Shown here one piece after another: positions 1-64,000 of a DNA stretch of 64,000 nucleotides (position 1 is its first letter; every line of letters starts with the position of its first letter). Source of the stretch: Felis catus (taxonomy: Eukaryota); NCBI RefSeq assembly GCF_018350175.1, contig NC_058368.1, positions 23,190,001 through 23,254,000 of the forward strand. The letters are read 5' to 3'. The position numbers and the translations under genes are program-made. The notes under the pieces are model-generated. The model made no database searches, was not told where the DNA came from, and saw nothing but the letters and a program-made list of their open reading frames with translations.

Positions 1-115
1 CTCATTTGAAAGTGAAGGCTGGTAGCTTCTGTCACAGTAACGGGAAGTTGTCTTAATTTTACTGTCTGTAATTATTGTAATATGTGTAAATAAACATATT
101 TTTGTTTGTACTCTG
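1..115 (+). other. Possible 3' UTR end / poly(A) site of the upstream gene (MED4 by synteny)
   Basis: AU-rich sequence with AATAAA near 89-94 followed by a GU/U-rich tract (tttttgtttgtactctgtatgattttttt). MED4 is convergent with NUDT15 in human. No coding sequence is visible, so the identity is inferred. Confidence 0.3.
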
Positions 116-361
116 TATGATTTTTTTAAATTTAAATATTCCTTTAGTGTAGGTAGGAAATTATTTCTGTAAATCCAGTTTGATTTTATACATACTTAAG
201 TAGAATTCTGGAGTGTGAATGAACATGATGTAATGCATTCAGCTGAACTAGTAATCACAACTGGTAGGTTTCACAAAGGCCCATAATGACAGTCTCAGAA
301 GAAATAAAATGAAGTTGTTGCTTTCTTCTTTTTTTCCCATTAGTCTTCCCACTAGTTTATT

Positions 362-802
362 TCCTCCCTCCCCTTCCCTCCCCTCCCCTCCCCTCCCCTC
401 CCCTCCCCTCCCCTCCCCTCCCCTCCCCTCCCCTCCCCTCCCCTCCCCTCCCCTCCCCTCCCCTCCCCTCCCCTCCCCTCCCCTCCCCTCCCCTCCCCTC
501 CCCTTCCCTTCCCTTCCCTTCCCTTCCCTTCCCTTCCCTTCCCTTCCCTTCCCCCTTTCTTTTCCTCCCCTCCCCTCCCCTCCCCTCCCCTCCCCTCCCC
601 TCCCCTCCCCTCCCCTTCCCTCCCCCTTTCTTTTCCTTTTCTTTACTTCTGATTTCCTTCTTTCTCCCTTCTTTCCTCTCTCCCTTTCTTCCTCCCTCCC
701 TCTCCTCACTTCTTTCTTTCCTTCCTTCCCTCCTGTCTCCTTCCTTCCCTCCCTCCCTTCCCCTCCTTTCTTTCTTTTCTTCCTTCCTTCATTTCTTTCT
801 TT
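362..802. repeat. Polypyrimidine simple repeat: (CCCCT)n, then (CCCTT)n, then a degenerate CT-rich tail
   Basis: Directly visible; it explains the low-complexity ORFs at 248-924. Confidence 0.97.
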
Positions 803-1925
803 CGAAAAAACTTACCATAATAATGTCTGATTTTAAGACTAACAGATTGGCTGAAAGTGTTTAGAATGGAAAGCACTGTCTTGTCTTCACCTTCCCTCTT
901 ACTGCAGTTTTCACAAGGAATCACTTTTAAGCAGTTTTAAATTCTGATGGTTAATCTCCATGTTTAAATAATGTGCTTACACAACTACATTTTGATTTAT
1001 TAGTTTTAGTGTACTTAAAAAAAAATTTTTGTTTCTGATTTGCAAAAGTAATACAACATCCATAGTGGAACATTTAGCAAGTATAGTAAAGTACAAAGAA
1101 AATAAAACTAACATTCTATCTAGAGATCATAGAAATTAACATTTTGGTTCTTTATCTTTTTTAAAGATAAAAGATGGGATGGATTTAAAAATCCACATAT
1201 ATATACATTTTTTTTAAATGAGAATGTATTTCCTGAGGTGCTATATAGTTTTTAATCACATCCTTGCAATGAACTGCAAATTCGATTTTTCTAGCTTTTT
1301 TTCCTTTTTAATATTTAAATGAAACATGACCTATAGAAAAACATTTGTCTTCCAACTTTTGCAATTTCCTGGGAACAAAGTACATTTTTTAGAAGGATAT
1401 CTTTAATAATACATGGAATGAAATGAGTATCCTAGTTTGGAATTCTAACTGAAAGTATAAATTACCTCACAGTTCAATTTCTTTACTTTTGTATTAATGT
1501 GAATCCAATGGCATACCACTATACATAAATTGCGGTTATAACAGTGTCTATTATACAGTATAACAAAATATTGGTTGTCTAATTAAAATATATATATACT
1601 GCAGCCAAGGAAAAGAAGGAGGTGGAAAGGAGAGAGCTGAACCAAATAAGGCAAAATCTTGGTACCTGCTGACTCTGAGTATAGCATGTATGGAAGTTCA
1701 TTGTACTATTCTCTACTTCTGATATATTTGAAAATTTTCATATTAACATTTTTTGTTTTCCACATCAAAAGTGAACTTCACACTCTGGACCCTGTTATAC
1801 GAGATGCCTTTGTTGCTGCCAAAGTTCCAATTCAAGGATGGCAGGCATGGAAAGTGTGGGAATCCACAATAGCAAATGTTCATTGATTCTGTTACAGTTC
1901 CTTAAGCTTTGAGATTTAGGCCACC

Positions 1926-2100
1926 TGTTAGCTTAGTTTGTTAGGTATGCTACAACAAAAACAGAATCATGACTTAAATGGGAATTTATTTTCACACAGT
2001 TCCAGAGGTTAGAAGTCCAAGCTCAAGGTGTAGGGAGGTTTGGCAAGTCTCTCATTGGCTTGCCTTCTTTCTGTGTTCTCATGTGACATCAAACTGCTAT
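1926..2100. mobile_element. MaLR (MLT1-type) LTR fragment
   Basis: Motif aatttattttcacacagttccagaggttagaagtccaagctcaaggtg is typical of MLT1 LTRs. Confidence 0.65.
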
Positions 2101-2337
2101 CTACAGACTCACCTTAAATTTATGTATGCAGTTCTATGACCTCTCATCCAAAACCCTGGGGTCTAAGTGTATTTCACAATTTGGATTTTTAAAAATATTT
2201 TAGAAAGCAGGATATATATAGATATATCCACATATCATATGTTATGTCTATATCTCTCTATATATCATATGTTATGTAATACCCCCAACAAGGTCTGAAG
2301 AGGCACCTTATAAAGAGAGCACTTAAGATTTCTTTAG

Positions 2338-4487
2338 TGGGGTGCCTGGATGGCTCAGTTGGTTAAGTGGCTCTTGATTTTGGCTCAAGACATCTCATGG
2401 TTGTGAGATCAAGCCCCACAGAGCCTGCTTAAGATTCTCTGTCTCTCTGACATGATATTCTATGGAAAACCCAGAGATTCCACCAAAAACCTCCTAGAAC
2501 TGATATGTGAATTCAGCAAGGTCGCAGGATATAAAATCTGCACAGAAATCAGTTGCATTTCTATACGCCAATAATGAGGCAACAGAGAAATCAAGGAATC
2601 GATCCCATTTGCAATTGCACCAAAAATCATAAAATACCTAGGAATAAACCTAACCAAAGAAGTGAAAAATCTATACACTGAAAACTATAGAAAGCTTATG
2701 AAAGAAATTGAAGAAGACACTTAAAAAATGAAAAAATATTCCATGCTCCTGAATTGGAAGAACAAATATTGTTAAAATGTCGATACAACCCAAAGCAATC
2801 TACATATTCAATGCAATTCCTATCAAAATAACACCAGCATTCTTCACAGAGCTAGAACAAACAATCCTAAAATTTGTATGAAACCAGAAAAGACCCTGAA
2901 TAGCCAAAGCAATCCTGAAAAAGAAAACTAAAGCTGGAGGCATCACAATCTGGGACTTGTATTACAAAGCTGTAATCAAGACAGTATGGTACTGGCACAA
3001 AAACAGACACTTAGATGAGTGGAACAGAATAGAGAATTCAGAAGTGAATCCACAAACATGGCCAACTAATCTTTGACAAAGCAGGAAAGAATATCCAATA
3101 AAATAAAAATATTCTCTTCAGCAAATGGTGTTGGGAAAACTGGATAGTGACCTGCAGCAGAATGAACCTGGACCACTTTCTTACACCATACACAAAAATA
3201 AACTCAAAATGGATGAAAGACTTAAACATAAGATAGAAAGCCGCCAAAATCTGCCAGGAAAAAGCAGGTAAAAGCCTCTTTGATCTCAGGTGCAGCAGCT
3301 TCTCACTCAACATGTCTCGAGGCAAGGGAAACAAAAGCAAAAATGAACTGGGACCTCATCAAGATAAAAAGCTTCTGCATAATGAAGGAAAGAAACAATC
3401 AGCAAAACTAAAAGGCAACCAATGGAATGGGAGAAGATATTTGCAAATGACATATCCGATAAAGGGTTAGTATCCAAAATCTATATAGAACTTCTCAAAC
3501 TCAATACCCGAAAAGCAGAATGCAGTCAATGGGCAAAAGACGTGAATAGACAATTTTCCAAAGAAGACATCCAGATGGCTAACAGACACATGAAAAAATG
3601 CTTAACATGGCTCATCATCAGGGAAATACAAATCCAAACCACAATGAGATACCACCTCACACCAGTCAGAATGGCTAATATTAACAACTCAGGCAACAAC
3701 AGATGTTGGCGAGGATGCAGAGAAAGAGGATCTCTTTTGTACTGCTGGTGGGAATGCAAGCTGGTGCAACCATTCTGGAAAACAGTATGGCAGTTCCTCA
3801 AAAAGTTAAAAATAGAACGACCCTACAACCCACCTGCACTAGTAGGTATTTATCTAAGGGATACAGGTGTGCTGTTTCAAAGGGGCACGTACACCTCAAT
3901 GTATACAGCAGCACTATCGACAATAGCCAAAGTACGGAAAGAGCCCAAATGTCCATCAACAGATGAATGGATAAAGAAGAAGTGGTATATATATGAAATG
4001 GAGTATTACTCAGCAATCAAAAAGAATGAAATCTTGCCATTTGCAACAAAGTGGATGGAACTAGAGGGTATTATGCCAAACAAAATTAGTCAGAGAAAGA
4101 CAAATATCATATGACTTCACTTATGTGGAATTTAAGATACAAAACAGATGAACATAAGGGAAGGGAAGCAAAAATAATATAAAAACAGGGAGGGGGACAA
4201 AACATAAGAGACTCAAATACAGAAAACAAACTGAGGGTTGCTGGAGGGGTGTAGGTGAGGGGATGGGCTAAGTGGGTAAGGGGCATTAAGGAAGACACCT
4301 GTTGGGATGAGCACTGGGTATTATATGTAGAGGATGAATCACTAGAATCTACTGAAATCATTACTGCACTGTATGCTAACTAACCTGGATGTAAATTAAA
4401 AAATAAAATCTTAAGAAAAAAAGATTCTCCATCTCTGTCTCCTGCCCCTCCCCTACTTAAATAAATACATAAATAAATAACATGAAA
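2338..4487 (+). mobile_element. Carnivore SINE split by an L1 (5' half 2338-2446, 3' half 4421-4487)
   Basis: Head ggggtgcctggatggctcagttggttaag; CT tract and AATAAA tail resume after the L1. SINE TSD aagatttctttag (2325-2337) / aagatctctttag (4488-4500). Confidence 0.9.
2447..4420 (+). mobile_element. 5'-truncated carnivore LINE-1 (ORF2 RT/C-terminal remnant, 3' UTR, A tail)
   Basis: ORF 3422-4114 is the L1 ORF2 C-terminus (EWEKIFAND...[15 protein letters not shown]); frameshifts upstream; 16-bp TSD at 2431-2446 / 4421-4436. Confidence 0.95.
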
Positions 4488-6234
4488 AAGATCTCTTTAG
4501 CAAAGATTTGTATACTCTGTGACCCAGCCTTCCCATTCGTAGGTTTACATCCGACAGAAATCAGTACACACGTGAACCCTAAAGAAAGCATGCACACATG
4601 CTCATAGCAGCCTTATTTGTAACAGCCTCAATTGGAAACGAGCCAAATGACCATGAGATTTAATTTCCTGAAAAGGCTCTCTAGGCGTACTGTCAAAAAT
4701 AAGTCAGGATAAATTTTATGTCATGTGTATTTGACCTTAATCAGTTAGTTGGAGGGATAAAAACTGCAGGTGCAGTCTGGGAAAAAGAGGACAAGCATCC
4801 CTACACTAGAGGAGAGGCAGCTGGGACAACCTCACGGGACATGGATTCAGAAGACATGAAAGAAACAGAATGGACAAGAGATGGTGGCTGCTTTACGTGG
4901 GGGAAGGGAGTCTAATTTGAGCAATTCAGCAGGTGATGGAGTCATTCCTGGAGAGGAATACAAAGGCAACTTCAGTTTGGAACATAACAAATGAGAAGGA
5001 CGGAAAAGCTCAGGTAGAGATGGGTGGTGTGTGGTTGGGTCTGAAGCTTAGGAAAAAGGTCCGAGCTATACATAATGTCTTTTGGAGAGTCCTCAACAAT
5101 GGGTGGAAAGTGAATCTGTAAAGAAGGAAAAGAACAGAGGACAGGAGGATGAAGTCAAAAAAGCTGGTGAACAGCTTGGCTTGCCCGCCTGCTACTTTGT
5201 TCCTTCTGCCCATGATCTGTTCTGATAAGTAAAATGAGGAGTCCTATGTCATTGCATACAGAGCTACTGAGCATTATTATTAGGCAAAAAGCCAAATACT
5301 TAAACATAGCATACTAAAAATGGGAAATCTAGAATGGAAATTTGGGATTAAATGTGATAGATTCAACTTACAATATAATTAAGAACCTATAATAGTACTT
5401 GACACACTGTAGGTATAAACTAAATGCTTATGGAGGATCTTAACTATGGACTCACGTGTTCACTTTGTCAAGTCCATAAAGCGGAAGGCTTGGTCCATGC
5501 CTCTCAGTCATTGTGTGCTGTTATCTTTATTTGCATTCTTCACAAAGGCTACTCAAGCAAAGCACTGGCTTCTAAGTACAACATGAATAGTCGAATTATT
5601 TTTTAAAAAGGCAGCATTGATATGACTGATATTATGTTGGAAGAAGACTTTGTTTTCTCCCCCGTAGATGATTCCCTGAGCTTTCCTTCTCCACAGTTCT
5701 CAGTTAATGTGATTCTTGCTGCCCCAAAGACAGTATTTTATTTGAAAGCATTTGCCTTATTTGGATAGCTATTAAAGAACTGTTTCTCCAAGGGAGGCTG
5801 AATTCACCACATGCTCCACTGGGAGGGTTTTTGCTAGGATACTGCACTTGCTTATCAGGGGATACAGGACACCTCAGGGATTGACCTGGCACACAGATGA
5901 AGGAAGAGATATTTCAGACTCCCCAGTGTCCTGGCAGAGCGAGGCATACTTCAGAAACTGTAGAGGACATTTAATTGTATGAGAATATTGCTAGTAGTCA
6001 GCATTAGTTTTTTTCCATTAAAGGTAATTCTCAAACCATCTAAGAATTAACTGCTTACCTAAGAGTTCTAAATCCTCCTCCAGTCATCTGCTTATTTAGA
6101 GAAATATTTACTGAGTGATTACGGATGCCAACGGAGCATATTAGGTGCTGGGGAAAATGCAATCCCCTTCTAACATGAAACTTAAAAAAATTTTTTTCAC
6201 CATCTTATTGAAAATACTTATTTTTTAAATTTCA

Positions 6235-6531
6235 TCTCATTTTATTTTTATTTAAATTCAAGCTATTTAATATACAGTATAGTCTTGGCTTCAGAAGTAG
6301 AACCCAGTGATTCATCTCTTACATGTAACACTCAGTGCTCATCCTGCAAAATGCCCTCCTTAATGCCCATCACCCATTTAATCCACCTCTCCCTCAGACC
6401 CCCCTCCAACAACCCTCAGTTTGTTCTCTGTATTTAAGTGTCTCTTATGATTTGCCTCTCTCTTTGTTTTTATCTTATTTTTTCTTCCTTTCCCCTATGT
6501 TCATCTGTTGAGTTTCTCAAATTCCACATAT
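6235..6531 (-). mobile_element. LINE-1 3' UTR fragment
   Basis: Reverse-complement similarity to the L1 3' UTR at ~4120-4400. Confidence 0.85.
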
Positions 6532-7303
6532 AGCCCAGGTTAGTTTTTTTCTTTCCATAAACCTTCGTATCTAATTATGTGTATGTAAAACAAAAACAAA
6601 AACAAAAAAACAATCTCATAAGCTCCTAATGAACCTGTCCATTAAGAATTTAAAGTAGCAGATATGGAAAAACTCTACTTTGTGGTAAGTTTTTGAAGCT
6701 ATAAGACATCTGCTTGGATAATCACTAACCTGAAGAATCAATGAATTCCCAATCAACTATATTTGAGATAAACCTATGGAACGGTTTCATCCATAAGGCT
6801 TGCCTGGTTTCCTCTTAAATTCAATCTGTTACAGTACCACACATCACTTAGACTCTGGACAGCTTCTCTGTACACTCATGAAAGAATGACAATGAGAAAG
6901 GAAAATAATGTCCTGCCTATTATGAAAACATATTTGACCTTGAGTGCCCTTGAAAGGGTCTCATGGACCTCCCCAGATGTCACCTGGAGGACCACTGCCC
7001 TAGTCTAATCTCATTTTACCTATAAGGAAGCTGGATCTCACAAAGATTATGTGAGAAATCCAAAAGTCCATGGCCTGTTAATGACAGTATAGTATCTCAG
7101 ACAGTTTGTCTCACTTCTCTTGAGGTAGCTTCTGAATCAGAAACCTGGGAAATATACCCTAATGACCTGTCCTATCACTCCAGTTGCAAAGACTGTCACA
7201 CTATAGTACCAAAAATTTTGTTTTAAATAAAACAGACAAGGAAAGTCAACAAACGTGATAAATTCCGCAACAGGCATACTGTGTTAGCATCTGAATTAGG
7301 ATC

Positions 7304-7309
7304 TTTATT
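7304..7309 (-). promoter_or_regulatory. Candidate NUDT15 polyadenylation signal (AATAAA)
   Basis: tttatt on + strand, ~350 nt past the stop codon, with a GU-rich tract downstream on the minus strand. Confidence 0.45.
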
Positions 7310-7656
7310 TGAACAGAAACACTAGGGCAAATTCTATAGCCCTCCATGCCAGGCAGGCTGGTAATGACAAACTGCACAGTAAATATCACAGAAAAATACA
7401 GAAAGCAGAATTGCCACAATATCACCATTCATCACATTTTCTGAGTCTGAAATGCAATTGATGACATCATGCCAGCAAATTTTTCATAAGTACTGGCTGA
7501 AAGGGTGGTGGGTATATTAAAAGGCGGCAAATCAACTGGCAAGCATATAGAAATTTTTACGTAAGATGGAGTTGTTCTGAAATGTAGGTATTTTTCAGTC
7601 TCTCACAGAACCTTATTTTGTTTTTTCAAAGTATATCAGGTTATCTTCTTCTTCCC

Positions 7657-7796
7657 CTAGAGATGATGACCTTTGTATGCTAACAGGTGATCTAAATCTT
7701 CTTTAAATGGATTGTAGCCTTGTTCCTTTAAACACCGCAGTGCGCAGAAAAGCTGGGCCAGTGGAGGAAATTCTTCCCAGGGAACCCATTCCCAAC
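7657..7796 (-). CDS. NUDT15: Nudix hydrolase 15, coding exon 3 (last)
   Basis: Acceptor tttcttttctag; encodes (S)[48 protein letters not shown]; 140 nt, phase matches exon 2. Confidence 0.96.
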
Positions 7797-9065
7797 CTAG
7801 AAAAGAAAGATACCAAATCAGTTTATTTAGCTGGAAGGAAACAAAGAATATTTATTTTGGCAAGTTAACCTATACTTCGAAAAAATTAATTAAATATAAA
7901 AATGACTTGCAACTAATAATAACATGCTACTAATCACAGTGATGCCATGCATTAGCTCAGCTGTACCAACATCATTTGCCTTTAGAATGAAGGTCTTAAC
8001 AGAAGGGGGATCATTTAAAACATGCTGTTATTTCAACATGAGACCAAGCTTACAAGGGCCCCATGATAGTAAAATCCAGATTTAAGAAAATTCAATTTTT
8101 GCTTGAATATTTGGCTGAACAAAACATACAGAACTTTACACATGACAGGTGGTAACACTACATGAAAACAAACCAGCTGCCCCACCTATAGAATAAGGTA
8201 AGTTACATTTCTAAGCTATCCTCCATCTTGTTAAAAAGTAATGGAAGCTGTGCAGAGAATAAAAATATTCTCTGGCTGTGGTACACTTTAGATAGAAAGA
8301 CAATATGGATGGGACTGATTTTCAAAAATCCATTGAAAAAGGAAAGATTTAACAGTATCTATTGTGAAATACACAAAATCCTAGAAAAATGCTCTAGGCA
8401 ACAGTATTCTCTTTGATGACTTAAATGTAAGGAACATGAAAGCACAGATGCTCATAACAGGTGAATATATAAATACTATATTACTAAGATGTACACTCCA
8501 TGTTCTAAGTTTCTTCATGGTCACACGCATATACTTATGTTTAAATGCAGTTTCTTCCACTAAGTGTTTCTCTGCCTGTAAGATACAGGTATGCAGTTTC
8601 ACTCTGGGACAGGGGACAAAGAATCCATGAAATTAGAACAAGTTCAGGAAGGAGTGATCAGCAACTGTGACCTAAGAGTCTAAGAGAAAGAGAGTAGGAC
8701 AGAAGGAGGGAGAAAGAAAGAGAGACAGAGAGAGAGAGAGGGAGAGAGGTGTCACCCAACAGTGTGTTGCAAGATGCGGAATTAACAGTCTCAAGGGAGC
8801 TGTCTGTAAAGTTTATCCTGTCTGCGAGAAAATGAAGCATCTGGCTGATCCTCCTGATTATAATTGGATGGCTGGAGAAAAGATGTCATAACCAGTAACC
8901 TGAAGCAGGTGATCCAGATCCAGGATCTGACAAACATGGGAGAGAAAATGCATCTTTATGCTATAAATAAAACCACCACCACAGAGCTGCTGCACCCTGG
9001 CTGTGGTGCAGCTGGCTACCCAGCAAGTGAAAATAACTCCTGCTATGTTGTCATGAAGGGCTAGA

Positions 9066-9150
9066 GAGGAATCAGTGTTTCTTTTTTTCTTTTTCTTTTT
9101 CTTTTTCTTTTTCTTTTTTTTTTTTTTTTTTTTGAGGAATCAGTGTTTCT
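9066..9150 (-). mobile_element. Poly(A)-only retro-insertion with 17-bp TSD
   Basis: gaggaatcagtgtttct at 9066-9082 and 9134-9150 flanks a pure T/C tract. Confidence 0.8.
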
Positions 9151-10426
9151 GATCAAATCTGACTTGGTGCTAGTAACCTTGGGCCTTATAAAATCATACT
9201 GTGTGACCTTAGATTACTAGCCTGTGAGAAGGTCAACAAAATGAAGGTGGACAAGCTCAAAAAAAGTTATATAAATGAAAAAAAATCACAAGGCATGTAA
9301 AAATGAGTCAAAACTACCAGATTCTAGGAAGGGAAAAACATTACATACCATAACATAGTAACAAAAACTCTAACACAGAACTTTATAACATAGGATAATA
9401 ATCTTTTAGAAGTTGTTTAAATGTAGGCCGGTCTAGATACTATACTGAAGAACCTCATCCCCTTGTTCCCTTCTTCCTTCAACATGGTCTGAACAATATA
9501 CTCTGAATAGGAGCCAGGCACGGGAGAGTCAAAGGTGAATGAGCCCAAACATCTGCTCTTTATGCATTCAAAGTTCAGTAAAGGAAAACTAGCGAGTACG
9601 ATTTGAAGCTGAACACCCCAACTGAACCTGAGATGCCTTCTAACGTCAGGGGAAGAAAACTAGAAATACAGGCCTACAGTGCAGAGCAGGACAGGAAGTC
9701 GTGCCTTGCACCAGGCTTCAGCAACCCCAACCCCAACAGAGGCGGAGGCGGGGAGGCAGAGGCAGCCGGCTGGAGATTGGTCAGAACTGATGGGACAGTC
9801 AGTGGCTCTGCTGTTTTCCCCTCAGCCCTTCTCCACAAATGAATACTATGTCTGCTCCTTGTGAAGGACGCTAAGTATGCAAAACCAAAGTATTTCATCA
9901 TTTTGTCTCGTCTTGTGTCAGGTTTTTGCTGCTGGTAGAAAAGAGAAAAATAAGGATATGGTCATTCCTTCCAAGTTTAGGGCTCTCTTTTAAGAGAACA
10001 ATAATAATCTGTGCTTACTGCCTGAATATATGACACCTCGAACTAATTTTTAAAAATTCAGTTATGGGAACTGTGCTTTAAAGAAAAAAAGTAAATTGAG
10101 TCCTACAAAAAGTATTAAAGTGGAAATATACATATTTACACTGCAAGTTAATATTAAAAAGACAAGTAACTGTTCCTCCCCACAGCTTCAGGATGTCAAG
10201 ACTACTGAGTTGTGTTTCCACTGTTACTCTGGACTCCCCTCTCTCCTATTCCTCCTTTTATCCAGGATCATTGGGGATGTGAGAGATAGAAGAACTTGTA
10301 GACAGCGCCCCCAGTGAACCTGGTACATTTTCTCACCTGCCCTTCTTAAGGCATGAATGATTTTAGTTGTACCTTAGGCCAACTGAAAGCCTTTGGATAC
10401 TTCTTGGGTATTGATGTGTGTGTCGC

Positions 10427-11280
10427 TGTGATATAAGGAATATATATATAAGGAATATATATGATATATTCCTTATATCATAATCTATATATAGCTTTCC
10501 TCCCTGTTTTCTGGCACAGAGTTCCCGAAACCTTTGTATTTTCCTAAGAGATAGGGACGAGAGGAACACTTGCTATCCATAATAAGCCTCTTTCAACCGT
10601 ACCTGAGTTTATGCTAATAAGCTGATGGGTGGCTGGGCTGAACCTATCCTTAGATAGGTTCAGAACTGGGGGCTGGTGACCAGAAAGATACATCCCACCT
10701 GAGGAGAGAGGAGAGGAGCTGGAGATTGAATTAATCACCAGCAGATAATGATTTAATCAATCATAGAGACTATGATAATATGTACCAATCCCATTACATA
10801 CGAACCTCTATGAAAACCCCACACAACAGGATTCAGAGAGTTTTCTGGGAGGTGAACACGTCAAGGTGCTCATTGAGAGTACGGATGCTCTGCGTCCCTC
10901 CCTCTGCCCACCTTGCCCAGTGCGTCTTCCATGTGGCTGTTTCTGAGCTGCTTCCTCTATAACAAACTGGTAATGTAAGTAAAGTGGTTTCCTGAGTTCT
11001 GAAGGCCATTCTAGCAAATTACTGAACCTGAGGAGGAGGTTGTGGGAACCCCAATTTATAGCCAGGTGACCAGAAGTACAGGAGGCCAGGACTTAGCGAC
11101 TGGTATTTGAAGTGGGTGCAGTCTTGTGGGACGGACTCTGTAATGTTTGGGATCTGACACTGACTCCAAGTAGACAGTGCAAGAATGTAACTGAATTACA
11201 GGGCATCCAATTGATGTCCGGAGAACTATTTGATGTGAAGAAAAGAGCCACAGGTTTGGTGTTGGAGTGTAGTGAGTAAA
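10427..11280 (+). mobile_element. MER21-like ERV LTR in NUDT15 intron 2
   Basis: Starts tgtgatata; contains ctggcacagag, tttatgctaat, gggggctggtgaccagaaaga and gatttaatcaatcat motifs recalled from MER21. Confidence 0.75.
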
Positions 11281-11454
11281 AATAGCTCAGATGTTGCTAG
11301 TTCACTTTAGATGATTCCAAGTCATTACCTGTTTTATAAACAGTCGTATATGACTCAACAGGCCTTCGGGTAGAACATGCCCTTCTGTTCAGTCAATGAA
11401 TTCAATCTGCAAACCACTTAACTCATGATTTATCCATTCTAGAAATTTCACTTC

Positions 11455-11730
11455 TTCCAGGCCTTGGCACATATGCCCTCTCCTCAGAGGCCCTCCATGA
11501 CCACCCTGTCTGATGCAGCACCCATGGGTCACTATCCTTTACACCGTTTTACTTTTATTCTTATTCCTTATCATTACATTGTAAAGTATCTGCTAATGTG
11601 TTGCCTTTCCCCCGGATTAAAAAAAATGTAAAACCTGAGAGGGGAGGGACTTTGTTCCACACACCACTGTTTCTTTAGCGCCTAGAATGGTACCTGGCAT
11701 GCAGTACTCAGTAAGCATTTGTTGAATGAC
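11455..11730 (+). mobile_element. L2 3' end fragment
   Basis: cctagaatggtacctggcatgcagtactcagtaagcatttgttgaatga is a typical L2 terminus. Confidence 0.7.
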
Positions 11731-12114
11731 AAGATTCTTCCATAGTGGAGAATAAATTAAATGTTTATAGGGGAGGTCCAGTACACAAGACCGCTTGGAT
11801 AAGGTTTCACAAGGCAAAGAATATATTTGGTAAGTTTGATATTTTATTCCTTCTCATGGAGTTTTATGAAATTTGAAGAGAGATGATCCATGCAAAGCCC
11901 TTAGGACAATGCTTAGCACACAGTAAATCACATCAATGTTGTTAAAGCTTTCAGAGCACTCGACTCAACACCGAGGATAATTGTTTTGTCAGGTTAGTCA
12001 CTCTCCATGCAAGGAAATTTGTATCTTTCTTACACATGTGAGAAAACTGAGGATGGCACCTTCAACGTTTTGCTTAAAATCAGTCTGAAGCAAAATTAAA
12101 TGCTAAAAATAAAA

Positions 12115-12320
12115 CTAAGACTTACTGAGTACTTACAGTGTTCATTTGGTTCTTTATATGTATTAACTAATTTTATCCCTACAACAACCCATCGGAGGTA
12201 GTTGCTATTATCACAGAGGAGAAAAGAGACCCAGAGACATGAAATAACTCGCCCAAGGTTACAAACCTCTACGTGGAAAAACCAGCATGCAAGTCAAGTA
12301 GTCTGGCTCCAGGCCAGTTC
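12115..12320. mobile_element. MIR SINE
   Basis: ttactgagtacttac...acaacccatcggaggtag...aaataactcgcccaaggttaca core. Confidence 0.7.
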
Positions 12321-12474
12321 TGTTTCCTGCTATATGCTTATGTCTCCAGGATTTAAGTATATGTATTTACACTTCTGTATGAAAAGCCTAATTCTCTTTG
12401 CATGGCAAACATAATGTAATACTCAGATGATAAACTCCTCAAAGATCAGGAATTATTACACATAATTCTCTTAC

Positions 12475-12671
12475 TTTCATTTTTTTCAGGCTCTGTGTTC
12501 TTTGGTTCTGAATCATAAGTCATGTCCACTTCCCCTTTCATTAGTATTGTCACATAATGGTAATTTTCTTTCTTATCAAAGGAATTCACGACTGAGGCAA
12601 AGCGAACATTTTTCAAGCGAAGAGCTGCTTCTTCCCAGGTTTCCCTTTGAGCACATTCTTCCCACGTTTCC
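12475..12671 (-). CDS. NUDT15: Nudix hydrolase 15, coding exon 2
   Basis: ttttccag acceptor and GTAAGA donor; 197 nt; encodes (G)[22 protein letters not shown]...EPEKNE, completing the Nudix box [24 protein letters not shown]. Confidence 0.97.
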
Positions 12672-14113
12672 CTGGAAAACAGAAGCACAGCACTGTATTC
12701 AATTTTAGTTACATAACTTATTATTTTTTTGCCATGAAATTCCTGCCTAGAAATTTCTAGTCTAAAGCAAAAAACAAAAAACCCTGTAATTGGCTCTTGC
12801 TTTCTAACAATCAATCAACAACCCTGCCTTTGGACATTCTCTTTATCTCAACTATAAAGTATCTGAAGTTATCTGAAGACCAAAAGGACTTCCTATTGAG
12901 AAAAAAAGAACATTTAGCCAATTCAGCACTAGTTCACGTGCCTGGCAACTGTATGCAATCAGGAGACAGTTAAGGATACAGTTAAGAGCACAGGCTTTGG
13001 AGTCAGCTAAACCTAATAAAAAGAAGTATTACTACTTTCCAACGGGGTTGTTGCAAGTGTATCAATAAGTGGATGATGTCTTTTCCTGCAGTCTCAGAAT
13101 TTTCGTTGAAGCCTTAAAATTCAGGACAATAGGCAATAAACACCTCAAATTCTAAAGAGTATGGCAAGAGAGCAAACAGATGCCATCGAAAGGCTTGCAA
13201 GTCTCTTGACCTTCACCCTACCCAGCCTACATAATAAGGAGATTTAGGGCAGGGAGGAAAGTTATGAATTTTCAAGCATAGTAGCAACGTTTCCCTTCAT
13301 CCTGATGAAAGGACAACTCTGCCTGAAGCCAAGTGAGAGGTGCTTCAAGAAAACTGATCACAGAGATTGAGTGTGATTCCCAAGGAGATACTGGTGTGTT
13401 CCTCCCCTGCTAAAGTCATATCGAGCTACAGAAACTCACAGGCCTGTGATTCAGAGTAGAGGTGGTACAAAGGTAAGAGCTCTTGGGCAAGTCTAAAGTG
13501 TGTCCCTCGGTGTTTAGGGATGTACGTGAATAGAGAAGCTGACGTTTATTCCCACTTTGAGAATCTGGAAAGCAGGAGACTGGCTACAGAAGCCCACCAT
13601 GAATGAGCAAGGAGAAAGGGTGACAGTGAGGGCATTACTCCCATTGTGAATTTTCTTCTGGGTCCAGTAGATGCTACAAGAGACTGCTGGGGATCCCAGC
13701 AGAAAGAAAAAGCAAGATGGTGTTCTAATAAGCAAGAGCTAAATCAGCCACCTATGTCTGAGAACTGTGCAGGAGAGACATCCTTGTGGGATTTCCAAAC
13801 AACCAACAGACATACCCTGAGGAAGAGGGCACAACACCCAGAGGGCACCAATGGATGGATCACAGCAGCACTAGTCATGTAAAAAGTTTGGCCCACCCTC
13901 TCCCTCCCCAACATCCTGGAGAGGGAAGGAAACCAGAAACAGTGAGAAAAGGAGGAGGTCTTCCTCCTCTCTCCTTTCCCCACTACAGACAAATGCTTGG
14001 AAGTGGATCATAATGACCAAACGTGATTTATTTTTCTAATCAAGTGACAGGAAAACTGTAGAATTTGCAGGAAATGTCAGAGAACAGCAGAAAAGGGAAA
14101 GACAACAGAAGGA

Positions 14114-14325
14114 GGGGTGCTTGGGTGGCTTAGTCAGTTAAGCCTCCAACTCTTGGTTTCCACTCAGGTCATGATCTCTTGGTTTTGTGGGTTTTAGCCC
14201 CATGTCAGGCTCTGCACTGGCAATGTGGAGCCTGCTTGGGATTCATTCTCTCTCCCTCTCTCTCTGCCCCTACCCCACTGGCAGTGTCTCTGCCTATCTC
14301 AAAATAAATAAGCTTAAAAAAAAAT
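14114..14325 (+). mobile_element. Carnivore SINE
   Basis: tRNA-derived head, CT tract, AATAAA/A tail. Confidence 0.9.
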
Positions 14326-14666
14326 TACAAAGACAAGGGAAGGAGAAAATAAAGCCATTTTCTATTTGTCTCCTCTCAAACTTAGCCCATTCAGTATACC
14401 AGTCATATAAAGATAAGTGAAAGCATATATGTGAAGAGCTTGGCATAATATCTAGCACTCAGTAAAAAGCTCATTAAAGGACAATTTTGCCTATTATCAT
14501 TGGATATCTGAGTAAAGATTCCAATACTTTATTGTGTTAGCATTAAGATATCTATCTCTAGCCATTGCAATTGACAAAGTACAATACAGTGTGTCCCTCT
14601 GGGCAATGTGACCCTTAACCTGGAAATTTTATTAGTTATTAACTGAAGGTTTATCTTAATTATCTA

Positions 14667-14888
14667 GGGGCACCTGGGTGGCTCAGTTGGTTAAGTGGCT
14701 GACTTCGGCTCAGGTCATGATCTTGCAGTTCATGAGATCAAGCCCCGCATCGGGCTCTGTGCTGACAGCTCGGAGCCTGGAGCCTGGAGCCTGCTCCGGA
14801 TTCTGTGTCTCCCTCTCTCTCTGCCCCTCCCCTGCTCGCACTCTGTCTCTCTCTCAAAAATAAACATGAAAAAAAAATTTTTAAATGT
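14667..14888 (+). mobile_element. Carnivore SINE with TSD
   Basis: TSD tttatcttaattatcta at 14650-14666 / 14889-14905. Confidence 0.92.
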
Positions 14889-16253
14889 TTTATCTTAATT
14901 ATCTAAAAATGATAAACTTGATGTTTTTTAAAATCCTGAAAACCATTTAAAAAATTCCATGTGCTAAAAGATCATAGGAATTCCATGTTTTATCAAAGAC
15001 AAAGTCTGATTAAAAGGCACCTGCATCAAGTCTCTAACTAGCACTTTATAACAAATAGGTAGATTACAAGAATATAGTCAGAATGTAAGAAATTCTAATG
15101 ACCCATACTCTTCAACATGGGATGGTAAAAAAAGGGAAAGAGGGATTACTGTTAGATTTGGAGACTTAAATTTATCAATCCCAAATTACAATCAATCCCA
15201 AAGTACAATCTTCCTTTGATCTTGATTGGTAGAAAACAATACATTTTCAAGACAAATGGGGAAAGTGGTACAGACTGACTATATCACAGGTTATTAAAGA
15301 ATTATCTTGTTAAGGTGTGAAAACGTATTTTCTTAAGGTGTGAAAATGGAGTTACATTTTTTAAAAAAGCCTATGACAGGTACATAACGAACTGTTTATG
15401 GGCGGTATAATAAATGTCCGCGTTTTCCTTCAGAAGAGTCTAGAAAACAAGGGATCTGTATGTCTGTTGGGATGGAGCAGTAAAGATGAAACAAGAACAA
15501 GCCAAGTAGTAAGTATATGAGGATTCACCAACTGTTTACTTTCATGTATGTTTGCACTTTCACACTAATGCAAAAACAAGCGCTGGCTCTGATCGCTTTA
15601 GATACTGTTCATCCACCGTTGACTTTAACCTATTCTCACTTCAGAACCCACCTTTTAGCAAAATCCCCGGCTTTCCGCACCATTGGGTAGATCTGACCCT
15701 TAACTGTCCAACTTCCTTTATCGGTCTGATCCGCCATCAAACACAGAATGCCACGTTAAAGAGTGCTCCGTCCAACCCCCCCACTGTATAGATGAAGACA
15801 CTGAGGCCCAGAGTTTCACTAGCCCATGTGCTTGGTCACGGCGCAGCCAAACCTGCGGGGGCAGGACACAGGCCGTCCATCCGTGTACGTTTAGTGCACA
15901 GCCCGAACCGTGCAAGTGCCTGAACTGCCACAACTGGGCTAGATCTTCATAAAGACCCACTTTCCGCCTCTTATATGTAAACATTAAGAAAAACACACCC
16001 TACACATCAGCCCGCAGGCGCGGATAGAAGGCTGCCGGCAGAAAAAGGACTGGGCTGGCGGGGCTCAGGCCGACCACAGACCCTTCGCCAGCCCTCCGCA
16101 GCTCAGCGCCCCCTCCCGGCCGGCGCTTGCACCCAGGAGCGCGGCGGCCCGAGGAGAGAACAGAGGAACGCGCGAGATGACGCAGCGTCGGAAAGACGCA
16201 ACGCACGGGGAGAGCTCGTCCTTCCCGTGCAAGTTTGGCTCTCCTTCGGTGGG

Positions 16254-16360
16254 CTCGGTGGTAGCTCACCCGAATTCCAAATGGCCCCCGGGGAGTTGAT
16301 AACTGCCTCGGTGGTTGCTCACCCGAATTCCAAATGGCCCCCGGGGAGTTGATAACTGCC
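16254..16360. repeat. 53-bp tandem duplication across the NUDT15 exon 1 / intron 1 junction
   Basis: Copies at 16254-16306 and 16307-16359 differ at one base (16263 a vs 16316 t). Confidence 0.95.
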
Positions 16361-16480
16361 GGCTCCTATAATCCCTTTCCTCTTCCCCAGGAGGACGCAA
16401 CGAGGATGCTTGCTGCTAGTCACCACTACTCCTACCGCGACTCCAAGCCGCCTACCCTGCGGCTCCGCGCGGGCCGTCAT
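16323..16480 (-). CDS. NUDT15: Nudix hydrolase 15, coding exon 1
   Basis: ATG at 16480; [52 protein letters not shown](G); donor GG|GTGAGC; 158+197+140=495 nt = 164 aa plus stop. Confidence 0.97.
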
Positions 16481-17160
16481 AGCGCGCGAGACCCGGCAGA
16501 GGCTGCGGGAAGTGACGTTCGCTCCGCCCCATGGGCCACGACCAGTGTCGCTGAGCCTGCGCGGGTCCCTGAAATCAAAGCCCGAGTCCCTGGGACGTAA
16601 CCTTCGTGCGTGGTGTCTCTGCCTCACGTGGGGATCCCAGCTTGAGAAGTGTCGCGTTGCCTACCCCAGGACTGCCCGTCAAGGTTTCGTTTTAAGTAAT
16701 GCCACTTACTGTTGTACTTTCAACGTTTATTATTCTCTATTCTCAGATTTCTCCATCATGCGTTTACCAGCCACACGCTTTTATAAACCTCTGGGCCTTT
16801 GCACTTCCCATTTCTTTGTGTTTGGGTGAACTTCACCACCACAGTAAATTAATTCTAATTATAACTCCAGTCAGTGTTGGACCAGGACAAGGACGGATAG
16901 TATAGAAACAACCTAGTATAAATAATTGAGAGTATTAACACAACATGGGAAAAAATTAAGGACAAACAATAAATTGTGCTGGAAGGAGCTAGATATTTGA
17001 GAGGAAAGAGAGCCACTGTTCCAGTTGTTTGCACACCATGCACTGGCAAAATAATCCCACCTGAAACAGGATTGTAATGAAAGTGAACTAAAAACGAGCA
17101 AATAACTAGACTTCGGATGGGGAGCATTTAATTTTTTTTTCATTAAAATAAATTAAGTTT

Positions 17161-17372
17161 GGGGAGCCTGGGTGGCTCAGTTTGTTGGGCGTCCGACTTC
17201 GGCTCAGGTCATGATCTCGCAGCCTGTGAGTTCAAACCCGGTGTCAGGCTCTGTGCTGACAGCTCAGAGCCTGGAGCCTGCTTCAGATTCTGTGTCCCTC
17301 TCGCTCAGCCCTTCACCCGCTCATGCTCTGTCTCCCTCTAAGAATAAGTAAAACATTAAAAAAAATTAAAAT
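17161..17372 (+). mobile_element. Carnivore SINE
   Basis: Head ggggagcctgggtggctcag with A-rich tail. Confidence 0.9.
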
Positions 17373-17939
17373 AAGTTTTACTTCTACCAAAATAATGTAC
17401 ATATAATTTAAAAAGTCAAATGGTAGAAAATGAAGTAAGGATGGGTAGGGAAAACTTTACCCACTAGTACTCCTTTCATTCACTTTTAGCTCTTTGAACT
17501 ATTATTTCTGACATTTACCTTTGTATTTCAAAGTAATAAGCTTATTATTTATGTTCAGGTGAGTGACTAAACACTTGTACAGCATCTGTCCTTCCACCCA
17601 CAAATGCATCCTTTAATAAGTTAGGTATCAGAAAGATATTCTGTAATATTTTCCCAAATAAAAATTGGCAACATATAGAAAGGATAATATGTCACCACTG
17701 GACAAGGGTAAAATACAGGGTGGGCTTAATATTTGAAAAATCAATCAATGTAATTTACTGTGTTAAAAGAGAGAAAGAGGAAACACATATAATCATCCTA
17801 ATAGATGCAGAAAAAAAACTTGAGAAAATTCAAGACTTATTTATGATTTTAAAAAGATTTAAGCAAAAAAATTTAAAAGAATTTTAACAACCTGACAATA
17901 GGGTATCTACAAAGACCTACAACTAACATATTTAATAGT

Positions 17940-18316
17940 TGTTATGGTCTCAGTTAGGTCCCCCCACTAAATTTGTCTGTTGGAGTCCTAACCCCCAGTA
18001 CCTCAGATTATAGCTGTATTCAGAGACAGGGCCTTTAAAGAGGTAATTGAGTTAAAATGAGGTCATTAGGGTGACTCCTAATCCAATATGACTGGTGTCC
18101 TTAAAGAAAAGGAGATTAAGGCACAAACACAGACAGAGGAAAAAACATGTAAAAACACAGGGAGAAGACAGGCTAAGAAGAGAGGCCTCAGGAAAAGCCA
18201 GTCCCACTGACATCTTGATCTTAGACTTCTAGACTCCAGAATTGTGTGAAAATACATGTTATTTAAGCCAGTTAGGCTGGGGTACTTCCTTATGGCAGCC
18301 CTAGCTGTCTAATACA
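17940..18316 (+). mobile_element. MLT1-type MaLR LTR
   Basis: tgttatggt...gtcctaacccccagtacctcaga...ttatggcagccctagctgtctaataca. Confidence 0.85.
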
Positions 18317-18549
18317 TTGGTGAAAGACTAAGATTTGAAAGAAGCAAGGATATCACTTTAAGTCATCACATTGCTGGAGATTCTAGTAAGTGCAACCAAT
18401 AAAATCAAGAAATATCAGTAAAAGCCTGTTAAATCAGGAAGGAAGAAGTAACTGTCTCCATTCACAGACAATCCTGAGAAGTCCACAAAAAAGCTACTGA
18501 AACAAATTTAGCAAGTTTCTAGGATTCAAATCAATTATATTTCGATATA

Positions 18550-18820
18550 TGGGTAGTCCCAATTTACGATGGTTCTATTTATGATTTTTTTTTACTTTAT
18601 GATGGTGTAAAAGCAATACACAATCAGTAGAAACCATGATTTGAATTTAGAATTCCGATGTTTTCCCAGGGTGGTGGCATGGCATGTGGGCAGCAGGTTG
18701 TGATGCTGGGCAGCAGTAGTGAGCCGTCGGTGCCAGTACCCATGCAACCATTCTGTTTTCCACTCAGTACAGCATTCAGTAAATTACATGAGGTATTCAA
18801 TGCCTCATTATAAAATAAGT
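18550..18820 (-). mobile_element. MER47/Tigger-type DNA transposon fragment
   Basis: tcccaatttacgatggttctatttatgattttt...aaattacatgaggtattcaa resembles reverse-complemented MER47. Confidence 0.6.
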
Positions 18821-19011
18821 AAATAATAAATAATATTTAATAAATTCAGAAACTGAGTTCAAAACCAATATCCTAGAAAATATAAAATACTAGGGGATAA
18901 ACCCGGCAAAAGATGTGCAAAACCTGTATACCGAAAACTATTGAAAATCACTGAGGGAAATTAAATAAAAGGAGGAAAATACGTGGTCATGGACCAGAAG
19001 TCTCCATATTG

Positions 19012-19205
19012 GTTTTTTTTAAGTTAATTTATTTATTTTGAGAGAACACACACCAGTGGGGGAGGGGCAGAGAAAGGGAGAGAGAGAGGATCCCAAGCAG
19101 GTTCCGTGCTGTCAGCACAGAGCCCGATGCAGGGCTTGAACCATGAGACCATGAGCTGAAATCAAGAGTCAGATGCCTATCGAACTGAGCCCTATGGGTG
19201 CCCCA
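19012..19205 (-). mobile_element. Carnivore SINE
   Basis: T tract, GA tract and reverse head ending gggtgcccc; flanked by ctccatattg repeats. Confidence 0.88.
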
Positions 19206-19764
19206 GAGGACTCCATATTGTTAATCTGACAAATCTCTTCAAATTAATTTATATGGATTCAATGATACCCCAACCAAAATTCCAGGAGGCTTTTTTTTCC
19301 CCCAGTAGAAATGGACTGATTTTAAATTTTATTTAGAAATGCAAAGGAATAGAATAATCAAAACAAGTTTTAAAAAGGAGAAATTTGAAGGATTCTTACT
19401 ACCTGATTTCAAGACCGAGGATAAAGCCACACTAATTTAAAAAATATGGTATTTATAAAAGCATAGACACATAAATCAATGGACAGAATGGAGAGGCCAG
19501 AAATAGGCCTTTTTTAACAGATGGTGTTAGAACAACAACAAAGGATCATTTAATTTATACTTGGTGCCACGTATAACAAACAGGTCATTCATAAAAGACT
19601 ATTCCTAAATGAAAACACCTAAAAGTATATATTTTCTATAAAAAAATATAAGAGCATATCTTTGTGATCTGGGTAGACATAGATTTGTTAGATATGACAC
19701 CAAAGGTCTGATCTGTTAAAAAAAATTGATAATTTGGACTTAACTCACTCTCTTTGAGAGACAC

Positions 19765-20106
19765 TATTATGGACTGAATTGTATTTCACCCCTCCCCAAC
19801 TTTATATGTTGAAGTCGAACCCCCAAATATATTTGATTACGGGGACTTTGGGATTTAGATGAGGTCATAAAGGTGAGATCCTCATGATGGGATCAGTGCC
19901 TTTATCAGAGACCAGAGAGCTGATGGACATGTGAGGACATAAGAAGAAGGTGACTGCACACTGGAAAGATGGCTCTCACAAGAATCTGCTGGCACCTTGA
20001 TCTTGGACTTCACAGCCTCCAGGACTGTTAGAAACAAATGTCTGTTGTTTAAGACACCCAGCGCATGGTAGATATTTGATTTTAGAAGCCTGAGGTAACT
20101 AAGACA
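19765..20106 (+). mobile_element. MLT1A-type MaLR LTR
   Basis: tattatggactgaattgt...ctgctggcaccttgatcttggactt...aactaagaca. Confidence 0.8.
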
Positions 20107-20387
20107 TACAGTATTTTTAAAAATGAAAAGATAAGCTGCAGACTTTGGAGAAAAATTTGCAAATCACATTTCTGACAAAGGATTTGGATCTAGAATATGT
20201 AAGGAATCCTCAAGACCAAAAACAATAAAGCTAACAACCCGATAAATAAATGGGCAAAATGATTGAGCTGAGATTTCACCAAAAAGAGATATGAGTGGCA
20301 AATAAACACATATAAATATGTGCAACATAATGAGTCATTAAAAATTTAAACTACACTGAGGCACCTGTATAGATCTACTGGAATGAA

Positions 20388-20434
<47 letters not shown>

Positions 20435-20493
20435 AAAACTGGTAATACCAAGTGCTGGCAGTCCAGTTAGAATTCTCATACATTGTTGGCAGG

Positions 20494-21083
20494 GGATCTG
20501 GGAAACAAAAGCAAAAGAAAAAAATTAAATTTCCTTACTGCCTACAGCCCACTGACAAGTCCTTGAAACAGGCAGAGTGGCATTCCTCTAGGAACTCAGA
20601 TGCCTCAGTGATGATACTTTGCTAAGGGGCCAAAGGGAACCTTAGCTTAACATTATCCCCAGCTCCGGGATCCTGTAAGTCTATGACATATAAAAATTCC
20701 TTTGGAAACTTGCTTTATCTCTACCCCCTCAAGATCTATGTTAGCAATCATCCTCCAAGAATATGGCCTGCTGATACACATCTGAAGGGTCTCATTACTC
20801 AGCTTTTACTAATCATTAATAAATGACCTTTTGCTAACAATAGTTAGCCCTCTCAAGGTCCTGGGAACCTTGCTTCCAAAATTCCTTAGAGATTTAATAC
20901 TATCCATATCCCCCTCCCAACTTCAAAGTGTATAATCAGTCACCCCTCACAACCCCAGTGCAGCTCTTTCTGCCCATGCGTCCTGTCCCTGCACTTTAAT
21001 AAAACCACCTTTTTGTAACAAAGAGGTCTCAAGAATTCTTTCTTGGTCATCGGCTCTAAACCCCAACATTTATTTCCACATCA
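20494..21083 (+). mobile_element. ERV solo LTR, copy 1
   Basis: Collinear with copy 2; TATA-like tataat, AATAAA near 20998, ends ...cacatca; interrupts L1 sequence. Confidence 0.8.
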
Positions 21084-22322
21084 GTGGGAATGCAAAGTGG
21101 TACAGCCACTTTGGAAAGCAATTTACTATTTTGTATAATGTTAAGCATAGGTTTATCCTACAACTGAGCAATCCCATTCTTAGAAACTTACCCAGAAGAA
21201 ATGAAAACTTATGTTCAAAGACCTATATGCAAATATTATAGTGGCTTTATTCATAATTATCAAAAACTGGAAATAATTCAAATGGTCTTCTATTGGCAAA
21301 TGGATAAATCAGCTGTAGTACATTCATACAATGTAGTAAGTTCGTACAATAGAAAACTACTCAGCAATATAAAGGAATAAACTTCTGATACATTTAACAT
21401 GGATAAATTTACATTATATTAAGTGAAAGAAATCAGATATAAAGAACTGCCATGTATATGATTTCATTTATGTGACACTCTAGAACAGATGGAACTACAG
21501 ACATAGCAAACAGGTCAGTTTTTCCTGGGGCTGAGCTTGTGAAGGGGCTGACTATAAGGGCACAAGGGATGTTTATGGATGAAGGAACTGTTCTATATTT
21601 TGATTGTGGCAGCGGTAACATGACCATGTGTTTGTTAAAACTCATAGAACTATGCACTGAAATGAATTTTACTATATGTATATTACACCTCAATAAATCT
21701 GACTTTGAAAAAAGAAACCAAAAAAGAAAAATGCAATATGAACTTGTAGAAAGAAAAAGTTGAGTTGCAATTCAGCGGTGCAGAGGTTCAAGGCAGCACA
21801 GAGCTAAACTGCTCTATTTACCAATGTCAAAAGTTGTCATCCTTGTGTGTGGAGCTGTTTTCTGAAGATTGTAGTGTTTCCTGGAAGCTAGTCTTAGGCT
21901 GGAGCCTGAGCTGGGGGAAGGGGAGGGGTGGGTATGTTCTAGGTCACGCATTCCTGTTAAGGAGAGTAGGCCACTCCTAACACGTAGTAGGAAGTCAGGG
22001 GCTAAAGGAGTGGTAGGTGAGGACAGCCTGTGATATTCAGAAGTCACATTTAGTAGCCAGTTTAAAGTTTTCTCTTTTGGGTTTATAATTTCATTTTACC
22101 ATCCTGAAGCCTTCAATAAAGTCTGGTTGTATGTCACAGCCTGGTCTTGCCTACACTTTGAAGAATCTTGTAAAGATGTGAAAAAAGAATAGCATCAGCC
22201 CAGAGAAGCACTAAGGTCAAGGAGAATGTCTTTGATCTTGGTGTCCTGGGGACTCAGAGCAGTGACTCACCTGTAAGTGCCCTATAGACGAATACTTAAA
22301 CAGAAGCTTCTCTCCTCATTAC

Positions 22323-22900
22323 TGATGTGGAGAACCAACAGCAAAAGAAAAAAAAAATTAGATTTTCTTATAACTTACAGCCCATTGACAAGTATGTGGG
22401 ACAGGCAGGGTAACCTTCCTCTGGGAACTCAATTGCTTCGATGTTAATACATTGCTAGAGAGAGGCAAAAGGGAACCTTAGCCTGACCTTAGCCTGATTT
22501 CCAGGTTCCTGTAAGTTTACTTAAACGTGTGATAATCCCTTTGGAAACTTCCTTTATCTCTGCCCCTTACCCTCCCAAGATACATGTTAGCAATTATCCT
22601 TCAAACATATGGCCCACTGATACATATCTGAAGGGTCTCATGACTAAGGTTTTACTAGACAGTAGTAAACGACCTTTCCCCAACAGCAGCTAGCCCCTCA
22701 TGGTCCTAGAAACCCTTCTTCCAAATTCCTCCTCCCAACTTGAAAGTATAGAATCAGCCACTTTTCACAACTTCGGTGCAGCTCTTTCTGCTCATAAGTC
22801 TTGTCCCCATGTTTTAATAAAACCACCATTTTTCACCAAAGAGTTCTCAAGAATTCTTCCTTGACCATTATTAGCTCCCAAACTGCAACATTTCACGTCA
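22323..22900 (+). mobile_element. ERV solo LTR, copy 2 (same family)
   Basis: TGATG...CGTCA termini; 5-bp TSD attac/attat; AATAAA near 22816. Confidence 0.82.
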
Positions 22901-24586
22901 ATTATCAGTATAACAAAATAATTTCAGTGTATTTGAGCAAACTAGAAAACAGTTTTCCCTGACACATTTATGCTGTATGTAAAACAGTGGCATGATCCAC
23001 ATGAAATACAAATAGTTATGACGGGAAAAAGACACCATTCATATGTTTATGAATCACACAAAACAAGTGTAAATCAACCCACTTAGTTGATACTTAAGTC
23101 TTTTCTAGAGAATCCACAATTCCCTTTTGGAGAGTTCCCTACTCGTTGAACAGGGTATACTAGTAGTTATTGAAGCGTGAGAACCTAACACAGCTTCTTA
23201 TTGCCACATCTCCTTCCTAGTTTATCCAGATTCCCAGCTGAAGGGTAGGTAGCCAGACACACAAGGGCCCTTCCCCTGCCGGATTCCAGGACTTTACCAG
23301 GAGAGGACTGTTTCCCTCGCAGCCTGATCCGTGTTTGATATTCAGAGTTGTAAATAACTCAAGAACCCACCTTATGGTTTTATGTAGTATGGCATTGTAT
23401 GCATTATAGCAGAATCACAATTTAATTCACATCATAACTCAGATGTACAAAAATAATGACTCTCTTTCTCTCTTCCTCCTTCCTTCCTTCCTTCCCTCCT
23501 TCCAATTTTTTCTCCCCAAATTCTTTGTCATTAGTTGGGATATGGGTCTGTAGAGAATTTATTAAATATTCAATCTGGTTCAAAAGAGTCCAGTCTAATA
23601 ATTTAGTCAGGCCCCTTAAATCACATTCAGTCTCTCTTGGCCTTTCAGTCACCTTTCTCCTCCTTATTTTTGCTTAAGATGTCCAGATGTATGAAGTTGA
23701 TATAGGTGGCTTGTAACACTTTTGGAAGACAGTTTCCTTGAATCTATGTAGGCTTAACATGTGCCTAGGGATCTGGCAGGCAGGAAATGTGGAGTCCCCA
23801 CGTAACAACCAAAGTTGGCTATTAGCCAACCTCTGCCTGACTATACCATGTTACCAAGTGTGTTCTGCTTCAGGAGACTCTCTAAGAGGCGATATCCTCT
23901 CAGAGCCTCAAAATGGAAGGGTGACAAGGCTGGGGCAGAACAAAAGAATCTTCTTCTGCCTTCAATACTGCCCTTGCTCATCTATGAGCCTTCCTTTTCC
24001 AGGCTGAAGATCACAGAAAAGAAAAACTGACGTTTCACTCACCTCTTGCCTCTCTATTTACAACTATCCTTAAGGGCAGGGCAGGTCAGAGTAGCCTGGA
24101 CTTGTTCTTATAGTGGCACGATTCAGGAACAGCAAAAGGGCAAGCCCCAGTGTGCACACCTCTGCTTGTCACATTTGTTAATGTCTCATTGGCCGAAGCA
24201 AGTCACGTGGCCAACTCAGATTTAAGAGCGGAGCAATAGTTTCTGCTTCTTGATGGGAAGATCTGCCATGTTCCATTGCAAAGTATGGATGCAGGGAGCA
24301 GAAGAATTTGTGGCCATTTTTACAAACTATCACAGAGATCTTGGATCCATTAGCCAACCACAGTTTTCTCTTAAAATGAGAGTGATGAGTATCTATAATA
24401 GCTTAGAGGGTTATGAAAAGACTTAAATGGGACACCGTAAGTAGAAGGTCTAGTGTAGTGTATGCCCCATAGCAGGCATTCTCTGGTAGTTATCCCCTAA
24501 GCAACTAAGGATACAATGTCTTTCGTCTTCACTGCATTTTTCCAGTGCTTACCACCATAGTAATTGCTCAGTAAGTGAATGCACTT

Positions 24587-25030
24587 TGTGATAGATTGCA
24601 TTATTATTCCCAAATATTCACTGACCCCCTTCCCTACAAAAAATGATTGCATATCCCTACCCATTGCCGTGTGATTTGTGGCACATCCTTGGAAGGAATA
24701 TAAGTCTCTGGCTTATTATTAGGTTTAGCCATTTCACTTCCTTTAACGAGAGAGAGATTACAATATGCCAGCTCTTAGCAGAAGCTTTAAGAGCCATTGC
24801 TATTTCCCACAAGGTCAACATTTTTGTCTGCTGTAAGAATGTCATATCCAGATGGGAATTGTTCCTTCAATCTGGGTCCTAGAATGAGAGGAAATATGGA
24901 GCAGAGTTGCAGCCAATGTGAAACCCCTGACATGGAACATGAATGAGAAATAAACTACTGTTGTAAGCCATTGAGATGTTGGGGGGCTGTTTGTTACTGC
25001 AGCATAGTCTAGCTAAAGCAGACAAATACA
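24587..25030 (+). mobile_element. Old MLT1-type LTR
   Basis: tgtgatagattgcatt...gagaaataaactactgttgtaagccattgaga...ctaaagcagacaaataca. Confidence 0.7.
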
Positions 25031-25510
25031 CATTTCTAGTTCTTAGTTGTGTTGAAAGAAAGCATATATCCTTGTAGATGCTTCAGGTAAGGGACAATTA
25101 TGTTTAAAAGTTTCTCATCTAGTTTCAAAGTAATATCCCTCTGAGACAATTAGACAATAAGAGTTACCTCTACTTTAGTAGCTTGCCATGCTGATTTCCT
25201 AAAATGTGTCTTCCTCCCATTATAGTAGCAAGCTTTCTTGCAGCCTTGAATTTTCCTCTAATATAATATAGATGGTGTTTTGTGATAAGTATCAATAGTA
25301 AGTCGCTAATACCTGGTGATTTGCATGTTATCTGTTTTCCCAACAGCTTTCATTTTATTAAATTTACTAGGTATTGATTCTTCACAATTACGGTGCCACT
25401 GCTAAAAGTACCTCTGGAACCTTTAATACCTTTAGTGCATATTGTTATTGGATGTTGCTGCTCCCAGGCCTCCCTGGTGGACAGCACATGCAAACACACA
25501 TATTTATACC

Positions 25511-26165
25511 TGTGATGGTTAATTTCATGTGTCAATTTGGCTGGGCCATGGTGCCCAGATATTTGGTCAAACATTATGGTGGGTATTTCTATGAAGGTGT
25601 TTTTGTATGAGATTTACATTAAAACATTGAACTTTTTAGTAAAACAGATTGCTATGACATGGGTGGGCCTCACCCAATCGGTTGAAGACCCACATAGAAC
25701 AAAAGACTGGCCTCTCCCGAAAGAAAGAATTTCCAGCCTGATTGGCTTCAGATTTGAAGGAAACAGCATCTCTTCCTGTGTCTCCCGCCTGATGGCCTTT
25801 GGACTTGGACTGCAACATCAGCTTTTCCCTGGGTTTCTAGCCTGACAGTTCATCCTGCAGATTTTATTTTATTTTTTTTTAATTTTTTTTTCAACGTTTA
25901 TTTATTTTTGGGACAGAGAGACAGAGCATGAACGGGGGAGGGGCAGAGAGAGAGGGAGACACAGAATCGGAAACAGGCTCCAGGCTCTGAGCCATCAGCC
26001 CAGAGCCTGACGTGGGGCTCGACCTCACGGACCGCGAGATCGTGACCTGGCTGAAGTCGGACGCTTTAACCGACTGCGCCACCCAGGCGCCCCACTGCAG
26101 ATTTTAGATTTGTCAGGCTTCCTAATTCCATGAGCTAATTCCTTAAAACGAGTCTTTCTCTCTCT
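25511..26165 (+). mobile_element. MLT2-type ERVL LTR interrupted by a SINE
   Basis: tgtgatggttaatttcatgtgtcaatttggctgggccatggtgcccagatatttggtcaaacatt is the MLT2 5' end. Confidence 0.85.
25867..26094 (-). mobile_element. Young feline-type SINE
   Basis: CpG-rich; TSD ctgcagatttta at 25855-25866 / 26095-26106. Confidence 0.95.
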
Positions 26166-26760
26166 TCGTGATTAAACTAAGGATCTTGAGTTGGGAAGAT
26201 TATCATGGATTATAGTAGGCTCTAAATGTACACATATCCTTATAAATGGAAAGATTTGACACAGAAGAGAAGGAGGTAGAGATTTGAGTGAAGTAGCCAC
26301 AGGCTAAGGAGTGCCAGGAGCCACCTGGAAAAGGCAAGGAGCAGATTTTCCCCTAAAGAAGGAGTGTTGACACCTTGAATTCAGCCCAGTGATAATGATT
26401 TTGGACTTACGGCTTCCAGAACTGAGAGAGAATAGATTTATGTTGTTTTAATTTTTTTTTTCAACGTTTATTTATTTTTGGGACAGAGAGAGACAGAGCA
26501 TGAACGGGGGAGGGGCAGAGAGAGAGGGAGACACAGAATCGGAAACAGGCTCCAGGCTCCGAGCCGTCAGCCCAGAGCCGTCAGCCCAGAGCCGTCAGCC
26601 CAGAGCCCGACGCGGGGCTGGAACTCACGGACCGCGAGATCGTGACCTGGCTGAAGTCGGACGCCCAACCGACTGCGCCACCCAGGCGCCCCGATTTATG
26701 TTGTTTTAAAACCATCAAGTTTGTGGCAATTTGTTACAACAGCTGTTGAAGATGAACACA
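26166..26760 (+). mobile_element. MLT1-type LTR interrupted by a SINE
   Basis: taaggatcttgagttgggaagattatc...gcttccagaactgagagagaataga...ttgtggcaatttgttacaacagc. Confidence 0.78.
26451..26692 (-). mobile_element. Young feline-type SINE with internal 14-bp triplication
   Basis: Perfect TSD gatttatgttgtttta at 26435-26450 / 26693-26708. Confidence 0.95.
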
Positions 26761-26824
26761 CTTATTTTTACAAACATGGAACCTGGGACTCAGAATATGC
26801 GACTTGCTTTAGACCATATAGCTA

Positions 26825-27000
26825 GGGGTGCCTGGGTGGCTCAGTTGGTAGAGAGCTAGACTCCAGTTCAGGTCATGATCTCACAGTTTGTGAGTTTGAG
26901 CCCTACATCAGGCTCTGTGCTCACAGCAAGGAGACTGCTTGGGATTCTGTCTCTCGCCATCTGTCTCAAAATAAATAAATGAACTTAAAAAAGAAAAAAA
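26825..27000 (+). mobile_element. Carnivore SINE
   Basis: Head and A tail; flanks agaccatatagcta / agaccatacaacta. Confidence 0.9.
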
Positions 27001-27159
27001 GACCATACAACTAGCATGTGGCAGAACTAGAGTTTAATCCAAGTCTACTGATGTTAAATCCAGTGCTCACCCATAGTGGTTGCCTTTTTCCTTACTGAGT
27101 TCTCCAGTGAGACAGAGAGGATAGTGGCGGAAGGAGCAAGACAGGAATGATTGTCATTA

Positions 27160-27317
27160 CTGGGTGCTTATTAGAAACATTAGGGGAACTCTTATAGAAT
27201 ACCACTCTAGGTCCCACTCCAGACAATTGAATTAGACTCTTTGGTGGTGGGGCCTAAGCAAAGGTATTTTTAAAAGTTCTCCAGGTGATTCTTGGGTGCA
27301 GCCAAAGTTGAGACTGG
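27160..27317. mobile_element. MER5-type hAT MITE
   Basis: ggtcccactccagac...ggggcctaagc...ctccaggtgattct...gcagccaaagttgaga. Confidence 0.65.
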
Positions 27318-30300
27318 TTCAGGAGACTCTTCAAGTCAATGTCCTCTCAGAGCCTCAAAATGGAAGTATGACAAGGCTGGGGCAGGACAAAAGAATCTTC
27401 TTCTACCTCAACAATGGAGCAGTGGAGCAGTGGTACACGTTCATTTCATATTTTCATGTGTGGGAGAAATATGACTATTTTTCTATATCTGAAGTTGAAT
27501 TCTCATCATTAACCTTATTACCTCAAGTGCCAGAATCTTAATCTCTGTTAAATCAGGATCTATCCCCCTCCTGCCTTCTTCGATCCAGGAGATATATATG
27601 CAGTGACAGATGAACAGGGAACATCTAGCCTTTGGTATTGTTATCTGACATTTATTGTCACATCCCTCTTCCCATATGCTCTGTGTCATTGTTCTTTACA
27701 AATCTATCCTTCCATGTTTCTACCTGTCATCTCTCAATGCTTATCTAAATAGCTCTTGAGGGTTCTGCAAGCCTTGGCAGGCTTCCCCAGCTTTGGTAGG
27801 ATGGGTACCTATCCTAAGAATATGATTCAGCTCCTTCTAAAGGGGTATACTGGCCTGCCAGAGGATTCCACACCTGTGCAGCCACTGTGCTCAAGGGATT
27901 TTGTGTCTCCTTCCAATACTCCTTGTTTTAGATCCCCAAATCTCTTTGGGGGTGGAATTACCCTTTATCCTGGAGACAGTGGCCTTGGAGAGTGCAAAAC
28001 ATAGGGGACCTCTTCAAGGAACCACCACTGTTCCTTGCTTCCCTCCCACTTTCCTCTCTCTGTCTTCTTTAGGGACAAGATAATTCCAGTTCTAAAGCAT
28101 CAACTTTCCTAGAGCCCTTCTTGGTTCTGGCTTTTGAAACTTGAAGTTCAGTCCCTTGCAATTCCAAGCGCTTGCATTTACATCTCAAAACCCGTCCTCT
28201 GATGATCTGTACCATCATTCTTTCCTTTAGGTGGTGAATACTATTAACTAAGTGGAGTAAAAGGTAAAAGGTTAAATAAAATGATAAGATGATATGAATC
28301 TCAGTTATTATCTCAAATTCTCATCTGGTCAATACAGAATTGGGTTCAGATTTTGTGCTGGTAAAAGCTGTGACTCTGGGCAAATTACTCACTGCTTCTG
28401 AGCCTCTGTTTTTCCTTCTGTAAAATGCAGGATTGTGAGAATTACTAAGAAGATGTATTTCTCTTTGCCCTTTGCCACTGCCGTTCTAGGTTGGTCTAGA
28501 TAAGTGTTTCTACTATTATTTCTGAGGCTTTAAGAGAACTAAGAGAAATCCTGTGTAAACATACAGCTGTTGCATACTCTGTTACTCATCTTTCTTCACC
28601 CCTAAACTTTAGTTCAAGAACCTATATAGATCTGGTAACTGTTTCTGTGACAGAGGTTGGATGGGTAAAATAAAATAAGATGAAAATCAGAGAATTCTGA
28701 AAATGTCTTATGGCACCATAAAGGATAGAAAAAAAATGTAAGGATCTGGCAAAAACTAAGTGTTCAGTAAATAGCTGTTATTCACTCAGCCCTCAGTAGA
28801 AGTTCAGGGTAAGCAAATATATTGGAAGTTGTTTCTGTAGCACTTTGTAATTCTATTAATTCCATAGTTAACAATAGGAAAGTTTATTATTTCTTTTGAG
28901 AATTTCACATTTCATTTCTCTGTAAAAAAAATTTAGCAAGAGTAATTTGAACTACATTTCAAACTTTCCTCCTTCTTTTCGTGACTTACAATACAAACCA
29001 AGCGTCTTTTCTGTGACTCGTTGAATTTTCATATTTGTTTCTAAGTTTGAATTAGCCTCCATTTTATCCATTGAATTTTCAAAGTCACACGCGACAGCCA
29101 CTTTTCTCGTCTGTGTCGATAAGTCTGCACTCACTAATTGGCTGTATATCTAGAGTCTCTTAAATCTAGTTAGTGTTAACACTGATAGGCAGTGCCTATC
29201 TAAGTCAGCTCTTTCTTCTATGGCTCTATTTACATTTGACTCACATACTGCAAAGTTATTTGTTGAGTTAAAGAATTTTTTTAAGTTTTTATTTTAATTC
29301 TAGTTAGTTAACATACAGTGTTATATTAGTTTCAGGTGTACAATATAGTAATTCCACAATTCCATATATCACTCGGTGCTCATCAAGTGCACTCCTTAAC
29401 CCCCATCACCTAACCAATAGGCCTTGCTCTGGGCAATAAAATGTGCAGGGTAAAAAACTTTAATTATTTTAAAGGACTGTGAAAAAATTAAAGTCTTCTC
29501 TTCCTTAGGACATCCCCCGCTTTCCCTGCACACCACCTCAGTCCTTAATCTCCAAGTAGAAGGCAGAAATAGACACAGTGGGAGACCTCAGGCCATTGTA
29601 TGTGAAGAATAATTCCTTTTTCCCTTCTTCCTCATATACTCTTGCTCTACCCTCCACCTTAACATGTTCTACCTTCTACATTCCGCCTACTACTGGTTTC
29701 TGAGATCCTTGCAGATAAGAATTACAAAAGTTTTTGTTGTGGAAAAAGTAGTTTCTTAGTAAAGCAGTTTCATTTTTTAAGGCTGATTGTCTAAAAACAA
29801 AACAAGGTTAGCAGGTAGGAGTCCCATCATTTCACCTCACTGAATTCTTTTAGTGAGGTATGAAGACATACAGAGCTCTGGTCACAGTCAAGGAGTGCTG
29901 AGGAAGAAGTGCACCTCTGCCCCCTTGCTTAGGCTTCCAAAGGAGCCGGCCCCACAAGATCTGCATGTTCTCTTTCTCATTCCTCGGCTTATCCCATATT
30001 TTTGCTGCTGCTTTGCCTGTTTTTAAGCTAGTATCGAAAAAGACACACCAGGAGACATGTTTAATGGATCACCTGTAACGTGGACTGGAAGGGTGTGAAG
30101 CCAGTAAGGCTCCTAGAAGAATTCTAGCCCTACATCTTATTTAAGTTCATGGACTTGTTCTGTGTTTACCCATGGGAACTTATTCTGAGTTTACCCTTTA
30201 AGTAAGCGGCCTTAGACTCAGATGGCTGGTTTGATCTGGTAGCTCAGCTTCTGTGTTACTAGCAATTAAATAGAAATGGCTTGAAAATAAGTACATCCTA

Positions 30301-30384
30301 TTCATAGCTGATGGGATATGTGTTCCTAACAGAAACTGGTAGGTCCCAGCCACAGCTTTTTAGACAGATTATCCAGATTTTTAA

Positions 30385-30598
30385 AAAAATGTTTATTGAT
30401 TTATGTATTTTGAGAGAGGGGCGGGGGGAAAGTGCAAGTAGGGGAGGAACAGAGAGAGGGAGAAAGAGAATCCTAAACAGGCTCTGGGCTGTCAGCACAG
30501 AACCCAACTGGGGGCTCTATCTCATGAAACGTGAGATCATGACCTGGGCCGAAATCAAGAGTAGAACATTTAAGAGACTGAGCCTCCCAGGAGCCCCA
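30385..30598 (-). mobile_element. Carnivore SINE
   Basis: Reverse-orientation SINE ending cccaggagcccc. Confidence 0.88.
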
Positions 30599-31539
30599 GA
30601 TCATTCCCCAGATTTTATTTGATTGGCAATGATGGGCAGTAGAAGGGTGGAAGAAGAGACATTTGAACTACCAGTGTCTGTTTTTCCCTTCCCTGCTTCT
30701 AACTGCACATGGTGTCTTTTAGTGATGAAAGGAGCCTTGAGGACAGTCCTTCATGAGTGCCAATGAAATGAAAAAGTCCTTGAGAATGTCTTGCCTTTAG
30801 AAGCTCAGAGATTCTGGGGGCTGCAAAAAGCCCCTTTCCATTCCATAAGCGGAGAGGCTGCTTGTTTCGGATTCACTTTTTTCTTTATACATCGCTGTTC
30901 GGTGCATTGCGCCACTGCACTTCAGAAGCAGGTGCCAGAGTCTGGATGATACTTGTCAGCCACACCCATCCATTCCTGGGTTAACATCTTATACTGAAAG
31001 CTTTGACACATTTTATAGCTAGATATCCAGTGAACAAGCGCCCAGTCATCCGTCCAATGGTCAATTCTTGATGGGGCACACGTCATCAGAGTTTTCAATT
31101 GTCAATGTGTGTATCTCATTAAGAGATACACATAAGAGATACACATAAGACTCTACTCCTCAGATGGGCCTGGTGAAGGAAATTTTCTAAAGCTTCCCAG
31201 GTGATGCTGGTGTGCCATCTGGATTGGTAAGTAGTGACTGATTTTTTTTTTTTTTTGAAGGCAGAATCGCCTTTTTTCCCCCCTCACTGCTCTATGAACG
31301 CAGACATAGAGTACTTATTTTTTAAATGAACCCCATCCTACAGATAAGGTAACTAAGACCCAGAGAAGTTAAGATCTCACAGACGGTGGCGATGGTCGTC
31401 TTTCCAATACCACATCTTACCACTTTACTAGGAAGTGGTCAGGTTGCCTTCTGGCCACAGGTTGGCTATTAAGGCTGCGGTGCTGACTTCTAAGGGTCAA
31501 AGTTTGCTCCGTGCCCGCCAAGCCCAACTTTGCTTGAGC

Positions 31540-32200
31540 TGGTAATCCCTGCTAAGAAAGTCCGCATCTGCAGAGTTAACCGAGGTCCCGCCCGCGAAGG
31601 GTGGGGCGAGGGGTGGAGTGCGCGTCGCAAGCAGCTGGGTCGCCGGCCGCCTTGCGCCTCTGCGCCTGCGCACGGCGCCGAGGGGACGGGGTCGGGCTCA
31701 GAAATGGCGGCCTCCATGTTCTACAGCCGGCTATTGGCCACAGCCGCCCTTAGAAGCTGCGGGTCCCGGCCGGCGCTGCGGGCCGCCGCCCAGGTATTGC
31801 GGCCCAGCCGGCTCTCGCTTGGAGGGCCGGCAGGAGAAAGGGCGAGGTGGGAGACCTGGTTCCTGTGGGCGAGGTGTGAGGGGATCTGAGGCCCGGCTCG
31901 GGGTCACTTCGCAGTAGGTGACATTGCGTGACGTGGGGTGCCCAGCCGGGCCCGCGGGCGGCGTGCCCTGGAGTGCTGCCTGCCGTGACAGAGAGCGGGC
32001 CCATGTTTGCGCTGCTCTGCTCCCGGGCCATCTGGCTGCGGCTGCTCACCCAGTTGCCGAGGGGCCGCAGGGAGGCGGGTGGAGGGCGCTTCCAAGTGGA
32101 GGTGGAGGTGCCTGGGCAGTTTCTGCTCCTTTTTCTGTGCCCCGCAAGGTGGGCCGAGGCTTCTGCGGCCCTTCTGTGGGGAGGGGGAAATGCCCTTCAC
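31540..32200. promoter_or_regulatory. CpG island / SUCLA2 promoter
   Basis: CpG-rich; GC boxes at ~31587-31620; NRF1-like TGCGCCTGCGCA at 31661-31672; YY1-like AAATGGCGGC overlapping the ATG. Confidence 0.88.
31704..31793 (+). CDS. SUCLA2: Succinate-CoA ligase ADP-forming subunit beta, exon 1 (mitochondrial targeting peptide)
   Basis: MAASMFYSRLLATAALRSCGSRPALRAAAQ; 90 nt; donor CAG|GTATTG. Confidence 0.95.
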
Positions 32201-33906
32201 ATGTACTTTCGTGTCCCTTGGGAGCTGTCATAGGTGGGAATGACTTCACAGGACCAGCTTGCTGACTGGCCTTTTTTGGGACGAGGCAAGAAGTTTCCCA
32301 CCTCTCCCAAGGAGTTGTGTACTGTTGGTGTTAACCGTGGGAATAAGATGATGTTTGTTAGCTTACCAACTGGGGAAGACAGTTATCTTTTGGATCACTT
32401 CATTTCTGTAGAGAGTATAGCATAATAAGCACGGGTTTTTGTTTCGTTGGTGTTTTGTTTTGGAGTGTTTACCGTTTCCAGGTACTGTGCTAAATAAATA
32501 GGCATTTTACGTCTCGTTAGGCTTTTAAGCAACGCTCTAAGGGCGTCACTAATATACTCATCATTGATGAAACTGTGGCTAAGAGAACAAGTAATTGGGG
32601 CCAGGTCGGGAAGCAGGTAAGGTCAAAGCTAAGGCCTAATTCCAGACTGGCTGGCTCCAAAGCTTGTGTGCTTGAATCTGCTCTTCACTTTTTTCTTCGC
32701 TTTTTTCGGAAAAACTTGGCCTGTGTTTTCCAAAGTTGATACATACTTGTGAAAGGGCATGATTGGTTTCATAAGTCAATTTCAGTGTTTTCGATGATGT
32801 TCAGAAATTAAGTCCTTAGACATGACAAAAATAAATTGATTTAGACTTTTATTCTTTTTGGAAGCTGTTCATACTTAAAACTTGGAGATGGTAAATGCTA
32901 TGAGTATGCTTCTTAATAAGAGAAGTGATTTTTTTTTGGCCTTGAACTTCCTTCTTATGAGTCTTAAAAAGTGCTGTCTAGTTTTCAGAAAATGTGGATT
33001 TGGTGAACAAATATGTTTTCGTCATAATTTTTATCCTTTTGGAAATTGTTTTAAAAGCTTTTGTCTCTCCATATGGAGATGCCTAGCATGTTGTCTTAAT
33101 ATCTCTTTTCTTCCACTCTCACATTAAATAATACATATTTAGAATTTGGAAGGCCCTTAGTCTAACCCCTTGCTTTTGTAGATGAGAACACAGAGGTGCA
33201 GTGTCCTAGAAAACTTGTTCACCGTCACACACTGAGTTTAGCTAATGCTCTTAAATGTTTTAATTCTCTGACCCCTTCTAGTTTCTGCATCTTCCTTATC
33301 AGTACATTTCTGATAAAATAGTTCAGGTTATAAGCAGATGAACTAATTTAAGATATTTTCTTAGTTGTCGTGAATCACATTCCCCAGTAACTACATTTAC
33401 CCACTTTTGAATACATATTATTTAAACTAGGTAAATCATCGAATGGGTGGTGGGTTAGGAATTTAGCCAGGAATTGGTGGCCTTTTGGCAGTAGGAATCT
33501 TCTGAGTGATGATGTCAGGAAAGACAAAGACTTAAATGTGGGAATCCTTGTGATTATGCAGGGATTTGTATTGCCAGTGAAATTAAAAACTGATATTTCA
33601 AGTCATAACTTCTAGTGGTGCAAGGAAAGGATTATCAATACCGTACATATTAAAAAACCTTTAAGGTAGTATAAAAGCAATCAGCATTACTTTATGAATA
33701 CTACTGATTCTTTGTGAATATAGGTACTTGAAAGAAACTGTAAAAATATACTCAGAGCTTTGTGTCACTCACTGGTTTACCTTGAACTTTTTGGGGAAAA
33801 ATTTCAAACTGATAGAAATGTGCCAGCAGTAGTACAGTGAGCACATAATTGCCTTCACCTAAATGTAACATTTTGCCACATTTGCTTCATCTTTATAAAA
33901 TTGTAT

Positions 33907-33908
<2 letters not shown>

Positions 33909-33956
<48 letters not shown>
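33909..33956. repeat. (GT)24 microsatellite
   Basis: Perfect dinucleotide run. Confidence 0.97.
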
Positions 33957-33959
<3 letters not shown>

Positions 33960-34891
33960 AAATTCCATTCCGTCTATTTTTGCTCAACCATTTGAGAGTA
34001 AGTAGCAGGTAGCATGGCACTTTATCCCTAGATGTTTTAGCATATGCCTTTTAAAAATGAGGACGTTCTCCTAAATAACCACAATATAGTTATTATATAC
34101 TTAGGAAACCTATAGTTATCATACTTAGGAAATTTAGATTCAGATTTCCCAAGTTGTTCCCAAAGTGTTCCTTATAGCTGTTAGGTTTTTTTTTTTTTTA
34201 AACTGAGATCACGCCTCTGTAGCATTTTTTCTAGTCTGTTCGTTAATTAGGTGCTGCCTAATGAGTCTGTTAATGCTGTTATATGTGCTATAGTTGTTCA
34301 TTTATATGTTCATATATACTACATGAATTCTGCAGCTGACGCCAAGTTGGCTTTATTCTTTTAGCATCCCTAGCACAGTGCTGGTATATAGGCATTCAAA
34401 AAATGTTTGTATAACTAATTTACCAAGCTGTGCTAAAAACTCCCTTTCCCCCTTATTTTTATTATTATTTTGAGGTATAATTTATATAAAGTGTACAATT
34501 TGGGTAGCTAGATTAATTTTTATGTATGTATACATCTGTGTAGCCACCATTCTGATCATGGTATGTCATATTTGCAGCCCTCCAAAACACCCATGTCCTC
34601 TCTCCCTATTAATACTCCCTAACAGAAGGTGACCACTAATTCTATCACCAATTTTGACTGGTTTTGAACTATATAAAAAATACAAGTATATGTTCTTGTG
34701 TGTGGTTTCTTTTCCTCAAAGTTGTGTTTTTGAGATTACTGCCCTGTATTGTGAGCAATAGGTGTTTTTTTTTTTTTTAAATTGCACTGTAGTATCCTAG
34801 TATATGAATATAACATTTTATTATCTTATTGATGGGCATTTGGGTCATTTTCATTTTTTATTTATTATGAATAAGCCTGCTATGAGCTTTC

Positions 34892-35116
34892 TTTTTTTTT
34901 TTTTTTTAAGTTTTTAAAATATTTATTTTGAGAGAGTGTGCATGAGCACCACAGCGCCAGTGTGGGTAGGGGAGGGACAGAGAGAGAGAAAAAGAAAATC
35001 CCAAGCAGGCTCTTGTGCAAAAGCCCCAGGCACGGCTGTATCTCATGAATCAGATCATGACCTGAGCCGAAATCAAGAGTCGGACGCTTAACCAACTGAG
35101 CCACCCAGGTGTCCCT
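34892..35116 (-). mobile_element. Carnivore SINE
   Basis: T tract through reverse head ccacccaggtgtccct. Confidence 0.9.
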
Positions 35117-35349
35117 GAATATATATTTGCCTTTTGGTAGACTGAACACTAATTTCTGTTGCCTTTATAGCCAGGAATGGGATTTCAGAAAGTAGATGTG
35201 TGCTGAGCAGTTTGGGATGTTGCTGGGTTTTAATATTGAAGTGACACTAAATCAGGGAGTTGAGCTACCCTGGTGAAATGTTATCTAGGATTTTGGCTTA
35301 CCAGATGAATCAGAAATAAGTGGTTACTAGATGTGATTGGCTTTTTAGA

Positions 35350-35535
35350 CTAGTGGTTCTCAAACTGTAGGGTGCTTAACTATCAGGGGAATGACTTGTT
35401 ACGAATGCAGCTTTCCTGAGGCCCATTCCAGAGATTCTGACTTTTTGGATGTGAGTGGGGCCCCAGAATCGGCAGTTTTAGACACATCCCAGGTACATTT
35501 GCATTTTGATGCAAATAGTTCATGAATCCCCTTTA
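35350..35535. mobile_element. MER5-type hAT MITE
   Basis: Starts ctagtggttctcaaactg; cccattccagagattctgac core. Confidence 0.7.
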
Positions 35536-36617
35536 AGAAGTAGACTGTTTATATACAATTCCTTTAACTTCAATTCTTACGATATTTTGTGTTTCATATG
35601 AACCATATTTCAGTATTCTGCCTTCTGTGAATAGAGAATGGAAATGTATGGGTGATAATTAAATGTGTAATTTCAATTCACTCTTTCAGAGCTTTCATAG
35701 CACTTAATTTGTTCTACATATTACCATATAAGGTTGGTAGGATTGAGGAATTTGAATGATATTTGCAGGCTGTGAAATTAAGAGTTTCATGGAGGAAGTC
35801 AACTGGAGAGTGACATCTGGATCAACCCCTGTGGGAGAGTGAAGGCAGGAGGGTTGAGTAGAGGGAGAAGTAGAACTGTCATGTGGTTGCAGTAGGAGCC
35901 TTTGCCTTTCCTGTGGGAGATCTGGAACTAAGATGGTCCTTCAGAATTATCCCAAATTGGGGCGAGGTGCTAGGACTTTATATCCTTACCTTAACCTCCA
36001 TTGACCAGTCATGGATGTAGGCTGCAATGTGAAGGTGTGACTTTGGGCAAGGAAGTGCTAATGAAAGAACTCAGCTGAGAGCTATCAGCAGCCAACACTC
36101 CCAGCAGTTGGGGCTCTGAAAGGAGAATCTGAGCAGCACACTACGGTGACCACTACAGGTGAAACCAGGGTTTTGAGTCTCGAGCGTATGAAAGAGTAAT
36201 GGTACTAGATCGTTCAACTACTGCCTATCTAGTGCCAAGCAATTTGTTAGGTGCTTAAAGAATGGTGGAGACAAGAAAGGGAAGGATGAGGTTGGTTTTA
36301 GATCTGCTGAATTTGGCACTGAGGTAGAAATCTGTAGGTCATTAGAGATATGGTGGTAAAGCTCAAATAAAAGATAAGGACTAGACATGATGAGGAAATA
36401 GTTAAAACTAAAGGGTAATGTTTGATATTTAGCAGGTAGGTTAGCTCTTAGGTTATAATTTAGGTAGCCTGAATATTATACTTTGATGATTTAATGTAAC
36501 AGTTTTATTATAGTTATGAAGAGCCAAATATTCTATATAAAAACATATTTTGAGAAGGTGTTTTTAATAATAACTTCCAAATATCTATCATGTATAATAT
36601 GTCTCCAATATCTCTAG

Positions 36618-36842
<225 letters not shown>

Positions 36843-37661
36843 TGATAAGATGTGAACTTTTGGTTTATAACAACTTACAGTTTTTATTTTATTTTATTTT
36901 TTTTAAAATAAATTTTACTTAAAAGAGAAGATGGAACTTTATGATTGTTGGCATTCTAAAATTATTATGAGATTATTATGAGCTCCCATAGTGCTAGTAA
37001 CTTAAGAATCAATTACATTGGCATTAGGAATCTAAAGTCTTGTTTTTAGTTGGAATATAATTATGAGGAAGGAAGTTCTGCTTAATATTCTGAAGCTGAA
37101 AAGATTGGTGCTTGTGATGATTCTTCAAGGAAATGGTGAAGGAAATCTTAGCTGTTTATATGGTTTGATGGGAAAAGTATGGAACCAAAGGGAGGGAAAA
37201 AGAAGCTGAGCGCTAGACTGTAAGCTCCATGAGAGCAGGGTTTCTTTGTCTTCTTTTGTCCACTGATATATTCCAGACTCTTAGGAGAGTACCTGTCACG
37301 TAGGTAATCAATAACTGTTGTTATATTTTAAATGAACTAAATATTGTGTATGTTTATTAATAGATTCTTTTATTGATAAGAGAAACCTTAATAGCTTTTG
37401 TTAATGTGAATTCTGTTAATTTATATTAATCTCTTAATTAAAAAATAAATTTTGACTTTAGAAGAAGTCCTTCACTTTACATTTTTAATGATTTAATATG
37501 GGGCCATAATAGTCATGTACTAGCTGTACACTACATTTTATTTTTAGTGGTATTTAAGATCCCAGCAATTTTATGGAGATTAGCACAATCTCTCCTGTAT
37601 GTATACTTGATTAATATAGCTTTAAATGTGCTTTGATGAAGACTTTGTTTTATTAGTTTTT

Positions 37662-37886
37662 TTTTTTTTTTTTTTAATTTTTTTTCAACGTTTATTTATT
37701 TTTGGGACAGAGAGAGACAGAGCATGAACGGGGGAGGGGCAGAGAGAGGGAGACACAGAATCGGAAGCAGGCTCCAGGCTCTGAGCCGTCAGCCCAGAGC
37801 CTGACGCGGGGCTCGAACTCACGGACCTTGAGATCGTGACCTGGCTGAAGTCGGACGCTTAACCGACTACGCCACCCAGGCGCCCC
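37662..37886 (-). mobile_element. Young feline-type SINE
   Basis: TSD tgttttattagttttt at 37646-37661 / 37887-37902; CpG-rich. Confidence 0.95.
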
Positions 37887-39811
37887 TGTTTTATTAGTTT
37901 TTTAAGAAGGCTATGGAGCATTTAAAAATGTTTAAAAATTTTAAAGTTTACTCATTTTGTACTTGTTTCTAGAATGGGTTTTTCTTTCAAAAGTGGGGGC
38001 ATAGACAAGTTCAGAAGTATATCCTATATTAAAGCTATGTTTTTGACAAGTTGACCTGGAAACATGATTTTTTATAGTTTAATTTTTTGTTAATCAGAAA
38101 AAAATACTTTTTATTCAGATTATAAGCAAACTTCTTTTTATTTATTGAAAGCCTTGTGTAAAATGGTATTAATTTTGGTGAAATTTTTGTTAATTAATGG
38201 TGACCTGTACTTTGAACTTGTGCATGACAAAAAATGTGCCTCAATTTTACCCTCAAAACAATGTATATTAGAGGCTCTTAAAGGTCAAGTTTAAACAAAA
38301 CTTGTGATTGTACTTTGTATTTCTGTAATATTTCTTGGAAAGATTTCTTTCTAATAACTACTCCCTTGAGAATTGATCTTATCTATGTGACCTAAACTTT
38401 AATTTCTAAAGAAGACCCAGCTAAGTAGGAGGGAAGACTTTGAAATGCAGTTGAGAAAGTGTAAGGTTTTCTTATTCTGCTGTTCCCTTCTCAAGGATGA
38501 CACTTAGACCGGTTTGACTTCGTTCTTTTAATTTTGTTAGTCTGATCTCTTGAGAGATGATTTTTTGTTTACCAATTCATTCATTTGTAATAATGCTGAA
38601 CCATAAAATGTTTTTCATGCCAGTGTTGGTAAGGCCTGTTTTATATATAATGAGGTCAGTAAAAGCTATATTTTTCTATTTCCAAATTATTATAACTGGT
38701 TTTTCTGTCTTCATATATTTTCTCATTTAGTCAAAGTTCGTTGTTTTGTCAGAAAAAAAAAATCTATGTAGAAACTTTTTCATAAAACAAGTAGGATTTA
38801 TTTGGATGCCAGTTTCTTGATTTCTTTATTCCTTGTAAAAATCTTTAATGGCACTTAAATGATTAAAAGAAGAAAAAATAGTTAATATGTGTAGGATATA
38901 CTATGAGTATTGATATACTATGAGACCTGGCAAGGTCTCTGGGACCAGGACTTCTATGAAATAAGGAGCAGGTAGGCAGCTCTGATTATGAGCCCATTGG
39001 AACAGAAGGTGTCTTGTTCGTCTAGAAAGTATGTTTTTGTCAAATAACACAGCAGATGATGATTACAGTGTGGAAGTGGGATTAGTGACTAATGAGGACT
39101 TTTAAATTTAGAGGATCAGAAATGCTACTTTTTAAAGACATGTTTGGTAACTACTATGAAGATGTTGAGGGCAGTTTTGTCTTTTGTTGGGAGTCATTAA
39201 TATCAAAAGGTATTGATTATGGGATCTAATTGCCTTAGAAATACACCTGGTTCTGTCTGTCTAGCTAGCAATTCCTAACGCTGATTTTGGCTACTTTGTT
39301 TTTTGCATTACTGAAAAATTCACAGAGTATTAATTCCATTTATTAAAAAGCTCTTAAATCACCAACCAATATAGAGAGATACAAATGCATTACAGGTGGG
39401 CTAAACTTGCTTCCCCTCAGTTCTGTGGGTGGCAGGGGGACTGGGGCCACTGAGCCTTAAAGCTGGTGACTCCTCCTGAAATAGCCCTGGCCTCTTTCCC
39501 CAGTATTCCCTTCAAGTTCTATAATTTTCTTTGTACATCATGATATGAGAAAAGCTGGAAACACCTGTTCTGGAGGCAAGTTTTGCCTGTTGTGAATAAT
39601 TGAAGTTGGGGATGGAAGAGTGGTTGGAAGGAAATCTAATTCTAGTTTGTTTGTAGACTGGTTTTCTCATATCCTTTTTTAATGATAGGCCTTTGGTAGA
39701 CAGCTCATTAATTTCATCGTTCTGTATTGCCAAGAATAATATCTTTTAGGCTTGGGAAGTTTCTCCCTTTTGTTCTAACTTTCAGAGGAACTATAAAAGC
39801 TGTGCTTCATA

Positions 39812-40005
39812 GGGGTGCCTGGGTGGCTCAGTCGGTTGAGTGCCCGACTTCAGCTCAGGTCGTGATCTCACCGTTAGTGGGTTCAAGCCCCACTGAGCTA
39901 ATAGCTCAGAGCCTGAAGATTGCTTCAGATTCTGTCTCCCTCTCTCTCTGCAGCTCCCCATTCACACTGTGTCTGTCTCTTGAAAATAAATAAATGTTTA
40001 AAAAA
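39812..40005 (+). mobile_element. Carnivore SINE
   Basis: TSD aaaagctgtgcttcata at 39795-39811 / 40006-40022. Confidence 0.93.
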
Positions 40006-40349
40006 AAAAGCTGTGCTTCATAGAATTTTAAGAGCAGAAACCCTAGTACATAGCTCAAATACAAATACATCTTAGTTCCCCTATTACTGTAAATAGAATT
40101 GCATCTGTATTGGCTTTCTATGTTTGAGATTACAATGTAATTATTTTGCTGCTTGAAAATTGTTCAACCTAGTGAAATTTATGTTGTCTGACTAGTCTTT
40201 TTATTGCATATTTTGATGACCATTTTTAGAGTATACTTTAATTTCATTGATAATAGTACTTATATCTGCTACATTTTTTTTTAATTGCTTAAACATAAAT
40301 TTATTCTTACATTTAATGAGGTTAGGAGTTTGAAATGGGTCTTAGGTCC

Positions 40350-43300
40350 CATTTGTTTTCTTTTTTTCTTTAATTTTCACCCCTTTCATCCGTTTTTTTC
40401 TCTCCCCCACCCACTGCCTCTGGCAGCTACCAATCTGTTCTATGTATCTATGAGCTTAGGTTTTTGTTTTGTTTTGTTTTTGTTTTTTTTCTAATTTAAT
40501 ATATAAGAGTGTTCATATGGAATGTCTTTCTTTGACTTATTTCACTTAGCCCTTCAGGTCTATTCATGTTGTTGGAAATGGGAAAATTTCATTCTTTTTT
40601 ATGGCTGAGTACACACACACACGTACATGCATATACCATAATTTCTTTACCCATTTATCCATCAATGGATACTTTGATTGTTTCCATATCTTGGTTATTG
40701 TAAATAGTGCTGCAATCAACATGGGGTACATGTATTTTTTCAAGTTAGTGTTTTCTTCAGGTAAATACCCAGAAGTGGAATTGCTGGATCATATAGTAGT
40801 TCTTTCTTTCTTTCTTTTTTTTTTTTTTTGAGATTATTTCATTTTTTAAAATGTTTATTTATTTATTTTTGAGAGAGAGAGAGGAACAAGCAGAGGAATG
40901 AGGGGAAGGAGACACAGAATCTGAAACAGGCTCCGGGCTCTGAGCTGTCAGTACAGAGCTGGACGTCGGGCTCGAATTCATGAGCTGAGAGATCACAACC
41001 TGAGCCAAAGTCAGGTGTTTAACTGACTGAGCCACCCAGGCGCCCCTGGTAGTTCTATTTTTAATTTTTTTGAGGAATGCCTTTACTATTTTCCCTAGTG
41101 GCTGCACCAATTTATATTTCCAACAGTGCATGAGCGTTCCCTTTTCTTCCATCCTCACCAACACTTGTTATTCCTTGTTTTTTTTAATAGCCATTCTAAC
41201 AGGTGTGAGATGATAGCTCATTGTGGTTTTGATTTGCATTTCCCTGATGAATAGTGATTTTGAGCATCTTTTTGTGTGTTTATTGGCCATCTGTATGTCT
41301 TTGAAAAAATGTGTGTTCACATTTTCTGCTTGTTGTTTAACCAGATTCTTTTTCACAATTGAGTTTTGTGAGTTCTTTATGTTTTGGATATTAACTCCTT
41401 ATCAGATATATGGTTTGCAAATATTTTCTCCCATTCAGTAGGTTGCCTTTTTGTTTTGTTAAAGGTTTCCTTTGCTGTGCAGAAGTGTTTCAATTTGATA
41501 TAGTCCTGCTTATTTATTTTTGCTTTTGTTGCTTTTACTTTTCGTGTCACATTAAAAAAAATCATTACCAAGACCTTTGTCAAAGATCTTGTCGCCTATG
41601 TTTTCTTCTAGGAGTTTTATGGTTTTTTAAGTCTTATGTTCACATCTTTAAAGCACTTCAAGTTAATTTTTGTGTATGGTATAAAATAGTGGTTAAGTTT
41701 CATGCTTTTGCACATGAAACTGCCCAGGAAAACCTGCCCAGGTTTTCCAACACCATTTATTGAAGAGACTGTCCTTTCCCCATTGTATATTCTTGGTTTC
41801 TTTTTGATAAATTAACCATATATACATGGATTATTTCTGGCCTCCCAGTTTTGTTCTATTGTTTTATGTGTCTACTTGTATGTCAGTACTATACTATTTT
41901 GATTACTTTAGCTTTGTAATATAGTTTGAAATACGGGAGTGTGATGCCTTCAGCTTTTTTCTTCTTTTCCAAGTTTGCTTTGGCTACTTGGCATTGTTTT
42001 TGTGGTTCCATACAAATTTTAGAATTGTTTTTTCTATTTCTGTGAAAACTGCCATTAGAATTTTGATAGGGGTTGCATTGAATCTTTAGATTGCTATGGA
42101 CATTTTAACTGTATTATAACAGTCCAGAATATCTTTCCATTTGTTTGTGTCTTCTTCAGTTTCTTTAATCAGTGCCTTATAGTTCAGTGTACAGGTCTTT
42201 TACTCGTTGGTTAAATTTATTCGTATGTATTTTGTTCATTTTGAGGCAGTTGTAAATGGGATTTTTAAAAAAATTTCTCTGATAGTTATGAATGTATATA
42301 AATGTAATCAATTTTTGTATTGATTTTATATCCTGCAGCATTAGTGAATTCATTTATTCTAATAATTTTTTTTTAAGTTTATTTATTTTTGAGAGGGAGA
42401 AAGCACAAGTTGGGGAGGGACGGGGTGGGGGGGAGGGGAGGGAGAGAGGGAGACAGAATCTGAAGCAGGCTCTAGGCTCTGAGCTGTCAGCACAGAGCCG
42501 GCCACAGGGCTTGAACTCATGCTTAACTGAGCCACCCAGGTGCCCCTAGTTCTAATAGTTTTTTGATGGAGTCTTTAGGGTTTTCTGTATATAACACTAT
42601 GTTAAATGCAAACAGTGAGAGTTTTACTTCTTCCTTTTTAATTTGGATGCTTTTTATTTCTTTTTCTTGCCTAATTGCTGTGGGTAGAACTATATTGAAT
42701 TAAAGTGGCAAGAGTGGACATCCTTGTCTTGCTGATCTTAGGGCCAAAGCTTTCAAATTTTCACTATTGAATAAGATCTTAACTGTGGGCTTATCATATA
42801 TGGCCTTTATTATGTTGAAATATGTTCCTTCTCTACCTGCTTTGTGGAGTTTTTTACATAATTAGATGCTGAATTTTGCCATATGCTTTTTCTGCATTTT
42901 TTGAGATGATCATATGATTTTTTACCCTTCATTTTGTTAATATCACATTCACTGATTTGTGGATATTTAAGTAGCCTTTGATTCCTGGAATAAATCCTAT
43001 TTGATGTTGGTATATGATTTTTTTTTTTTTTTTATGGTATTGATTCTTTTAATGTGTTGTTGCATGCAGTTTCCTAATATTTTGTTAAGGATGTTTGCAT
43101 GTGTGTTGATCAGGGTTATTACCCTGTAATTTTCTTTCCCTTTGGCATCCTTGTCTGGTTTGGGTATCAGGGTAATTCTGTCCCTGTAAAGTGAACTGCA
43201 AATGTTCTCTTCTATTTTTTTTTTTTTTTTCCAAAGAGTTTGAGAAGGATTGGTATTCTTTTTTTAATGTTGGTAGAATTCACCAATAAAGCCATCTGGT

Positions 43301-44590
43301 CCTAGACTTTAATTTATTGGAAGGTTTTTGATTACTGATTCAATATCCTTACCAGTAATCTGTTCAGATTTTCTGTTTGTTCATGATCTAGTCTTGGTAG
43401 GTTGTATGTTTCTAGGAATTCATTTCTTCTTGGTTGTCTAGTTCGTTGTCATTAATTGCTCATAATAGTCTCTTATCTTTTGCATTTCTGAGTTATCAGT
43501 TGTAATATCTTTTTGTCTGATTTTATTTATTTGAGTCCACTCTTTTTTCTTTTTTTGGTGAGCCTAGCTGAAAGTTTGTCATTTTGAAGAAGCAGCTCTT
43601 ATTTTCATTGATCTTTTCCACTGTTTTTCCTTTATTTCTGTTCTAACCTCATTATTTCCTTCCTTCTACTAACTTTGGGCTTTGTTCTTTCTTAGTTCCT
43701 TGAGGTGCATAGTTAATTTGTTTGAGACTTTTCTTATTTCTTAAAATAGGCATTTATTACTGTGAATTCAAACTGCTCTTTCTGCATCCCATAAATTTTG
43801 GTGTATTTCCATTTTGTTTGTCTCAGTGTATTTTTTTAATTTCTTTTTTGATTTTTTTCTTTGACCCATTGGTAGCATGTTGTTTAATCTCCACGTATTT
43901 GTGAATTTTCCAGTTTCTTTAATTGATTTCTAGTTTCATACCACTGTGTTTGGAAAAGATGCTTGATATGATTTCAGTCCTCTTAAATTATTAAGACTTG
44001 TTTTGTGATTTATCATATCATCTGTCCTGGAGTATGTTCCATGTGCACTTGAGAAAAATATATATTGTTGATTTTGGATGGGATGTCATTCAATATATAT
44101 ATTCATATATATTTAAATATGTATGTATATGTTATATATATATTTAGACCATGATTGAATTTGTTATTTAAGGCTTATGTTTGCTTTTTGATTTTCTGTC
44201 TGGATGATCTATCCACTGATGTAAGTGAGTGTTAAAGTCACCTACTACTATTCTATTACTGTCTCTTTCCCCCTTCGGTCTGTTAAGATTTGCTTTATAT
44301 ATTTAGGTGCTTCTATGTTGGGTGCATAAATATTTACAAATGATATATCATCTTGTTGGATTGACGCCTCTATCATTATTTAACACTCTTGTCTCTTATT
44401 ATAGTCTTTGTTATGAAGTTGATTTTGTCTGAAATAAGTATAGCTACTCTGGCTTTCTTTTGGTTTCTGTTTGTGTGGAATATCTTTTTTCATCCTTTCA
44501 CTTTCACTCTGTTTCCTTCCATCTAAAAGTGAGTCTCTTGCAGCATGCATGAGTCTTGTTTTTTAATTTATTCAGTCACTCCATGTCTTA
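40350..44590 (-). mobile_element. Decayed LINE-1 (ORF2 and 3' UTR), antisense to SUCLA2, containing SINEs at ~40850-41046 and ~42365-42546
   Basis: ORF fragments 41168-41356 and 41377-41583 translate to L1 ORF2 ([31 protein letters not shown]). Confidence 0.92.
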
Positions 44591-45183
44591 GTCCTAGTGT
44601 TTAGGATTCTAGTATAATTAAGATGGAATTTCTGTCCGGTTGAATAAACATGTACAAAGGTTGCCAATTGATGAATGCCAGCCTGGAGGGAGACTTCTAA
44701 TGGCAGACAATAGTGCTTTGCCTTCTTTTTTCTTCTTCCTAGTGTTTTGTTGGATGACTATATAGAAGAATGCTTAAAACGTTTGTGAATAACTGAAGCT
44801 AGCAGGGATAGTGAATATATTTTAAATAAATCTTGGAATCCATAAAAGCTCTTGTCTGACTAGAGCAAAGGGCCAAATCTAATAAAATAAAGACTGTAAG
44901 CTCTCTAAGGGCAGGGTAGGTCCCTTTTGATCATTGTTGTGTCTACAATTCCAACACAGTAACTGGTATATAGATGTAATTTTTAAATGAATTAATGGAA
45001 TTGAATAAAATCTTGTTTCAATCAATTGTCCTCAGATGTCTCTTGTAATCCTTCTCCTTCTCTTGATAATTGATGAAACTGTATTCATTAACTTTTTTTG
45101 GCTTTTCTTTTGTTGTGAAAGGCTTTTATAGAAGGAACTTTTGAAGAATCATCTCTGCCCTTAAGGAATTTACATTCTTATAA

Positions 45184-45263
45184 ATTTTATAAGACAGAAG
45201 GCTCTTCCCCCAAGGAAGAAAGGAAGTTGGCACTTGGGGGAAGAGTCTTCTGTCTTATAAAAT
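45184..45263. repeat. 31-bp inverted repeat with 18-nt spacer
   Basis: Arms 45184-45214 and 45233-45263: 30 Watson-Crick pairs plus one G-T. Confidence 0.95.
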
Positions 45264-45750
45264 ATTTTTGAAAAAGTAGAGCTTTACTACTCAAATAGGT
45301 CAATATTTTAAATCCTCAGTTTAATGTGTGAATATTTGAATTTAGCCCAGCAAAGCATCAGTTTAACTCTTGACCATTTTTACATGATATTTACACTGTT
45401 GGGATTACATTTATCCTCTTTGGATATAAATGAATATTTCTAAAGTACCAGAAAACCAGGACTTGGCAGGTAACCAGAAAAAGGTAAAATGACTAGTAGC
45501 TGCTTCTTTTAGTTTGGGCATGAACTCTGTAATTTGCCTTTGTCCCTGAGGCTACCTGTTGTCTTCCCGTAGGAAAATTATTGTTAGTTTTAAGGAAATT
45601 TCTTAAGTTTTCTCTAGTTTTTTTATCTAATATTAAATTGTTTTCACTTGGGAATGGTGGGGACTGTGGCAGATAGAAAAGGGTCTATCTGTGTAAACAA
45701 GGCACTTCTAATCAGCTTTAGTTGCAGGGCCCAGTATTTCCAGTTCTCAG

Positions 45751-45970
45751 TTTTTTATTTTTTTATTTTTTAAGGTGTATTCATTTTATGAGAGACAGAG
45801 CATGAGCAGGGGAGGGGCAGAGAGAGAGAGGGAGACACAGAATCTGAAGCAGGCTCTAGGCTCTGAGCTGTCAGCACAGAGCCTGATGTGGGGCTTGAAC
45901 TCAAAAATTGTGAGATCATGACCTGAGCCAAAGTCAGTCACTTAACTGACTGAGCCACCAAGGTGCCCCC
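45751..45970 (-). mobile_element. Carnivore SINE
   Basis: Reverse SINE flanked by cagttctcagttttt / cagttttgagttttt. Confidence 0.92.
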
Positions 45971-46027
45971 AGTTTTGAGTTTTTTAAAGAGCAGTGGAAA
46001 ATCTAGATTTTTTACGAATTCGTTCCA

Positions 46028-46077
46028 TTTTTTTTTAATGTTTATTTTTGAGAGAGTATGAGCACAGTTGGGGGAGG

Positions 46078-46123
<46 letters not shown>

Positions 46124-46286
46124 CAGAAACAGGCTCTGTGCTGACAGAGAGAGAGAGAGAGAGGATCAGAAACAGGCTCTGTGCTGACAACCGAGAGCCC
46201 CATGCAGGGCTTGAACTCATGAACTGTGAGATCATGAACCTGAGCTGAAGTTGGATGCTTAACTGACTGAGCCACCCAGGCGCCCC
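46028..46286 (-). mobile_element. Carnivore SINE with (GA)n expansion and internal ~43-bp duplication
   Basis: ggatcagaaacaggctctgtgctgaca occurs twice (near 46120 and 46163). Confidence 0.92.
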
Positions 46287-46621
46287 AAATTTGTTCCATC
46301 TTTAAATGTTCTTTTATTCAACATTCAGAAAATATATGCTAGGAACCCTCCCAGGAGCTTGAGAACATCAATAACCACAACCCAGATTTTGCCCTTCTGG
46401 TCTATATTCTAGTGGGCGAGCAAAACAATAAATGATAAACATGAGAAAATTATGTATTATGTTTGAAGGTGATGAATTCTATGGGGAAAAAAAGGGCAGG
46501 GTAAGGGGGATTGGTCACAGGCAGATCATAGTATTAAGTAGAGTGATCAGGGTAAGCATCATGGACAGTGATATGTAAGAAGAAAAAGCTTGAAGGGAAT
46601 GAGGACCTTTCTCAAGTGGAT

Positions 46622-47102
46622 ATAGGTATCTTCTTATATCTGAAGGTAGAGCATTCTTGTGAAACATTTTGTAAGCCAAAATGGCATAAAGCAAAAGAGC
46701 ACCTACCAACAATTTATATGGAAATGTTTTCAAGCATTCCCAGACCCAACAGATGACCCCTCCTAGGCTTTTCTGATTCCTTAGAACACATCTTGCTAAC
46801 AGAGATGCACAAAATAAGTCAAGATAAAGCACAGACGCTCAGAGACACAGTTCAAAGCTATGGTGGCTTGATGCTGAGGCACTGAATTTAGTTCCTGGGT
46901 AAGGAGCTTGGTGGGGCCACTCTTGCTGTTTGGGGTGCATGCTGCCTCTGTAATGGCTCTGCAAAACAAGCACTGAACATTGTTCTTATAGAAGTGAAAA
47001 TCATTTTCGGATTTCTTTTGGTTAGTGAAAACATACTGATGTAGGTCTTTTGTAAAAGCAAAGTGATGTAATGCGAACTTTTGAAAAACAGGGGATTCTT
47101 GT
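46622..47102. mobile_element. Tigger-like (TcMar) DNA transposon inserted into an L2 remnant (~46310-47500)
   Basis: Imperfect terminal inverted repeats (taggtatcttct... / ...ggggattcttg) flanked by TA; L2-like sequence on both sides. Confidence 0.55.
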
Positions 47103-48614
47103 ACTTGGATGACCAATATTCCAGGTGGCAGGAGCATTAGAGCCAAGTCCTGTAGGCAGGAACATGCCTGGAAACAGCAGAGACTAGTGTTGCTGGAGTG
47201 GAGTGAGCAATGGGGAGGTTATAGGAAGAGTACTGGGAGATTCTATAGGGCCTTTAGGCCATTGTAAGGAGTGTGAATTTTACTCTGAGTAAAAAGGACA
47301 TTGCAAGGTTTTAAATAGAGGAGTGATGTGCTCACTTTGCTGCTTTGAGAATGCTCTGTCAGGGACAAGGGTAATCTAGGTGAGATATAATGGTGGCTGG
47401 GACCAGGATCCAAATGAGGTGATGAGGAGTGGTCAAGATTCTGGATAAATTTTGAAGATAGAATCAGTATGATTTCCTGACTGAATGGATATGGAGTGTG
47501 AGAAAGAGGGTTCTTTTAAATACTGCCTTGACTGACTCAAAGAGCCATCTTCTGGCTTCTAAATGTACACTCATTTACATCATTAATTTTCTAAATATTC
47601 TTTTGTAATAGTTTAAGTGTAAACTTTAAGTCATTTCTTACTGGTTTTATCACAAACTGCATTTGTTACCTCTTTGATTTGGTTGCTTTATCTGATTAGG
47701 TGGGAGTCCCCTCTCATTCTGCATGGTGTGGGCATGGATTGGTAGTTATATCCCAGAGACTGCTTTGGGCTTATAAGGAATAAGGATAAAAGTGTCCCTA
47801 ACCCTGACCTCAAGGCTTATTTTGCCATAATGTAATACTAGTGTTTCACTGCTACTATAGGCAAAATGCTGTAAGAGGGAAAATGAGCAGGTTCTGAAAT
47901 TCTCCCTCATTCTCAGGGAGACTGAGACTGCCCCTCCAAGAGCTATAGCTCTGGATCATGAATGATGAGTGTGGTACCTAGGCTAAACAGCTGGTTTGCT
48001 GATTTCCTTCAGCACTTTAGAAAGAGGAAGATAGAAGAGAAATCAATCTACCTGTTAAGAAAAATTCAGAGTATTTATTTAAAAGATTATTTATTTTTTT
48101 AATGTTATAAACATAACACCCCTGAATCTTTTGATAAATATAATTTAATTCCTGATAATACTCCTCATAATAGTATAGCTCAAGAATGTGTATATTAATA
48201 GGTCTCTCTGTTAGAGGAACAGTGTGGTATCAATATTGGCACTCACCCCTAAAGTCATGGTGTATTTCTGCACGAAGTAGCATTTTTAACTCAAATGTTC
48301 ACAGAATAGCAATTTTACATGTGAATAGAAAGGGAAGGAAATGTTGGGAAGACATTTGAGTCTCAATTTTGTACTTTTAATATCTTCCAAAGCACTGGAT
48401 ACTTAAAGTGTTATAGAAAAGGAAAATTATTTTCAGTGTACTTTAAGGAATGGTGTCATATGAGTGGCTAGTTTAAGTTGTGGATCTTTAGATGATGGAT
48501 GTTTTAATGTTCTAATCTAGAAAATTTATACACGTGGAATACTTCATTTTTTGACACTGTGGGTAAATGAGACTACTACATTTGATAATATCACTTAATA
48601 TGTATGCTTAATAA

Positions 48615-48776
<162 letters not shown>

Positions 48777-48890
48777 TAAGTCATGTTTTTTTAAAGCAAA
48801 ATCATTATTAAAGAAAAAGATACATTGTAAAAATTGCCCGTTATTATTGAACTGATGAAAATGCTGAAATTTAAATATTAAATGAGATAA

Positions 48891-49157
<267 letters not shown>

Positions 49158-52100
49158 TGATTTTATTACATTCAGTTTCAAAAGTTGATTATTGCTATTT
49201 CTATGGGAACGATTAAAAAAGGTATAATCCATAATCTATTTGTATGTGTCATGAGCACAATTTTTATTTTTGTGTCATTAAAAAAAAGCATGGTTAATGC
49301 CATAAAATTTAATATATAATATTGTGGTGATAAAAGCTATAGGCAAAACTTTGCTGAAATAGAATCCACAGGACTTCTAAATTGTTAATGTGCTAAGAGC
49401 AACTTAAATGCTCTCGGATTCATCTCCAGATTCCCTAGACTGAGAAAATAATTTCTAGCAGAGTAAAATCTAATAAAGACAGTTTCTGAACCCATTAAAA
49501 GAATGTGTTTCCATGGCTTCATCTTCTTTTTCAACCTTTTGGTGTTTTTTTACAGTTTGGGGTTTATTTCACTAGCTGATTTGGTATTTGGCAAGTTGAA
49601 GGGTGACATTCACTAGCAAACAATATGATTCTAGGGAGCGATAACCCTAGCTCTGCTCTCCTCTCTTTATGGAACCTAAAATGCTAGCATTTAAGGCACC
49701 CGGGGAAGAAGAAGACCTTTCATAGACCCGTTGCCATGGAGAGAGCATTGATAATCATTTTATACTCTAATTATTTGGCTTTTTGAGTACATTAGTTACA
49801 CTAAATGGGCTGAATCTTTGTGCTGTATACCTTGTTTTTCCAGGCAAGTTGAGTACATATTTGGAAGTCCTAGTAAGGATTTGATGTAAATTACACAATC
49901 ACACAATGAGTAATACAACAAAAATTTTAAGAATAATGCAATTAGTTTTTGTATATAAAACATCTTTTTAAAAAGCTATTTTCCATACTGTGATTTTTTT
50001 TTCTTATAGTTAATTACATGTTCTGGTAATGTTTGAGTGATACTATAAAGTGTCTTTCATAACTTAATTTTTACAAGAAAGTATTTCTTAAGGTATAACA
50101 CTAGATGGTAGTAAAAACCCACTCAGGATATAAGATAAAAGACATTGTTTTATTTGTAAGTAATATGTTTACCATTATAGGTTTCTCTATATGGTAGAAT
50201 TTAGATTTGTAAGTTATTTTAGAAATCTCATGACAATAACCTAATATATTTTACACATTTATAAAAATTACACTTTTATAAATTCAGTTATTTTCATTAC
50301 GTTTTCTTTTCCATTGATGTTTTATATCAACATCTTTCATTTTGTTATTTTGTTTTTACTTTTTGTTATAGAGATAGGAGTCCTATAATGTTGCACATTC
50401 AGAGTACCTCATTTTGATTGGAGTAAATATAGCAAACTGAATATGTATTATTAAAGATCTAAATATAATACACTGACTATATTTTATAAAGATATAGCAT
50501 TGGGGAAAAGAACCAAATTTGAATTCATTTTAAGAACTTGAATTTTTAGAGAATTATTTGAGTCTCATTCAGAAAGATGTTTTCATTTATATTACATAGT
50601 TGTAACAATTCAGATTAAAAATTTGATAGTACCAGTAAAACCATTTGGTCAGATGTTCTTTGATGCTGTCATATTAGACCAGTGTAAGAGTTGGCTGGTG
50701 TTACTTTTTGGGTTATGACAAGCTCTTGTGGGAATCTCTATTAAATAACAAAAAATCAGCTATTTAAACTGAAAAGAGAAGAGCATTTTTGATTGAATTA
50801 AAATTCTGTGTATAGGAGTCAACTGATTATAAAATATTGATTTTGTTCCTTATCTGTTTTTAGGAGTGAGTCATAGGCTCTATTGGTCTTCTTTAGTATG
50901 TGTGAAATCAGGAAGCTTGGGCAGATATATATCATATTTACCAGATTTGGTATGCCAAAAAATCAATTTAAGTAGCTCCTCTGTTTTGGCACTTGTTAAA
51001 AATTAGATTTCTTAGCATTTACCCAGTGCCTGTTGGGTACTTTTGGGCTGAGACAAATCTAATTTAACAAATCACATTTGCAAAATATTTTCATTTATTT
51101 TTCTAGTAAAATATTGGAATCTGCTGTAAATGAATGGCACATTTAACTATGTCAAGTTGTTTTTACTTTCCTTGGAATAGATATAAAATGTGCCACAAGA
51201 ATTCCAAATTTTATTTCGCATACTTATATTGTTTTTAAAAAAGGTCTTTATTTTATTAAGTGACTTATTTAAAATTCAGACCTATTTTAAGGCAAAATTG
51301 TTTTTGTGGTACTAATGAGAAGAGGAATTTAGGTTAAGAAGGAGAAAATAGCATTATTCATTTATTTGAAATTACAGCTATTTGCTAGAATTTAATTATT
51401 CTGAACGTTTATTACTAAAATTTAAAAGTTAAAACCAAATCACTTAAACAAACAGCATTCATTCAGCAGTCACGACCAAATGCAAAACTATAGTCATTAT
51501 TTTAACTGATTTATATTTACTTTTGTAAGCTTTCTTCTGACCAGCTGTCTACAGTTTGGGGGTTTCTTTCTAATTGGTTGGGAATTAGTACAGAGAAGGG
51601 CTGTTCACTTTATTTTATGTTATTATTTCATATGGTTTTTTTTTAGCCTTACCCCCGCCGCCCCCCAACTTACAGCTAACTCTTGGAGACCTAATCATTA
51701 CTTTAATGAGGATTTAATATTATCTTTTTTCCCCCAGACTTTTATGTGGCTTTTTATTTCTCTTATCAGTATATATTAAAGAAAAAGTAAAACTAAAATA
51801 AAATGTTCAAATATTTTAAATGTTTGTTGGTTTCTACCTCTTTTGTTGAAAAAAATTACATTTTAGGGTTATCTATAGTTAAATTTACCTATATTCTACT
51901 TCAGTAGCATGCTGTTAGTTTGGTATTAGTTGAACAAGCTCTTCATAAATGAGTTGTCTTCCCCCTCCCACTTTAGATCTTTGTAAAAGCTCTAGCCTTG
52001 CTAGAGAGGATATGAAGAATACCTTTTCATTTGAAGCTTATAGAAGAACTAAAAATTAGAGTATAATTTCAAACATTTCTCTTTACTTAAGCTTACTACT

Positions 52101-52469
52101 TTTCTTGAGGCTGAGAAGGCACAATTAATTCTTTCATTAAAAATTTGTCTGCTGTATATGTTGTAGTGAGTTCTGACACCAAGTACCCAGAATTGGGCCA
52201 AACCTCACAGGTTAAGGGTATAGTCCTCCACATGCCTGTGTTCTCTTCAGACACCAGCCTCAAGTTTTGGGTTCCTTGGGTTACTCTTAATGCCCACTAG
52301 CTGGCTAGAGATCTACTTTCTGTTTTTAAGAGTTTGACTGTTGTAGATATAGTCAAACCTCATGTAAGTGGAATCATGCAGTATTTGTCTTTTTTGTGAC
52401 TTGTTAATTTTACTTAGTGTAATGTCTTCAAGGTTCATCCATGTTGCAGCATGTGTCAGGATTTCCTTT

Positions 52470-52936
52470 TTAAAATTTTATTTATTTTTATTTTTTATAT
52501 TTTTGAAGTTTATTTTGAAAGAGTACACATGTGGGGCACCTGGGTGGCTCAGTCGGTTGAGTGTCCGACTTCGGCTCAGATCATGATCTCAGTTTGTGAG
52601 TTCGAGCCTCACGTCAGGCTCTGTGCTGACAGTTCAGAGCCTGGATCCTGCTTCGGATTCTGTATTTCCCTCTCTCTCTGCTCTTCCCCTGCTCACATGC
52701 TGTCTCTCTCTCAAAAATAAGTAAAGATTAAAAAAAAAATTAAAAAAAAAAAAAGAAAGAGTACATGTGTGAGTGGGGAAGGGGCAGAGAGAGAGGAGAG
52801 AGAGAATCCCAAGTGGGCTTCATGCTGTCAGTGCCAAGCCTGATGTGGGGCTCAGTCCCATGAACTGCTGAGATCATGACCAGAGCTGAAATCAATAGTC
52901 AGGATACTTAACTGACTGAGCCACCCAGGTGCCTCC
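52470..52936. mobile_element. Plus-strand SINE (52533-52754) nested in a minus-strand SINE
   Basis: Inner TSD gaaagagtacacatgt (52517-52532) / gaaagagtacatgtgt (52755-52770). Confidence 0.9.
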
Positions 52937-53409
52937 CGATTTCTATTTTTTTAAAGGCTGAATGTATTCCATTGTATGTGCATACATATAGTTTTTCTTA
53001 TTTTCTTTATTTTTCATCTCTTGATGGACATTCAGGTTTCTTCATTCTGACTATTGTGAATAATGTTGCAGTTAATGTAGGTATGCAGATGTCTATTGAG
53101 ATACCATTTTCAGTTCCATTGGATATATACCTCAAAGTGGGATTGCTGGATCATATAGTAATATGGTGTTTAATTTTTTGAGGAACCTTGATACTGTTTT
53201 TCACAGTGGTTCTACTATTGTACATTTCTACCAACAGGGCACAGGAGTTCAATTTTTCCACATCCTCACTAAATGCTTTTTTTTTTTTTTTTTGACAGAA
53301 GTTATTCTAACGGGTGTGAAGTAATATCTCACTGTGGTTTTGATTTGCATTTCTTTAATGATTACTGATAATGAGCACCCTTTCATATACTTGTTGGCCA
53401 TTTGTATAT

Positions 53410-54263
53410 TGTTATGAACTGACTGTTTATCCCCCCCACCCCAATTCATATTTTGAAGCCCTAAGCCCTAATGTGATGATATATGGAAGTGAGCCTTTGG
53501 TAATTAGGTTTATGTGAGGTCACGTTGCGACTATGAGGTGGAATGCTGCTATAACAAATAGATAAAAATGCTGAAGTGGCTTTGGAACTGGGTAATGGAT
53601 GGAAGCTGAAAGAGTCTTGAAGTATGTGGTAGAAAAAGCTGGGGTTATTGTGGAGGGACTTTGGAAGGTGATTCTGGTGAGGACTCAGAAAGAAAAGAGC
53701 TATAGAGAAAACCTCCATCTTCTTAGAGAATATATAAATAGTCACGAATAGAATGTTGGTAGAAATATGGGTAGATATAGATATGGAAAGATCATTCTTT
53801 TGCGGTCTCAGACTGAAATGATGAATGATGGAAAAAAGGTGATCCTTCTCACAATTGGCAAAGAACTTGGCTGAATTGTGTTTATGTTCTAGCGTTTTGT
53901 GGAAGGTAGAACTTGGGAGGGATGAATGTTTAGCTGAGGAGATTTTTAAGCATCGTATTGAGGAAGCAGCTTGGTTCCTTCTGACTACTTATAGTAAACT
54001 TTGAGAAGAGAGAAACAAATTGAACAAGGGATTGTTAAGCGAAGCAAGAAGATATCAGAATTTAAAGATTTGGAAAATTCTCAGCCTGCCTAAACTCCAA
54101 AAACTAAGAAAGCTATTTGGAAAAGAATATGAAGGATGTGGCTGAAAAACCATTTGATAAGGAGATTAGTATGAGTATGAACCATGAACTGTGAGAAATA
54201 AATGCCTGTTGTTTAAATCACCCAGTTTACTGTACTTTGTTATGCTACCATAAGCTGATGAAG
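53410..54263 (+). mobile_element. Internally deleted MaLR: LTR 5' part, MLT-int fragment, LTR 3' part
   Basis: tgttatgaactgac start; gtggctttggaactgggtaatgg is typical MaLR internal sequence; actgtgagaaataaatg...gctgatgaaga end; L1 sequence resumes afterwards. Confidence 0.75.
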
Positions 54264-55284
54264 ATCTGCATCTTCTCTGAAGAAATGTCTATTCAAGTCC
54301 TTTGCACATTTTTAAATTGGATTGTTTGGGTTTTAGTTATTGAATTGTGGTTCTTTATATATCCTGAATATTAATCTCTTATCGTGCATATGGATTGCAG
54401 ATATTCTCCCGCTCTGTAGGTTGCCTTTTCACTCTCTTGATTGTTTCTTTTACAGTGTTGAAGTTTTGAGTTTGATTTAGTCCAGTTTGTCTCTTTCTGC
54501 TTTTATTGCTTGTGATTTGATGTCTTATCCAAGAAATTATTGCCCAATCTAATGTCATGAAGTCTTCCCCCTGTTTTCTTCTAGGAGTTTTGCTGTTTTA
54601 GATCTTCCATTTTGGTCTTTAATCCATTTTGAGTTAATTTTTGTTTATAGTGTAAAGTAAGGATCATCTTCATTAATTTGCACGTGGATATTCAATTTCT
54701 CCAACACCATTGTTGAAGAGACTATCCTTTCCCCATTGTGTAGCTGTGGCACATTTGTCAGAGACCGTTTGACTATATATGAGGATTTATTTCTGTGTTT
54801 TCTGTTTCATTGGTTTATATGTCTGTCTTTATGCCAGAACCATACTGTTTTGATTACTATAGCTTTGTTATGTGTTTGAAACTGGGAATTATGAGGCTCC
54901 AGCTTTGTTTTTCTTTTTCAAGATTATTTTGGTTATTCAGGATCCTCAGAGAGTTCATATGAATTTTAAGTTTCTTTCTTTTCTTTTTTTTCTTTCTTTT
55001 TTTTTTTTTTTTCTATTTTTTCAAACAAGGGACAATGGAAAAATACCGTATTGGGAGAAAGTGCTAGTAGGGATTGCATTTAATCTGTAGATTGCCATGG
55101 GTAGTATTGGACATTTTAATAATATTAAGTCTTCCAGTCACTGTCTTTCTGTTTATTGTGTCCTGTTTAGTTTCATTCAGCACTGTGATACAGTTTTCCT
55201 TGTACAAGTCTTTTATCTTTCTGATTAAATTTATCCTATTTTATTCTTTTTGATGCTATTGTAAATGGGATCATTTTCTTTAAA

Positions 55285-55493
55285 CAAATTTTTTTTTTAA
55301 CGTTTATTTATTATTAAGAGACAGAGCATGAGCATGTGAGGGGCAGAGAGAGGGGGAGGCACAGAATCTGAAGCAGGCTCCATGCCCTGAGCTGTCAGCA
55401 CAGAACCCGACACAGGGCTCGAACTCACAAACTGTGAGATCATGACCTGGGCCGAAGTTGGATGCCCAACTGACTGAGCCACCCAGGAGCCCC
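55285..55493 (-). mobile_element. Carnivore SINE within L1
   Basis: Flanks gggatcattttcttt / gggatcgttttctta. Confidence 0.92.
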
Positions 55494-55644
55494 GGGATCG
55501 TTTTCTTAATTTCCTTTTCAGATTGTTCATTGTTAGTGTATAGAAATGCAAGATATATTTGTATGTTGATTTTGTATCCTGTGACTTTGCTGATCTCATT
55601 TATTAGTTCTTAAACAGTTTTTTGGAGGTTCTTTAGAGTTTCTA

Positions 55645-55752
<108 letters not shown>

Positions 55753-58166
55753 TCATAGTGAATAAAGTGACAAGAATGAGCATCTTTGCCTTTTTCCTGA
55801 TCTTAGAAGGCAGCTTTCAGTTGTTTGCCATTGAGTATGTTGGTTGTGGGTTGTTTATATATGGCCTTTATTATGTTGAGGTAATTCTTTGTATTCCTAG
55901 TTTGTTGAGTGTTTTTATAAAAGGATGTTGACGTTTTTGAAATGCTTTTTCTGCATCAGTGGAGATGATCATGTGGTTTTTGAATTTGATTCTGTTAATG
56001 TGGTGAATTATTTTGATTTTTATAGGTTGAAACATCATTGCTTTCCAGGAATAAATCCCATTTGCTCATGATATATAATCCTGTCAGTGTGTTACTGAAA
56101 TTGGTTACTAGTGTTTTGTTGAGAGTTTTTGCATCAATATTCATCAGGGATGTTGGTTAGTAGTTTTCTTGTGGTATCTTTGTCTGGTTTTGGTATCAAT
56201 GCTGACCTCGCTGAATGCGTTTGGAAGTGTTCCTCCCTCTTTAATTTTTTGGAAAAGTTTGAGAAAGATTGCTATTAGTTCTTTAAATATTTGGTGAAAT
56301 TCTTTAGTGAGGTCATTTGGTACTGGGCTTTTCTTTGTTGGGAAGTTTTTAATTACTCATTTAATCTCCTTGTAATATATCCAGATTTTTTTTTTCTTCA
56401 GTACTCATTTTTGGTCTATTTTGTGTGTCTAGGAATTTATCCATTTCTTCTAGGTTATCCAATTGGTTGGCATGTAATTATTCATTGTAGTCTCTTATCC
56501 TTTTTGTTTCTGTGGCATCCATTTGTAATGTCTTCTTTTTCACTTCTAATTTTTGTTACTGTGTTTTTTCTTTTCTTAGTTTACCTAAGGATTTGTAAAT
56601 TTTGTTGATCTCTTCAACAAACCAGATTTTAGTTTTATTAGTTATTTCTGTTCTATTTTCTTTTATTTATTTCTGCTCTAATCTTTATTATTTCTCTCTG
56701 CTAACTTCGGGTTTAGTTTGTTCTTTTTCTAGTTCCTTGAGTTATTAAAAAAAATCCATGAGCTGGCTGCTTTTCCCCAATTTGTGAGAGCTATGTTGGC
56801 TTCTTTCTTCAGTGTTATATGTTCTGTGGTGGTACCCTAACTGCTGAGCTCTCACAGGCAATTACAATATGCTTTTCCCAGTCAGTTTTCTAAGTTAGGT
56901 AAGACAGAAATCAGTTCCTTCAATAGTCCTCTGAAAAGCAAGAATGTTGGATGCATATTTGACTTTCCCTTTTCCTTCCCAAGGAAGAAGCACAGCATTG
57001 GGCTATTTCTGTTGATCTTAAGCTGTGTCAGTCAATCTAGGGGAGGGGCTGACTTGGATGAAATGAAATGGCTTTTTTTTTTTTTTTTTTTTTTTTTACC
57101 TGTTTCATTGCAGTTGAACCTAAGGTACTACAGTTTCCTAACTGGTTTCTGGCATTCCTATAAAGAGATTTACTCTCCTAAAAAGGAATAAAAAATTCAG
57201 ATCATATAATATTAAGTTAGTGTTTCTGTGGGAGAATGAGTCTAGGGCTTCCTGTTCAACCATCTTGGTGAATCTGATGTCCACAGTTTTTTGGGGGTGC
57301 TTTAGTAAATAGGTATGGTGGATTAAATCATTGACTACTTTGTTGAACTTAAACACCAGGACCCCTTTCCTTCCAGAAGGTTGGGCTGATATCATGTGGC
57401 TCAAAGCTCCAAACCTCTAATCACAGTGTTTGCCTTTCTGTCCTTTGCATGCCTTCTGCCTACCTGAGTCATCTCCTTTGTATTAACTTGGGCCTACCAT
57501 GAGTCACCTCATTAGCATAAACTCTAAGTTGTACTGGATGGTTTAAAGGTGCTTTTCAGACATTGGGGATAAAGGCCAGCCAAATTCTTTATTACACATG
57601 CATATTGAAATCTAATCACATAATGTAAAATTTAAAGGGTGCGAAGATGTACAAGGAAATATCAGTCTTCCACCCACCCCTGTTTCTCAGCCCCCCAGTT
57701 TTTCTCCATGGAGGCTGGTACTATTTTTTAAATCATTTTTTTTTCACCTAAGTAACAGTTAATTCCCATAAAAAGTAGTAAGTTTTTCCCCCCTTTGGCT
57801 ATTGCTTATTTTGACGATTTGAAGGACTGTTTTGTTCTCCAAACAGTAATGAATACATTTATGTGAATGAATCCTTTACTTTAAATCTTGAAATGAGTTT
57901 GTTACTGAAACACACTAGTTCCTGGGATAGAAAAGTGAAAATAATCTTTTGCTTTTGTTTTTTTTCTCCATGAAAGTCATGCTTTCTTTTCTCCTGGATT
58001 AAGAATACTATGTTCATTGTAAAAAAATTTGAGGGGGGAGAATAGTGACACATAGGGTAACAAAAGTCTTACCATTTAATGTTTTCCCATCTTTTTTTGC
58101 AGTTTGTGTGATTATTGAGTGGTTGCACATTTAAACATACTTTATGTTAAAAAACTTCACATAGTT

Positions 58167-58827
58167 TTGGAAAACAGTATGCAGGTTCCTCAAAAAACTA
58201 AAAATAGAACTACCCTATGACCCAGCAGTTGCACTACTAGGCATTTATCCACGGGATACAGGTGTGCTGTTTAGAAGGGACACATGCACCCCCATGTTTA
58301 TAGCAGCACTATCAACAATAGCCAAAGTTTGGAAAGAGCCCAAATGTCCTTCGATGGATGAATGGATAAGGAAGATGTGGTATATATATACAATGGAGTA
58401 TTACTTGGCAATCAAAAAGAATGAAATCATGCCATTTGCAACTGCATGGATGGAACTGGAGGGTATTACGCTAAGTGAAATTAGAGAAAGACAAAAATCA
58501 TATGACTTCACTCATATGAGGACTTTTCAGATACAAAACAGATGAACATAAAGGAAGGGAAACAAAAATAATATAAAAACAGGGAGGGGAACAAAACAGA
58601 AGAGACTCATAAATATGGAGAACAAACTGAGGGTTACTGGAGGGGTTGTGGGGGGGGGGGATGGGCTAAATGGGTAAGGGGGAACTAAGGAATCTACTCC
58701 TGAAATCATTGTTGCACTACATGCTAACTAATTTGGATGTAAATTTTTAAAAATAAAAAATAAAATAAAAATAAAAATAAAAAAGATTTACATAAAACCT
58801 CTAAAAATGTAAATCTACTAGAAAAAA
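58167..58827 (+). mobile_element. 5'-truncated carnivore L1 3' end, sense to SUCLA2
   Basis: ORF 58264-58545 is the L1 ORF2 C-terminus; 3' UTR similar to 4115-4400; TSD-like flanks at 58149-58166 / 58828-58844. Confidence 0.93.
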
Positions 58828-59567
58828 AAAAAACTCACACAGTTGAGAATAGAATCTAGAGTTTTATATCATTTTTTCCTGTATAACACTACTGAGATCA
58901 TTTTCCTATACCTTAAATAATCTTCAGTAATATAGTTTTACCATTTCCTTGTTTTTGCATGTTTCCAGTTTTGTGCATAAATTAACAAATCTATTAGATT
59001 ATTTTGCTTTAAGGTTTTTTTCTTGATTGATTTTAAGAGACTTAAAAGTTAATTATTTATTATTTTTATCTTATATCATTCATGATCATAGAACTATTGT
59101 TTCAAGTAATTTTTACTGACTTGCAGTAGGGCTAGAGCTTACAAAATTGACTTTTATTTATTAGACTTTTTGAAAATATCAGTATCTTTTTAAATGATTT
59201 TTAAAAATGTCCTTTAAACAATAGTTGTCCTTTAGTTCTTAGGAAAAATTTGTAGGTTATATTTTATATGTACATATTTATATTAACTTAATTTGGTATA
59301 AGTTTTGTGTATATTTTTAATCTTTTTGTCTCACAGGTGAGCTCTTGTCTTCCTCTATTTTTTCGCTTCTTTTCCATTATTTCAGTTGAACATTTATAAA
59401 GGGGTACTGTGCAGGAGATGTAAGGATAAATTCTCAAGGAAATTTAAAGATAGGAGTGGGGAGTGATAGATACATAAATCTGATAGTGTGCATAAATAGG
59501 TTTTAAAATTTTATTGATGGGTCCAAAAATAAAATCTAGATGTTTTGGCTGTTTCTCCTCTTGCCAG

Positions 59568-59696
59568 GGTCCTGTATTAATAGGAAGTTCTCAAGGTGGT
59601 GTCAACATTGAAGATGTTGCTGCTGAGACTCCTGAGGCCATAGTTAAAGAACCTATTGATATTGTAGAAGGCATTAAAAAGGAACAAGCTGTCCGG
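59568..59696 (+). CDS. SUCLA2: SUCLA2 exon 5
   Basis: [43 protein letters not shown]; 129 nt; ttgccag / GTATGT. Confidence 0.97.
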
Positions 59697-59877
59697 GTAT
59701 GTTGTATTCTGAAGAATTTCTACCTAGCTTTATTGGATAATTGTAATACTTAAAAAAAGAAAGAGAATTAACTTTGTATAAGTTAAGTGATTGACAAAAC
59801 TTTTTTAAAAAACTTTTTTAGTGTCAATGCATGTTAATATCTTGTTTGAAATTGAAGCCTTTAAAGTATCTACAGTA

Positions 59878-60089
59878 GGGGTGCCTGGATGGCTCAGTCG
59901 GTTAAGCATCCAACTTATGCTCAGGTCATGATCTCACAGTTTGTGAGTTCAAGCCCCGCATCGGGCTCTGTGCTGACAGTTCAGAGCCTGGAGCCTGCTT
60001 CAGATTTTGTGTCTCCCTCTCTCTCTCTGCCCCTCCCCCACTCATGCTCTGTCTCTCAAAAATAAAGAAATATTAAAAAAATATTTTAG
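59878..60089 (+). mobile_element. Carnivore SINE
   Basis: Flanks aagtatctacagta / aagtatctacaata. Confidence 0.93.
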
Positions 60090-62429
60090 AAGTATCTACA
60101 ATATTTTCCTTAAGTATCTTAATACTTGTCTTTAAAAGGCAAGGATTATTTTAATTAGCCCCTATACCATTGTCATACCTAGTAAAATTAATAATTCTTT
60201 ATAATCATTACCTACCCATTCATTCAAATTCCCTTGTCTTAAGTTTTTCATTTTTTTTTTCTTTTGTAATTTGTATATAATTTCTCAGGCTGATTATCCT
60301 CTACTTATTGGTATTTGACTTTTTGCAAAAATCATATTCACCCTTAAAGAATTTAAGATTTGTATGAGAATTATAATTTGTTTGAGTTGGGATCCATATA
60401 AGGTCTTTCATTGCTATTGGTTATTGTCTCATAGGTCTTTTTCTAATTTGTAGGTTTTCTTTCCCTCACTCTCTTCATCCTTCTTTCGTTTGTTGAAGCA
60501 ACTGGGGTGATTATGGTTTATTGTTTATCATAGCCTGGATTTTACATACCCATGGTGGCATTTAATGTGTTCCAATCTCCCCCTTGTTTCCTGTAAATTG
60601 TATGGAATGGTAGGGACCCTGTCTTATATATTCCTATAATCTGATTTTTTTGGAGGGAAGTGGTTGATGGATACTTTTGAGAATCTGATGAAAGCTATGG
60701 GCTTTTAGTGTCTGCACATAAACAATAATTTTTGCCTATACTTTAGTCTTCTGTACTGTCCTTTTTTGTGTGCTTCTTCCCCACTTTCTGTCCACCACCT
60801 TCTCCAAAAAAAACAAAAACAAAAACAAAAAAAAAACAAAAAAACAAAAAGAAACCCAACCGTGAAGTTTAAAACCATAGCCTGTGAGAGTTGACTGGTA
60901 AGGTTGGAATACTGCTATTAAATTGTTTAGTTTGGATATGAAAAATAAGTGACTCATCTTAAAAGAAAAGTTTGAATGTTAAAGTTTGAATGAAATTAAT
61001 GTGTATTAGTGGGAAACTCTGTCAAAATAAGCTTTATGATATTGAAGTACAGTAGAGCAAGAATTTTTGACTAGCACAAAAGTTTAAAGGAGATAGCGCA
61101 ATTAACTTGGTAAAGTCATTGAAGCAAGATAATGGTATAAAGGTTTAAAGGGGACAGAGAGAGACTTGATTCATTAGGTAGTTATGTGAGAATGATGACT
61201 GGACAGTTAAATTTAGATGAGAAAGAATACTTGATTTCGAATAACACTTGAAGGAATAATCTACTCAGGTTATAGCTTTTTGAGTGAAGAGCAGAAATGC
61301 TACCTAGCACAGTGTTTGGCAAATTAATGTCTTTCTGGGTTGATCAGAATTCTGTTGCAATTCTCAAATATTTAGATCTAAAATGGTAGATTATAACCTA
61401 GTGAAAATCTTTCTTAATGAAATAATATTTAATTATTTCTCATTTATTTCATATTATTCTCTATATGAAATAAGTCTTAATTGAAAATGCCATTTTTTTT
61501 TTGGCTGATTATCCTCTTTACTTACTGGTATTTGACTTTTTGCAAAAATCATATTCACCCTTAAAGAATTTAAGATTTTCTGTAATTAAAATTCAAATGT
61601 ATTGCAGCCTTAGATAGTAGTTAGAAAAGAGGAAAACCTCCTTCATAGTGTTCTTGACCAATTGCAGCAGTTAGAATAAATATATAGACATGTAGCTTCT
61701 ATATCAGTGGTTCAGAATTGCTTATGGAACTTCAAAAATTATGAAAGGCTTGGTCCACTGTAGGACTTGTAAACCAGAACTTCTAGTTTGGAACTTTGGT
61801 ATGTATATTTTTTAAAAAGCTCTTCAGGTATATATCTAGTTAGGAATCTCTGCTCAAGACTATACACCCCTCTATTAGAATAGAAGCTTAAGTAACTGTA
61901 TCTTTTGGGCCTGTCTTATATTAGATACTCAGTAGATTTCTGAATGAATGCAGTTATACTGGTTTGACTGAATGTGTCCTAATTGCTTGGTAGACACTGT
62001 TCATAAATTACTTAAAAGGTAAAATCAAGTGATTTAATATTTTTGCCGTCATTTGGACCATTGGGATTGTCAGTCCACCTTTTATATGTCTTTTAATAAA
62101 ATATAAGCCTCTTTCAGTTTAGGTTTGCCATACGGCTTAGAGGCAATATGAAGGCAATGGAATAAACACTGGAACTGGAGTCTAGTCAGGACTTAACTTC
62201 TCTGAATCTTTCTCATTTGTAAAATGGCCATACTACTTGTCTTGTGGGAATTTTGAATAAAAAGTTTTATTGAACCATTTAGTAGTAGTGGCTGCTATTT
62301 CAGTCATTCATGTTTGACTACAAACAATTCATACTTATTATTTAAGTGATAAGCTAGAAGGTTTTTATTTACAGTAACTTAATGTTGATTGGACATACGC
62401 AACATTCATATAATAAAGAGACAAATTGA

Positions 62430-62639
<210 letters not shown>

Positions 62640-62785
62640 TAAGGAAGTTGAATTCATAAGGAAGTGAACTCTTTCCTATGTAGAAACTTATTTTATAATA
62701 AATTGAATGTGAACAAATATGAAGGATAAATACCTATTAAAACAAACACTTAAAATGTATATTTATGTACACACAGGGAGGTTAA

Positions 62786-62963
62786 AGCTGCACTGTCCAG
62801 TATGGGGGCTACCAGCCACACGTGGCAATTAAAATTTATTAGAATATTCCTCAGTCGAACTAGTCACATTGCAACTGCTCAGTAGCCACATGTGGTTACC
62901 TTATCAGATAGCACACATACAGAATATTGCCATCATTGCAGAAAGTTCTTTTGGGCAGTGCTG
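62786..62963. mobile_element. MER3-type hAT MITE
   Basis: Termini gcactgtcca... / ...tgggcagtgctg; internal agccacatgtgg motifs. Confidence 0.75.
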
Positions 62964-63869
62964 ATGAGAGTAATTAGTGTGGTAGTGAGTCAATGGCAGT
63001 AGTTTTGAGGAACTAGCCCTCTTAGTCTCCCACAAGTTCCAGACTTTAGAGTTGTCATGGGTCTTTATTATACAAAGGGTAGAGTCTGGTACTTGCTTCC
63101 TTTTAATATTTCTATCCAACAGAGAAGTAAGATTAGCTTCTCACTTTGACACCTTTTCTTTTGCATGTATTTAAAGGAAAATCAGATTCTGAATGATCAT
63201 ACCTTCCATGTATAGCCATTTTAAAAATATAAGTTGCATTATTGTAGCCTAAATTTTTCTTGATACTTTATATTAACTGTATTACTTGATTTTGTTTCAA
63301 GTCACTTTGGATATTTTAATCTCTTAAGCATTTGTAGATCATCTTTCCCTTGTATACTTTTAATTAGGTACATTCTTTATTATAGAAATGGATTTTTAGT
63401 TGGTCATTTATCTGATTGTGTAAAGAAGAATGAGTAAATTCTCTTGTGATCATAGAGGTCATTTATAAAACTAAAAAAATTTTTTATAAAGAGTAAAGGC
63501 TGATGCACATTTTCAAAATGAAATGTTCAGTGAAGGAGAATTATTTGTATAAAAGTTTTTTTGTTTTGTTTTGCTTCTGTAATAATAACATTGAAAGCAA
63601 GACTCCTGAATTACTTTCAGCTGTGAAATTCTACAGCCATATTCTGTTGGTGAGGGAATGTCTTTGTTCTCTTAAAAACTAATTTTTTTCCCTTTGTATT
63701 TTAGTTTATTTTTTCTTTTCTTTGTATGCATTTCTATATATTTTGAAGGAGTTTTTTTTTTTTTTTTTCCTTTTCTGATTAAGGGCATTGTATTTACAGA
63801 AAATTTGCAAAGTACCAAGAAACATAGGTAGGTTGGAAAAACTTCCTATAACCTCATTACCTACCATCG

Positions 63870-64000
63870 TTTTTTTTTGTTTTTTTGTTTTTTTTTTTTT
63901 TCCTTAAAGTTTATTTATTATTTATTTTGGGAGCAAGAGGTAGAGAAAGCAGGGAGGGACAGAGAGAGAGGGAGAGAAAATCCCAAGCAGGCTCCACACT
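63870..64000 (-). mobile_element. Carnivore SINE (cut by the window edge)
   Basis: T tract, tttatttatt, GA tract, aatcccaagcaggctcc. Confidence 0.88.

Follow-up and report, generated by a model that had tools for sequence, protein, structure and literature searches.

Derived residues 132 and 136 of NUDT15 in the domestic cat: probably tolerated substitutions in an intact gene

The window analysed here, a stretch of 64,000 nucleotides of the Felis catus genome (NCBI RefSeq assembly GCF_018350175.1, contig NC_058368.1, positions 23,190,001 to 23,254,000), contains the coding exons of NUDT15 on its minus strand. NUDT15 is a Nudix nucleoside-triphosphate diphosphatase, and its best-known substrates are thiopurine nucleotides. 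It is a clinically used pharmacogene, and cats are notoriously intolerant of azathioprine. The features of the locus, numbered by window position, are as follows.

7657..7796, minus strand: NUDT15 exon 3 (last two bases of S119, W120-L164, and the stop codon at 7659-7657; AG acceptor at 7798-7797)
12475..12671, minus strand: NUDT15 exon 2 (third base of G53, E54-E118, and first base of S119; contains most of the Nudix box; AG and GT borders)
16323..16480, minus strand: coding part of NUDT15 exon 1 (from the ATG at 16480-16478 up to F52, plus bases one and two of G53; donor GT at 16322-16321)
7756..7758, minus strand: codon GCC for Ala132 (Asp in human and most vertebrates)
7744..7746, minus strand: codon TGC for Cys136 (Trp in the other tetrapods examined, except one Tyr row)
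7741..7743, minus strand: codon GCA for Ala137 (a common non-primate state, no novelty of the cat)
7735..7737, minus strand: codon CGG for Arg139 (conserved; the residue altered in the human R139C risk allele)
16254..16360, minus strand: 53-bp tandem duplication (2.0 copies, period 53, 98% matches, score 207) spanning the border of exon 1 and intron 1

Joining 16480..16323, 12671..12475, and 7796..7657 gives a coding sequence of 495 nt with GT-AG introns, i.e., a 164-codon frame with a single terminal stop, which agrees letter for letter with XP_003980425.1 (P0053), the RefSeq Felis catus NUDT15 isoform X3. The stop-to-stop open frame that holds exon 3 covers 7657..7851 on the minus strand, and exon 3 aligns with residues 120-164 of human NUDT15 PDB chains (5bon and others; E = 5.7e-22). 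Our scripted splice places the codons for Ala132, Cys136, and Ala137 exactly where the initial annotation had read them; the human counterpart that it gave for this stretch of the minus-strand reading, PPLDQLFWGLRC, is right and matches the same PDB chains. The entire cat protein aligns with human NUDT15 (5bon_A) without gaps, residues 1-164 on 1-164, with E = 7.7e-97 and 85% identity.

Like its human orthologue (MTH2; structures 5bon and 5lpg, variants 7b63-7b67), the cat gene has three exons. The Nudix box, the motif of the Nudix hydrolase superfamily that carries the metal-binding glutamates, is identical in the two species over all 24 residues (47-70), and the Pfam NUDIX profile (PF00293) matches residues 13-130 with 76.2 bits against a cut-off of 21.1. 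The intact frame, the gap-free human match, the NUDIX score, and the unchanged Nudix box together identify an intact cat orthologue of NUDT15; the locus is an ordinary, intact domestic cat gene. On cat chromosome A1, a published gene list has ITM2B, MED4, NUDT15, and SUCLA2 in this order (PMC10969784). In the literature searched we found no published description of feline NUDT15 residues, 'feline' and NUDT15 co-occurring only as a gene-list entry, and no measurements on the cat protein. An AlphaFold2 model of the cat protein built on a 27-row alignment (mean pLDDT 59.4, pTM 0.51) was too poor for use.

The distribution of the unusual residues was examined in two protein sets. A search with exon 3 returned 51 proteins at E <= 0.001 among 52 candidates, from which canonical isoforms were named by cluster look-up; 27 such named NUDT15 isoforms were aligned for the species pattern. 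A search with the full cat protein then enlarged the sample to 168 proteins, a count that includes isoforms and fragments. In the 27-row alignment, Ala132 together with Cys136 is found in Felis catus, Prionailurus (viverrinus/bengalensis), Lynx rufus, and Lynx canadensis, and Asp132 with Cys136 in Leopardus geoffroyi only. These five Cys136 rows are all complete 164-aa frames free of stops and frameshifts. The other 22 have Trp136 (Puma/Herpailurus, Acinonyx, four Panthera, meerkat, two hyenas, bear, seal, dog, pangolin, sheep, bat, beaver, lemur, human, two marsupials, turtle, and skink), with Asp132 in 20 of them, Asn in the seal, and Glu in the bat. Two further felids fit the pattern: Prionailurus iriomotensis has Ala132 and Cys136, and Neofelis has Asp132 and Trp136. 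As the same residues occur in the independently assembled genomes of Prionailurus and Lynx, they are not due to an assembly error or a chance reading in the cat.

Among the 168 proteins, position 136 is Trp in 135, Cys in 18 (15 felid rows, from Felis, Prionailurus, Leopardus, and Lynx, and three sharks), Leu in eight (six ray-finned fishes and two misaligned alternative isoforms), Ser in two (misaligned isoforms), Tyr in one, and a gap in four. Trp136 is present in 97 of the 106 near-full-length non-felid rows, the exceptions being fishes, sharks, the Tyr row, and one misaligned isoform. Position 132 is Asp in 127, Glu in 11, Ala in 11, Asn in six, Gln in five, Ser in three, and Arg in two; ten of the Ala132 rows are felid (Felis, Prionailurus, and Lynx only) and one is a misaligned isoform. 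The tetrapods examined outside the Cys136 cats thus keep Asp, Asn, Glu, Gln, or Ser at 132 and, but for the single Tyr row, Trp at 136, which bears out the initial annotation in regarding D132A and W136C as derived.

The third change that it had listed, G137A, turns out not to be a change of the cat at all. Position 137 is Ala in 108 of the 168 proteins, Gly in 29, and Pro in 22. Since Ala is the commonest residue here, Ala137 is ancestral for carnivores; it is the majority vertebrate state, and 'G137A' describes a difference on the primate side. The accompanying remark that this substitution is benign or ancestral agrees with these counts and with the Ala (Ala136) that the mouse has at the Gly137 position according to the available text of Rehling 2021 (PMC8079283). 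In total, nine of the 12 pocket residues named in the crystal papers (V16, R34, V38, Q44, L45, H49, Y90, T94, F135, W136, G137, and L138) are identical in the cat, and R34, Q44, L45, H49, Y90, T94, F135, L138, and R139 are all shared with human. The three that differ are V38I, W136C, and G137A. Both V38I and G137A are states known in other species (Ile38 in 18 of the 168 rows). Outside the A132/C136/A137 triplet, which is D/W/G in human, the cat protein differs from the human one by L12, A15, I37, I38, Y43, D85, K86, L157, and A158, among others.

A native Cys136 is also seen in the sharks Scyliorhinus, Rhincodon, and Cetorhinus (DQLFCPLAC), whose proteins are 62-65% identical to that of the cat and differ from it at residues 137 and 139, and ray-finned fishes have a native Leu136. 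Trp136 therefore does not appear to be a family-defining residue; assuming that these orthologues are active, the family works without it. Cys139, the residue responsible for thiopurine toxicity in humans, is native in 20 of the 168 proteins, mostly from frogs and lizards, and Ala139 in 14, mostly from fishes. Hence R139C is a context-dependent defect, and the whole turn and helix start in this region evolve in a context-dependent manner.

Within the cat family, the changes can be ordered by how widely they are shared. R24K, A85D, W136C, and G158A are common to Felis, Prionailurus, Leopardus, and Lynx; D132A to Felis, Prionailurus, and Lynx; P12L and G15A to Felis, Prionailurus, and Leopardus; V38I to Felis and Prionailurus; and E86K to Felis and Leopardus. 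T37I and V157L are private to Felis, and the private replacements of each Cys136-bearing protein number 0-4. In contrast, Puma, Panthera, and the hyenas keep P12, G15, R24, A/V85, D132, W136, and G158, which we refer to as the ancestral felid type. Their proteins have the same length as the cat protein, with 93% identity to it in Puma and in all but one of the four Panthera rows (P. leo, 92%), and 90% in the hyenas.

In a maximum-likelihood protein tree of 19 rows, the five Cys136 rows form a group with support 100/97, the stem of which measures 0.032. The felid stem itself is 0.019 long, and below it no other inner felid branch exceeds 0.006. A Tajima relative-rate comparison of Felis with Puma/Herpailurus, with hyena as the outgroup, gave 9:0 replacements (chi-square 9.0, p = 0.0027); other pairings gave 10:0 to 6:2, all of them sharing the stem changes and thus being non-independent. 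Protein evolution on the Cys136 haplotype is accelerated, and this acceleration is unlike what strict neutrality would lead one to expect for a conserved gene.

The haplotype (K24, D85, C136, and A158) is common to Leopardus, Lynx, Prionailurus, and Felis but absent from Puma/Herpailurus and Acinonyx. Such a distribution contradicts the nuclear species tree, in which, according to the available text of Li 2016 (PMC4691742), the Puma lineage is sister to the clade of the leopard-cat and domestic-cat lineages and the Ocelot lineage is more basal. In AU tests with groups that were taken from the published tree but named after the alignment had been seen, a clade of Felis, Prionailurus, Puma/Herpailurus, and Acinonyx was rejected (p = 0.005), and the same clade with Lynx added was weakly rejected (p = 0.043). 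Tree-discordant sites are found in all three exons, approximately 9 kb apart. The simplest reading of these patterns is that the puma lineage would have retained the ancestral haplotype through lineage sorting or introgression. The NUDT15 locus is a clear case of conflict between a gene tree and the felid species tree.

What the pocket residues do in the human enzyme is described in several structural studies. In the available text of Rehling 2021 (PMC8079283), the main-chain nitrogens of Gly137 and Leu138 form hydrogen bonds with ligands, hydrophobic support comes from Leu45 and Phe135, and Trp136 packs with Val38 and Phe135 on the indole of the inhibitor. The corresponding part of Carter 2015 (PMC4532830) places Trp136 and Gly137 at the base of the pocket, in the positions of Asp119 and Asp120 of MTH1. 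The earlier statement that residues 135-138 line the pocket is thus well founded. Binding of acyclovir monophosphate moves Trp136 by 3.2 A into the ribose space (Nishii 2021, PMC8263746, available text), and a molecular dynamics preprint (10.1101/2022.10.23.513377) describes, in the text available, Trp136 as a hub that touches Val38, Ile85, Glu86, Glu88, Tyr90, and Phe135.

The role given to Asp132 is a different matter. The initial annotation had regarded an ion pair between Arg139 and Asp132 as the contact that is lost in R139C, and the available part of the same preprint attributes such a pair to Valerie 2016. However, its own simulations have the R139-D132 side-chain contact occupied only 15% of the time in the apo form and 1.8% in the holo form. 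In the available text of PMC8079283, Asp132 does not occur, and Arg139 draws the 3-10 turn onto helix alpha-2 through bonds with the main-chain oxygens of Leu131 and Leu134. Contacts of this kind are independent of the side chain at residue 132. The human R139C allele affects the same region of helix alpha-2 and 3-10 turn as the cat changes, but the cat retains Arg139.

Experimental scores for the individual substitutions are available from the human deep mutational scan of Suiter 2020 (MaveDB 00000055), which we took second-hand from a table in the supplement of PMC13732479. On its scale nonsense variants score about 0 and the wild type about 1, and 'concordant-resistant' means that both scores exceed 0.7; the scan scores substitutions one at a time on the human background, with one drug phenotype, that of thiopurines. 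The bioRxiv text of the study makes no mention of residues 132 and 136. The scores of the substitutions concerned, and of R139C as a control, are listed below.

D132A: abundance 0.79, function 0.88, classed wild-type-like
W136C: abundance 1.00, function 0.93, classed wild-type-like
G137A: abundance 0.98, function 0.63
P12L: abundance 0.83, function 1.26
G15A: abundance 0.98, function 0.53
S37I: abundance 0.98, function 1.12
V38I: abundance 0.99, function 1.06
F43Y: abundance 1.16, function 1.63
I85D: abundance 1.22, function 0.84
E86K: abundance 1.03, function 1.01
V157L: abundance 1.02, function 0.86
G158A: abundance 0.90, function 0.69
R139C (control): abundance 0.15, function 0.76

The destabilisation that had been expected from the loss of Asp132 and Trp136 is not borne out in the human background, in which R139C lowers abundance to 0.15 and neither cat substitution comes near that value. 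Of the 18 measured substitutions of Trp136, none falls below 0.74 in abundance or below 0.57 in function, and 15 are wild-type-like, including those to Pro, Asp, and Glu. Charge reversal at position 132 leaves the protein wild-type-like as well (abundance and function of 0.94 and 1.22 for D132K and of 0.93 and 1.06 for D132R), as do polar and small replacements; only Ile, Leu, Val, Phe, and Met cause abundance to collapse to 0.05-0.26. As D132K and D132R behave like the wild type, an R139-D132 salt bridge is not critical, and the scan corrects the idea that this ion pair is essential. The remaining cat-lineage changes all have abundance of at least 0.83 and function of at least 0.53. In summary, what the initial annotation had observed was confirmed, and its interpretation held with respect to the derived state of the two residues, the lining of the pocket, and the benign or ancestral nature of G137A, but not with respect to destabilisation or the ion pair.

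We consider it probable that cat NUDT15 is a functional enzyme with old, lineage-specific substitutions that are tolerated. In the mechanism that we propose, residues 135-138, at the N-terminus of helix alpha-2, form the floor of the nucleobase pocket, and the ligand is reported to be held by the main-chain NH groups of 137 and 138 and by the side chain of Phe135. The cat has kept all of these, and likewise Arg139, the other ligand residues, and the Nudix box. Trp136 would serve as a mobile lid or hub that packs on loop 1 (Val38) and loop 2 (Ile85, Glu86, Glu88, and Tyr90), and Asp132 would lie on the exposed 3-10 turn before the helix. On the haplotype shared by the small cats, Trp136 may have been replaced by Cys first and Asp132 by Ala later, and these replacements would be near-neutral or at most a modest retuning of the lid, with neither inactivation nor gross destabilisation. 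This account is supported by the intact gene, the old changes retained in complete proteins, the scan scores, the sharks and fishes that do without Trp136, and the main-chain contacts of Arg139. Stability and activity of the complete cat protein are inferred from these lines of evidence. Points against the account are the accelerated protein change on the Cys136 haplotype, the combination of about 11 lineage changes in the cat, of which G15A (0.53), G137A (0.63), and G158A (0.69) have intermediate function scores, and the AlphaMissense rating of W136C as pathogenic (0.72).

What also speaks against tolerance is the conservation of Trp136 in tetrapods. The residue is kept in the non-felid tetrapods, the Tyr row apart, and yet all 18 of its replacements are tolerated with respect to abundance and thiopurine detoxification. 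A residue that is conserved but dispensable for thiopurine handling hints at constraint by another function, and such a function outside the thiopurine assay may constrain Trp136. The cat, as a natural Trp136-to-Cys enzyme, provides a ready-made probe for whatever function this is.

The same observation lends some weight to another explanation, namely that W136C and the other changes on its branch (A85D, R24K, and G158A), followed by D132A, V38I, and E86K, altered the substrate preference or kinetics of the enzyme by retuning its lid over the ribose and base, possibly under positive selection, with the fold kept. This seems unlikely to us, though a changed specificity is the one part of the inference in the initial annotation that still stands. 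Four replacements fall on one short internal branch, the stem of the Cys136 rows, which is long beside the other inner felid branches and the felid stem, and the relative-rate counts (9:0 to 6:2) point in the same direction. Three of the ten other cat-lineage changes (at 38, 85, and 86) lie within the six Trp136 contacts named in the available text of the molecular dynamics preprint, an overlap with a hypergeometric p = 0.003; the displacement of Trp136 by acyclovir monophosphate would also be in keeping with a role of the lid. In addition, MTH1 (NUDT1), which has the same Nudix fold, binds 8-oxo-dGMP through D119 and D120, i.e., the W136 and G137 positions, and these residues set its specificity (PMC4532830, available text). 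MTH1 is nevertheless another family member with another specificity, and the cat protein is clearly NUDT15.

Against such retuning stands the variability of the sites involved. Among the 164 positions, ranked by variability across vertebrates on the 106 of 168 rows that were kept, 24, 37, 38, 85, 86, and 157 occupy ranks 136-157 and are highly variable, so low constraint can explain the clustering of changes; the conserved positions hit in the cat lineage are P12 (rank 16), G15 (rank 64), and W136 (rank 72). We therefore do not take the overlap as evidence of compensatory co-evolution around Trp136, since the contact positions concerned rank 146-157 of 164. A more specific version, in which a derived haplotype (W136C, R24K, A85D, G158A, and later D132A) arose once, remodelled the Trp136 lid, by which loops 1 and 2 close over the ribose, and changed which nucleotides or nucleotide analogues are cleared, and is now carried by the ocelot, lynx, leopard-cat, and domestic-cat lineages with the puma lineage still ancestral, strikes us as quite unlikely. 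As the haplotype pattern contradicts the nuclear species tree, this version needs a long-lived polymorphism or the introgression of a functionally distinct allele. If it were true, small cats would differ from big cats and people in their handling of thiopurines or acyclic guanosine antivirals through NUDT15, in addition to TPMT.

W136C also creates a Cys-x3-Cys pair, C136/C140 (codons at 7746-7744 and 7734-7732), on one face of helix alpha-2. The pair is present in the sharks as well, and the hyenas and the meerkat have lost C140. A redox or metal site formed by these residues (i, i+4) was considered and set aside as pure speculation.

Loss of Asp132 and Trp136 might also have left the cat with an unstable or hypomorphic enzyme that adds to its azathioprine sensitivity. 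Cats are indeed unusually sensitive to this drug, but a review, in its available part, credits low TPMT only (PMC6327590). Such a defect would gain plausibility from the R139-D132 ion pair cited from Valerie 2016 in the preprint, from the abundance of D132A, which at 0.79 is the lower of the two, and from the collapse caused by Ile, Leu, Val, Phe, or Met at 132, by which the site is evidently not inert. We nonetheless regard it as very improbable: both substitutions are wild-type-like, charge reversal at 132 is tolerated, the crystal structures put the contacts of Arg139 on main-chain atoms (PMC8079283, available text), and the changes persist in four genera on intact proteins, with Cys136 being native in sharks. 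Neither of the two pocket changes does harm by itself in the human scan, which is a reason not to bring NUDT15 into the explanation of azathioprine intolerance without data.

A similar but still less probable idea is that constraint on the gene is relaxed in small cats, as an early stage of decay, and that the domestic cat is further affected by the duplicated donor of exon 1. The 53-bp duplication repeats the final 38 bases of exon 1 together with 15 bases at the start of the intron, the GT donor among them. Its copies differ at one of 53 bases (intron +7), so that the donor junction is identical from -8 to +6. Use of the second donor GT (16269-16268), 53 nt downstream, adds 53 nt and leads to a stop at codon 54. 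The RefSeq cat model uses the first, upstream donor, and the UniRef cat model P0001 is spliced at the second, beginning with a shifted-frame peptide that ends exactly there. Although P0001 and the accelerated replacement in the Cys136 clade would be compatible with decay, the five canonical Cys136 proteins are all complete 164-aa frames, each lineage has added only 0-4 private changes after the burst on the stem, the Nudix box and the catalytic residues are unchanged, and RefSeq models the canonical donor. An artefact, be it an assembly error, a private polymorphism, a paralogue, or a retrocopy, can practically be dismissed, as the same residues stand in the RefSeq proteins of five species, each with its own assembly, and the locus has three exons with introns; no evidence for an artefact was found.

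One further feature of the locus lies between exons 2 and 3, where an in-frame cassette of 32 residues is found on the minus strand at approximately 10.5-10.8 kb. It corresponds to the insert GMYLSGHQPP...SINSG that several felids have in a predicted 196-aa 'isoform X1', and it would interrupt the Nudix fold.

Follow-up and report, generated by a model that had tools for sequence, protein, structure and literature searches.

Cat NUDT15 carries pocket substitutions and a duplicated exon-1 splice donor, with a possible but unproven role in azathioprine sensitivity

Introduction

Does the NUDT15 gene of the domestic cat contribute to the sensitivity of this species to thiopurines? The initial annotation of the locus had proposed a compromised enzyme as a second route to a toxicity usually attributed to low TPMT activity. 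The veterinary reviews agree with that attribution in hedged wording, ascribing feline azathioprine toxicity to low TPMT "presumably" or "likely". The toxicity is at present explained by low erythrocyte TPMT activity in cats, which involves a different enzyme. The question was examined in a 64-kb stretch of cat DNA, referred to here as the window.

Results

Gene structure and identity of cat NUDT15

The span 7657..16480 runs precisely from the stop codon to the start codon of NUDT15, which lies on the minus strand and has three coding exons with a total of 495 nt, encoding 164 amino acids with no internal stop. The main features of the gene are as follows:

16323..16480, minus strand, coding exon 1 (158 nt; Met1 to Gly53)
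12475..12671, minus strand, exon 2 (197 nt; carries the Nudix helix with E63, E66 and E67, and also E113)
7657..7796, minus strand, exon 3, coding part through the stop codon (140 nt)
10603..10698, minus strand, cassette exon in intron 2 (96 nt, in frame; adds 32 amino acids after residue 119)
15652..15737, minus strand, alternative first coding exon in RefSeq isoform X2 (end taken from the printed sequence)
7304..7309, minus strand, candidate poly(A) signal, the first AATAAA 3' of the stop codon
16001..16500, unstranded, CpG island over exon 1 (GC 0.65, CpG observed/expected 0.93)

After splicing, the gene encodes a protein with the exact sequence of Felis catus XP_003980425.1. This identity settles at the protein level the species, which had been inferred from repeat content alone, and places the substitutions discussed below in Felis catus. 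The reading frame and the catalytic glutamates E63, E66 and E67 are intact, as the initial annotation had stated, and the main transcript shows no frameshift, premature stop or loss of a catalytic residue. The Nudix box GX5EX7REUXEEXGU contains these glutamates, is accompanied by E113, R34 and H49, and matches the human protein throughout the box region; the other catalytic or ligand residues retained are Q44, L45, P46, G47, G48, E54, R62, Y90, T94, K116, F135, L138 and R139. Collinear full-length similarity to human NUDT15, together with the Nudix box and the predicted fold, identifies the gene as the orthologue. Two further matches in the genome lack introns and are interrupted by stops and frameshifts. 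The reading of this locus as a pseudogene or an assembly artefact was rejected on the basis of the intact frame, the RefSeq identity and the sequencing-run support for the duplication described below. The locus is the single intact NUDT15 gene of the cat. On the plus strand near 31,790 lies a first exon resembling that of SUCLA2, a potential head-to-head neighbour.

The 96-nt cassette exon is present in RefSeq isoforms X1 and X2 of cat and other felids. In isoform X2 the alternative exon substitutes for residues 1-53, so that half of the pocket is missing.

An AlphaFold model built from a 66-sequence alignment reached a pLDDT of 88.5 and a Foldseek TM score of 0.90 to human 5bon, a type of fold prediction that is insensitive to point changes; a single-sequence model (pLDDT 44.5) was discarded. 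Human NUDT15 (MTH2; PDB 5bon, 5lpg, 7b7v and 7r0d) resembles the cat protein in its length of 164 amino acids and predicted fold, and its catalytic residues and named thio-GMP contacts are kept in the cat except for the main-chain contact G137. Unlike the cat gene, it has none of P12L, G15A and W136C, no duplicated exon-1 donor and no felid intron-2 cassette exon.

Substitutions in the substrate pocket

Cat and human NUDT15 differ at 25 of 164 residues (139/164 identical, 85%) with no gaps. The codons of main concern are listed below, with scores from a mutational scan of the human enzyme given as abundance/thioguanine protection:

16445..16447, minus strand, codon 12, P12L (Pro in 43/43 non-felid mammals; scan 0.83/1.26)
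16436..16438, minus strand, codon 15, G15A (Gly in 43/43 non-felid mammals; scan 0.98/0.53)
16352..16354, minus strand, codon 43, F43Y (in all 12 felid rows; scan 1.16/1.63)
7744..7746, minus strand, codon 136, W136C (Trp in 43/43 non-felid mammals; pocket base; scan 1.00/0.93)

The initial annotation had read the pocket substitutions as a sign of relaxed constraint or altered function in this lineage. P12L, G15A and W136C lie at sites invariant in the other mammals, but G137A, also at a pocket position, is not specific to the cat, since Ala is the majority residue (32/43 non-felid mammals, mouse included).

The scan covers single changes in human NUDT15 overexpressed in HEK293T cells, with epistasis outside its reach. 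The lower of the two scores ranged from 0.53 to 1.16 across all 25 cat changes, while in the same table the five clinical risk alleles (R139C, R139H, K33E, R34T and V75G) scored 0.04-0.35 and four non-risk alleles 0.46-0.98. A cut-off of 0.4 separates the two groups of alleles, and none of the 25 single substitutions fell below it. The sensitivity assay misses R139C (0.76) and R139H (0.98), both of which are detected in the abundance assay only. The risk alleles affect this gene and act by the route to toxicity proposed for the cat, but the cat retains K33, R34, V75 and R139. The view of a compromised enzyme was thus not borne out by the changes scored singly. Their summed effect is possible: a naive and crude product gave 0.33 for the ten small-cat sensitivity scores and 0.34 for all 25 abundance scores.

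G15A is the sole cat change both mildly reduced in the scan and restricted to cats; its abundance is normal, and its protection of 0.53 sits between those of S83Y (0.46) and R11Q (0.57), alleles found in patients without toxicity. Protection was above wild type for F43Y, P12L and L128F, and F43Y was rejected as a damaging change. In the human structure P12 is packed against H91 and F52. At position 136, all 18 listed substitutions score at least 0.57; on this evidence from the human scan W136 is dispensable for thioguanine protection, and W136C was rejected as a loss of function for thiopurines.

A 53-bp duplication doubles the exon-1 donor

The duplicated exon-1 donor noted at first reading is real. 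A tandem repeat of 53 bp occupies 16254-16359, its copies identical at 52/53 positions, and the unit comprises the final 37 nt of exon 1 and the first 16 nt of intron 1:

16307..16359, minus strand, repeat copy 1 (end of exon 1 and productive donor, GT 16322-16321)
16254..16306, minus strand, repeat copy 2, intronic (second donor, GT 16269-16268)

Simple repeats aside, the window has only one other tandem duplication of 40-70 bp with at least 95% identity, a 43-bp repeat that starts inside an AG microsatellite. Among the sequencing runs listed, 14 contain all 80 sampled words of 15900-16700, and with four possible-source runs removed at least 10 runs from 6 samples and 5 studies still do, in a listing that ranks the best holders and therefore yields no allele frequency for the duplication; RNA runs with partial word shares (0.05-0.97) were not counted as evidence. 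Between 39 and 60 of the 757 distinct 31-mers are specific to the duplication, so that the sampled words would miss all of them with a probability of about 0.001-0.015. An assembly artefact is unlikely, because runs other than the possible sources hold all sampled words and the duplication-specific 31-mers were probably among them.

Between -3 and +6 the donors have the same sequence and equal U1 pairing (-10.4 kcal/mol each); the only differing base is +7, which matches the U1 consensus in donor 1 alone. Where duplicated donors are equal, the downstream one is often favoured. The two RefSeq isoforms of the cat with exon 1 (X1 and X3) are spliced at donor 1. Splicing at donor 2 retains a TGA at codon 54 (16321-16319), ahead of the catalytic helix and 246 nt upstream of the last junction, and the resulting mRNA is a candidate for nonsense-mediated decay. 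The cat UniRef entry A0ABI7ZBG6, which has no start Met, corresponds exactly to this splice form read from stop to stop, and this points to a model derived from a transcript. The second donor can yield a truncated product only, and the database model represents this form. A functional protein from donor 2 was rejected: the sole in-frame ATG upstream opens a frame of just 26 codons, and the ATGs that follow (M97 and M103) lie beyond the catalytic helix. When read-through models were sought in other species, the query alone was recovered (1/2 candidates), a result only weakly informative about how old the duplication is. Judged by these sequence features, the doubled donor may waste part of the NUDT15 mRNA.

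Accelerated protein evolution in small cats

The NUDT15 proteins of puma, cheetah and pantherines share F43Y and other felid-wide residues with the cat and are 1-3 residues apart from one another, but they retain P12, G15 and W136 and lie 11-13 residues from the cat. The accelerated group consists of Leopardus, Lynx, Prionailurus and Felis. With tiger or clouded leopard as outgroup, the relative-rate test gave a cat:puma ratio of 11:0 (p=0.001; p 0.012 with a two-fold faster small-cat clock), and 14/16 tests with non-felid outgroups gave p<0.05; these tests were post hoc, used a single control gene (TPMT) and counted protein changes without a synonymous rate. TPMT of the cat is a full-length protein that hardly varies among felids: it differs from four full-length pantherine sequences at 1-3 of 245 residues, and from the jaguarundi and cheetah isoforms at none over the shared N-terminal stretch of at least 180 residues.

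These comparisons support altered evolution of NUDT15 in small cats, as judged from protein sequences. The initial annotation had suggested relaxed constraint or altered function; a shift in one or the other is upheld by the far faster change in small cats than in pumas and big cats, but complete relaxation is unlikely, because 0/15 small-cat changes are damaging when 265/837 (about 32%) would be expected (p about 0.003).

Discussion

The account that we lean towards is an active cat NUDT15 with a remodelled pocket, low TPMT still being the main cause of the toxicity. The enzyme would be an active Nudix diphosphatase: it shares with human NUDT15 the reading frame, the predicted fold and the residues for catalysis and ligand binding, and each cat residue is tolerated singly in the human enzyme. 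Along the small-cat line about 11 changes were gained against none in the puma line, presumably filtered so that the enzyme stays folded and active. The pocket rim and floor may have been retuned by P12L, G15A, T37I, V38I, D132A and W136C, most likely for a natural substrate and not through decay. Competing donor 2 would divert a probably partial share of transcripts to a useless product, and net protection against thiopurines would be near normal or mildly lower. Because no single change is damaging, a link to drug sensitivity depends on the donor-2 share of the mRNA and on the combined effect of the substitutions, and a real contribution of NUDT15 to feline thiopurine sensitivity seems doubtful. 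NUDT15 was also set aside as an agent of acyclovir and valacyclovir marrow toxicity in cats, a toxicity for which a literature search gave no confirmation; NUDT15-null cells without the viral kinase stay resistant to these drugs.

The changes may alternatively reflect nothing adaptive, only drift, partially relaxed constraint and the sorting of ancient haplotypes during a rapid radiation, with the duplication as a neutral recent indel. This is somewhat unlikely, although the shared changes conflict among genera (P12L and G15A skip Lynx, D132A skips Leopardus and E86K skips Prionailurus) and four changes common to all four accelerated genera skip the puma line, which is nested among these genera. 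NUDT15 also tolerates most missense changes (64% non-damaging), and some genes among many would show 11:0 by chance. However, 11 changes on about 363 nonsynonymous sites meet or exceed a neutral expectation of 3-9 that assumes a neutral branch length of 0.008-0.025, three of the changes strike sites invariant in all 43 other mammals, and TPMT shows no comparable burst. It is also unlikely that cats are NUDT15 hypomorphs, in which a large donor-2 share, the summed effect of G15A, G158A, D132A and P12L, or both, would lead to poorer clearance of thioguanine nucleotides and add to low TPMT. The identical donor cores, the exact UniRef match, the position of the donor-2 stop, the presence of the duplication in at least six samples apart from the possible source, the reduced protection by G15A and the packing of P12 would fit such an effect; against it stand the lack of any single change in the damaging range, the place of G15A between two non-toxic alleles, the three changes that protect above wild type, and the preference for donor 1 in both the RefSeq isoforms and the +7 consensus.

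Selection of small-cat NUDT15 for better hydrolysis of IPP and DMAPP, either to supply felinine with its C5 unit or to reduce sterol flux, at a small cost in protection against thiopurines, is improbable; it would account for the raised rate and is compatible with the account that we lean towards. Human NUDT15 converts IPP, DMAPP, GPP and FPP to monophosphates, and its overexpression lowers cell cholesterol, but human NUDT18 is the better isoprenoid pyrophosphatase (more than 5-fold for GPP). The closest non-animal structures to the cat model are plant NUDX1 enzymes (Arabidopsis NUDT1 and the rose geranyl diphosphate phosphohydrolase; about 36-41% identity, TM 0.67-0.74). G15 touches geranyl phosphate in the human structure, and Arabidopsis NUDT1 has Ala at this site, a residue that, according to the structure authors, helps to make the pocket more hydrophobic and could explain the higher isoprenoid activity of that enzyme. 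At the two human positions of the NUDX1-type pocket, 15 and 17, the cat has Ala15 but keeps Gly17 where Arabidopsis has Val. W136 may serve something else, because it never varies in the other mammals although thioguanine protection does not depend on it; it is, however, absent from the geranyl phosphate contacts listed. The tomcat scent precursor felinine derives from an isoprenoid pyrophosphate, and the accelerated genera resemble the cats that excrete it. Lynx excretes felinine but lacks G15A, and leopards, in whose urine a felinine breakdown product has reportedly been found, retain the old pocket. The fuller proposal that small cats repurposed NUDT15 for the felinine C5 unit, converging on the scent use of rose NUDX1, with weaker thiopurine clearance as a side cost adding to low TPMT, is a shade less probable still. 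In that proposal the side cost would consist of G15A and the transcripts wasted through the doubled donor.

Should much of the splicing run through donor 2, cats would carry a species-wide or common NUDT15 hypomorph, giving a second cause of a well-known veterinary drug toxicity; if neither this nor a selected substrate holds, the gene would be an unremarkable orthologue whose intronic duplication does no harm. A role of NUDT15 in the azathioprine sensitivity of cats is possible but unproven. In small cats, invariant pocket residues changed fast, and in the human scan these changes did not abolish thiopurine protection. Cat and puma, with 11 differences, thereby offer a natural enzyme pair for finding the substrate on which selection acts.

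Gene structure and identity of cat NUDT15

The NUDT15 gene and its protein are already annotated in the cat. In the window, NUDT15 was recovered as a three-exon gene on the minus strand, together with the following features:

7657–16480, minus strand: NUDT15, from the ATG at 16480 to the TAG at 7657
16480–16323, minus strand: exon 1, spliced at 16323
12671–12475, minus strand: exon 2
7796–7657, minus strand: exon 3
16254–16359: 53-bp tandem repeat spanning the exon 1 donor
10603–10698, minus strand: 96-nt in-frame cassette exon, inside a stretch that by eye resembles a long terminal repeat
15652–15737, minus strand: alternative first coding exon (RefSeq X2 type)
16532, minus strand: ATG 52 nt upstream of the main start, first codon of a 26-codon reading frame that runs past the NUDT15 start in a different phase
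31.5–32 kb: second CpG island, with a first exon near 31,790 (plus strand), head to head with NUDT15
39816–39900 and 52538–52621: tRNA calls by ARAGORN
46103–46189: exact 43-bp tandem duplication, starting in an AG microsatellite inside a SINE-like stretch

The exon near 31,790 resembles the first exon of SUCLA2, and both tRNA calls are probably tRNA-derived heads of carnivore SINEs. The frame at 16532, if transcribed, could dampen NUDT15 translation.

Splicing of the three exons, each of which matched human NUDT15 (PDB), gave 164 codons without a stop and a product identical to Felis catus XP_003980425.1, which identifies the species as domestic cat, a point on which the initial annotation was unsure. 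Its description of the catalytic glutamates and reading frame as intact was also borne out, and the residues named for catalysis and thio-GMP binding in the literature are retained. A genome search returned two further matches besides the NUDT15 locus (L002 and L003), both old intronless copies with stops and frameshifts; L002 has Trp and Asp where the cat gene has C136 and A132, the former being the ancestral states.

No paper on cat NUDT15 was found in a literature search covering a minority of subscription journals, nor any on NUDT15 carrying P12L, G15A, or W136C. Among the matches listed, the feline and canine literature made no mention of NUDT15, and papers joining NUDT15, cats, and azathioprine concerned human medicine only.

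Duplicated exon 1 donor and other splice forms

Each copy of the repeat at 16254–16359 corresponds to the 37 nt at the 3' end of exon 1 followed by the adjoining 16 nt of the intron, and the copies agree at 52 of 53 bases. At least 14 sequencing runs contained every one of the 80 words sampled across the region; after removal of four possible sources, at least 10 runs remained, representing 6 samples and 5 studies. These runs are the best holders and give no measure of allele frequency. As 39–60 of the 757 distinct 31-mers are specific to the duplication, these data confirm the previously described duplicated donor as a real allele, prevalence aside.

Donors 1 and 2, in the first and second copy, are identical from -3 to +6 and have equal U1 duplex energy; the sole difference is at +7, where only donor 1 matches the U1 consensus. 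When equal donors lie more than about 40 nt apart, the downstream one is often favoured. Use of donor 2 retains 53 additional bases and leads to a stop at codon 54, ahead of E63, E66, and E67, leaving 246 nt from this stop to the last junction downstream. Both RefSeq cat isoforms containing exon 1 use donor 1, and UniRef A0ABI7ZBG6 (Felis catus, 160 amino acids, without Met) is the exact stop-to-stop frame of the donor 2 form; this entry appears to derive from a transcript model, possibly of the same assembly, and is silent on abundance.

The 96-nt cassette is annotated in cat, leopard cat, Geoffroy's cat, jaguarundi, cheetah, clouded leopard, and leopard. Its 32-residue insert directly past the E113–E118 loop would probably spoil the enzyme, making it a possible further drain on functional mRNA. 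The alternative first exon is common to six felid annotations, and its product lacks residues 1–53.

Cat substitutions and the human mutational scan

Cat and human NUDT15 differ at 25 of 164 positions. Compared with 43 non-felid mammals, most of these changes reflect either a widespread residue or a state peculiar to human, with G137A the majority state (32/43), while four fall at near-invariant sites: P12L, G15A, and W136C (conserved in 43/43) and F43Y (42/42). All 25 are covered as single changes by the human NUDT15 saturation scan of Suiter et al. (bioRxiv 10.1101/740837), with scores in the supplementary table of PMC13732479.

Scan scores of selected cat changes (abundance/protection from thioguanine; PMC13732479, supplementary table)
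P12L: 0.83/1.26
G15A: 0.98/0.53
F43Y: 1.16/1.63
W136C: 1.00/0.93
G137A: 0.98/0.63
D132A: 0.79/0.88
I85D: 1.22/0.84
G158A: 0.90/0.69

In that table, the minimum of the two scores ranged from 0.04 to 0.35 for five patient risk alleles and from 0.46 to 0.98 for four non-risk alleles, so that the published 0.4 cut-off holds on this scale. The lowest minimum among the 25 cat changes was 0.53, and by these scores none is individually damaging. The proposal of a compromised NUDT15 is thus weakened at the protein level; at the splicing level it may still hold through use of donor 2. The scan covers single-site changes in an overexpressed human background, and the naive product of protection scores was 0.33 for the ten measured small-cat changes and 1.97 for the other 15; a summed effect is therefore conceivable, and the small-cat changes together may reduce thioguanine protection.

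Rate of evolution across felids

Among puma/jaguarundi, cheetah, clouded leopard, and the four Panthera species compared, NUDT15 sequences differ from one another by 1–3 residues, and the cat protein differs from them by 11–13. Relative-rate counts were 11:0 for cat against puma with tiger or clouded leopard as outgroup (p = 0.001), 9:0 for bobcat, 8:0 for leopard cat, and 9:0 for Geoffroy's cat; with non-felid outgroups, p < 0.05 was obtained in 14 of 16 non-independent tests. This rate test was post hoc, with TPMT as single control gene and amino-acid differences only. In TPMT, cat differed from four full-length pantherine sequences at 1–3 of 245 residues, from jaguarundi and cheetah at none over the shared N-terminal part (differences past about residue 180–194 being set aside as alternative C-termini), and from hyaenas at 16–17.

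R24K, A85D, W136C, and G158A are common to Leopardus, Lynx, Prionailurus, and Felis (the small cats), and P12L and G15A occur in all of these except Lynx. The derived residues shared by these genera skip the puma line and further changes are distributed inconsistently among the genera, a possible sign of lineage sorting or introgression in this region.

The 11 changes on about 363 nonsynonymous sites equal or exceed a neutral expectation of 3–9 (branch length assumed), and none of 15 small-cat changes is damaging, whereas 265 of the 837 missense changes reachable by a single base are so in the scan (p about 0.003). Rapid but filtered change is more in keeping with a shift of function than with decay. 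This lineage-specific acceleration is a sturdier result than the compromised-enzyme claim.

Most likely explanation, alternative readings and thiopurine sensitivity

The best explanation as a whole, held with moderate confidence, is that donor 1 would yield an active enzyme folded as human NUDT15 (model pLDDT 88.5, TM 0.90), predicted to hydrolyse nucleotide and probably isoprenoid pyrophosphates, that donor 2 would send some transcripts to a dead end, and that protection against thiopurines is probably close to normal or slightly lowered. A measurable contribution of NUDT15 to feline thiopurine sensitivity seems unlikely, and a shift of small-cat NUDT15 to isoprenoid pyrophosphates, supplying felinine, is less probable still; as these readings overlap, their odds do not total one.

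Felinine combines glutathione with a C5 unit derived from mevalonate. Felis, Lynx, and Leopardus excrete it, lions, tigers, pumas, and cheetahs are not known to do so, and the excreting group resembles that with accelerated NUDT15. Against this, a felinine breakdown product has reportedly been found in leopards, and Lynx lacks G15A. IPP, DMAPP, and GPP are also hydrolysed by human NUDT15, in whose crystal structure geranyl phosphate is contacted by G15 (bioRxiv 10.1101/2023.11.29.569174); at this position cat NUDT15 shares the Ala of Arabidopsis NUDT1, which the same preprint counts towards a more hydrophobic pocket and so as a possible reason for the plant enzyme's higher isoprenoid activity. 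NUDT18, however, is the stronger isoprenoid enzyme. W136 lies at the pocket base (PMC4532830), shifts 3.2 Å between ligands (PMC8263746), and is irrelevant for thioguanine in the scan table (PMC13732479); P12 packs against H91 and F52 (PMC8079283). The excerpts of PMC4003951, PMC12228039, and PMC4595651 do not give the distribution of felinine among felids, and among the papers matched in the literature search none covered felinine and NUDT15 together.

Azathioprine toxicity in cats, with leukopenia in 5 of 8 animals in one series, was confirmed in two reviews (PMC12033501 and PMC6327590), as was its usual, though hedged, attribution to low TPMT. Cat TPMT (L004, with P0194 and P0322) is a full-length protein that varies little among felids (0–3 of 245 residues differing), so low activity, if protein-based, would be family-wide rather than specific to the domestic cat.

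Follow-up and report, generated by a model that had tools for sequence, protein, structure and literature searches.

The boundary between exon 1 and intron 1 of NUDT15 in the domestic cat (Felis catus) is present in two adjacent, almost identical copies, and the question that this raises is which of the two resulting 5' splice sites (donors) is used to remove the first intron, and how much of the output of the gene is lost if the second one is used. NUDT15 hydrolyses the active nucleotides of thiopurine drugs, and low activity of the enzyme leads to severe myelosuppression in people. The locus was examined within a window of 64,000 nucleotides (contig NC_058368.1 of assembly GCF_018350175.1, positions 23,190,001 to 23,254,000, numbered here from 1), which belongs to an assembly of 2.43 Gb in 71 contigs. 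In what follows, D1 is the donor nearer the start codon, D2 is the donor nearer exon 2, and a slash marks a splice boundary.

NUDT15 was identified as a three-exon gene on the minus strand of the window, with the ATG of the first coding exon at 16480:

16323..16480, minus strand: coding part of NUDT15 exon 1 (158 nt), with the ATG at 16480-16478
12475..12671, minus strand: NUDT15 exon 2 (197 nt), preceded by the acceptor ...TTTTCCAG/G
7657..7796, minus strand: coding part of NUDT15 exon 3 including the stop codon, part of the D1-spliced coding sequence

Joining 16480-16323, 12671-12475 and 7796-7657 gives a coding sequence of 495 nt, the translation of which is exactly the 164-residue protein named by NCBI as Felis catus NUDT15 isoform X3 (P0097). 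Pfam analysis of this protein placed a NUDIX domain (PF00293) at residues 13-130 (E 3.2e-21), and its closest relatives are the NUDT15 proteins of other felids, with 98% identity to that of Prionailurus. The Nudix box has the consensus GX5EX7REUXEEXGU, and residues 48-70 were found by eye to fit it. Comparison with 11 other feliform sequences showed no disabling change in the cat coding sequence. One substitution, V157L, is unambiguously specific to the cat, while T37I (in a three-state column) and E86K (also found in Leopardus) are candidates. The cat thus carries one to three lineage-private substitutions versus zero to two in the 11 other feliforms, counts that are too few to indicate either constraint or relaxation, and the evolution of the protein is as compatible with continued function as with a young duplication.

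Further coding features of the gene were observed. A 96-nt in-frame cassette exon (10603-10698, minus strand), flanked by AG and GT, lies between exons 2 and 3, and its inclusion reproduces exactly the 196-residue cat isoform X1 (P0100). The same 32-residue insert is annotated in Prionailurus, Leopardus, Panthera pardus, Neofelis, Acinonyx and Herpailurus, and the cassette looks like a felid-wide exonisation within the Nudix fold. An alternative coding exon 1b (15652-15737, minus strand) is located in intron 1, with an ATG at 15737 and the donor AAAAG/GTGGGT after 15652. It starts the 172-residue cat isoform X2 (P0098), which is without residues 1-53, gives a partial NUDIX match and is annotated in five other felids. 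An alternative acceptor, ACAG/TGCTG... (12672-12692, minus strand), is found 21 nt upstream of exon 2 and would add seven residues after Gly53; isoforms of 171 and 203 residues that use it are annotated in Leopardus geoffroyi and Herpailurus yagouaroundi, and were not among the cat records seen. The 213-residue models from lion (Panthera leo, P0105) and tiger (Panthera tigris, P0108) begin within an in-frame upstream ORF, 49 codons ahead of the usual ATG. The residue at this start is Val, not Met, in the cat (ORF 16319-16660), and the 49-codon extension is therefore unavailable there. The N-terminal extension of lion and tiger may be an annotation choice.

Tandem Repeats Finder (TRF) reported an array at 16254-16360 with a period of 53, 2.0 copies, 98% matches, no indels and a score of 207. 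A repeat search delimited the two copies as 16254-16306 and 16307-16359, identical at 52 of 53 positions; the sole mismatch (on the plus strand, A at 16263 versus T at 16316) falls at intron +7 of each donor. In gene orientation, the 53-nt unit joins 37 nt from the end of exon 1 to 16 nt from the start of intron 1, the latter opening with GTGAGC:

16307..16359, minus strand: upstream copy of the 53-bp unit, in which the end of exon 1 (37 nt, 16359-16323) is followed by intron-type sequence (16 nt, 16322-16307); intron +7 is A (16316)
16254..16306, minus strand: downstream copy of the 53-bp unit, in which the repeated exon end (37 nt, 16306-16270) is followed by the start of the remaining intron (16 nt, 16269-16254); intron +7 is T (16263)
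16317..16325, minus strand: donor D1, CGG/GTGAGC, with intron +1 at 16322; its use leads to the annotated 164-residue NUDT15
16264..16272, minus strand: donor D2, CGG/GTGAGC, with intron +1 at 16269; its use lengthens exon 1 by 53 nt and forms the 16270/12671 junction that is required by the public protein record P0124, described below

Both junctions read TTCGG/GTGAGC. The two donors are 53 nt apart and identical from -37 to +6, so that they share the same U1-binding 9-mer (CGG/GTGAGC), and first differ at +7 (in gene orientation, A in D1 and T in D2). The repeat is not due to chance, since only four TRF rows in the whole 64-kb window reach a score of 100, two of these being low-complexity arrays. 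The original prediction had put at this boundary a 53-bp tandem duplication with one mismatch, composed of 37 nt of exon 1 and 16 nt of intron 1, with two identical TTCGG/GTGAGC donors at 16322 and 16269 and a 164-residue protein as the product of splicing at 16322. TRF and the repeat search returned the same coordinates throughout, both donors were read on the minus strand, and the translation equals the annotated isoform X3. A small tandem duplication of 53 bp, with 1 nt of microhomology at its junction, would have copied the exon 1/intron 1 boundary, and the NUDT15 pre-mRNA would as a result present two donors of equal intrinsic strength. Predicted RNA structure gives no consistent preference: over four folding windows the 9-mer of D1 had a mean unpaired probability of 0.15-0.20 and that of D2 one of 0.25-0.41, two local-folding settings ranked the donors oppositely, and thermodynamic folding does not separate them.

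Elsewhere in the window, a second two-copy tandem duplication was found at 46103-46189. It is perfect (period 43, 100% matches, score 174) and its unit starts with a GA run.

Two decayed processed pseudogenes of NUDT15, L007 (G000:C1:209137537-209137875) and L008 (G000:C16:6107656-6108018), were identified in the same genome. They are old, have approximately 73% identity to the cDNA, contain several stops each and join exon 1 to exon 2 with the 53 nt missing; both align unbroken to the D1-spliced cDNA and in two pieces to the D2-spliced cDNA. They show the ancestral junction and at this level of identity most likely predate the duplication, and they have no bearing on present donor use.

When exon 1 is ended at 16270 instead of 16323, frame 0 of the resulting cDNA encodes 53 residues, followed by a stop codon:

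16319..16321, minus strand: in-frame TGA that is read if D1 is unused, codon 54 (nt 160-162 of the coding sequence)

The predicted GGG TGA after residue 53, in the Nudix box and with two exon junctions downstream, is indeed seen in the D2-spliced translation, codon 54 lying within the box as defined by the consensus given above. The 53-residue product covers just positions 3-39 of the 134 positions of the NUDIX profile, and the next in-frame ATG of the D2 cDNA would yield only the last 68 residues of the protein. Whether or not the transcript is degraded, its product is without the catalytic motif. From the end of the stop it is 49 nt to the exon 1-2 junction and 246 nt to the exon 2-3 junction, which is the last one. 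Nonsense-mediated decay (NMD) is described as following a 50-55-nt rule, with stops in a start-proximal zone of approximately 150 nt tending to escape it (PMC12668785). By this rule NMD of the D2 mRNA is predicted, the stop lying 246 nt upstream of the last junction. The expectation that D2 transcripts are NMD targets holds in this respect, but the case is borderline, as nt 160-162 lie barely (approximately 10 nt) beyond the soft 150-nt escape threshold. NMD of the D2 transcript is therefore best regarded as likely, perhaps incomplete.

Public gene models disagree on the donor. NCBI models for the cat (164 and 196 residues) and for eight other felid genera all have the D1-type junction ...GGHLEFG/ETWEE, although such models show what yields an open frame and are not a measurement of donor usage. 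A search with cat residues 54-164 as query gave as its best match a different kind of record, P0124 (UniRef100_A0ABI7ZBG6), a Felis catus protein of 160 residues without a Met. Its sequence is identical throughout to the +2-frame stop-to-stop ORF of the D2-spliced cDNA and cannot be obtained from the D1 cDNA:

16270..16415, minus strand: exon-1 part of the Met-less ORF of P0124, in the +2 frame through D1 and the 16-nt intron copy, with the NUDT15 frame regained in the second copy

The ORF starts at 16415 and, beyond the second exon copy, extends into exons 2 and 3. An annotation pipeline has therefore produced a transcript model that covers at least 16415 to 16270 without a gap and is spliced from 16270 to 12671. 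As the first 37 residues of P0124 resemble nothing, this model is unlikely to have been derived from protein homology, and we infer that it came from transcript data followed by automatic choice of an ORF. Under the Ensembl rule a Met-less ORF is accepted if its length exceeds twice that of the best ORF with a Met, and for the D2 cDNA these lengths are 160 versus 68. When residues 1-49 of P0124 were used as query, the only candidate returned (one of one) was P0124 itself, with no second D2-type record in the cat or in other felids. Public annotation is thus split between the D1 protein of the NCBI models and the Met-less, frame-hopping D2 protein of one UniRef record. This is database-level evidence that D2 can join exon 2, and P0124 does not give the abundance of the transcript. 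It may reflect real use of D2 or the ambiguous placement of reads that the repeat causes. The 37 nt upstream of the two donors are identical, so that a junction read covering no more than 37 nt of exon 1 is equally compatible with either, and for the same reason Logan contigs built with k=31 cannot separate D1 from D2. Annotators of this gene should note that short-read junction counts are ambiguous here unless the reads extend more than 37 nt into exon 1.

Repeats of this kind have been described before. The cat unit holds an exon end and an intron start, its donors are identical in the U1-binding 9-mer, and the repeat belongs to the known kind found in F7, CBS, IFI6, LMNB2 and PDGF. The 37-bp minisatellite of human F7, the first unit of which spans the exon 7/IVS7 boundary, offers five to nine identical donors, of which just the most upstream is used, the downstream ones being functional once those upstream have been mutated (Borensztajn et al. 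2006, PMC1557585). In the same report, the authentic site alone is used in LMNB2 and PDGF, the authentic site plus two pseudo-sites are used in CBS and IFI6, and the upstream site is used in all five of the natural cases listed (PMC1557585).

With these precedents, the account that we favour is that D1 is dominant and D2 at most a minor poison site, although our confidence in it is evenly poised between acceptance and rejection. D1 would still carry most of the splicing and lead to the normal 164-residue Nudix hydrolase. D2 would act as a reiterated pseudo-donor used at a low level. Its mRNA, stopped at codon 54, would be non-productive and would probably be removed by NMD, although this is not certain. 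On balance the gene would lose a modest part of its output at most; the allele may be a mild hypomorph and is unlikely to be null. The sequence and the records show the anatomy, the occurrence of the duplication in many runs, the exact D1 product and a public protein model derived from a D2 transcript, whereas the balance between the donors, the fate of the D2 mRNA under NMD and the extent of any lost output are inferred. Several analogies point away from dominance of D1. The junction duplication of FGG suggests that such changes can be severe, and duplicated donors in model substrates gave conflicting outcomes. Furthermore, the precedents concern internal exons and repeats that are mostly intronic, whereas the cat repeat affects a first exon and 37 of its 53 nt are exonic. 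The duplicated exon sequence just upstream of D2 could also act as an enhancer of D2.

A rather unlikely alternative, which nevertheless deserves attention, is that D2 is wholly silent in vivo, like the pseudo-sites of F7, LMNB2 and PDGF, that P0124 is an artefact of the duplication, and that the output of NUDT15 is unaffected. P0124 is the single record in favour of D2, as found with its residues 1-49. Reads with a short overhang are ambiguous here by construction, and a few unspliced reads could bridge the gap of 16 nt. Wild-type F7 showed no use of pseudo-sites in 50 additional clones per construct, and LMNB2 and PDGF agree with it in using the authentic site alone (PMC1557585). However, P0124 requires an unbroken model that reaches from 16415 or further upstream, across D1, to 16270, which goes beyond misplaced short overhangs, and the pseudo-sites of CBS and IFI6 are described as constitutively usable (PMC1557585).

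The opposite alternative, which is the stronger form of the original prediction, is that D2 takes at least half of the splicing and that the reference allele is a strong hypomorph or near-null behind an intact ORF; it is in our judgement unlikely. It would draw on the identity of the donors from -37 to +6, on the retention of the whole native intron downstream of D2, which is also nearer the acceptor, on the presence of a D2 model in public annotation and on the severity of the FGG duplication. Eperon and colleagues reportedly saw the donor closest to the 3' splice site prevail where U1 occupied both. The unusual azathioprine sensitivity of cats, currently ascribed to low TPMT, would also accord with it (PMC6327590). 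The original prediction had held that the intron-proximal one of two duplicated donors is often competitive. This rule derives from model substrates, in which the results conflict, early experiments with duplicated sites in globin genes having given opposite answers in different laboratories, and natural repeats use the upstream site (PMC1557585). The use of the upstream site in all five natural donor-reiterating repeats thus stands against a strong D2, as do the D1-type NCBI models. So does the lack of coding decay, with one to three lineage-specific substitutions, an argument that is weak if the duplication is young. Loss of NUDT15 is tolerated in people, and purifying selection need not, for this reason, have removed a strong hypomorph.

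All of these readings presuppose that real cats carry both copies. In an index of sequencing runs, 14 of 14 cat runs hold every one of the 103 sampled words (a share of 1.00) from 15900-16900. These runs represent 12 samples from seven studies; nine of them are flagged as a possible source of the DNA analysed here, and the other five come from three samples and three studies. Among the 971 31-mers of this interval, 39 or 60 are specific to the duplication, depending on which copy is retained, and given random sampling the probability that none of the 103 sampled words was among them is 0.011 or 0.001, respectively. RNA rows of the same index hold shares of 0.98 to 0.14 of the sampled words. 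A 21-mer of the exon end and donor gave no stretches in metagenome contigs and none in genome contigs, neither set offering DNA of another felid. Consensus errors of long-read assemblies can produce small tandem duplications, but an assembly artefact with a single copy in real cats is hardly credible against the presence of all 103 words in every run, the five unflagged ones included, the chance of at most 0.011 that no duplication-specific word was sampled, the one-base difference between the copies, which is not expected from a collapse or expansion error, and the spelling out of the copy-to-copy junction by P0124. The 53-bp duplication is taken to be real, an artefact being very unlikely, and it is a common, possibly fixed, feature of the domestic cat, with the proviso that a single-copy allele in a heterozygote is invisible to the word test, as all or nearly all of its 31-mers lie within those of the duplicated allele.

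The duplication affects a gene of pharmacological relevance. Poor tolerance of azathioprine in cats has so far been explained by low TPMT alone (PMC6327590). A search of the literature on NUDT15 with feline or cats returned nothing on the duplication, the sole match being a gene list in a selection-signature study of the Cornish Rex. It is conceivable, though we consider it quite improbable, that the common or fixed cat allele is a strong splicing hypomorph, that at least half of the primary transcripts are lost through the duplicated donor, and that cats are constitutively low in NUDT15 as well as TPMT, which would amount to a second, unrecognised cause of thiopurine (azathioprine) myelotoxicity. 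Since one of the two equal intron 1 donors in the cat reference allele is poisonous, the allele is a candidate, open to direct and inexpensive testing, for a further cause of azathioprine sensitivity. With two copies and in a first exon, it is also a natural test case of how identical 5' splice sites are chosen, for which the rules are unsettled.

In comparison with known systems, what is new in the cat is the combination of two copies, a unit of mostly exon sequence, a first exon and a pharmacogene. The repeat resembles that of F7 in that its first unit spans an exon-intron boundary, that identical functional donors follow the authentic one and that downstream use would shift the frame. F7 differs in having five to nine copies, polymorphic in number, of a unit with 4 exon and 33 intron nt at an internal exon, versus two copies of a unit with 37 exon and 16 intron nt at the first exon of cat NUDT15; in addition, the silence of the F7 pseudo-sites was shown experimentally, whereas the donor usage proposed for the cat is a prediction. 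The minisatellites of CBS IVS13 and of IFI6 (6-16) intron 2 are alike in that downstream copies are used beside the authentic site, as is proposed here for D2, and are unlike it in having many more copies (PMC1557585). The FGG junction duplication also copies an exon end together with its donor and leads to aberrant transcripts with premature stops. It measures 403 bp versus 53 bp in the cat, its main product results from intron retention and not from a second donor, and it is a rare disease allele, whereas the cat duplication is a common allele of the species. Finally, human loss-of-function alleles of NUDT15, such as R139C and the 6-bp repeat indel of exon 1, lower the amount or activity of the enzyme and cause thiopurine myelotoxicity. 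They affect the same gene, and exon 1 hosts small tandem-repeat changes there as well. These human alleles change the protein, whereas the cat duplication leaves it intact and could act solely through the choice of splice site.
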